Counted from the stretch's first letter, positions 1-34,210 are shown. The stretch: DNA of 34,210 nucleotides from an uncultured Thermotogae bacterium (GCA_964416685.1 CAYQFN010000002.1:1-34210); one strand, 5' to 3'. Translations and numbers: made by a program. The notes: generated by a model not told the origin, from the sequence alone.

Positions 1-209
1 TTCACTGAGACCCGAGAGATCTTTACATCCGTCATCACTTCCCAGAGTCATTCCCATATTAGGGCCCAGCGTAGGCATTCCCGTACAAGCACGCGGCAGG
101 GGCGCATAAGTGTACGGCTGAAACCAATGGGGTGATTAATATCCCTTGGAACGCATTGGTGGTTCTCGTTCTTGGACGAAGTGCTAGCGCTCCTTTCTTC
201 GATGATCGA

Positions 210-238
210 TAGAAGATAGCATCATTTCAGGGTATAAT
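210..238 (+). promoter_or_regulatory. Candidate sigma70-type promoter for metG: perfect -10 hexamer TATAAT at 233-238, with only a poor -35 (tagaag, 17 nt upstream)
   Basis: TATAAT was read directly at 233-238, 29 nt before the metG ATG. GGAGAG Shine-Dalgarno at 258-263. Confidence 0.25.
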
Positions 239-267
239 CCGGTCTCACTTCCGAAGTTGGAGAGCTT

Positions 268-2214
268 ATGGACAAGAAACGAGTGTTGGTGTGCAGTGCG
301 TGGCCGTATGCGTCGGGGGTTCCACATCTTGGGAACCTCGTGTCATCGCTCCTTTCGGGCGATGTGTTTGCCCGTTACTACCGGCTGCGCGGGCATGAGG
401 TGCTTTACGTCTCTGGGAGCGACGCGCACGGTACGCGGATCGAGTACGAGGCAAAGCAACTGGGGATTACCCCGACGGAGCTCGCTGAGCGCAATCATAA
501 GAAGATCTGTGCGGTGATCGACGGTTTCGGGATCGAGTTCGATAACTACACGACGACGGAATCCCCTGTACATAAGGAATTCATACAACGTATCTACTTG
601 GATATGGAGAAGAACGGTTACATCACAACCAAGGAGGAGGATCGCGCTTACTGCCGCAACTGCAGGGTCTTCCTCGCCGATCGGTTCATCTCCGGCACCT
701 GCCCTCGCTGTGGATACGAGCACGCCCTTGGAAATCAGTGCGATAACTGCGGGGCGATGCTCGAACCGGAGGAGTTGATCAATCCGGTCTGCAGCTTCTG
801 CGGCAAGGGAGACATCGAGTTTCGCTCCACCAAGCACTGGTACCTCGATCTGAACAAGCTTTCACCGCAGTTGCAGGAATACGTGACGTCGCGCCACTTC
901 CAGGGGAATGTCCACCAGTTTACGCAGCAGATGATCTCAGACGGATTGCGGCCTCGGGCGATGACGCGCGACATTAGGTGGGGGATCCCCGCTCCGTTTG
1001 AGGGGGCAGAGGGGAAGGTGATCTACGTGTGGGGTGAGGCGGCGCTCGGTTACGTCTCTGCCGCGATTGAACACTTCCACGGAGATGATGGTTGGAAGGA
1101 GTTCTGGTTCGGCGACAATGTGCATCAGATCTACGCCATCGGTAAAGATAACATCCCCTTCCACACGCTAATCTTCCCCGGCCAGCTCATCGCCTCTGGC
1201 CGCGGCTATCACCTCCCCGATCAGATCGCTGCCACCGAGTACCTGAACTGGATCGGCGGTGACAGCTTTTCCAAGAGCCGCGGGGTTGGGCTGTACTGTG
1301 ACGATGCCCTTGAAGTGATGGATGCGCAGCTGTGGCGTTTCTATCTGATCTACAACCGTCCTGAGGGACGCGATGTGAACTTCTCCTGGGAGGAGCTAGC
1401 AAAGGCGGTTAACGGTGTCTTCATCTCCAACGTAGCGAACTTGATCAACCGTGTCCTGTCGTTCATTCAGGATCGCCACGAGCATGTTGTCCCTGCCACA
1501 GACATCGATAGCGAGGTGGCTGAGAGGTTGGCGAAGACAGTTGTCGCATACGAGGAGGCGATGGAAAGGGGGAGCCTGAGCCATGCTCTGCGCGAGGCGT
1601 GTTCACTGGCGGTCTTCGGAAACGAATACTTTCAGCGGAAAGAGCCATGGGCCACAGGGGATGATGTAGCCGTGGCGAGCTCCTTCCACTTGGTGAAGGC
1701 GATGGCGCTATTGCTTTCCCCGTTTGTTCCTAACTACGCTGCACAGGTGCTCGACATCATGGGGGTAAGAAACGCACGCTGGGAAGAGATCAACTTCGTT
1801 GCAAAGGGGGCCACGATCGGATCGTCGCGCGTCCTTGTCGAGAGAATTGATATAAATAGAATCAAGGACAAAGTTGAGAGTCTTGCCCAGGAGCGGGTAT
1901 CATTTGACGACTTCACTCGCCTTGACATGCAAGTGGGAAAGGTTCTTTCCGCAGAGAATATCCCGGGGGCGGATCGACTCTACAAGTTGCAGATCGACGT
2001 TGGAAGGCGTACGCTGACCATTGTGGCGGGGATCAGGAAGCAGTACCCGCCGGAGGCTCTGATCGATCATCGGGTGGTCGTTCTTGTGAACCTGGAGCCG
2101 ACGGTGATACGCGGGGTGAAGTCAGAAGGGATGCTCCTGGTTGCAGGAAAAGGGAGAGGAATCTCCCTCCTCGTCCCAGATCGTGATGTGCCACTGGGAA
2201 GCCCGGTTGGCTAG
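268..2214 (+). CDS. metG: Methionyl-tRNA synthetase with C-terminal tRNA-binding (Trbp111/EMAP-like) domain
   Basis: 648 aa ORF. Class I HIGH-type motif (PHLGN). Zinc-knuckle Cys clusters (CPRCGYEH..CDNCG, CSFCG). KMSKS-like FSKSRG. C-terminal FTRLDMQVGKV...ADRLYKLQIDVG tRNA-binding domain. Confidence 0.95.
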   Translation: MDKKRVLVCSAWPYASGVPHLGNLVSSLLSGDVFARYYRLRGHEVLYVSGSDAHGTRIEYEAKQLGITPTELAERNHKKICAVIDGFGIEFDNYTTTESPVHKEFIQRIYLDMEKNGYITTKEEDRAYCRNCRVFLADRFISGTCPRCGYEHALGNQCDNCGAMLEPEELINPVCSFCGKGDIEFRSTKHWYLDLNKLSPQLQEYVTSRHFQGNVHQFTQQMISDGLRPRAMTRDIRWGIPAPFEGAEGKVIYVWGEAALGYVSAAIEHFHGDDGWKEFWFGDNVHQIYAIGKDNIPFHTLIFPGQLIASGRGYHLPDQIAATEYLNWIGGDSFSKSRGVGLYCDDALEVMDAQLWRFYLIYNRPEGRDVNFSWEELAKAVNGVFISNVANLINRVLSFIQDRHEHVVPATDIDSEVAERLAKTVVAYEEAMERGSLSHALREACSLAVFGNEYFQRKEPWATGDDVAVASSFHLVKAMALLLSPFVPNYAAQVLDIMGVRNARWEEINFVAKGATIGSSRVLVERIDINRIKDKVESLAQERVSFDDFTRLDMQVGKVLSAENIPGADRLYKLQIDVGRRTLTIVAGIRKQYPPEALIDHRVVVLVNLEPTVIRGVKSEGMLLVAGKGRGISLLVPDRDVPLGSPVG

Positions 2215-2218
2215 GGCG

Positions 2219-2247
2219 TTGAAAACGGTAGTCCGGGCCGCTAAAAT
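2219..2247 (+). promoter_or_regulatory. Candidate sigma70 promoter for the rplU block: TTGAAA, 17 nt spacer, TAAAAT
   Basis: TTGAAA at 2219-2224 and TAAAAT at 2242-2247, with a 17 nt spacer. GAGGTG SD at 2258-2263 precedes the rplU ATG at 2272. Confidence 0.4.
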
Positions 2248-2271
2248 CAGTTTGACTGAGGTGTAAATTCT

Positions 2272-2586
2272 ATGTATGCAGTAATCGAGACGGGTGGTAA
2301 ACAGTACCTGCTGGAAAATGGAGATCTGTTCGATCATGAGCTGATCAGTGGCCTTGAGGCCGGTGAGACAGTCACTTTCGACAAGGTCCTCCTCGTCGTT
2401 GATGATGGTGAGGTTCACGTAGGAACCCCGTATTTGCAGGGTGTCACAGTAATGGGAGAAGTGCGTGAACAGGGGCGGGGCGACAAGATAATTGTCTACA
2501 AGTACAAGAACAAGAAGGGCTATCGTCGCAAGCAGGGACATCGCCAGTTGTACATGAAGACGAAGATTACGTCGATCGGGGCGTAA
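2272..2586 (+). CDS. rplU: 50S ribosomal protein L21
   Basis: 104 aa. MYAVIETGGKQY... is the canonical L21 N-terminus. Conserved position upstream of rpmA. Confidence 0.95.
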   Translation: MYAVIETGGKQYLLENGDLFDHELISGLEAGETVTFDKVLLVVDDGEVHVGTPYLQGVTVMGEVREQGRGDKIIVYKYKNKKGYRRKQGHRQLYMKTKITSIGA

Positions 2587-2597
2587 AGGAGAAGTAC

Positions 2598-2921
2598 GTG
2601 GGAGAGATCATTGTTTCGCGCGACGAGCGTAATCGTATCCTTGAGCTGACCGGGCAGGGGGTAGATGGCGATACTCCCACTGGCGCCGCAGCGCTGCGAT
2701 TCCTGGAAGCGGCTGTCTCCTCGATGACCGACTACCTCCATCTGGCGCCAGATTACTCTCTGAGTAATGGAGTGCATTTATCGATTGATCGGAGCGCTCC
2801 TCATCTTAATCGTGAGATCGATGCGATTATGGAAACGCTAGTGATCGGATTGAAACAGCTTGCGGCGGAATACTCACAGGACCTTGTCGTGCATGAAGCC
2901 ACGATCGGGATACGGGTTTAG
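2598..2921 (+). CDS. Prp/YsxB-like (DUF464 family) protein that appears to lack the catalytic His/Cys dyad
   Basis: 107 aa ORF with a GTG start 11 nt after the rplU stop, preceded by AGGAG. It occupies the conserved slot between rplU and rpmA. The C-terminal half (IMETLVIGLKQLAAEYSQDL) resembles the L27-processing protease Prp. The region where Prp has GHA...CAA(V)S reads GQGVDGDTPTGAAALRF. Confidence 0.6.
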   Translation: MGEIIVSRDERNRILELTGQGVDGDTPTGAAALRFLEAAVSSMTDYLHLAPDYSLSNGVHLSIDRSAPHLNREIDAIMETLVIGLKQLAAEYSQDLVVHEATIGIRV

Positions 2922-2933
2922 CAAGGAGCAAAA

Positions 2934-3221
2934 ATGGCACATAAGACAAGCACGGGCTCGACGAACAACCTACATGACAGTCCAGGCCAGCGCAGGGGAG
3001 TCAAACGCTTCGGTGGAGAGTGGGTGAACCCGGGGTCGATCATCATCAGGCAATGTGGGACGAAATTCGCAGTAGGAAAGAACGTCGGCATTGGACGGGA
3101 TTATACTATCTACGCCACCGTACCCGGGTATGTTCAATTTACCGGGAAGAAAAAGAAGTACGTGAACGTCCTCCCCGCCCAGGAGGGCACCGCCCAGAAG
3201 GGTGCTGCTCAGGAGGGCTAG
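2934..3221 (+). CDS. rpmA: 50S ribosomal protein L27, with no N-terminal propeptide and a short Q/G/A-rich C-terminal extension
   Basis: 95 aa. MAHKTSTGSTNN..GVKRFGGE..IIIRQCGTKF matches the L27 core. AAGGAG SD upstream. Confidence 0.95.
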   Translation: MAHKTSTGSTNNLHDSPGQRRGVKRFGGEWVNPGSIIIRQCGTKFAVGKNVGIGRDYTIYATVPGYVQFTGKKKKYVNVLPAQEGTAQKGAAQEG

Positions 3222-3265
3222 TTTTCTCGTGTTCACCTCCCTTGTAAGCCTCAGAGCGTCTATCC

Positions 3266-4585
3266 ATGTTTATCGATGAGACAACGATCCGTGTCGTAGG
3301 TGGGCGCGGCGGAAACGGAGTGATCCGCTTCAGATCCGACAAGCACAACTGGAAGGGAGGCCCGGACGGTGGGAGTGGTGGAGACGGCGGCGATGTTATC
3401 ATCCGCAGCTCACTGAGCATGTCAACCCTGTACCAATTCCGCAATCGACCGAAATTCACCGGCGGACAGGGAGAGGATGGAGGCAGCAACAACAAACAGG
3501 GCGCGCGCGGAAAGCCAACAGTCATCCTGGTCCCCGTTGGTACGATCGTGCGTGACAGCCTCACAGGCGAAGTGCTCGCTGATCTGGTCGCGCCGGAAAC
3601 AGAGGTGGTTGTAGCCCGGGGTGGCGAAGGGGGCCGTGGGAACAGCAGTTTCGTCACCTCATCCCGACAGGCCCCTCGCATCTGCGAGCGAGGCCTCGCG
3701 GGAGATGAACGGACGCTGCGCATGGAACTGCGCCTCATCGCTGATGTGGGGATCATCGGGTATCCAAACGTAGGGAAGTCGAGCCTGATCTCTCGCATAT
3801 CCGGGGTGAGGGCGAAGATCGCCGACTACCCGTTTACCACAATCTCTCCGAATCTCGGGGTTGTCGACGTCGATGGGCGACACCAGTTCGTCGCTGTGGA
3901 CATTCCCGGGCTGATCGAGGGAGCGCACGCTGGCAAGGGATTGGGGGACAGGTTCCTGCGCCATGTGAAGCGCACACGCCTGTTGATTCACATGCTCGAT
4001 TTAGCTAAGCTGGAAGGGCGAGATCCGTTGGAGGACTATCGGCGTATCAATGAAGAGCTGCGAGCGTTCAGCGAGGAATTGGGAACCAGACCACAGATCG
4101 TAGTGGGGAACAAGGTAGACCTGCTCGACGAGGATGATGTTCAAAAAGAGGCCGACAAATTTACTGCAATTGGCGTGGATATCATTCCGATCTCTGTTGC
4201 CACTGGGGCCGGGTTGCGTAGCTTAGTGAATGAGACATACAACAGATTGCAGTCGATCGGCGTAACAGTGGCTGACCGCAGAAGCGTGGTCAAGCGCCGT
4301 GTGTACAGATTTCACGATGAGGAAGGATTCCGCGTTGAGCATGAAGGCGATAAGTTCGTCGTCATAGGGCAGAGGGTAGAGCGACTGGTGACGAAGCTGG
4401 TTCTCGATAGTCGCGATGCGCAGGAGTACCTGAACAATCGGCTAGAGAGGATGGGCGTGTTAAGAGAATTGGATCGGCAGGGGTTCACGCCGGGAGACCC
4501 GTTACGAATTGGAGGAGTGGAACTTGAACTTGAACTTAAGCGGAAGAATCGGCCTCTTCGGGGGCACATTCAACCCACTGCATAG
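3266..4585 (+). CDS. obg: GTPase Obg/CgtA
   Basis: 439 aa. Gly-rich Obg fold (GGRGGNG, GGPDGGSGGDGG). G1 motif GYPNVGKS. G3 DIPGLIEGA. G4 NKVD. C-terminal OCT-like domain (FRVEHEGDKFVVIG...GDPLRIGGVELE). Confidence 0.95.
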   Translation: MFIDETTIRVVGGRGGNGVIRFRSDKHNWKGGPDGGSGGDGGDVIIRSSLSMSTLYQFRNRPKFTGGQGEDGGSNNKQGARGKPTVILVPVGTIVRDSLTGEVLADLVAPETEVVVARGGEGGRGNSSFVTSSRQAPRICERGLAGDERTLRMELRLIADVGIIGYPNVGKSSLISRISGVRAKIADYPFTTISPNLGVVDVDGRHQFVAVDIPGLIEGAHAGKGLGDRFLRHVKRTRLLIHMLDLAKLEGRDPLEDYRRINEELRAFSEELGTRPQIVVGNKVDLLDEDDVQKEADKFTAIGVDIIPISVATGAGLRSLVNETYNRLQSIGVTVADRRSVVKRRVYRFHDEEGFRVEHEGDKFVVIGQRVERLVTKLVLDSRDAQEYLNNRLERMGVLRELDRQGFTPGDPLRIGGVELELELKRKNRPLRGHIQPTA

Positions 4586-5147
4586 CGCGCATCTCATTGT
4601 GGCAAAAGCAGCCTATGAACAGTTCGGGCTATCGAAGATCGTGTTCATCCCGAGCGGGATTCCCCCGCACAAGGAGATCCAGGCCAACGTAACCAAGGAG
4701 GACCGCTACGCGATGGTAAAGGAGGCAATTGAGCCCTACGGCTACTTTTCCGTGTCCCGCGTCGAGATCGACCGCGAGGGGCCTTCATACACGATCGATA
4801 CAATTAGGGCTTTAGAGGCCGATTATCCGCAGGGGCTGTGTTTCATCGTTGGAGCCGATCTGCTGATGCAGATCGAGACGTGGAAGAACCCTCGGGAGCT
4901 TCTTACGAGCGTCCCTTTTCTTATCGCGCCGCGCAACGGCATCTCCAAAGAGACCTTTGCGGCTCCGCCGTTTGACAGGGCAATGATCTTCTTCCTGGAG
5001 ATGGAAGAGGTCGATCTCTCCTCTACCTGGGTGCGTGCTCAAATCGAGCAAGGAGAGGGAATTCCGGATTGTGTGCCAGAACCTGTGGCTAACTATATTG
5101 AGGAGCACGGTTTGTATCAGCACCGAGAACCGGTGCAAGCGAAGTAA
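4524..5147 (+). CDS. nadD: Nicotinate-nucleotide adenylyltransferase
   Basis: GLFGGTFNPLHSAH is the (H/T)xGH nucleotidyltransferase signature. The start is uncertain: in-frame TTG codons at 4509, 4524 and 4530. TTG 4524 has the best spacing to the GGAGGAG at 4511-4517. The 5' end overlaps the obg 3' end. Confidence 0.85.
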   Translation: MNLNLSGRIGLFGGTFNPLHSAHLIVAKAAYEQFGLSKIVFIPSGIPPHKEIQANVTKEDRYAMVKEAIEPYGYFSVSRVEIDREGPSYTIDTIRALEADYPQGLCFIVGADLLMQIETWKNPRELLTSVPFLIAPRNGISKETFAAPPFDRAMIFFLEMEEVDLSSTWVRAQIEQGEGIPDCVPEPVANYIEEHGLYQHREPVQAK

Positions 5148-5159
5148 TAGGAGGTAGGT

Positions 5160-5672
5160 ATCAAAAGAAGTTTACGTGTTAATGAGCGGATTCGCGAGCC
5201 GAATGTCTTAGTGATAGACGATAAAGGTGAGAACCTGGGCCTGATGGCGACACCCGACGCAGTGGCCCTTGCAAAGGAGCGTGGGCTCGATCTCGTAGAG
5301 GTGGCATCGCAGTCTGAGCCGCGAGTGTGCAAGATCGTTGATTATGGGAAGTATCACTATCAGCAGGAAAAGCGGCAACGCAAACAGAAGCATCGCTCAC
5401 ACCTGAAGGAGATGAAGTTCACGATCAAGATCGGGGAACACGACTATCAGACCAAGATGAAACGTGTGCGTAAATTCCTGATGCAGGGGGATATGGTCCG
5501 CGTATCGATCTTCTTCCGTGGGAGAGAGATTGTGCACGTCTCGCGTGGGAGGGAGCTGTTGAAGCGAGTGGCGAACGAACTGAGCGACATCGCCCGTGTG
5601 GACCAGCAGCCGCAGGCGAGAGGAAAGGTACTGCAAATGATGCTGGTTCCAAATCAGAACCAGAAACCTTAA
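5160..5672 (+). CDS. infC: Translation initiation factor IF-3, probably starting at a non-canonical AUC codon
   Basis: The ORF track starts at GTG 5211. The frame is open back to the TAG at 5148 and encodes IKRSLRVNERIREPNVLVIDDKGENLG, the conserved IF3 N-terminus. AGGAGG at 5149-5154 lies 5 nt before ATC 5160. There is no ATG, GTG or TTG in that upstream stretch. Confidence 0.8.
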   Translation: MKRSLRVNERIREPNVLVIDDKGENLGLMATPDAVALAKERGLDLVEVASQSEPRVCKIVDYGKYHYQQEKRQRKQKHRSHLKEMKFTIKIGEHDYQTKMKRVRKFLMQGDMVRVSIFFRGREIVHVSRGRELLKRVANELSDIARVDQQPQARGKVLQMMLVPNQNQKP

Positions 5673-5685
5673 TAAGGAGGAGAAG

Positions 5686-5880
5686 ATGCCAAAGCAGAAG
5701 ACACATCGAGCGGCGAGCAAGCGCTTTCGGCGCTCGAAGAGTGGGAAGCTCTTCCACCACATGTCTAATTATTTTCACAAGAATGTGAAGAAACGGTCGA
5801 AGTCAGTCCGCCAGGCCCGCCAGGACCAAGCGCTTTCCGGTGGACAAGCAAAGAATATCAAACGAATGATTGGAAGTTAA
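5686..5880 (+). CDS. rpmI: 50S ribosomal protein L35
   Basis: 64 aa. MPKQKTHRAASKRFRRSKSGK is typical of L35. AAGGAGGAG SD. infC-rpmI-rplT synteny. Confidence 0.95.
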   Translation: MPKQKTHRAASKRFRRSKSGKLFHHMSNYFHKNVKKRSKSVRQARQDQALSGGQAKNIKRMIGS

Positions 5881-5898
5881 CAGAGCAGGAGGAAGAAG

Positions 5899-6261
5899 AT
5901 GCCACGAGTACGTGGGGGAAATAAGAGACTACAGAGCCGAAAGAAGATCATGCGGCTGGCAAAGGGATTCAAGGGTAAGCGTGGGACATCGCACCGCATC
6001 GCAAAGCAAGCGGTGATGAAGGCGTTACGCAACAGCTACATCGACCGTCGTCGTCGCAAGCGCGACTTCCGAAGGCTGTGGATCGTGCGGATCGGTGCTG
6101 CGGCAAAGCAGAACGGTCTGTCATACTCAGCCTTTATCGGTGGTATACAGAAGCGCGGAATCGGGCTGAACAGGAAGATGCTCTCGGAGATCGCCGTGCA
6201 TGACGCCGAGACGTTTTCCGTATTGGCGACAATGGCCAAGGAGGAAGCGGTCAAGGGGTAG
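5899..6261 (+). CDS. rplT: 50S ribosomal protein L20
   Basis: 120 aa. MPRVRGGNKRLQSRKKIMRLAKGFKG...FRRLWIVRI is canonical L20. Confidence 0.95.
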   Translation: MPRVRGGNKRLQSRKKIMRLAKGFKGKRGTSHRIAKQAVMKALRNSYIDRRRRKRDFRRLWIVRIGAAAKQNGLSYSAFIGGIQKRGIGLNRKMLSEIAVHDAETFSVLATMAKEEAVKG

Positions 6262-6262
6262 G

Positions 6263-7069
6263 ATGGGTTCACAAGAGATCGCCCTGCGCCTGCGGGAGTT
6301 CTGGAAGGGGGAGGGGTGTCCGATCATCCCGCCTTACGGAGCGATCGCAGCAGGTGGCCTCACCCCGGATCTGTTCTTCGGCGCGCTGGGACCTGAGCCG
6401 TGGCGGAGTTGTCAAGAAGTGACAACGCTTCACTCATCCGCGGTACGCTACAACGGTGATCCACTTCGCCCGATCGTCGATCACCACTTGCAGGTTGCTC
6501 TGCAGGAGCAATCAGGCGAGCTACGCGAGGTATTTACGGAGAGCCTGCGGATGCTGGGGATACAGGCGCGAGATCGAGACGTGCGCTTCGTCGCTTGCAG
6601 CGGCGAAGATGCCTGCATTGCGGTGCGTGCTCCTTGTTGGCACGTGACGGTCGACGGGATTGAGGTGGGGAGCGTCTCCCACCTGCAGCGTGTGGGGGGA
6701 GTCGATGTCGATCGCGTTCCGGTCATCGCGGATTACTCCCTGGGGCGCCTGGCGATTGTCGGGGCTGCTTATGCGGGGAAAGAGACTCCGACAGAGCGGG
6801 ACAGGCAGACATCGACCTACGTTCTTGCGCAGGCCAATCCGGAACGGACGCGTTTACTCTTCTCCCTGCACGCCGATGAGTGCGAGGGTGCGCTCGCGAC
6901 TGGGCTTTTCTTTCCTGCATACGATCATGTTCTTGCGTGTCTGTCCCTGCTGGAGATGTTCGATGCGTGCAGTGATCTGAGCGCAAGGGAGCGCGCTGTG
7001 AGAACGTCGCGCATATCCGATCTCGCGAACAGATGTGCGAAGGCTTATTTAGAGGGGGCCAATGCCTGA
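6263..7069 (+). CDS. glyQ: Glycyl-tRNA synthetase alpha-subunit-like protein, highly divergent at conserved motifs
   Basis: ATG at 6263, one nt after the rplT stop, with AAGGGG upstream. I discounted the track's 6200 start, which lies inside rplT. The protein is colinear with GlyQ (FWKGEGCPII, ALGPEPW, VRF, VDGIEV..LQRVGG, LGRLA), but the blocks I recall as near-invariant are replaced (see findings). Confidence 0.7.
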   Translation: MGSQEIALRLREFWKGEGCPIIPPYGAIAAGGLTPDLFFGALGPEPWRSCQEVTTLHSSAVRYNGDPLRPIVDHHLQVALQEQSGELREVFTESLRMLGIQARDRDVRFVACSGEDACIAVRAPCWHVTVDGIEVGSVSHLQRVGGVDVDRVPVIADYSLGRLAIVGAAYAGKETPTERDRQTSTYVLAQANPERTRLLFSLHADECEGALATGLFFPAYDHVLACLSLLEMFDACSDLSARERAVRTSRISDLANRCAKAYLEGANA

Positions 7070-8984
7070 TCTCCTGCTTGAAATCGGGACTTACGAGATG
7101 TCGCCAGACCAGCTCTCTCCACTTACTGGAGAGCTCTTTCTGCGCGCCGGGGAGGCGCTGACAGGGAACGGATTGCGTGAAGGCAGTGTGCGCGTTCTCT
7201 ACACACCCCGTCGACTAGCATTGATCGCGCGCGATCTCGTGTGCGAAGGCGCTGATGAAGAAGAGACCGATGATACCATCTTGCGCGCCCTGACCGACGT
7301 CGTGAGCGCACTTGTAATAAAGGAGGCGCATCATCAGGAGGGATCTCCCGGCGGATCCATTCCGCAGGTCAGCTCCCTTGTGTGCTTGTATGGGGAACGG
7401 GTTGTGCCATTGTGCATTCGGAAGCTGTGTGCGGGGCGGACCACGCGAGGCCACTGGCGAGTCGCTGGAGAAAAGGAAGTGGTGCTATCTTGCGCGGCCG
7501 ACTATGAAGAGATGCTTGCTAGTGCGGGCGTTGTCGTTGATCCCGACAGGCGCAAGCGGATGGTGCGTGAAGCGATTGCTGTCGCTTCGCGTGAGGTGAA
7601 GGCAGTTGCACAGGTTGATGATGATCTATTGAGCGCGATCGCGCTTTGCACCGAGTTTCCGCGGCCCGTGATCGGCGAGGTGCTTCTCCCTTCCGATCTT
7701 CCAATGGCGTTTGCCGGTGCTTCGCTGCGTGAGGCGGGTTTCGTCCCGCTTGTTTCGGGCAATACAGGCCGGATACAGTTCGTCGGCTTTACCGATGGAC
7801 CGGTTAAGGAGGAGGTGGTGAGGGCCGGATTCGAGCGCGTGGCGCGAAGTGAGCTATGGGGTTGCCAGCTTCTGTTCGAGCGGGATCGCGAGACAACGCT
7901 TGCTGCCCATGTTCGTCCCCTGCGCGAGATTGCTGATCCGCGCGGGTTGGGCTCACTGTGGGAGAAGATGGAACGATTGCGGGCGTTCTCCGGTGAGATT
8001 GCCAGAGTAGTTGGTGCTTCCGCGGAGGTGATTGATCGAGCGGCATTCCTCTGCCTGGCTGACCTCTCAACTCAGATTGTACACGCCTTCCCAGAGCTGC
8101 ACGGGATCGCCGGGGCAACCTACGCTGTGCTCGATGGGGAAGATGCACGTGTTTGCAGTGCGATCGAAGAGGCGGCACTCGCTGGTGGCAACAGCGCTCG
8201 ACGCCCCACGCACTTGGAAGGGCTCGTTGTCGCGATCGCTTCAGAGTATGACGATATTGTGACCCACCTCTTGGCTGAGGGGGATGCGCAGGATCCAGTG
8301 TTGGTCAATCTGGCAAGCGATCTGACCGGCCTGATAGTGGGGGAAAAGCTGGATATAGATCCGGTCACTCTTCTCGATCAGGCATGCGAACAGATCCGCA
8401 TCCTCTCTCCTGTGATGAAGATGCAGGATCTGAAGAGAGGATTGCGCGCCTGTCTCGAGAAGGGGATAGCGGGCTATCTTGAGACGGTGCAAGGTGTTTC
8501 TACAAGGATTAGATCTGCTCTTCCGCGGGAGGTAAAGGCGAACCCATACCGAAGCAGCCTATGTGCAAAGGCATTGCAGGAGGCGAGCGTGAAGGAGGGG
8601 TTTTCCCGCTTGCTGGTGTCGATTGCGAAGTTAAGTGCCCGCCTCGAAGTTGGAGAGCCGCGCGCGTACGATCCCGCTCTCTTTGAGACGGAGGGTGTGC
8701 GGTCGCTGTGGCGCGAGTATCTGAAGGCGGAAGGAAAGGTGGGTCCCCTGCTCGCACAGCTGGACTACGAGCGTGCGATCGAGGATCTCATCTCCTTCCG
8801 GGGTGCGATCGATCGCTATCTTGACGATGTAGATTTGCATGCAGGATCCGATGAAGTGAGAGAGAACAGCTTGGGGCTTATCTCAGCGATCGTCGATCTG
8901 TACGCACGCGTGGCTGACTTCGACATGCTCGTTGAGGACCAAGCAGACAATCTACCCCAAGCAGAGAGAGAAGATGAAAAATAG
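7062..8984 (+). CDS. glyS: Glycyl-tRNA synthetase beta-subunit-like protein, divergent and shortened in the N-terminal region
   Basis: 640 aa. LLLEIGTYEMSP, YTPRRLALIARDL, GRTTRGHW, LGSLWEKMERL and ADLSTQIVHAFPELHGIAGATYA parallel the GlyS blocks. The start overlaps the glyQ-like stop (ATGCCTGA). Confidence 0.7.
   Translation: MPDLLLEIGTYEMSPDQLSPLTGELFLRAGEALTGNGLREGSVRVLYTPRRLALIARDLVCEGADEEETDDTILRALTDVVSALVIKEAHHQEGSPGGSIPQVSSLVCLYGERVVPLCIRKLCAGRTTRGHWRVAGEKEVVLSCAADYEEMLASAGVVVDPDRRKRMVREAIAVASREVKAVAQVDDDLLSAIALCTEFPRPVIGEVLLPSDLPMAFAGASLREAGFVPLVSGNTGRIQFVGFTDGPVKEEVVRAGFERVARSELWGCQLLFERDRETTLAAHVRPLREIADPRGLGSLWEKMERLRAFSGEIARVVGASAEVIDRAAFLCLADLSTQIVHAFPELHGIAGATYAVLDGEDARVCSAIEEAALAGGNSARRPTHLEGLVVAIASEYDDIVTHLLAEGDAQDPVLVNLASDLTGLIVGEKLDIDPVTLLDQACEQIRILSPVMKMQDLKRGLRACLEKGIAGYLETVQGVSTRIRSALPREVKANPYRSSLCAKALQEASVKEGFSRLLVSIAKLSARLEVGEPRAYDPALFETEGVRSLWREYLKAEGKVGPLLAQLDYERAIEDLISFRGAIDRYLDDVDLHAGSDEVRENSLGLISAIVDLYARVADFDMLVEDQADNLPQAEREDEK
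7632..7645. repeat. Perfect 14 bp palindrome AGCGCGATCGCGCT, an extended HIP1-like GCGATCGC core, inside the glyS-like CDS
   Basis: Read directly. The sequence is its own reverse complement. Confidence 0.9.
8805..8816. repeat. Perfect 12 bp palindrome GCGATCGATCGC inside the glyS-like CDS
   Basis: Read directly. The sequence is its own reverse complement. Confidence 0.9.
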
Positions 8985-9357
8985 GCTAACAAGCGCGCGC
9001 ATCGAGGTGTGCGGAATCGAACTTATCGGTTTCCACGGGTACTACGATGCAGAACGGACTAAAGGGAATCGCTTCTCCGTCGATCTCCGAGCAGAGGGAG
9101 ACTTTCATTCCTCACTTGCGAGCGATCGATTGGAGGAGTCCATCGACTATTCGCAAATGGTACGGGTTGTTCGCGATGTCAATCAGGCAAGAGATTATCT
9201 TCTCATCGAGTCCTTCGCCGCTGATATTGCCGACGCCATGCTTGAGCGATTCCCGCGCATGCAGAGGATCTTCGTACGGGTGGAGAAACTGGCCCCGATG
9301 GGCCTAGGAAGAGTGAGATGTGCAGCGATAGAGCTGGAGAAAGAGAGGGAGCAGTAG
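8974..9357 (+). CDS. folB: Dihydroneopterin aldolase
   Basis: RIEVCGIELIGFHGYYDAERTKGNRFSVDL...IDYSQ is FolB-like. I prefer ATG 8974 (MKNRLTSARIE), which overlaps the glyS-like end by 11 nt. The track's 8932 start would lie deeper inside glyS. Confidence 0.85.
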   Translation: MKNRLTSARIEVCGIELIGFHGYYDAERTKGNRFSVDLRAEGDFHSSLASDRLEESIDYSQMVRVVRDVNQARDYLLIESFAADIADAMLERFPRMQRIFVRVEKLAPMGLGRVRCAAIELEKEREQ

Positions 9358-9851
9358 ACGATCTTGTCTACCTTGGACTGGGGTCGAACATGGGGGACCG
9401 GCGCAAGGAGATGGATGATGCGCTTGACTTCCTCGCAGACAACGGCGTGCGCATAGTGAAGCGCTCCTCCCTCTACGAAACGGAGCCGGTCGGCTACCCC
9501 GATCAGCCGTGGTTCTTAAACGCGGTTGTCGCTGTCAAGACCGATCTTGCTCCATCCGATCTCCTGGCCCTATGCAAGGAGGCCGAGCGTTTGGGGAAGA
9601 GAACGCACACCGTACGCTTCGGCCCTCGCACGATCGACATTGACATCCTGCTCTACAAAAGGTGGATCTACCGTGACGGCAGCCTCAGGATCCCTCACCC
9701 GCGCATGCATGAGCGTCGATTTGTCCTGGTCCCGCTTGTCGAAATCGCCCCTGGAATTGATGTCCCGGGAGAACAGAAGAAATACGCCGACATATTGGCG
9801 GGGCTCGATGAGAAAAAGAAGGTGGCAAAATTAAAGGAACACGCATTCTAA
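9318..9851 (+). CDS. folK: 2-amino-4-hydroxy-6-hydroxymethyldihydropteridine pyrophosphokinase (HPPK)
   Basis: VYLGLGSNMGDR...LYETEPVGYPDQPWFLNAVV...GPRTIDIDILLY...PHPRMHERRFVLVPL are HPPK signatures. The only in-frame canonical start upstream of the conserved core is ATG 9318, which overlaps folB by 40 nt. Confidence 0.85.
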   Translation: MCSDRAGEREGAVDDLVYLGLGSNMGDRRKEMDDALDFLADNGVRIVKRSSLYETEPVGYPDQPWFLNAVVAVKTDLAPSDLLALCKEAERLGKRTHTVRFGPRTIDIDILLYKRWIYRDGSLRIPHPRMHERRFVLVPLVEIAPGIDVPGEQKKYADILAGLDEKKKVAKLKEHAF

Positions 9852-9862
9852 TAACGGTCGAT

Positions 9863-11074
9863 ATGACCGAAAAACACGTCAAGAGAACGCGCGTGGCGAT
9901 CGTCGAAGACGACAAGTTGATGGAGATTTACTACGCGCATCCAACGCAAGAGAACATCGTTGGGAACATCTATAAAGGAAAAGTGGAGGATGTCCTCCCC
10001 GGGTTGGGATCAGCGTTCGTCAATGTAGGGGAAAAGAAGAGTCTCTTCCTATCGAAGGGCGAGATAAACGATCAAATCATGATCGAAAAGGGGTTCAAAC
10101 CATGGCGCGGCGCGGCGCCGATCAACAAGCTACTGCATGCTGGCCAGACTCTCACACTGCAGGTAAGACGGGGCGGGATCGGATCGAAGAACCCGCAGGG
10201 GACGACGAAGATCAGCCTTCCCGGGCGGTTCTGGGTCTTCCTCCCCACTGAAGACAGATTGGGGGTCTCCCGGCGCGTCGATAGCGTGCGCACACAACGT
10301 CGCCTGCGCCGTATCGCACGCGAGCTGAAGAAAGAGGGGCAGGGGATGATCGCCCGCACCGCAGCGCAGACGGCGAGCAAGGAGGAACTGACCCGCGACT
10401 ACGAGCTCCTGGCTCAGACCTGGGAGAGCATCGAAACAGCGGCAAGGTCGGCATCAGCGCCCCAGCTTCTGTACAAGGGGATGGGCCTCGTTCAGACGAT
10501 CCTGCGCGATCGCCTCCTCCCGGATGTGGCTGAAGTGATCGTTGACTCCGCGTTCTTCTACGAGAAGATACAGTACTTCTTGGAATACATGCACATGGAG
10601 GATTACAAGGAGCGAATTACCCTCTACAATGGCAAGGGTCATCTCTTCGATGAATATCATCTTGAGGAACAGATCCAGGAGACGCAATCGCGACGCGTAT
10701 CACTTGCTGGCGGTGGTTCGATCGTGATCGACGAAACAGAGGCATTGATCGCCATAGATGTGAACACTGGCGGGGACGTGCAACACCGCAACCAACAGGC
10801 GGCGATTCTCAACACGAACCTGGAGGCGGCGGCAGAGATCGCTCGTCAACTACGGTTGCGACAGATGAGTGGAATCATCATCGTCGATTTTGTGGACATG
10901 GATGACCCGAGGGATGAGCAGGCGCTGATCGACAAGGTGAAGGAAGAACTGAAGAAGGATAGGGTATCGGCTGATTTTGTTGACCTGACCGGATTGGGAC
11001 TGGCGGAGATAACGCGCAAGCGTGCCGGGGAGAGCCTGGCCGACATGCTGGAGAGCGCGGAGTTTGATGCTTGA
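9863..11074 (+). CDS. rng: Ribonuclease E/G family protein (RNase G-like), ending before the Zn-link and small domain
   Basis: 403 aa. N-terminal S1 domain (VGNIYKGKVEDVLPGLGSAFVNVG). DNase I-like catalytic block (IVIDETEALIAIDVNTG). RQLRLRQMSGIIIVDFVDM and ITRKR are also present. Confidence 0.85.
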   Translation: MTEKHVKRTRVAIVEDDKLMEIYYAHPTQENIVGNIYKGKVEDVLPGLGSAFVNVGEKKSLFLSKGEINDQIMIEKGFKPWRGAAPINKLLHAGQTLTLQVRRGGIGSKNPQGTTKISLPGRFWVFLPTEDRLGVSRRVDSVRTQRRLRRIARELKKEGQGMIARTAAQTASKEELTRDYELLAQTWESIETAARSASAPQLLYKGMGLVQTILRDRLLPDVAEVIVDSAFFYEKIQYFLEYMHMEDYKERITLYNGKGHLFDEYHLEEQIQETQSRRVSLAGGGSIVIDETEALIAIDVNTGGDVQHRNQQAAILNTNLEAAAEIARQLRLRQMSGIIIVDFVDMDDPRDEQALIDKVKEELKKDRVSADFVDLTGLGLAEITRKRAGESLADMLESAEFDA

Positions 11075-11114
11075 TAGGATGCAAGACAGCCGCTAGAATA
11101 TGGATATAAGAGTC

Positions 11115-11187
11115 GGGCGAATAGCTCAGTTGGGAGAGCGTTCGGGTCACATCCGAAAGGTCGCAGGTTCGAGCCCTGCTTCGCCCA
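11115..11187 (+). tRNA. tRNA-Val (anticodon CAC)
   Basis: Hand-folded cloverleaf. Acceptor GGGCGAA/TTCGCCC. D arm GCTC..GAGC. Anticodon stem TTCGG/CCGAA with loop GTCACAT. T arm GCAGG-TTCGAGC-CCTGC. Discriminator A, and no encoded CCA. G at position 32 is unusual. Confidence 0.9.
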
Positions 11188-11269
11188 TTTTCCTTCTCAG
11201 GTTCAAGTGGGTAACTATGGAGAGGGGATCAAACGCCAAGACTCTCGCAGAGAGGCAGAACTGTCTCAT

Positions 11270-11407
11270 CACGAAGGACGCGAAGAGCACGAAGGAATCA
11301 GAAGATGAAGCATTTGATCCTACTGTCAAGGTGTGACGTGGCACAGGAAATCACCACACTTCGCAGCTCATCCCGTTCCATTCTTCGTGTCCTTAGTGCC
11401 CTTCGTG
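11270..11407. repeat. Imperfect inverted repeat of about 28 nt per arm, built from CACGAAGG/CCTTCGTG units, with arms about 80 nt apart
   Basis: Arm 1, 11270-11298: CACGAAGGACGCGAAGAGCACGAAGGAAT. Arm 2, 11380-11407: ATTCTTCGTGTCCTTAGTGCCCTTCGTG, whose reverse complement is CACGAAGGGCACTAAGGACACGAAGAAT. The ends match and the centres are degenerate. Confidence 0.5.
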
Positions 11408-11522
11408 GTGAATTCCTCTTGACATCAGTCCTGCAAGAACGGAATTAGAGGACACTACCCGCTCGAAACGATAAGGAACCTAAAGAGAGTGGTGCTAGAT
11501 GAGGCGGCGTACGGAGGACCGA

Positions 11523-12509
11523 ATGCGAGCACTGGTGACTGGGGGGACGGGATTCATCGGATCGAGCATCGTGCGTGAGCTGTTGCGCGCTGACTATGAG
11601 GTTCGCGTTCTCATTCGCAGCGGATCAGACACGCGTAATCTCGATGGGCTTGAGATTGAGCGCGTCATCGGCGACATCACGGATCCAACCTCTCTTGCTC
11701 GTGCCATGCGCGGCTGTACACGCGTGTTCCATGCGGCAGCCCTGTACTCCTTTTGGGTCACTGTCCCTGGCTTGATCGAGCGGGTGAACGTTGAGGGGAC
11801 GAGAAATGTACTGCAGGCGTCTTTGGAGGCAGGGATAGAGCGTGTGGTGTACACGAGCTCGGTGGCCGCTCTTGCTGTTCCGAGCGCAGGCAGTCCGGTC
11901 GATGAAGCGACGCCTGTCGACCCGAGCGCGATCATCGGGGAATACAAGAAGAGCAAGTACGCAGCCGAACAGGTTGCGCTGGAGTATGCGGCAAAGGGGC
12001 TGCCTGTGGTGATCGTCAATCCCTCGTTCCCCGTTGGTCCCCGCGACATCAAGCCGACCCCGACCGGCCAGACGATCGTTGACTTCCTCAACCATCGCCT
12101 TCCGGCCTACGTCGATACCGGGATGAACGTTGTCGATGTGGAGGATGTCGCGCGCGGTCACGTTCTCGCCGCGGAAAGGGGGAGAGTCGGCGAGCGCTAC
12201 ATCCTCGGAGGGAAGAATATGACGATGGGGGAGCTTCTCGGTCTCCTATCCGAGATCACAGGCATCAGCGCTCCACGAATGCAGTTGCCCTATCAGCCCC
12301 TCCTTGCCCTGTCTTATCTGAACGCAGCCTGGTGCAGAATGACAAGGACTACTCCCAGAATGACGCCGGACACGATACGCATGTCACACCACTACATGTA
12401 CTACGACCCGAGTAAAGCGATAAATGAGTTGGGGATGCCGCAGACGCCGCCGGAGGTGGCGCTGAAGAAGGCGGTCGATTGGTACGTAGAGAATGGCTAC
12501 ATCAAATAG
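11523..12509 (+). CDS. NAD(P)-dependent epimerase/dehydratase of the extended SDR family, HpnA or dihydroflavonol-reductase-like
   Basis: MRALVTGGTGFIGS Rossmann motif, and YKKSK (YxxxK) catalytic motif. ATG 11523 is preceded by GGAGGA at 11513-11518. An alternative upstream ATG lies at 11499. Confidence 0.8.
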   Translation: MRALVTGGTGFIGSSIVRELLRADYEVRVLIRSGSDTRNLDGLEIERVIGDITDPTSLARAMRGCTRVFHAAALYSFWVTVPGLIERVNVEGTRNVLQASLEAGIERVVYTSSVAALAVPSAGSPVDEATPVDPSAIIGEYKKSKYAAEQVALEYAAKGLPVVIVNPSFPVGPRDIKPTPTGQTIVDFLNHRLPAYVDTGMNVVDVEDVARGHVLAAERGRVGERYILGGKNMTMGELLGLLSEITGISAPRMQLPYQPLLALSYLNAAWCRMTRTTPRMTPDTIRMSHHYMYYDPSKAINELGMPQTPPEVALKKAVDWYVENGYIK

Positions 12510-12551
12510 CAGCAGCGTTTCATACCGCGTTATGAGATTAATTGCATTTTT

Positions 12552-13049
12552 TTAGGAGATCTGACTGAATTTACGTGCCAATGCAGCGTCCACGCTCTTC
12601 GGTACGAACGATGTCACGTTACCGCCGAAGCGCTTCACTTCCTTCACAATCGATGATGACAGGAAGCAGTACTTGCCCGCGGTCATGAATAGAACCGTCT
12701 CAATATCGGAGTCGAGATCGCGGTTGGTCAGGGCCATCTGAAATTCGTAGTCGAAATCGGAATTAGCACGCAGGCCACGCACCACGGCACAGGCCCCAAG
12801 CTTGTGAGCGCAATCGATCAGAAGTCCTGTGTAGCTTGTCACCTCGACCCCATTGATGTCCATTTCAGCAAGGGCGTCGCGAGCGATCTGCTCGCGTTCC
12901 TCGGCAGAGAAGAGTGCATGCTTGTTCGGATTGGCGACGATGGCGATAATCAGTTGCGGGAACAACTTGCGCGCGCGACGGACGATGTCGATGTGTCCGT
13001 AGGTGATCGGGTCGAAGCTTCCGGGGTAGATCGCTCTTGGCATGGTCAT
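12552..13049 (-). CDS. coaD: Phosphopantetheine adenylyltransferase
   Basis: 165 aa. AIYPGSFDPITYGHIDIV...VVRGLRANSDFDYEFQMALTNR is canonical CoaD. Confidence 0.95.
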   Translation of the reverse strand: MTMPRAIYPGSFDPITYGHIDIVRRARKLFPQLIIAIVANPNKHALFSAEEREQIARDALAEMDINGVEVTSYTGLLIDCAHKLGACAVVRGLRANSDFDYEFQMALTNRDLDSDIETVLFMTAGKYCFLSSSIVKEVKRFGGNVTSFVPKSVDAALARKFSQIS

Positions 13050-13097
13050 GGTGGCGTGATTCTAGCGCGTGTGTGTCGTTAACTCAATCCAGTGTCG

Positions 13098-14375
13098 TCA
13101 CTTTTCTCTCGGCAGTCTTGCATCGGTCGAGGGCCCAACGACGGCGATGTTCATAGTTGCAGAATCGATGTAGGCCTCGATGACCCGTTGTGCATCGTCT
13201 ACGCTGACGGCATCGATGCGGGCGATCACCTCGTCGGGAGACAGGATCTCGCCACCCGTGATCGCTGCGCTTCCCAGGCGAGCCATGTGGTTGATGTTTG
13301 ATTCGAGATCGAGGATGAAGTTCCCCCGCAGCTTCGCCTGCGCGAGATGGATTTCCTCTGGCCGTACACCCGTGCGCCGCAGCGCGCTGAGCTCTTCGAG
13401 GAGGATGTCCAGCGTGCGATCGACATTCTCCGGAGCGATTCCAGCGTAGGTGAGCCATAATCCAGCATCGGAGTAGCTAATCACAGAACTCGATACAGCG
13501 TATGCTAACCCCTGCTCCTCACGCACGTGGATGAACAGGCGCGAGCTCATCCCTCCACCGAGGATGGCGTTCACCACTTCAGCAGCGAAGCGGTCATCGC
13601 TTCTGGCATCAGGGGCAGGCAGGCCGATGTAGATGTGGGTCTGACCCGTGTCTCGCGTGTGGGAGACCCTATCGCTCTTGAGGATCGGGGAGCGACGCAG
13701 CGAATCTGGCGCTTCTTGTGACGCACCATCGAAGAGGCGCGATGCAAGATTGACGATGCTTGTGGTATCCGCTGCCCCGCATACCACGAGGATCATTCTC
13801 TCTGGCTGGTAGAAGCTGGAGTGAAAGGAGATGAGGGTATCTCGGGATACGCTGTCTATAGTCTCGCGTTTCCCGAGGACGGGCCGCGCTAGGGGATGGC
13901 TCTCCTGCCATAGACCGGCGTTGAATAGGTCGTAGGCCTGCTGCTCGGGGTCGTCATCCCTCCCCCGAATCTCCTCCAGGACAACACCGCGCTCGCGCTC
14001 CAGTTCTTCGGGAGCGAAGGCGGGGTGTTGGGTGATGTCGGCGATTATCTCCAACACTTCCTGCAGGGCACTTGCTGGTGCCTCGGCGTAGTAGAATGTC
14101 GACTCCTTGCCTGTCGCCCCGTTGATCTGCCCTCCCAGGGCGTCGATCTGACGCGAGATCTCCCTTGCGCTTCGCGTGGGGGTTCCCTTGAACAACATGT
14201 GTTCGACGAAGTGTGCTATCCCGGGCTGAGAAGCGGGATCATCACGGCTTCCGACCCTCGCCCATAGTCCAACACTGACGGAGCGTGAATGCGGGACCTC
14301 TTCCACGAGGACCCGCATTCCGTTATCCAGTATTACTTCAGAGAGCCCCTGATAGAGGCGGGATGTCTTCACCAA
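13098..14375 (-). CDS. M16-family zinc metallopeptidase (pitrilysin-like, MlpA/YmxG-type)
   Basis: 425 aa with the inverted zinc motif HFVEHMLFKGT (HxxEH). It lies downstream of pnp, as in many bacteria. The start is TTG 14375 or GTG 14372, which gives a GTGA overlap with the pnp stop. Confidence 0.85.
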   Translation of the reverse strand: MVKTSRLYQGLSEVILDNGMRVLVEEVPHSRSVSVGLWARVGSRDDPASQPGIAHFVEHMLFKGTPTRSAREISRQIDALGGQINGATGKESTFYYAEAPASALQEVLEIIADITQHPAFAPEELERERGVVLEEIRGRDDDPEQQAYDLFNAGLWQESHPLARPVLGKRETIDSVSRDTLISFHSSFYQPERMILVVCGAADTTSIVNLASRLFDGASQEAPDSLRRSPILKSDRVSHTRDTGQTHIYIGLPAPDARSDDRFAAEVVNAILGGGMSSRLFIHVREEQGLAYAVSSSVISYSDAGLWLTYAGIAPENVDRTLDILLEELSALRRTGVRPEEIHLAQAKLRGNFILDLESNINHMARLGSAAITGGEILSPDEVIARIDAVSVDDAQRVIEAYIDSATMNIAVVGPSTDARLPREK

Positions 14376-16900
14376 CGATCCTCGAATGGCGCTGGTTCTT
14401 GCTTCTTTGCCGTGGGCTCAGTAGGCGGCTCCAGCTGCTCCTCTTGCTCCTCTTCGTGGCTTTCCTGCTTTCCGCGCTTGGTCTCTCCCTGTGGGACGAT
14501 ACGCCGGAGCTTGTAGCGGCCGCGCTCATCGATGTCGAGGACCTCTACCTTCACCTTGTCGCCCGGCTTCACGACGTCTGATACTCGGCGTACGTACTCG
14601 TCGGAGAGGGCGGAGATGTGTATGAGACCCGTTACCTCCGGAGTGAGCTCGACGAAGGCGCCGTAGTCGGTCGTGTTGGCGATCGTGCCGTCGATGATGT
14701 CCCCAACCTTGATCGAAGGGTCGACCTTCTTGGGCGCATGGTGGCCGTTCTTCCCGTTCCCGCGGGAGTGCCCACGATGGTGCGAGCTCTCATCCCAGTT
14801 TGCTCCCTCGATGACGCGACGCAGGTCCGGTCGGCCCATCTTGTCCTCGCCGATGACCTCGATCGTGATCTCGTCACCCGGCTTGACGATGTCGCGCACG
14901 TTGTCCACGAAACCGGGAGCGAGGTTGGAGACGTGCACCAGCCCTTCGCTTCCGTTCTTCAGATCGACGAACGCTCCGAAGTCGACCACGCGCGTCACCT
15001 TCGTCGTCATTTTTGTGCCGACCTCGATCTCCGCTGTGAGGTCCTCGACCCAACGCTTCGCCGCCTCCACCGACTCCATGTCCACGCTGGCCAGCTTCAC
15101 CGTGCCATCGTCCTCGATGTCGATCTGGGCTCCGGTCTCCTCGATGATCTTGCGGATCATCTTTCCCCCCGGTCCGATGACGAGTCCGATCTTCTCCCGC
15201 GGGATGGTGATCGTCTCCAATCGAGGTGCGTACATCGACAGCTGCTCACGCGGTTCAGGGAGGGTCTGCTCCATCTTGGCCAGGATCTCCAAGCGGGCTT
15301 GCTTCGCCTGTTCGAGTGCCTTACGCAGTGTATCGCGCCCGATCCCCCCGACCTTTACATCCAGCTGGAACCCGGTGATCCCATCGCGCGTCCCGATCAC
15401 CTTGAAGTCCATGTCGCCGTAGTGATCTTCGTCGCCGAGGATATCGGTGAGGATGACCCGCCTCTGCGTAGATTCATCCTCGATCATCCCCATAGCGATT
15501 CCAGCCACCGGCTTCTTGATCGGAACACCGGCGTCCATCATAGCCAGCGATCCGCTGCACACCGTCGCCATCGAGGAAGAGCCGTTCGACTCGAGAATCT
15601 CCGACACGATGCGGATTACGTATGGGAATTCTTCCTCGCTTGGGAGGACGGCGCGAAGCCCGCCCTCGGCAAGGTAGCCGTGTCCGATGGAGCGTCGGCT
15701 GGGAGAGCCCATCCGCCTAACTTCCCCTACGGAATAGGGAGGGAAGTTATAGTGGAGCATGAACCGCTTCGTCCCTTCCTTCATCATCTGATCGATGATC
15801 TGCTCATCGCCGCGCGTCGCGCCAAGGGTGGCGATCCCCAGGCTTTGGGTCTCGCCACGGGTGAAGATGGCCGAACCGTGCGCGCGGGGAAGGACGCCGA
15901 CTTCGCACGTGATGTTCCTAATCTCATCCGGTCGACGACCGTCGATGCGCACCCCGCGATCGAGGATTTGATTGCGCATATACTCCCGATACAGGTCGTC
16001 GACGATGGCGGCAACCTTCTTCTGCAGCGCGGGCGCCTCGTCGGACGGGACGGCATCCGTGACGATGCTCTCTATGGCGTGATCGCGCAGCGATTTTACG
16101 AAATCGGCGCGTTCTTTCTTGTTTCCTAGAGAGCTCATGGCGGGAAACTCACGGTTGACCAGTGCAGCTACTCGCTCACGCAGAGAAGCATCCTCCTCGG
16201 GCGAAGGAGCGATCTCCTTCTTCACCGGGTGCACCCGTTCCACAAACCTCTCTTGCAGCTCGACGAGCTGCCGGATCGCGTCGTGTCCGATGCCGATCGC
16301 GCTCACGACCTCCTCTTCAGAGAGCTCGTTCATCAGCCCCTCAACCATGGTCACCGTCTGCTTCGTCCCCGCGACCGTGATCTCCATACTCCCCTCTTCC
16401 TTTACCTCGGCACCGGGGTTCACCACGAACTGTCCGTCCTTGTACCCAACTTGCACACCGGCTATCGGGCCGTTGAACGGAGCCTCGGAGATCATCAGCG
16501 CTGCCGATGCTCCCAGGATGCTCAGCATGCTTGGCGAGCAGTCGATCTCGGCCGAGAGGACGGTGGCGACGATCTGTACCTCCTCTTTGTACCCATCAGG
16601 GAAGAGCGGCCGGATCGGCCGGTCTATCATGCGTGCGCTGAGAATGGCGACGTCGCTTGGACGCCCCTCACGCTTGAAGAAGCCACCGGGGATCTTGCCG
16701 CTGGCGTAGAAACGCTCTTCGTAGTCGACACGAAGCGGAAAATAGTCGATATCCTCTCTGCTCTCTTGTACACATACGGTTACTAGGACACGTGTGTCTC
16801 CATAACTTGCCAGTACAGCTCCACTCGCCTGCTTGGCGAGCCTCCCCGTCTCTAGGGAGAATTCTTTACCATTAAATTCTATACTTTCCTTGATTAACAT
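14369..16900 (-). CDS. pnp: Polyribonucleotide nucleotidyltransferase (PNPase) with two tandem C-terminal S1 domains and a charged tail
   Basis: 843 aa. Two RNase PH-like cores, a KH domain (IGLVIGPGGKMIRKI), then S1 number 1 (VTRVVDFGAFVDLKNGSEGLVHVS), a His/Gly/Lys-rich linker, S1 number 2 (GTIANTTDYGAFVELTPEVTGLIHIS) and an E/Q/K-rich tail. Confidence 0.95.
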   Translation of the reverse strand: MLIKESIEFNGKEFSLETGRLAKQASGAVLASYGDTRVLVTVCVQESREDIDYFPLRVDYEERFYASGKIPGGFFKREGRPSDVAILSARMIDRPIRPLFPDGYKEEVQIVATVLSAEIDCSPSMLSILGASAALMISEAPFNGPIAGVQVGYKDGQFVVNPGAEVKEEGSMEITVAGTKQTVTMVEGLMNELSEEEVVSAIGIGHDAIRQLVELQERFVERVHPVKKEIAPSPEEDASLRERVAALVNREFPAMSSLGNKKERADFVKSLRDHAIESIVTDAVPSDEAPALQKKVAAIVDDLYREYMRNQILDRGVRIDGRRPDEIRNITCEVGVLPRAHGSAIFTRGETQSLGIATLGATRGDEQIIDQMMKEGTKRFMLHYNFPPYSVGEVRRMGSPSRRSIGHGYLAEGGLRAVLPSEEEFPYVIRIVSEILESNGSSSMATVCSGSLAMMDAGVPIKKPVAGIAMGMIEDESTQRRVILTDILGDEDHYGDMDFKVIGTRDGITGFQLDVKVGGIGRDTLRKALEQAKQARLEILAKMEQTLPEPREQLSMYAPRLETITIPREKIGLVIGPGGKMIRKIIEETGAQIDIEDDGTVKLASVDMESVEAAKRWVEDLTAEIEVGTKMTTKVTRVVDFGAFVDLKNGSEGLVHVSNLAPGFVDNVRDIVKPGDEITIEVIGEDKMGRPDLRRVIEGANWDESSHHRGHSRGNGKNGHHAPKKVDPSIKVGDIIDGTIANTTDYGAFVELTPEVTGLIHISALSDEYVRRVSDVVKPGDKVKVEVLDIDERGRYKLRRIVPQGETKRGKQESHEEEQEEQLEPPTEPTAKKQEPAPFEDRW

Positions 16901-16907
16901 CTCGCTA

Positions 16908-17180
16908 TTAAACTCCTCTGATTCCTAAGCTCTGAATCAATTTCTTGTATGCTGCGAGGTCGTGTTTTTTCACATACTTCATCAGCCGGCGCCGTTGGCC
17001 GACCATCTTTCGTAGGCCTGACTGAGAGCTAAAGTCCTTGCGGTGGACGTTTAGATGCTCGGTGAGCTCTCTGATTTTCTCGGTAAGCAGCGCAATCTGC
17101 ACCGCTGCCGATCCGGTATCCGTTTCACTTTGCCCGTATTTCTTTGCGATTTCCTCTTTCTGTTCCCGCGTTAGACTCAT
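16908..17180 (-). CDS. rpsO: 30S ribosomal protein S15
   Basis: 90 aa. [40 protein letters not shown] is canonical S15. Located immediately upstream of pnp. Confidence 0.95.
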
Positions 17181-17272
17181 CTTGTCCTCCTTATCGCCCG
17201 CTTCCGAGGGAGGGATTGCCCATCCCCCAGGAGGGGTTCGATAATTCTCTTCTCATCCCTGGGCATGATGCC

Positions 17273-18592
17273 TCAGGCCAATGGCTCAACTGGTGATGCC
17301 TTTCCGAACCTCCGGTTTACTTCGTACTTCACCCTCTCCTCATCTATGGTGAGAAGCTCCCTGTTCCGCAGCAGGAACTCCCCTGCCACGATGACGTCAG
17401 TCACATCGCTGGCATGCCCCGCATAGACAAGCGCGGAGAACGGGTCGTAAGCGGGCATGGCATCTACACCGGATAGATCAATAAGGACGATGTCCGCGTC
17501 TTCACCAGCGGCGATATTGCGTGCCCCCATGCCGAATGCCTGCGCCCCATTGCGCGTGGCCATCATAGCAGCCTCCTGCGCTGGCAGGGCGGTTGGGTCC
17601 TCCAAGCATGCCTTCTGGAGCAAGGACGCCATCCTCATCTCCTCGATCATGTCTTGGCTGTTGTTCGATGCTGCTCCGTCCGTCCCCAACGCGACGTTCA
17701 CCCCCGCATTGAGTAATGATACAACAGGAGCGTGGCCGTTTCCCAGCTTGGCGTTGCTCTTCGGACAGTGTACCGCGGTTACCGCGCGTTGCGCGAGAAT
17801 TTCCATCTCTTGCGCAGTGACGTGGACACAGTGTGCGGCAATGGTAGGAACGGAGAAGACGCCGATGCTGTCAAGCGCTATCACGGGTGTTTGGCCCCAG
17901 TTCTGCGTCGCCCATGCTACCTCGTCTCGCGTCTCGGCGAGGTGGATGTGCAGTGGAACATCCTTCTGTCGCGCCAGATCGACGGCTGCGGTCCATACAT
18001 CCCTTCCACATGTATAGATCGCGTGCGGACTGACCGCTGTCTTGATCCGTCCGTGTGATGCGCCCTCCCAGTGTTCGATCACTGATCGTGCCTTAGAAAG
18101 CTCATCCTTCCCGTGTTGGTCAAGCTCATCGGCCACGATCCCGTAGGAGAGAGTGGCGCGCATGTGGGCTTCGTTCACCGCGCGGGCGATGGAGTCGGTG
18201 TGAAAGTACATGTCGGCTACTTGTGTCGTTCCAGCCTTGATCATCTCAGCTAGGCTGAGAAGCGATCCCCAGTACACATCATCGGGGGTCAGTCTCTTTT
18301 CCGCTGGCCAGATATGCTTGTGTAACCACGTGTCAAGGGATACGTCGTCGGCTAAGCCGCGGAAGAGGCTCATTGGCAGGTGCGTATGCGCATTCACCAT
18401 CCCCGGCAGGGCGAGCCTTCCCTGTCCGTCGACGACGATATCATCTGCGGACACGGGGAGCGGTTGTTCAGCGACTGCGCTGATCATGCCGTTTTCGATG
18501 CGCACATCGACGGCCTTCACTGTTGCAGGGTCGCCGACAACGGCAATGACATTCTTGATGACGATACCTATTGACACTTCTTCCTTTCCCAT
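17273..18592 (-). CDS. mtaD: Amidohydrolase-superfamily deaminase, 5-methylthioadenosine/S-adenosylhomocysteine deaminase-like
   Basis: 439 aa. PGMVNAHTHLPMSLFRGLADD..L..WL...IWP, HLAET, HCVH and GTDGAASNN are metal-binding and signature blocks of the MtaD/chlorohydrolase group. Confidence 0.8.
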   Translation of the reverse strand: MGKEEVSIGIVIKNVIAVVGDPATVKAVDVRIENGMISAVAEQPLPVSADDIVVDGQGRLALPGMVNAHTHLPMSLFRGLADDVSLDTWLHKHIWPAEKRLTPDDVYWGSLLSLAEMIKAGTTQVADMYFHTDSIARAVNEAHMRATLSYGIVADELDQHGKDELSKARSVIEHWEGASHGRIKTAVSPHAIYTCGRDVWTAAVDLARQKDVPLHIHLAETRDEVAWATQNWGQTPVIALDSIGVFSVPTIAAHCVHVTAQEMEILAQRAVTAVHCPKSNAKLGNGHAPVVSLLNAGVNVALGTDGAASNNSQDMIEEMRMASLLQKACLEDPTALPAQEAAMMATRNGAQAFGMGARNIAAGEDADIVLIDLSGVDAMPAYDPFSALVYAGHASDVTDVIVAGEFLLRNRELLTIDEERVKYEVNRRFGKASPVEPLA

Positions 18593-18601
18593 CTAGCGGA
18601 A

Positions 18602-18630
18602 ATTATAGCCTCTGTGAGGACCTCCTGCAA
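18602..18630 (-). promoter_or_regulatory. Candidate promoter for mtaD: TTGCAG, 17 nt spacer, TATAAT, with the -10 box ending 9 nt before the ATG
   Basis: The minus strand reads TATAAT (plus-strand coordinates 18607-18602), then ttccgctag, then ATG (18592). A perfect TTGACA (18636-18631) is also present, but its 23 nt spacing is too long. Confidence 0.35.
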
Positions 18631-18664
18631 TGTCAACACCTCCTCGCCCGAGGGGGCTCTCTGT

Positions 18665-18673
18665 TGATATAAT
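18665..18673 (+). promoter_or_regulatory. Candidate extended -10 promoter (TGaTATAAT) for yraN, ending 9 nt before the ATG
   Basis: TGATATAAT was read at 18665-18673, then ggagagcag, then ATG 18683. No recognisable -35. Confidence 0.35.
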
Positions 18674-18682
18674 GGAGAGCAG

Positions 18683-19054
18683 ATGATGAACAAAAGAGAG
18701 CGGATCGGGAAGGAGGGAGAGCGTCTCGCCTGTGTGTATCTACGACAACACGGGTATGCAATCATCGAACGGAATTGGCGATGCAGATTCGGGGAGATCG
18801 ACATTATCGCGCGTGATGGGGAGACGCTTGCCTTTATCGAGGTGAAGCGGCGCTCCGGTTCCGGATACGGGGGAGCGGAAGCGGCACTCACTCTGCGCAA
18901 GCAGCGGCGAATAGTGACTGCTGCACGAATGTACCTTTCGCAGACGCGCAGTGACCTGCCTGTGCGATTTGACCTCGTCGCGATAGAGGGAGGAAGGATA
19001 ACTTTGCTCAAGAACGCGTTTCAACTGGAGGAGCGGTGTACTCCCGCCTTGTAA
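18683..19054 (+). CDS. yraN: YraN-family (UPF0102) endonuclease-like protein
   Basis: 123 aa. GKEGERLACVYLRQHGYAIIERNWRCRFGEIDIIARDGETLAFIEVKRR is the UPF0102 signature. Confidence 0.85.
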   Translation: MMNKRERIGKEGERLACVYLRQHGYAIIERNWRCRFGEIDIIARDGETLAFIEVKRRSGSGYGGAEAALTLRKQRRIVTAARMYLSQTRSDLPVRFDLVAIEGGRITLLKNAFQLEERCTPAL

Positions 19055-20568
19055 GCAGCGTCGTTGTGGGGATCGAGGCGCGCTATGTAGAGATCCAGAC
19101 GGACGTGACCGGCGGTCTGCCCGCGTTTCAGGTGGTGGGACTGCCGGAGAAGGAGGTGAGCGAGAGCAGGGAGCGGGTGCGCTCGGCGATCAAGAACTCC
19201 GGATTCTCTTTCCCGGCAAAACGCATCACCGCCAATCTCGCTCCGGCTGATCTGCGCAAGGAGGGGGTGGGGTTCGACCTCCCTATCGCCTTGGCGATCC
19301 TGCTCGCTTCGGAACAGATTGCATCGACAGGGCAAGAGTACATCATCGTTGGTGAGCTGTCTCTGAACGGTGAAGTGCGCCACGTGCCTGGAGTCCTCCC
19401 GATCGCCATGCTGGCCGCTTTAGGGGATTACGCTGGTCTGATAGTACCCGAGCAGAACGCGACCGAGGCCGCCCTTGTCGATGGCGTTCGCGTCTATCCT
19501 GTATCGACCCTGGCGCAAGCGGCAGCCTTCATCGCTGGACTCGTTCCCATCGAGCCATTTACCGTTGACCGCCAGGCGCTTCTCGAGGATGCGTACGTGC
19601 CGCCGGATGTTGATATGTCCGATGTGAAGGGGCAGGAGATGGCAAAGCGGGCACTGGAGATCGCCGCAGCCGGTGGCCATAACTTGATGATGAGCGGTCC
19701 GCCGGGCGCGGGAAAGAGCATGCTCGCTCACTGTCTTCCTGGGATACTGCCACCCCTCTCGTTCGAGGAATCTCTGGAGGTGACACGCGTTTACAGCATC
19801 GCCGGGCTACTCGAAGCGGAGACTCCTCTCATCACCCTCCCACCGTTTCGCGCGCCACATCAGACCATTTCATACGCGGGGATGGTCGGGGGTGGACATG
19901 GACTTCCCGGGCCGGGAGAGATTACGCTCGCTCACCATGGTGTGTTGTTCCTCGATGAGACGCCGGAGTTTGATCGGCACGTGCTGGAGACACTGCGCCA
20001 GCCGCTCGAGGATCGGTCGATCCTCCTGTCGCGCGCGGGGGTGTCGGTTCGCTATCCGGCGAGCTTCACCCTTATCGGTGCGATGAACCCCTGCCCCTGC
20101 GGGCACCTTGGCGATCACACCCACCCCTGTACATGCACGTTGAGTGAGATCAAGCGCTATCGTAAGAGGCTCTCCGGTCCGTTCCTCGATCGGATCGACT
20201 TGTTTGTCGAGGTCCCTCGCCTCACCACGGATGAGCTCCTGGCCCGCCCGCAGGGCGAAAGGTCATCTGCGGTACGTGAGAGGGTGAAACGGGCAAGGAG
20301 AATACAGCTTGAACGATTTCAAGGGACTGCCAGCAGGTTCACAAACGCGCAGATGTCGACCAAGGAGATTGAAACTTACTGCGTCGTCGATAAAGAGGGG
20401 CGGGAGCTTATGGAGCTTGCCATCGCTCGCCTTGGCTTGAGTGCTCGCGGCTACACGCGTACACTGAAGGTAGCCCGGACCATCGCCGATCTGGAAGATT
20501 CAGTGAGCATCACGAGCGCTCACCTGGCAGAGGCGATTCAGTATCGCGCAACGGACGATGCCCTGTGA
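19036..20568 (+). CDS. comM: YifB/ComM-family Mg-chelatase-like AAA+ ATPase
   Basis: 510 aa. N-terminal Lon-protease-like domain (GLPAFQVVGLPEKEV.ESRERV, ITANLAPADLRKEG). Walker A GPPGAGKS. Walker B VLFLDE. Cys/His cluster NPCPCGHLGDHTHPCTC. GTG start with GGAGGAG upstream. Overlaps yraN by 19 nt. Confidence 0.9.
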   Translation: MYSRLVSSVVVGIEARYVEIQTDVTGGLPAFQVVGLPEKEVSESRERVRSAIKNSGFSFPAKRITANLAPADLRKEGVGFDLPIALAILLASEQIASTGQEYIIVGELSLNGEVRHVPGVLPIAMLAALGDYAGLIVPEQNATEAALVDGVRVYPVSTLAQAAAFIAGLVPIEPFTVDRQALLEDAYVPPDVDMSDVKGQEMAKRALEIAAAGGHNLMMSGPPGAGKSMLAHCLPGILPPLSFEESLEVTRVYSIAGLLEAETPLITLPPFRAPHQTISYAGMVGGGHGLPGPGEITLAHHGVLFLDETPEFDRHVLETLRQPLEDRSILLSRAGVSVRYPASFTLIGAMNPCPCGHLGDHTHPCTCTLSEIKRYRKRLSGPFLDRIDLFVEVPRLTTDELLARPQGERSSAVRERVKRARRIQLERFQGTASRFTNAQMSTKEIETYCVVDKEGRELMELAIARLGLSARGYTRTLKVARTIADLEDSVSITSAHLAEAIQYRATDDAL

Positions 20569-20685
20569 TTAGCGCACACGCAGGCGGGAGGATTCACAGA
20601 AAATACACATTGTGTTTGTATAGTTACCAAACGTGTAGCTCTCGTATAGACTGGTCTTGTTGGCCATTACCGATAAGGAGGAGAG

Positions 20686-22851
20686 ATGAGACGTAGCTTA
20701 TTGCTTATCCTGGGATGTCTGTTGATCGTCGGATTGAGCGTGACAGCAGCGAACTTCCCGGTCACTGTGTCAGGGATTGCTGTCGATGGAAATGTGAACA
20801 TCAAGACGAGCGACATCATGAAGGCGATCACCTTTCACGCTGGGGATGAGATCACAGCCGATCAACTGAAGAGTGCGTCGCAAGCGGTCTACGACCTTGG
20901 CTGGTTCAGTGACGTAATCCCGGAGATCGACGATACGGGAATGGTGACGTTCAAGGTGAGCGAGAACCCGGTGGTGAAGAAGATCGAGATTACGGGGAAC
21001 GTGAACACAGAGCCGTTCAGCATTCTTGGGTTCACCCTGTTTCGTACTCGCATCATGACCAGTGATAAGGCACGCAGCATCCTGCGCGACAACGGAGTGA
21101 AGACAGGGAAGGTCTTGAACAACAACTCGTTGAAGGATGGGCTGCAAGCGGTGATCGATGCCTACGAGAAGAAGGGCTACGCCCTGATCATGATCGGCAA
21201 GGTAACCCCGGGCGAGACGCTATCGATACAGATCATCGAAGGAAGAATAACAGCGAACATAGTGACCGGCTTGTCCACCGTCCCAGAGAAGATCGCCGAG
21301 GATATGATCGACCTGCCGCTGAACGAGTGTTTGAAGAAGGCGGCGATCCAGCGGGTGATGTCAAACCTGCAGGGATCGGTCTATTTCTCCAATGTTGATG
21401 TCAAGGTGCAACAAGGAGGGACACCTGATTCCGTGCGACTGGTGTGGACGCTAACGGAACGCAAGTTGATAGATGAGCCGATCACGATCAACGCGATCGA
21501 TCTCTTGGGGGTGACGCTCTTCCCGCGTCAGATCGCGGATGGAGCGATCGGTAACATACCTCAAGGGCAGATCGATAACTACGGGCTGTTACACGTCCTG
21601 GAGGGGCTGTTCAACCTTTACTACCGCAACGGGTACGTCATGGTGAGGTTCGTCCCCGGGCAGGTCACAAACGGTCGCCTTCCGCTCACTGTGGAGGAAG
21701 GGAAGATTGGAAAGATTGAGATTAGCGGCAACGATCGCACAAAGACGTACGTGATCGAGAAAGTTTTCGGAATGAAGCCGGGTGATATCCTAAACAAGAA
21801 TCGCCTGGCGGTCTCCTATCAGAGGCTGATGGCACTTAAGTACTTCAACTCGGTCAACGTGAATCCGCAGTGGTCAGACGATAGCGTTGATCTCTCGATC
21901 TCCGTCGTCGAGAACACGAAACTAGGCGGGATCAACGGATCGGTCGCCTTCTCCCCGGAGAGCGGAGGGCTCGTTGGAAAGCTTAACTACAGTCAGAAAA
22001 ACCTCTTTGGAACAGGACAGGATCTCTCCTTCTCATTCAGCCGCGGATTGGTGAACGATCAGAGCGCCACGTGGGACCTTGGCTACAGCACCGTCGGCTT
22101 CTTCCGCGCCTTCAACCGTGTGGGAGTCGATTTCTACCGCAAGAGTGATGAGAAGAGTGACAGTGAAGGAAATTCGACCACGTTCCTCAGTCTAGGAGGA
22201 ACAGCATCGATCAGCTACCCCGTCATGGACTATACAGACATGTCTCTTTCCTACAAGCACGAGACAGTGAGTGCCTCGGACGATGCAACCTGGCACCCGA
22301 TCGATTCGATCACAACCGGGCTTGCCTATGACGACGTGAACAACCCGCACTTCCCTACTTCTGGGGACAGGCGGTCGCTGACACTCGAAAAGGCGGGCGG
22401 TTTTGCTCCGGGGCCGGACTATGCCAAGTTCAACCTGAGCTGGGTCCACTTTACGCCGTTGTACAGCAACCTCCCATTTATCTCCGAGCGTGACCAGGTT
22501 CTCGCTGTGCGCTTGGCTGGGGGCTGGGGGGCGAACATACCGTACTCGCAGGCATACGACCTGGGCGGGCCGGGAACGATCCGCGGGACAACCGCAAGCC
22601 CAGTACAACGCCTGGCGTACGCTAACTTCGAATACCGCTTGGCTGTGGTAGAAGGTCTCACAGGAACTCTCTTCCTCGACACCGGCGTGCCCCTTGACAA
22701 CGTTAGTCTCTCGGCTGCAAAGGGATCGTTCGGGATCGAGTTTGGGATTGAGGCGGCAGGAATGTATGTTCGCCTGGACATGGCGTGGGTATTGGGGCCG
22801 GACATGGGATGGGTCCCACACTTCGACTTCGGGTTTAGCCCGATGTTCTAA
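20686..22851 (+). CDS. bamA: Omp85/BamA-family outer-membrane protein assembly factor (POTRA repeats plus beta-barrel)
   Basis: 721 aa. Signal peptide MRRSLLLILGCLLIVGLSVTAA. POTRA-like repeats (VSGIAVDGNVNIK...; VVKKIEITGN...; IGKIEISGNDRTKTYVI). Aromatic-rich barrel ending in the beta-signal-like GFSPMF. AAGGAGGAG SD. Confidence 0.85.
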   Translation: MRRSLLLILGCLLIVGLSVTAANFPVTVSGIAVDGNVNIKTSDIMKAITFHAGDEITADQLKSASQAVYDLGWFSDVIPEIDDTGMVTFKVSENPVVKKIEITGNVNTEPFSILGFTLFRTRIMTSDKARSILRDNGVKTGKVLNNNSLKDGLQAVIDAYEKKGYALIMIGKVTPGETLSIQIIEGRITANIVTGLSTVPEKIAEDMIDLPLNECLKKAAIQRVMSNLQGSVYFSNVDVKVQQGGTPDSVRLVWTLTERKLIDEPITINAIDLLGVTLFPRQIADGAIGNIPQGQIDNYGLLHVLEGLFNLYYRNGYVMVRFVPGQVTNGRLPLTVEEGKIGKIEISGNDRTKTYVIEKVFGMKPGDILNKNRLAVSYQRLMALKYFNSVNVNPQWSDDSVDLSISVVENTKLGGINGSVAFSPESGGLVGKLNYSQKNLFGTGQDLSFSFSRGLVNDQSATWDLGYSTVGFFRAFNRVGVDFYRKSDEKSDSEGNSTTFLSLGGTASISYPVMDYTDMSLSYKHETVSASDDATWHPIDSITTGLAYDDVNNPHFPTSGDRRSLTLEKAGGFAPGPDYAKFNLSWVHFTPLYSNLPFISERDQVLAVRLAGGWGANIPYSQAYDLGGPGTIRGTTASPVQRLAYANFEYRLAVVEGLTGTLFLDTGVPLDNVSLSAAKGSFGIEFGIEAAGMYVRLDMAWVLGPDMGWVPHFDFGFSPMF

Positions 22852-22852
22852 G

Positions 22853-22881
22853 ATGCAAGGAAGAAGGACGGGTTTTATAAT
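22853..22881 (+). promoter_or_regulatory. Candidate promoter for skp: ATGCAA, 17 nt spacer, TATAAT
   Basis: Perfect TATAAT at 22876-22881, 30 nt before the skp ATG. AGGAGG SD at 22901-22906. The -35 matches only 3 of 6 positions. Confidence 0.3.
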
Positions 22882-22911
22882 CTAGCGCGCTGTTAACAAA
22901 AGGAGGAAAGG

Positions 22912-23655
22912 ATGTCCAAAAACACACTCGTTGTATCCGTTGTTGCTCTGTTGCTTGCCGCTGTTGCCATCGTGCTTCAGTTCGTGCTCCCCGCCGGTGG
23001 AGGGGCGGACAACACGGCGGAGGTTACTGCTCTTACGAACAGGGTCGCCGCCCTTGAGGCGAACCCCGCTACTCCGCTCAAGGTGGCCTACATCAACGCT
23101 GAGGATGCGTTCACAGTATTCACCGACGCGGTGAGCGATCTGCGGCAGCGGGCGATCGACAAGCAGGGGGAGATCCTAAAGCTTCAGCAGCAGTACATGG
23201 CGAGCACGATCTCTAAGGATGATTTTGACACCCAGAATAACCAGCTTCAGGTGGAGCTGTTGCAGGCACAGCTTAACATCGATCTGGGGACGATCGACAA
23301 GATGATCGCCTCTCCGGGCTTCTCTGACATGAAGAGCGACCTGCAGCGACTGAAGGACGAGGCGCAGCCGGTCGTCGATGAGATGAAGAACCTCGTCTCT
23401 ACTGTGCATGTTGGCGTGATAGACACGACGGAGTTCCAGAACCGCTATATGCAGGTGAAGAATGCGTTTACGCAACTCGATCAGCTTCTAACGAAAGCGG
23501 CTACAACGAAGATCGTGCAGGCGGCGAACAAAGTGGCGGTCGATAACGGATATGACCTTGTGCTACGCACACAGAACGTGATCGTCTATCGCAACACCGC
23601 CAAGCTGACCGACATCACAGACCTCGTGAAGCATGAGCTTGCGTCCTACCTGTAG
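22912..23655 (+). CDS. skp: OmpH/Skp-family periplasmic chaperone with N-terminal hydrophobic anchor or signal
   Basis: 247 aa. N-terminal hydrophobic helix and a long coiled-coil-like Q/L/D-rich middle. The C-terminal block AANKVAVDNGYDLVLRTQNVIVYRN..LTDITDLV is typical of OmpH. Located directly downstream of bamA. Confidence 0.75.
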   Translation: MSKNTLVVSVVALLLAAVAIVLQFVLPAGGGADNTAEVTALTNRVAALEANPATPLKVAYINAEDAFTVFTDAVSDLRQRAIDKQGEILKLQQQYMASTISKDDFDTQNNQLQVELLQAQLNIDLGTIDKMIASPGFSDMKSDLQRLKDEAQPVVDEMKNLVSTVHVGVIDTTEFQNRYMQVKNAFTQLDQLLTKAATTKIVQAANKVAVDNGYDLVLRTQNVIVYRNTAKLTDITDLVKHELASYL

Positions 23656-23658
23656 GCA

Positions 23659-24099
23659 GTGATGGCCAGGGACATCGAGGGTATTCGCAAGGCATTGCCC
23701 CTGCGCTATCCCTACTTGATGATCGATCGAATAGAGAGTGAGGAAGAAGAGCTCGTCGTCGCGGTGAAGAATGTGACGATCAACGAGCCCTTCTTCCAGG
23801 GGCACTTCCCCGAGCCGCTCCCAGCCGTCATGCCAGGGACGTTGATTCTCGAGGCGATGGCGCAGACCGCTGCCTTCCTCCTGGCGAGGGAGGGACAGGG
23901 AGACGGCTACCTAGTCGGGGTGGACGAGGCCCGCTTCCGCCGCAAGGTGATCCCTGGTGATCGGTTGATCCTGACGGCACGCCTGATGCGGAAGCGAACG
24001 GGGCTAGTGAAGGCAAAGGTCGAAGCGAGGGTCGACGATGAACTGGCCGCTTCGGCGATAATCTCTCTTGTTGCGCCGGTGAATAATAATGTGGGATAG
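23659..24099 (+). CDS. fabZ: 3-hydroxyacyl-ACP dehydratase FabZ
   Basis: LPLRYPYLMIDRI...NEPFFQGHFPE.P.MPGTLILEAMAQ is the canonical FabZ hot-dog motif. The start is GTG 23659 or ATG 23662. Confidence 0.95.
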   Translation: MMARDIEGIRKALPLRYPYLMIDRIESEEEELVVAVKNVTINEPFFQGHFPEPLPAVMPGTLILEAMAQTAAFLLAREGQGDGYLVGVDEARFRRKVIPGDRLILTARLMRKRTGLVKAKVEARVDDELAASAIISLVAPVNNNVG

Positions 24100-25003
24100 G
24101 CTGATCGAGTGCGTGCCCAACATCAGCGAAGGGCGCCGTCGAGAAGTGGCGGAGTCGATCGCCTTTGCTGCTGATGGTCCGGGCAGGAAAGTGATCGATC
24201 TGAGCATGGATCCCGACCATAACCGCTCGGTGATCACCATTGTCGGTGAGCCCGATGGTCTCCTTGAAGGGGTGCTGGCACTCACGAGGGAGGCATCCGA
24301 TCTGATCGACCTGAACGTGCACCGCGGTGAGCATCCGCGGATGGGCGCGGTCGATGTCATCCCCTTCATCCCAGTGCGCGGAGTGACGATGGCCGATTGC
24401 ATTTCACTCTCTCGCCGCGTCGGTGAGCGTATCGCTGCTGATCTGAAGATTCCCGTCTACCTGTACGAGGAATCGGCGAGGAGTGAGGCCCGGCGCAATC
24501 TAGCGACGATCAGGAAGGGAGAATTCGAGGGGTTCGCGGAGAAGATCATGCGCCCGGAGTGGCGACCCGACTTCGGAGTAGCCAAGATCCACCCCACGGC
24601 CGGTGTCGTTGCTGTAGGCGCACGCGAGTTTCTTATCGCCTACAACGTCGACCTTGCCACCTCCGACCTCTCTGTAGCAAAGGAGATCGCGCGTGCAGTT
24701 CGCTGCTCGAGCGGCGGCCTGCGCTATGTGAAGGCGCTCGGTTTCCCTCTTGCCGAGAGAGGGATCGTGCAGGTGTCGATGAACCTGACTAACTTCAAGA
24801 AGACACCAATTTTACGTGTCTTCGACCTCGTCAAGCGCGAGGCCGAGCGACGAGGGGTGATGGTCATCGGAAGTGAGATCGTGGGCATGCTTCCTCGGCG
24901 AGCGCTGTACGATGTCGCCCAGATGGCGCTGCAGATACGCGGATTCTCCGATGATCTCATCTTGGAAGATCGGATCGAGGACGTCCTCAGTGAGGATCGC
25001 TGA
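24089..25003 (+). CDS. Glutamate formimidoyltransferase domain protein (FT domain only, no cyclodeaminase domain)
   Basis: 304 aa. LIECVPNISEGRR N-terminus, HPRMGAVDVIPFIP, and EFLIAYNV match the formiminotransferase N- and C-subdomains. The ATG overlaps the fabZ stop by 11 nt. Confidence 0.8.
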   Translation: MWDRLIECVPNISEGRRREVAESIAFAADGPGRKVIDLSMDPDHNRSVITIVGEPDGLLEGVLALTREASDLIDLNVHRGEHPRMGAVDVIPFIPVRGVTMADCISLSRRVGERIAADLKIPVYLYEESARSEARRNLATIRKGEFEGFAEKIMRPEWRPDFGVAKIHPTAGVVAVGAREFLIAYNVDLATSDLSVAKEIARAVRCSSGGLRYVKALGFPLAERGIVQVSMNLTNFKKTPILRVFDLVKREAERRGVMVIGSEIVGMLPRRALYDVAQMALQIRGFSDDLILEDRIEDVLSEDR

Positions 25004-26285
25004 ACAGAACGTTGAGCGCGTCAGCATCCTCGGCTATGGCCGCACCGGGCGTGCCGTGGCAGAGTATCTTTACCACCACGGTGTGGGGGTGTTCATTAGC
25101 GACAGCTCCCCGTTGAGTGCGGCGGACAGACGGTCATTCCTTGAGCGTGAGATTCCATTCGAACAGGATGGGCATACGCTGCGAGTGCTGCAGGGGGCGG
25201 ATCTGATCGTCCTCAGCCCGGGGATCAGTCCGGACTTGCCGATCCTGCACGAGGCGAGGAGGAGGTCGATCAAGATCCTCTCCGAGCTCGACCTGGCCTT
25301 CCTCGTCACAGCGAACACGCGCCTTGTCGCCGTCACCGGGACGAACGGGAAGAGCACGACGGTGAAGCTCATCGAGGGGATACTCAGACAGCGAGGGGTG
25401 AATGCGGTTGCTGCGGGAAACATCGGCCTTCCGTTCATCACCCTTGCTGATCATCCACCGGATGTGGTGGTGCTAGAGGTGAGCAGCTTTCAGCTCGAAC
25501 AGAGCAGCGTCTTCCACCCGGACGTCGCTTGCCTGTTGAACATCGCGCCTGATCACTTGGACAGGCACGCTACAATGGATAGATACATCGCGGCCAAGGC
25601 AAGCCTATTCGAACGCCAGAGAGCCTCCGACTTGGCAGTCCTCGAGCGCGACGCGCTCATAGCAGCCGAGAGCCTTGTGGCAAGGAAGGTGTTCTTTGAA
25701 GAGATCACCCTCCCGCGGGGAGCATCCGTCGAATCCCTCGCTCCGCACAACCGCGCTAACCTGCGGGCGGCGATCGCTTGCTGCAACGGTATTCTCCCTG
25801 CGCTCGACGCGGATCAGATCGATCTTGCTGGGCTAGAAGATGCATTCCACCTCCCCTTTCGCCTGCAGCGGGAGGAGATGATCGGCCAGGTGCGCGTGGT
25901 CAACGATTCAAAATCGACAAATGCCGCCTCTGCGATCAGTGCACTTGAAAGCGTCCGCGGTCCGTGTGTGCTCATCCTCGGTGGGCGCCACAAGGGGGCG
26001 GGATACGATGCCCTCGCTCGCAGCATCGTGAAGCGTGGCGTGCGTCGCGTGATCCTGTTTGGCGAGGGCGCGCGTCTGCTGCAGTCGACGCTGCGTGATG
26101 TTGGTTACACTGAAACGACCCTCTGTTCCACCCTCGATCGTGCGCTGAAAGCTGCCCTGCAAGAGGCGCTGGATGGTGATACCATTCTCTTCTCCCCCGC
26201 ATGCTCAAGTTACGATCAGTACCGGAATTACGTCGAGCGTGGAGAGCACTTCTCTCGCCTTGTTAACTCCTCCTGCGGTCAATAG
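24990..26285 (+). CDS. murD: UDP-N-acetylmuramoyl-L-alanine--D-glutamate ligase
   Basis: VSILGYGRTGRAVAEYL Rossmann-like N-terminus. P-loop VTGTNGKST. DSKSTN. I prefer GTG 24990 (GAGGA 8 nt upstream, 14 nt overlap with the preceding gene) to the track's ATG 24873, which lies deep inside the FT gene. Confidence 0.9.
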   Translation: MRIAEQNVERVSILGYGRTGRAVAEYLYHHGVGVFISDSSPLSAADRRSFLEREIPFEQDGHTLRVLQGADLIVLSPGISPDLPILHEARRRSIKILSELDLAFLVTANTRLVAVTGTNGKSTTVKLIEGILRQRGVNAVAAGNIGLPFITLADHPPDVVVLEVSSFQLEQSSVFHPDVACLLNIAPDHLDRHATMDRYIAAKASLFERQRASDLAVLERDALIAAESLVARKVFFEEITLPRGASVESLAPHNRANLRAAIACCNGILPALDADQIDLAGLEDAFHLPFRLQREEMIGQVRVVNDSKSTNAASAISALESVRGPCVLILGGRHKGAGYDALARSIVKRGVRRVILFGEGARLLQSTLRDVGYTETTLCSTLDRALKAALQEALDGDTILFSPACSSYDQYRNYVERGEHFSRLVNSSCGQ

Positions 26286-26432
26286 TCCTCATCATGATAA
26301 AGCCATACGTCCCGGAATAATAACACGAATTCTCACCGTCATTCTGACATCCTTCCTTCCACCTGGGGGACAACTGCCGTATTCATATGGGGACCGGCGA
26401 TGACGACGTAAGGCGGAGACAAGGAGACAGAA

Positions 26433-27515
26433 GTGGATGGACGAATCGATCGAGGAATCGTGCTTTCGGCTGCACTCCTGTTGCTATTCGGGCTGGTCAT
26501 GGTTTACAGCGCCAGTGCTCCCTTCTCTCTGCGCCACTACGGCACCGACACCCATCTGCTCGTGCGACAACTGATCGCTGCGCTTGTTGGGATCGGCTTT
26601 CTCGTGTTGTTCAGCTACATCGACTATCATCGCTTACAGCAGCTCGATGACATCCTCCTGCTCGGCGCTTTTGCTCTCACGTTCCTCACCATCCTCCCGT
26701 TACACGGGATCAGTGACGGCCGCTGGTTGCACATCGGTCCTCTCGTGATGCAGCCGACTGAGGTCCTGAAGTTCGCGCTGATTGCATATCTGGCAGCGAC
26801 GATAACGAGAAAGAAGGACTCTATCAGATCGTTCGTCGATGGGGTGCTACCGTTCATCCTCGTGCTGCTTGTGATCGCTGCCGTGACCATGAACCAGCCC
26901 GACTTCGGCATGACCCTCATCTTCGCCGCTCTGACCGCGGTGATGCTCTTCGTTGGCGGGGCGCGCATATCGCACCTGTTGGGGGTGGGAATTGCGAGTA
27001 TCCCGTTCATCTTCCTGGCGGTGCGCATTGCCCCCTATCGGCTGGCGCGCATCCTTTCGTTCTTGAATCCGAATGACTACAGCACGTCTTCTGGGTATCA
27101 GACCATTCAATCGCTCGTCGCCATCGGCTCCGGTGGGGTGATCGGACGTGGCCTCGGGGCGTCGCGCGCGAAGCTGTTCTACCTGCCGCAGGCCCAGAGC
27201 GATTTCATCTTCTCTGTGACCGCCGAAGAGCTTGGGCTGATCGGAGCGGTCATCCTGATAGCGCTCTACGCGATCTTCGCATGGCGTGCCTTCGCCATCT
27301 CGCGCAGCGCTCCGGATGAATTTGGAAGACTACTCGCATTTGGGATTGGATTTGCCATTACCTTTCAGGTCCTTCTCAATCTAGGTGTTGCCACCGGCCT
27401 TCTGCCGGTGACCGGGCTCACTCTTCCGTTCATCAGTAGCGGTGGATCGTCGCTCTTCGTCACGTTGGCGATGGTCGGGGTGCTGGCCAATATCTCCAAG
27501 CAAGGGGGGAAGTGA
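26433..27515 (+). CDS. ftsW: SEDS-family peptidoglycan glycosyltransferase FtsW
   Basis: 360 aa polytopic membrane protein. QPTEVLKFALIAYLA, QPDFGMT, LPQAQSDFIFSV..EELG and TGLTLPFISSGGSS are SEDS motifs. dcw-cluster position between murD and murG. GTG start with AAGGAG 6 nt upstream. Confidence 0.9.
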   Translation: MDGRIDRGIVLSAALLLLFGLVMVYSASAPFSLRHYGTDTHLLVRQLIAALVGIGFLVLFSYIDYHRLQQLDDILLLGAFALTFLTILPLHGISDGRWLHIGPLVMQPTEVLKFALIAYLAATITRKKDSIRSFVDGVLPFILVLLVIAAVTMNQPDFGMTLIFAALTAVMLFVGGARISHLLGVGIASIPFIFLAVRIAPYRLARILSFLNPNDYSTSSGYQTIQSLVAIGSGGVIGRGLGASRAKLFYLPQAQSDFIFSVTAEELGLIGAVILIALYAIFAWRAFAISRSAPDEFGRLLAFGIGFAITFQVLLNLGVATGLLPVTGLTLPFISSGGSSLFVTLAMVGVLANISKQGGK

Positions 27516-28642
27516 TGCGCGTATTGATCGCTGGTGGAGGGACCGGGGGGCATTTCTATCCCGCATTGGCGGTGATGGAAGAGTTTGCCAAACGCAAGAA
27601 TGGGGTTGAGCTGGGGTACGTTGGCACGAGGCGTGGGATCGAGGCGCGTATCCTTCCCTCCTATCCCTGGATCTCATTCTTCCCGATCCATGTGCGTGGC
27701 TTTGAACGGGGGAACATCCTGCAGAACCTGTATGCACTCTCTCTCCTCCCCCTCTCCTTCCTAGAAAGCCTAGTCGTCCTCCTGTGCTTCCGCCCGCAAG
27801 TGGTAATTGGGATGGGCGGATATGCGTCTTTTCCTGCGGTCCTGCTCGCTTCTATCTTGGGGAAGATTCTCCCGGTGCGGACGGTCATCCACGAGCAGAA
27901 CGCGGTGGCCGGTCTGACCAACCGGATCCTCGCCCGCTTCGTTGACAAGGTGTTGATCTCATATCCGCAGACGAGGCGACAGCTTCCCGCGGCACGCAAT
28001 GTCGTTACGACTGGGAATCCAATCCGCAGCGAGTTTCTCCTCGCCAAGCGCACGCGCGCCGTTTATGAGCGCTTCGGCCTCTCTCCTGACAAGAGGACCG
28101 TTCTCGTCTTCGGTGGCTCAAATGGATCTCTCGCGCTGACAAACGCGATTCGGAAGGCAGAGGAACAGATCGCCAGAAACAAGGACATGCAGGTCCTCCT
28201 CGTTACCGGTGGCAGCGTTGACACCTCAGTGGTCGAAGCGGAACTCCTGGCATCGGGGGTGACGAATATCGTCGTCAAGAGATACATCGAACGTATGGGC
28301 GAGGCATTCGCGATTGCTGATCTCATCGTCTCTCGTGCCGGGGCGACTACACTAGCGGAGATCACATCCTGTGGGAAGCCGTCAGTGCTCATTCCATGGG
28401 GAGGGGCGGCTGACGGGCACCAATGGGAGAACGCCCGCGTACTAAACGATGAGCAGGCTTGCACGATTATGGGTGAGGATGATATCCTGGGCAGGCGCCT
28501 AGCGCGGCTGATCGAACAGATGGTGAAAGATGAACAGGGGCTCAATTTGATGGCACAGAACTCGATGCGCATGGGGAGTAGACATGCGGCTGCATCAATG
28601 CTTGGTGAGATACTGGTTCTCGTTAAGGGGGCACGGACTTGA
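27515..28642 (+). CDS. murG: UDP-N-acetylglucosamine--N-acetylmuramyl-(pentapeptide) pyrophosphoryl-undecaprenol GlcNAc transferase
   Basis: RVLIAGGGTGGHFYPALAV, TGNPIR, and SRAGATTLAEI..CGKPSVLIP are MurG signatures. The start is ATG 27515 or GTG 27512, and both overlap the ftsW stop. Confidence 0.95.
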   Translation: MRVLIAGGGTGGHFYPALAVMEEFAKRKNGVELGYVGTRRGIEARILPSYPWISFFPIHVRGFERGNILQNLYALSLLPLSFLESLVVLLCFRPQVVIGMGGYASFPAVLLASILGKILPVRTVIHEQNAVAGLTNRILARFVDKVLISYPQTRRQLPAARNVVTTGNPIRSEFLLAKRTRAVYERFGLSPDKRTVLVFGGSNGSLALTNAIRKAEEQIARNKDMQVLLVTGGSVDTSVVEAELLASGVTNIVVKRYIERMGEAFAIADLIVSRAGATTLAEITSCGKPSVLIPWGGAADGHQWENARVLNDEQACTIMGEDDILGRRLARLIEQMVKDEQGLNLMAQNSMRMGSRHAAASMLGEILVLVKGART

Positions 28643-30018
28643 TCAGCGATTGCAGGCGCAGCCACTTTGTCGGGATAGCTGGCGCAGGGATGAGCGGCCT
28701 CGCCGCATTTATGCTCGCCAGAGGGCACAAAATCTCCGGATCTGACCTGCACGAGAATGCAGAGACAAGATACCTACAGCGAGCTGGAGCGTCGATTCAC
28801 ATCGGCCACGATCCTACTCTCGTGAATGAAGACATCGATGAGGTGATTATCTCATCAGCCATTGGCTCGGAGAACGTAGAGATACAGAAGGCGCGCAGAC
28901 TAAATCTTCCAGTGGTACATCGGCTGCACGCATTGGCCGGCGTCCTTGACGGCTACACCAGCATCGGCGTTGCTGGCACACACGGCAAGACGACAACCAC
29001 AGCGATGACAGCGACGATCCTGCGCAATACGGGCAGGGACCCGAGCTACCTCGTTGGCGCCCACTGCCCCGGATTGGGGGGCAACTGGCACCTCGGATCG
29101 GGAGAGCTGTTCGTCAGCGAGGTCGATGAGAGCGACGGCCTCTTCCTCGCCATCCGGCCGGCGATCGCTGTTCTCAACAATATCGGGCGCGATCACCTGG
29201 GAACATACCATACCTTGGAGGCAATTAAGGAGAGCTTCAAACGGTATGTTCTGCAAGCAGAGAGAGCAGTCCTGGAAATAGACGACGCAAACGTGTGTGC
29301 GCTCGCCGATGTTCACCCCTCCGCACTCACGGTGGGCGTACACCCGGACGCCGATTTGCGCGCGATAAATGTCTCGCACTATCACTTCCACACAACGTTC
29401 GACCTCACGTACCACGGAGAGGACATCGCGAGTGTATTCCTCCCCGCACCGGGCGACCACAATGTGCGAAACGCTCTTTGTGCAATCGGCGCAGCGAAAC
29501 TTGCTGGGGTACCACTCGCCGATGCCGCGCATGCCCTTGCGGATTTTCAGCTTCCCAAGCGCCGCTTTCAGCTTCTCGAAGAGAATGGAGTGACCGTTGT
29601 CGATGATTACGCCCATCTGCCCGAGGAGATCGACGTCACACTACAGGCGATCCGCTCGGGGTGGACGGACAGGAGGATTGTCGCTGTCTTTCAGCCGCAC
29701 CGCTACACGCGCACGCAATCGATCGGGAGTGAATTCGGGGCCGCGTTCCGACTGGCGGATACCGTTGTCATCGCACCGATCTATCCCGCCCACGAGGCGC
29801 CGATCCCGGGTGTCACCTCGCAGAGGATCGTCGATTCGATCGCACGAAGAACCGGGAACGACCCGCTCCTCATGCACAGTAAGGACGAGATCCTCTCCTT
29901 CCTCAAACGCTACATTGAACCGGGTGACTTCATCATCAGCTTCGGAGCGGGTGACATATGGACAGTAACCACAAGCCTGTCGCGCTTCCTCGAGGAGGGA
30001 AGCTTCTGCACCGCGTAG
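28639..30018 (+). CDS. murC: UDP-N-acetylmuramate--L-alanine ligase
   Basis: HFVGIAGAGMSGLA, GVAGTHGKTTTTAM, NIGRDHL and VDDYAHLPEEI are Mur ligase / MurC motifs. The TTG start overlaps the murG stop (TTGA). Confidence 0.95.
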   Translation: MISDCRRSHFVGIAGAGMSGLAAFMLARGHKISGSDLHENAETRYLQRAGASIHIGHDPTLVNEDIDEVIISSAIGSENVEIQKARRLNLPVVHRLHALAGVLDGYTSIGVAGTHGKTTTTAMTATILRNTGRDPSYLVGAHCPGLGGNWHLGSGELFVSEVDESDGLFLAIRPAIAVLNNIGRDHLGTYHTLEAIKESFKRYVLQAERAVLEIDDANVCALADVHPSALTVGVHPDADLRAINVSHYHFHTTFDLTYHGEDIASVFLPAPGDHNVRNALCAIGAAKLAGVPLADAAHALADFQLPKRRFQLLEENGVTVVDDYAHLPEEIDVTLQAIRSGWTDRRIVAVFQPHRYTRTQSIGSEFGAAFRLADTVVIAPIYPAHEAPIPGVTSQRIVDSIARRTGNDPLLMHSKDEILSFLKRYIEPGDFIISFGAGDIWTVTTSLSRFLEEGSFCTA

Positions 30019-30896
30019 ATGACTTGCTTACGAGCCTACAAGCCCTCCACGGTGAACTGAGGATCGATGAGCTATTATCCTCTCATACAACAATCAGAGT
30101 GGGCGGTCCTGCCAGAGCGTTCTTCATCCCCGCAAGCAAGGATTCTCTCATTGAGGCAGTCAGCATCAGTCGCGGCCAGGGCGTGCCCTACCTCATCCTC
30201 GGCAGGGGCTCGAATCTCCTCTTCGCGGACAGAGGCTATCGCGGCCTCATCATCTCCACCGAACGGCTCGCGGCGTGCGCGGTGACCGACGGGCACATAT
30301 CTGCTGACTGCGGTACGCCGCTTGCGACGCTCATGTCCGAGGCAAATGCGCGCGGGATTCATTCCCTCGACTTTCTTGCTGGGATACCCGGCAGCTTAGG
30401 CGGAGCACTTGCCATGAACGCGGGCATTAAAGCGCGGTCGATCGGCGAGATCGTGGAAGAGGTCACCCTGCTCTCGAGCGACGGGTCAGCGGTGTCCGTT
30501 GATAGGAGCGCGTGTGGATTCTCCTACCGAGGGAGTGCGATCCTTGAATCACGCCTTCCTGTCCTTACAGCGCAGCTTCGCCTTGATGAAGAGAGCTTCG
30601 ACCGCGATCAGCTCCTCGCCCAGCGTGCGCGCACACAACCGCACGCCTTCCCCAGCGCTGGATGTGCCTTCAAGAACCCGGTTGGACACTGCGCAGGGGA
30701 GTTGATCGAGCACACCGGATTGAAGGGAGTTCGCGTGGGAATGGCCAAGGTGTCTGACATACACGCAAATTTCATTATCAACTTAGGGGGGGCGAGCAGC
30801 GCTGAGATCCGCAAATTAATTGACATTGTGCGCCAAAAGGTGTATAAAAGTTTCCATATCTTGCTTGACTTGGAGATTGAGGTCGTTGACGGGTGA
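29958..30896 (+). CDS. murB: UDP-N-acetylenolpyruvoylglucosamine reductase
   Basis: HTTIRVGGPARAFFIP, ILGRGSNLLF, GIPGSLGGALAMNAG and SAGCAFKNP are MurB (FAD-binding) motifs. The start is uncertain: ATG 29958 overlaps murC by 61 nt, and TTG 30024 lies just after the murC stop. Confidence 0.9.
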   Translation: MDSNHKPVALPRGGKLLHRVDDLLTSLQALHGELRIDELLSSHTTIRVGGPARAFFIPASKDSLIEAVSISRGQGVPYLILGRGSNLLFADRGYRGLIISTERLAACAVTDGHISADCGTPLATLMSEANARGIHSLDFLAGIPGSLGGALAMNAGIKARSIGEIVEEVTLLSSDGSAVSVDRSACGFSYRGSAILESRLPVLTAQLRLDEESFDRDQLLAQRARTQPHAFPSAGCAFKNPVGHCAGELIEHTGLKGVRVGMAKVSDIHANFIINLGGASSAEIRKLIDIVRQKVYKSFHILLDLEIEVVDG

Positions 30897-31636
30897 ACGA
30901 GGGGAAACTGAGAAGTGCCGTACGTTGGGCTGCCGTCATAGGGGGGATTCTTATCGCTGCTGCCATCATCGCCCTGTATACACCTTGGGTGCGCATCTTT
31001 GATCTGCGAGAGATTGTAGTAAAGGGTAATTACTACACGTCTGTCGCGGAAGTCAAAGATGCCTGTGGTATTCAGGACGGAATCAATCTATTGCGCGCTC
31101 CGCTTAACCAGGCGCGGACTTTACTGCTACAGCTTCCCTGGATAATGAACGTATCGTTTCGCAGAATTCTTCCGCATACACTTGAAATCACTATTCGCGA
31201 GCGAGATCCGATCGCCCTTGTAGTCGACCCCGCTGACGAGAGCCGGCTGATGGTCCTCGGAGAAGACGGAGTGATCGTCGGCTACGCGGTGGACTCCAGT
31301 TTGGACTTCATGTGCATAGTTGGAGTGGCGATTGCCAGCACTCCCTCCGGAAGAAGAGTCGTTGATAAGGATGTGGTGAAGACAGTTTCCTACCTACGTA
31401 AGCGAGGCCTGGGAAGAGACCTCTTCCCTCGCATTGACTTCTCAAACTTGCACGCGATCACGATGTACACAGTTGATGAGGGGGAGATAATGCTCGGTCC
31501 GATCGCTGATGTAGAGGATCGAATCGACGAGCTGATAGCATTGCTAGAGACAATCGATCTTGCGAGCTATCAGACGATAGATCTTAGATTTGGGGGTGAG
31601 GCGAGACTTGTGCCCCGTAAGGTGGTGAACCGATGA
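30893..31636 (+). CDS. ftsQ: Cell division protein FtsQ/DivIB (single TM helix plus POTRA)
   Basis: 247 aa. N-terminal TM helix (AAVIGGILIAAAIIALY), then a POTRA-like block (IFDLREIVVKGNYYTSVAEV). Located between murB and ftsA. GTGA overlap with the murB stop. Confidence 0.8.
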   Translation: MNEGKLRSAVRWAAVIGGILIAAAIIALYTPWVRIFDLREIVVKGNYYTSVAEVKDACGIQDGINLLRAPLNQARTLLLQLPWIMNVSFRRILPHTLEITIRERDPIALVVDPADESRLMVLGEDGVIVGYAVDSSLDFMCIVGVAIASTPSGRRVVDKDVVKTVSYLRKRGLGRDLFPRIDFSNLHAITMYTVDEGEIMLGPIADVEDRIDELIALLETIDLASYQTIDLRFGGEARLVPRKVVNR

Positions 31637-32865
31637 GAAAGGAAAGAGTGGTGGTCGGTCTTGATGTGGGGACGACCAAAGTCGTTGCTTTGGTTGGAAA
31701 CGTGGCCGATGGAATGATCGAGATCATCGGCATGGGCAAGGCTGAATCGCACGGGTTGGAGAAGGGTGTGGTTGTCGATATCGGTCGTACGATCTCTTCT
31801 ATACGCAAAGCAGTTGAAGAGGCGGAGAATATGGCTGATATTAAGGTAAGCTCCGTTTATGTGGGCATCGCCGGCAAGCATATCAATTCAATCAACAATA
31901 GCGGTACCGTGTCGATCAACCGTCCTGATCGCATCATAACGAATGATGATGTTCATCGAGTCGTAGAGACAGCGCAGGCGATCCAGCTCCCGCCATCAAG
32001 CGAGATGATCCATGTCATCCCGCGGCAATACATCGTGGATGGGCAGGACGGGATCACAGACCCCGTTGGGATGACGGGAACTCGCCTTGAAGTTGATGTA
32101 CACATTGTTACCGGGGCGATCACCGCGGTGCACAATCTCGTCCGTTGCGTGGAGAGTCTTGACATCGGGATTGAGCAGATCGTGCTGGAACCGATCGCTT
32201 CAGCCCTCGCAGTCCTCTCATCCGCGGAAAAGGAGCTTGGTGTCATCCTGTTAGATATCGGCGGAGGGACGACGGACATCAGCGTCTTCCGCGGCGGTGA
32301 TATCTGGTTCTCCAAGGTCATCCCCATTGCTGGTGAACATATCACCAATGATATTACCGTTGGCCTGCAGACACCGATCGAAGAGGCTGAACTGATCAAG
32401 AAGCAGGCTGGGACGGCGTTAGTGGATAGTGTTGGCGAGGATGAGAAGATTGAAGTGGCGACGATAGGCGGCGACGAGAAGAGGACCGTCTCCAAGAAGA
32501 AGCTGGCTAAGATCATTGAACCCCGCGTCGAGGAGCTCCTCGACTTGGCGATGCAGGAGGTTGAGGACGCTGGCTATCGCGACCTTGTCCCCGCGGGCCT
32601 TGTTCTCACTGGTGGTACGTCTCTCCTGAACGGAATAGTGGAGTTTGCTCAGCAACGCTACGGAATTCCCGTGCGTCGTGGGAAGATCCCGCAGGGGATA
32701 CATGGGTTGCGCGATATCGTTGAATCGCCGATCTACGCTACATCGATCGGGTTATTGCGTTACGCTGTGGAGACCAAAGATTTTTCAAAGAAACGATATG
32801 AGCGGAAGAAGCCTTCGTTTATAAACAAGCTCTTCTCATGGTTTAATCGTTTCTTCCGGGGGTAG
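31633..32865 (+). CDS. ftsA: Cell division protein FtsA
   Basis: 410 aa actin-like ATPase. VGLDVGTTKV, ILLDIGGGTTDISVF and LTGGTSLL motifs. C-terminal amphipathic membrane-targeting helix (FINKLFSWFNRFF). ATGA overlap with ftsQ. Confidence 0.95.
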   Translation: MRKERVVVGLDVGTTKVVALVGNVADGMIEIIGMGKAESHGLEKGVVVDIGRTISSIRKAVEEAENMADIKVSSVYVGIAGKHINSINNSGTVSINRPDRIITNDDVHRVVETAQAIQLPPSSEMIHVIPRQYIVDGQDGITDPVGMTGTRLEVDVHIVTGAITAVHNLVRCVESLDIGIEQIVLEPIASALAVLSSAEKELGVILLDIGGGTTDISVFRGGDIWFSKVIPIAGEHITNDITVGLQTPIEEAELIKKQAGTALVDSVGEDEKIEVATIGGDEKRTVSKKKLAKIIEPRVEELLDLAMQEVEDAGYRDLVPAGLVLTGGTSLLNGIVEFAQQRYGIPVRRGKIPQGIHGLRDIVESPIYATSIGLLRYAVETKDFSKKRYERKKPSFINKLFSWFNRFFRG

Positions 32866-32872
32866 AAGAGGA

Positions 32873-34000
32873 ATGACAATGGCAGATCAGAGGGTTTCCA
32901 CCCCCCCCGCACGGTTGATGGTCATCGGTGTCGGTGGCGGAGGCGGCAATGCCGTCGACCGTATGTTCGCTGATGGTCAGGTTAGCGGCGTGGAGCTTGT
33001 GGTCGTCAATACCGATGCGCAGGTGCTAGAGGTGGTGCATGCACACCACACATTGCAGATCGGACGGAAGCTGACAAGTGGGCTCGGTGCCGGTGGCAAC
33101 CCGGAGATCGGGCGCCTCGCTGCGGAGGAAAGCCACGAGGAGATCGCCGATCTATTGACGGGGATAGACATGGCATTCATCACCTGCGGAATGGGCGGTG
33201 GAACGGGGACGGGAGCTGCGCCAGTCATCGCCTCCCTGGCCAAGGAGGCGGGAATCCTCACCACAGGGATCGTCACGCGACCGTTCTCTTTTGAGGGGCT
33301 GGCCCGCGCCGAGAAGGCAGAGGCTGGGATCGCCCGACTCTCGCAAGAGGTCGACGCCCTGATCACCATCTCCAACGACAAGCTGTTGAAGGTCGCCCCC
33401 ACCGATACCCCGATAACGCGCGCGTTCGAGATGGCAGATGAGGTCCTTCGCCAGGGGGTGGAGGGGATATCTGACCTAATTACCGTTCCCGGCATGATCA
33501 ACCTCGACTTTGCCGACATCGAGAGCGTGATTCGTGGTGCAGGCACGGCGATGATGGGAATCGGCGAAGGCGAGGGGGAAGGAAAGACCAAGGATGCAGC
33601 GAGAAAGGCCATCTCATCACCACTCCTCGACGCTTCCATCAAGGGTGCCCGCAAGGTCATCATGAATATCACCGGCGGGAGTGATCTGACGCTGGAAGAA
33701 GTGACAGAAGCGGCATCCCTCATTCGTGAGGCAGTTTCCGATCGTGCCGACATCATCTTTGGTACAGCGATACGCGATGGTATGGAGACCGTGCGCCTGA
33801 CCGTGATTGCCACTGGCTTCGCTGTGGTTCGCCCAGGGGAAGAGGAAGAAGGAGCTGCTCTGGGAAACGAGACTATGCTCGCCAAACTGCAGAAGGAAAG
33901 ACCGGCCGGTTCGGACGACTTCGACATCCCCACTTATTTGCGCAGGAGTCGCAAGGTGCGCGATGAGAGACCGCGCCCTTGGGGGACAGACGGAGACTAG
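32873..34000 (+). CDS. ftsZ: Cell division GTPase FtsZ
   Basis: 375 aa. GVGGGGGNAV and the tubulin signature GGGTGTGAAPV, plus NTDAQ. Conserved C-terminal peptide DDFDIPTYLRR. Confidence 0.97.
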   Translation: MTMADQRVSTPPARLMVIGVGGGGGNAVDRMFADGQVSGVELVVVNTDAQVLEVVHAHHTLQIGRKLTSGLGAGGNPEIGRLAAEESHEEIADLLTGIDMAFITCGMGGGTGTGAAPVIASLAKEAGILTTGIVTRPFSFEGLARAEKAEAGIARLSQEVDALITISNDKLLKVAPTDTPITRAFEMADEVLRQGVEGISDLITVPGMINLDFADIESVIRGAGTAMMGIGEGEGEGKTKDAARKAISSPLLDASIKGARKVIMNITGGSDLTLEEVTEAASLIREAVSDRADIIFGTAIRDGMETVRLTVIATGFAVVRPGEEEEGAALGNETMLAKLQKERPAGSDDFDIPTYLRRSRKVRDERPRPWGTDGD

Positions 34001-34041
34001 GAATCTGTAGCTGGTTAGTCTTCAACGGAAGGCCTTAGCTT

Positions 34042-34125
34042 TGCCAGAGGTGGGAGTCGAACCCACACGACCCGAGGGCCACGGGATTTTGAGTCCCGCG
34101 CGTCTGCCAATTCCGCCACTCTGGC
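34042..34125 (-). tRNA. tRNA-Leu (anticodon CAA), class II with long variable arm
   Basis: The reverse complement folds as follows. Acceptor GCCAGAG/CTCTGGC. Anticodon stem CGGGA/TCCCG with loop CTCAAAA. Long variable arm. T arm GTGGG-TTCGACT-CCCAC. Discriminator A, and no encoded CCA. Confidence 0.9.
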
Positions 34126-34210
34126 TCAATACAGTGATTCTATCCGCTCTTAGGTGCTCCGTCAAAGTATGCGAGGCGGCCTGGATGGATCAGTGATGGG
34201 CAATGGGTGA

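Follow-up and report, generated by a model that had tools for sequence, protein, structure and literature searches.

Among synthetases, glycyl-tRNA synthetase (GlyRS) is described as one of the most stable in evolution and as single-copy (PMC5388404). Its bacterial-type form and the archaeal/eukaryotic-type dimeric form have a patchy distribution, and in the genomes surveyed the displaced type is simply absent, the two forms co-occurring in 1 of 542 proteomes (bioRxiv 10.1101/2023.05.29.542759). This patchiness of two unrelated forms implies many past replacements; an intermediate of such a replacement is not described in the GlyRS literature that we surveyed. The bacterial beta subunit, GlyS, has a five-domain architecture, B1-B2-B3-HD-ABD (PMC8464048), and its contacts with the acceptor stem and anticodon of tRNA-Gly in E. 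coli are made by G473, D474, D476, R481, R482 and R531, and by R585, N588, F652, V655, V657 and M658 (PMC9908026). In the alpha subunit, GlyQ, of A. aeolicus, glycine is recognised by five absolutely conserved residues, T33, Q76, Q78, W115 and E156 (PMC4938167). Synthetase scaffolds of class II or class I that do not charge tRNA for translation are represented by HisZ, EpmA/PoxA, GluQRS/YadB and the amino acid:carrier-protein ligases (PMC9437257). These proteins are duplicates at other loci that coexist with the parent synthetase and possess well-conserved new active or regulatory sites, and the reviews of aaRS-derived proteins that we surveyed contain no GlyQS-derived example.

The window analysed here, a stretch of DNA of 34,210 nucleotides, contains a glyQ-glyS pair that is like these derived proteins in being a synthetase scaffold that would not charge tRNA for translation, but unlike them in that it occupies the parental slot, both subunits have degenerated together and the pocket varies within the clade. 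It is highly probable that the pair degenerated in place and is no longer the housekeeping GlyRS. The locus comprises the following features.

5899..6261, + strand: rplT, the upstream end of the conserved slot.
6263..7069, + strand: degenerate GlyQ (alpha-subunit) homologue of 268 aa, GlyQ fold kept and catalytic residues lost.
6428..6433, + strand: codons L56-H57, the columns of motif-2 R57/R58 (A. aeolicus) or R63/R64 (E. coli) by residue mapping.
6746..6748, + strand: codon R162, the class II motif-3 arginine, retained and invariant in the clade and in canonical GlyQ.
7062..7069, + strand: ATGCCTGA, the overlap of alpha stop and beta start (translational coupling), kept in clade members and in the sister lineage L023.
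7062..8984, + strand: degenerate GlyS (beta-subunit) homologue of 640 aa; B1, B3, HD and ABD folds kept, B2 deleted, tRNA-contact loops lost.
7248..7361, + strand: B2-deletion scar, covering beta residues ~63-100; the segment is acidic and in part disordered (dN/dS 0.73).
8974..9357, + strand: folB; it and folK make up the downstream portion of the conserved slot and are probably translationally coupled.

The gene order of the slot is infC-rpmI-rplT-glyQ-glyS-folB-folK. The rplT stop codon (TAG, 6259-6261) is followed by one base and then by the alpha-like ATG at 6263, and the folB start codon (ATG, 8974) lies inside the beta gene, whose stop is at 8982-8984, giving an overlap of 11 nt; these junctions and the ATGCCTGA overlap are all as the first-pass annotation had described them. 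Adjacent, translationally coupled alpha-then-beta genes are a feature shared with canonical glyQS. Internal promoters and terminators of the pair were represented only by weak consensus matches, in numbers close to those of shuffled controls, and no carrier-protein or biosynthetic genes were found near the pair.

The proposal that the two ORFs are GlyQ/GlyS-like is borne out, and they are true homologues with significant family matches and predicted folds that match solved structures. The alpha product scored 144 bits against PF02091 (gathering score 27), covering profile positions 2-275 of 278, and the beta product scored 222 bits against PF02092 (threshold 29). The AF2 model of alpha (pLDDT 88) matched 5F5W, 1J5W, 3RF1 and 7EIV with Foldseek TM scores of 0.90-0.92, and that of beta (pLDDT 87.5) matched 7YSE, 8IE2 and 7LU4 with scores of 0.70-0.79. 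As in canonical glyQS, homology extends over the full length of both subunits and the folds are the same (TM 0.9 and 0.7-0.8). Neither subunit reached its equivalog cutoffs: alpha scored 145 bits vs 369 for NF006827 and 132 vs 361 for TIGR00388, and beta scored 277 bits vs 300 for TIGR00211, in two stretches.

Residues of the pair were mapped onto the functional residues published in PMC4938167, PMC8464048 and PMC9908026. Profile and phmmer alignments reproduced the by-eye motif alignment of alpha, which is therefore not shifted. A canonical 14-residue GlyQ block aligned to LHSSAVRYNGDPLR, WESPxLGAWGLGWEVW to GEDACIAVRAPCWHVT, TQFTYFQQ to GSVSHLQR and TYGLER to DYSLGR. Alpha keeps 5 of 28 canonical functional positions, with T39, R63, R64, D67, Q82, W121, E162, T164 and R277 among the losses, and just 15 of 80 canonically invariant GlyQ columns are still invariant in the degenerate clade. 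To our knowledge, every class II enzyme uses the motif-2 arginine to hold the alpha-phosphate of ATP. This residue (A. aeolicus R58, E. coli R64) is His in the window and Asp in the two closest strains and most of the clade, all members other than the window having Asp or Asn. The asserted loss of the class II arginine pair thus holds for motif-2 R57/R58 (A. aeolicus) but does not extend to motif-3 R162 or the Arg of DVRFV, which are retained together with Y70, Q84, W133 and E141.

Among the glycine-recognition residues, Q78 alone is retained, with T33 replaced by G, Q76 by H, W115 by G and E156 by I, and these four columns vary across the degenerate clade. Across clade members, for instance, position W121 is occupied by G,G,Y,W,W,E,R,C,C,- and position E162 by I,I,V,L,R,V,M,M,V,R, and this variability of former pocket positions is unlike a re-optimised active site. 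Other replacements are clade-wide (N73D, N75L, E134R, T143G-Q144S, T164E and G166S) or, as with R64D, present in most members. Unlike canonical GlyQ, alpha therefore lacks the motif-2 ATP arginine, four of five glycine-binding residues and both alanine-discriminating Thr residues, and it also lacks the S8-S9 hairpin (~17 aa) and the C-terminal tail with R277. Conservation of the catalytic core of the degenerate alpha (0.51-0.57) is no better than that of the rest, as against 0.68-0.77 in canonical GlyQ; judged from these alignments, the conservation profile is inverted relative to that of the canonical subunit.

The beta subunit had been described as about 50 aa shorter than its E. coli counterpart and as carrying an acidic segment, and this difference is a clean deletion of B2 (residues ~70-125 of E. 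coli GlyS), found in 11 of 11 clade members with the other four domains present. The acidic segment stands in place of E. coli residues 66-124, and pLDDT falls below 50 at beta residues 87-97. Losses elsewhere include R481, R482, G473, K394, Y434, D456 and M658, as well as the DVLVM loop and the PTGSxDPY..RRQ loop, the latter carrying deletions. Only D476 and V655 are kept among the tRNA-contact residues listed above, R585 being conservatively replaced by Lys. Unlike canonical GlyS, beta therefore has no B2 (tRNA elbow) domain, no acceptor-stem loop (G473 to R482) and no anticodon C35 loop. In the HD-domain cavity K364, R367 and D459 are invariant, while K394, Y434, D456 and K457 are lost; the retained cavity residues and the motif-3 Arg are shared with canonical glyQS. 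The B1 motif FIRPIRY is gone in the window and its closest relative and is retained by other clade members.

Some ~10 related lineages of Bipolaricaulota carry the degenerate pair, in each case at the same position of the operon. The two reading frames, 908 codons in sum, remain open in these lineages, which have diverged to 45-54% identity, and their lengths and the 8-nt overlap are conserved. One near-identical contig (L013) has a 1-nt deletion in a G-run of alpha that produces a frameshift, which, on a 2-kb contig, may be an assembly error. The sister lineages L023, L024 and L025-27 carry full-length glyQS in the identical rplT-folB slot with the same flanking genes. Alpha/beta equivalog scores of degenerate pairs were 145/277 and 123/288 bits, below the cutoffs, whereas the sister-lineage slot proteins passed with 401/649 and 430/712. 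Because normal glyQS stands in the same slot of the sister lineages, the pair is a positional ortholog that degenerated in situ and not a duplicate, so that the earlier term ‘paralog’ does not apply. For the same reason we rejected a replacement of pheST after rplT: the resemblance to a slot where pheST usually follow is a coincidence of the lineage's ancestral gene order. We also considered whether a functional glyQS had been relocated while the slot copy decayed, but the three contexts retrieved for the closest full-length GlyS group were all the rplT-folB slot of other lineages, and the contigs covered gave no sign of a moved copy. The closest canonical GlyQ by sequence (P0013) lies in an unrelated context, glyQS-ppdK-rpoD, and was uninformative as a clue to the ancestor.

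The divergence is gene-specific, as had been noted. The neighbouring genes score canonically (MetRS 648 bits, cutoff 587; PNPase 1019 bits, cutoff 525) and are 73-98% identical between relatives, whereas the pair is 43-54% identical. Within the degenerate clade GlyQ' and GlyS' show 54% and 53% identity where MetRS shows 85%, and the pair evolves ~3x faster than its neighbours in every lineage. The sister group is deeper than the degenerate clade, and its GlyQ shows 75% identity where MetRS shows 75%; unlike the degenerate pair, which outpaces MetRS ~3x, sister GlyQ evolves at the MetRS rate. Long-term dN/dS of the pair was 0.23-0.38, compared with 0.03-0.12 for metG, obg, rng and infC. The ratio is flat along both proteins, with no constraint hotspot. 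All domains have values clearly under 1 apart from the B2 scar, the sole segment of either subunit that is near-neutral in the long term (0.73). Strains sharing 99.5% DNA identity differ in the pair by 12 nonsynonymous and 5 synonymous changes (12 N : 5 S) vs 8 N : 28 S in 13 neighbouring genes (Fisher p=0.0018), so that strain-level change in the pair looks near neutral. The loss of FIRPIRY and the L013 frameshift make its decay look progressive. With the catalytic and tRNA-recognition residues gone, the equivalog cutoffs failed and constraint strongly relaxed, the designation ‘pseudo-synthetase’ is apt. As to whether the pair has been repurposed, the diffuse purifying selection on it (dN/dS 0.23-0.38) speaks for a degree of constraint at the protein level, and the variable pocket and near-neutral strain change argue against repurposing.

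We consider it probable that the pair is an in-situ degenerated glyQS, a catalytically dead, still-translated relic left after GlyRS displacement and having no specific new function; it has the appearance of an essential translation enzyme midway through being replaced. In the common ancestor of one Bipolaricaulota clade, the slot glyQS would have stopped working as a glycyl-tRNA synthetase, and glycylation would have passed to a different GlyRS by non-orthologous displacement, the likeliest candidate being a dimeric ‘archaeal-type’ enzyme gained by horizontal transfer. Such a displacement would explain the loss of constraint on a single branch within the phylum. The displaced genes would persist as intact co-translated ORFs with folded, catalytically dead products, kept open by weak, diffuse purifying selection while drifting slowly toward loss. 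Candidate sources of this selection are the burden that misfolded proteins from a ribosomal-protein operon would impose, the requirement for translation to continue into the overlapping folB-folK and, possibly, a residual non-catalytic role. The pair is like an ordinary bacterial pseudogene in that functional residues are lost, its rate is raised, recent change is near neutral and one copy may be frameshifted, but unlike one in that its frames are open in the window and ~10 relatives despite ~50% amino acid divergence, with long-term dN/dS of 0.23-0.38. It would also be unlike the surveyed GlyRS displacements, since the two ORFs would have stayed intact while at least five species-level lineages diverged.

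A replacement enzyme was sought with the T. thermophilus GlyRS sequence, checked against 1ATI, as the query. No match was found by tblastn in ~250 kb of clade DNA; as this amounts to ~34 kb per genome, the absence carries almost no weight. In the protein search the named entries among the best 120 matches were all Deinococcota-like, and the candidate contigs of P0098 and P0085 had a tetranucleotide signature that was not Bipolaricaulota-like (r 0.09-0.26 vs 0.84-0.97). A scan of JGI metagenomes (at least 600 rows) gave, among the matches listed, 0 of 80 kept loci combining the right signature with the right GC, and ranking GlyRS candidates by amino-acid composition did not discriminate between them; none of these outcomes counts as evidence against a second GlyRS. 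Supplements of Bipolaricaulota/Acetothermia genome papers contained no GlyRS entries, and a literature search combining Bipolaricaulota with aaRS returned nothing relevant. If a second GlyRS is present, the clade would show the fate of a displaced enzyme, in which both subunits lose catalysis and tRNA recognition together and a whole domain is lost, the remainder then persisting for a long time as folded, translated proteins. The full-length genes in the same slot of the sister lineages allow the states before and after to be compared, so that the sequence of steps in aaRS displacement becomes directly testable, and the pair is a natural map of the GlyQS residues that folding and assembly, as distinct from catalysis, can do without.

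The intact coupled ORFs and long-term dN/dS below 1 indicate more constraint than a functionless relic should show. A possible, though doubtful, alternative is that the dead (alpha-beta)2 complex was kept after displacement for a new non-catalytic role. On this reading, to which we give only tentative credence, the pair would be the first GlyQS-derived pseudo-synthetase, kept through the radiation of the Bipolaricaulota clade, and the most plausible role would be RNA/tRNA 3'-end binding via the HD cavity or that of a translation-operon scaffold or regulator. Coupled ORFs intact across ~10 diverged lineages at dN/dS 0.23-0.38 and two confidently predicted folds speak for it, and a new function could be indicated by the several former-pocket substitutions fixed clade-wide and by the invariance of K364, R367 and D459, residues of a cavity that in the E. 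coli complex touches U73/C74 of the tRNA. However, close strains differ near-neutrally (12 N : 5 S), motif loss continues within the clade with one contig perhaps frameshifted, acceptor-stem, anticodon and elbow contacts are all gone, dN/dS shows no hotspot, and the ancestral synteny means that the neighbours give no clue to a new function.

It is improbable that alpha is instead a neofunctionalised enzyme whose remodelled pocket serves to activate or bind another substrate, in the manner of the amino acid:carrier-protein ligases or EpmA. The retained motif-3 Arg, Arg of DVRFV, Y70, Q84, W133 and E141, the charge-swapped replacements R64D, E134R and T164E, and the existence in the global library of other GlyQ-like proteins with altered pockets would fit such an enzyme, but the motif-2 ATP arginine is Asp, Asn or His, many pocket positions are unconserved in the clade, the catalytic core is under no extra constraint and carrier-protein or biosynthetic genes are absent nearby.

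Very improbable is a pair that is still the sole GlyRS, operating without a class II motif-2 arginine through an active site and a mode of tRNA binding that have both been radically reinvented. Its genes are intact and belong to a translation operon, the presence of both GlyRS types in one bacterium is reported as extremely rare (1/542 proteomes), and no other GlyRS appeared in the ~250 kb of clade DNA or the searches made, a failure that at ~34 kb per genome weighs almost nothing. An essential synthetase should not outpace MetRS 3x, change near-neutrally between strains or vary at its substrate positions among close relatives, and this pair is missing the universally conserved motif-2 Arg, B2, and the contacts to anticodon and acceptor stem. 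An artefact, whether from misaligned sequences, from errors in sequencing or assembly or from a chimeric MAG contig, can be dismissed for practical purposes: all data on the degenerate pair come from metagenome assemblies, but independent ENA, JGI, NCBI and Logan assemblies share the same state with conserved synteny, and HMM, phmmer, MAFFT and structure-based comparisons agree.

One of these degenerate proteins (P0009) is automatically annotated as ‘glycine--tRNA ligase subunit alpha’. With such annotations, metabolic reconstructions and completeness checks of these MAGs may wrongly score GlyRS as present.

The slot between rplT and folB is occupied by a GlyQ-like and a GlyS-like gene, whose products are referred to here as alpha' and beta'. 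The first-pass annotation had described the junctions rplT/alpha', alpha'/beta' and beta'/folB, and all three were borne out by the sequence:

6259-6261: rplT stop codon TAG, then one base before the alpha' ATG at 6263
6263..7069, + strand: alpha-like (GlyQ-like) ORF, 268 aa
7062-7069: ATGCCTGA, where the start codon of beta' and the stop codon of alpha' fall
7062..8984, + strand: beta-like (GlyS-like) ORF, 640 aa
8974: folB ATG, 11 nt inside the 3' end of the beta' gene

Profile searches identified both products as genuine family members (alpha', 144 bits against PF02091; beta', 222 bits against PF02092), and both lay under the NCBI curated same-function cutoffs, with alpha' at 145 bits versus 369 for NF006827 (GlyQ) and beta' at 277 bits versus 300 for TIGR00211 (GlyS). 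Other products of the window have ordinary scores, with MetRS at 648 bits (cutoff 587) and PNPase at 1019 bits (cutoff 525). The by-eye GlyQ alignment on which the loss of motifs had been proposed was reproduced column for column by phmmer against solved GlyQ structures, and the missing motifs are therefore not an alignment artefact.

The degenerate pair is a conserved clade feature and not a one-off, as judged from sequences that all derive from metagenome assemblies, with DRR093004 and JGI 3300017593 among the source samples. About a dozen alpha-like relatives (263-271 aa, one labelled Candidatus Bipolaricaulota) exhibited 45-99% identity, beyond which identity falls sharply to the ~30% of ordinary GlyQ; the distribution for beta' is alike, its 10 relatives lying at 49-65% identity. 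Among species-representative genomes, a scan identified five MAGs of Bipolaricaulota with the degenerate form, and GenBank WGS assemblies CAJVYM01, JALTFO01, JAGGXO01, JAGGSM01 and JAYEFP01 contain the pair. Every sufficiently flanked contig has one gene order: metG, rplU, x, rpmA, obg, nadD, infC, rpmI, rplT, alpha', beta', folB, folK, rng, hpnA.

Functional residues were taken from a study of A. aeolicus (Aa) GlyQ (PMC4938167) and from E. coli (Ec) GlyRS structures (PMC8464048, PMC9908026), with E. coli glyQS as the numbering reference for mapping. At the motif-2 ATP arginine (Aa R58/Ec R64) the window has His, and the other clade members have Asp in most cases and Asn otherwise. The codon for this residue, at 6431-6433, reads CAC in the window and GAC in the two nearest strains (contigs L013 and L015); a formerly invariant site thus differs even between strains that are nearly identical. 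The partner position R57 carries a hydrophobic residue. Four of the five glycine-recognition residues (T33, Q76, W115 and E156) are lost, with Q78 alone kept, and both alanine-discriminating threonines are absent, as are Trp129, Trp136, E134, E118/D119, E168, the tRNA-backbone contact R277 and a hairpin of ~17 residues after motif 3. The motif-3 Arg (R162 in the window), the Arg of DVRFV, Y70, W133 and E141 are kept. Only 15 of the 80 columns that are invariant among nine diverse canonical GlyQ proteins are still invariant in the clade, and many former pocket columns are variable within it, including those of W115 (G,G,Y,W,W,E,R,C,C,-) and E156 (I,I,V,L,R,V,M,M,V,R). The few fixed replacements are R64D (His in the window), N73D, N75L, E134R, T143G-Q144S, T164E and G166S.

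The beta subunit displays comparable losses. Its B2 domain (Ec 66-124), which has been linked to binding of the tRNA elbow, is cleanly excised in 11/11 clade members, with a short acidic segment instead. In the acceptor-stem loop (Ec G473 to R482, motif PTGSxDPY..RRQ) some residues are deleted and others substituted, and the anticodon C35 loop (DVLVM) is replaced. In the HD cavity, K394, Y434, D456 and K457 are lost, and K364, R367 and D459 are invariant. The B1 motif FIRPIRY is present in other clade members and absent only from the window and its closest relative, indicating that degeneration continued within the clade.

Both products are nevertheless predicted to be still folded. The AlphaFold model of alpha' (pLDDT 88, pTM 0.86) superimposed on solved GlyQ with a TM of 0.90-0.92, and that of beta' (pLDDT 87.5, pTM 0.79), with disorder confined to the B2 scar and C-terminal tail, on solved GlyS with a TM of 0.70-0.79, although part of this confidence is borrowed from the canonical homologues in the prediction alignments.

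The beta' search brought up an intermediate GlyS group (P0161-P0176; ~688 aa) with a recognisable DALR anticodon-binding domain, which is far nearer to beta' than any other GlyS (34-39% identity, E ~1e-90). The three contexts retrieved, from sister Bipolaricaulota lineages (contigs L023; L024; L025-27), have a gene order identical to that of the window, flanking genes 72-89% identical to the window's and, in the rplT-folB slot, a GlyQ of 282-283 aa and a GlyS of 672-688 aa. Catalytic residues, B2 domain and tRNA contacts are all present in these proteins, which score above the equivalog cutoffs (GlyQ, 401 and 430 bits; GlyS, 649 and 712 bits). The full-length sister group includes assemblies GCA_975901565.1 and GCA_054010595.1. 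The L023 GlyQ is nearer to E. coli GlyQ (49% identity) than to alpha' of the window (39%), although it comes from the window's own lineage. The pair is therefore a positional ortholog of glyQS; the suggestion that it is a duplicated aaRS paralog did not hold, and the sequences instead identify it as an ortholog that apparently degenerated in place.

The sister-lineage GlyQ (L023:9157-10008, with its relatives in L024 and L025) is itself atypical though functional-looking, keeping 19 of 28 canonical positions, with the changes R115K, E118A, D119N, W129G, E134Q, Q144H, T146I, F148L and R277S and without the ~20-aa C-terminal tail. Several derived states are common to the sister lineages and the degenerate clade, which suggests that GlyQ constraint may already have been shifting before the collapse.

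Mean amino-acid identity within the full-length sister group was 75% for MetRS, 75% for GlyQ and 62% for GlyS, versus 85%, 54% and 53% in the shallower degenerate clade; the acceleration was thus sustained across the clade rather than confined to one burst on its stem. For the pair, dN/dS by the Nei-Gojobori method was 0.23-0.38; metG, obg, rng and infC gave 0.03-0.12, and folB and folK about 0.2. These long-term values are approximate and probably overestimated, as dS is saturated (above 1) in the deeper comparisons. Along alpha' and beta' the ratio is flat (0.22-0.39) except at the B2 scar (0.73), and the former catalytic core of alpha' is under no extra constraint. The region-by-region identity profile of alpha' is the reverse of that of canonical GlyQ: the core, which is the most strongly conserved part of the canonical protein (0.68-0.77), does not stand out in the clade (0.51-0.57), where the motif-1 dimer helix is best kept (0.73). 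Between the window and L015, which are 99.5% identical, the pair exhibited 12 nonsynonymous and 5 synonymous differences, versus 8 and 28 in 13 neighbouring genes together (Fisher p=0.0018; 53 substitutions in all). Synonymous rates were equal, and the nonsynonymous rate of the pair was ~7 times that of its neighbours.

It is not plausible that the pair is a working GlyRS: the class II motif-2 arginine is gone, as are almost all determinants for substrate and tRNA; the lost positions vary among close relatives; and the rates of the pair are incompatible with an essential enzyme that has no substitute. Since cells cannot do without glycylation, the clade genomes would have to contain another GlyRS. 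Displacement of glyQS by a dimeric archaeal-type GlyRS would be the most likely event, since the two GlyRS types are patchily distributed in bacteria (bioRxiv 10.1101/2023.05.29.542759).

The diffuse dN/dS of ~0.25 indicates protein-level constraint, and the 908 codons of the pair stay open through ~50% amino-acid divergence. The frames might be held open by selection against misfolded products of the ribosomal-protein operon, by selection to keep translation running into the overlapping folB-folK, or by a genuine non-catalytic function. The pair is probably a slowly decaying relic, a reading favoured by the almost neutral change between strains, by motif loss that is still going on and by the lack of a constraint hotspot. 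Second in rank is a functional pseudo-synthetase, with which the predicted folds and the protein-level constraint would be compatible; set beside the three features that favour a relic, it is possible but doubtful. A re-specified enzyme might account for the fixed replacements and is unlikely; in contrast to known aaRS-like paralogs, the pair has no clearly conserved new site. A sole but reinvented GlyRS is likewise unlikely at such rates.

Reviews of aaRS duplication and paralogs name HisZ, EpmA, GluQRS, aa:CP ligases and yeast GlyRS2, and none of them names a GlyQS-derived paralog (PMC9437257); GlyRS has been described as one of the most stable, single-copy synthetases (PMC5388404). The Bipolaricaulota pair differs from the known paralogs in not being a duplicate and in that both subunits are affected together, and from an ordinary pseudogene in that its frames are intact and purifying selection acts on it throughout the clade. 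It would represent an aaRS relic or pseudoenzyme, apparently in ongoing non-orthologous displacement.

In L013:1-2008 (ENA ERZ27248110 k141_309869), ~99% identical to the window, the alpha-like gene carries a 1-nt deletion in a GGGG run (codons L160-G161-R162, equivalent to window ~6741-6744); the frameshifted ORF is called as 238 aa and may be either a true pseudogene of a sister strain or the product of a homopolymer/assembly error. An exhaustive profile search of a global representative library also retrieved seven short GlyQ-like proteins (267-285 aa) outside the clade and the window (P0271, P0272, P0291, P0309, P0326, P0327 and P0375). Their pockets are partly degenerate, with 6-15 of 28 canonical functional positions kept; most retain the motif-2 and motif-3 arginines, with the glycine-binding Gln, Glu and Thr changed. 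Several lineages may therefore harbour degenerate or re-specified homologues of GlyQ, the set being subject to selection bias as the best matches to a degenerate profile.

PNPase (14369-16900, - strand; 842-843 aa, identical in length in L015 and L023) has a normal KH-S1 C-terminus (residues ~620-690) and a second S1 domain (residues ~728-820) whose matches are stand-alone S1 RNA-binding regulators (CvfD/GSP13-type). Obg (3266-4585) is 439 aa in the window and L015 and 424 aa in the more distant relatives L001 and L023, where the obg tblastn match reads past a stop codon; the C-terminal extension of ~15 aa runs up to 77 nt into the beginning of the nadD ORF (4509-5147). A 247-aa ORF (22912-23655, + strand) downstream of the BamA homologue had no NCBIfam match at E<=1e-5. 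The hopanoid-associated sugar epimerase HpnA (11499-12509) scored 446 bits versus a cutoff of 368 and the BamA-like protein (20686-22851) 198 bits, under its cutoff of 297; together these genes hint that this Bipolaricaulota lineage has hopanoid lipids and an outer membrane.
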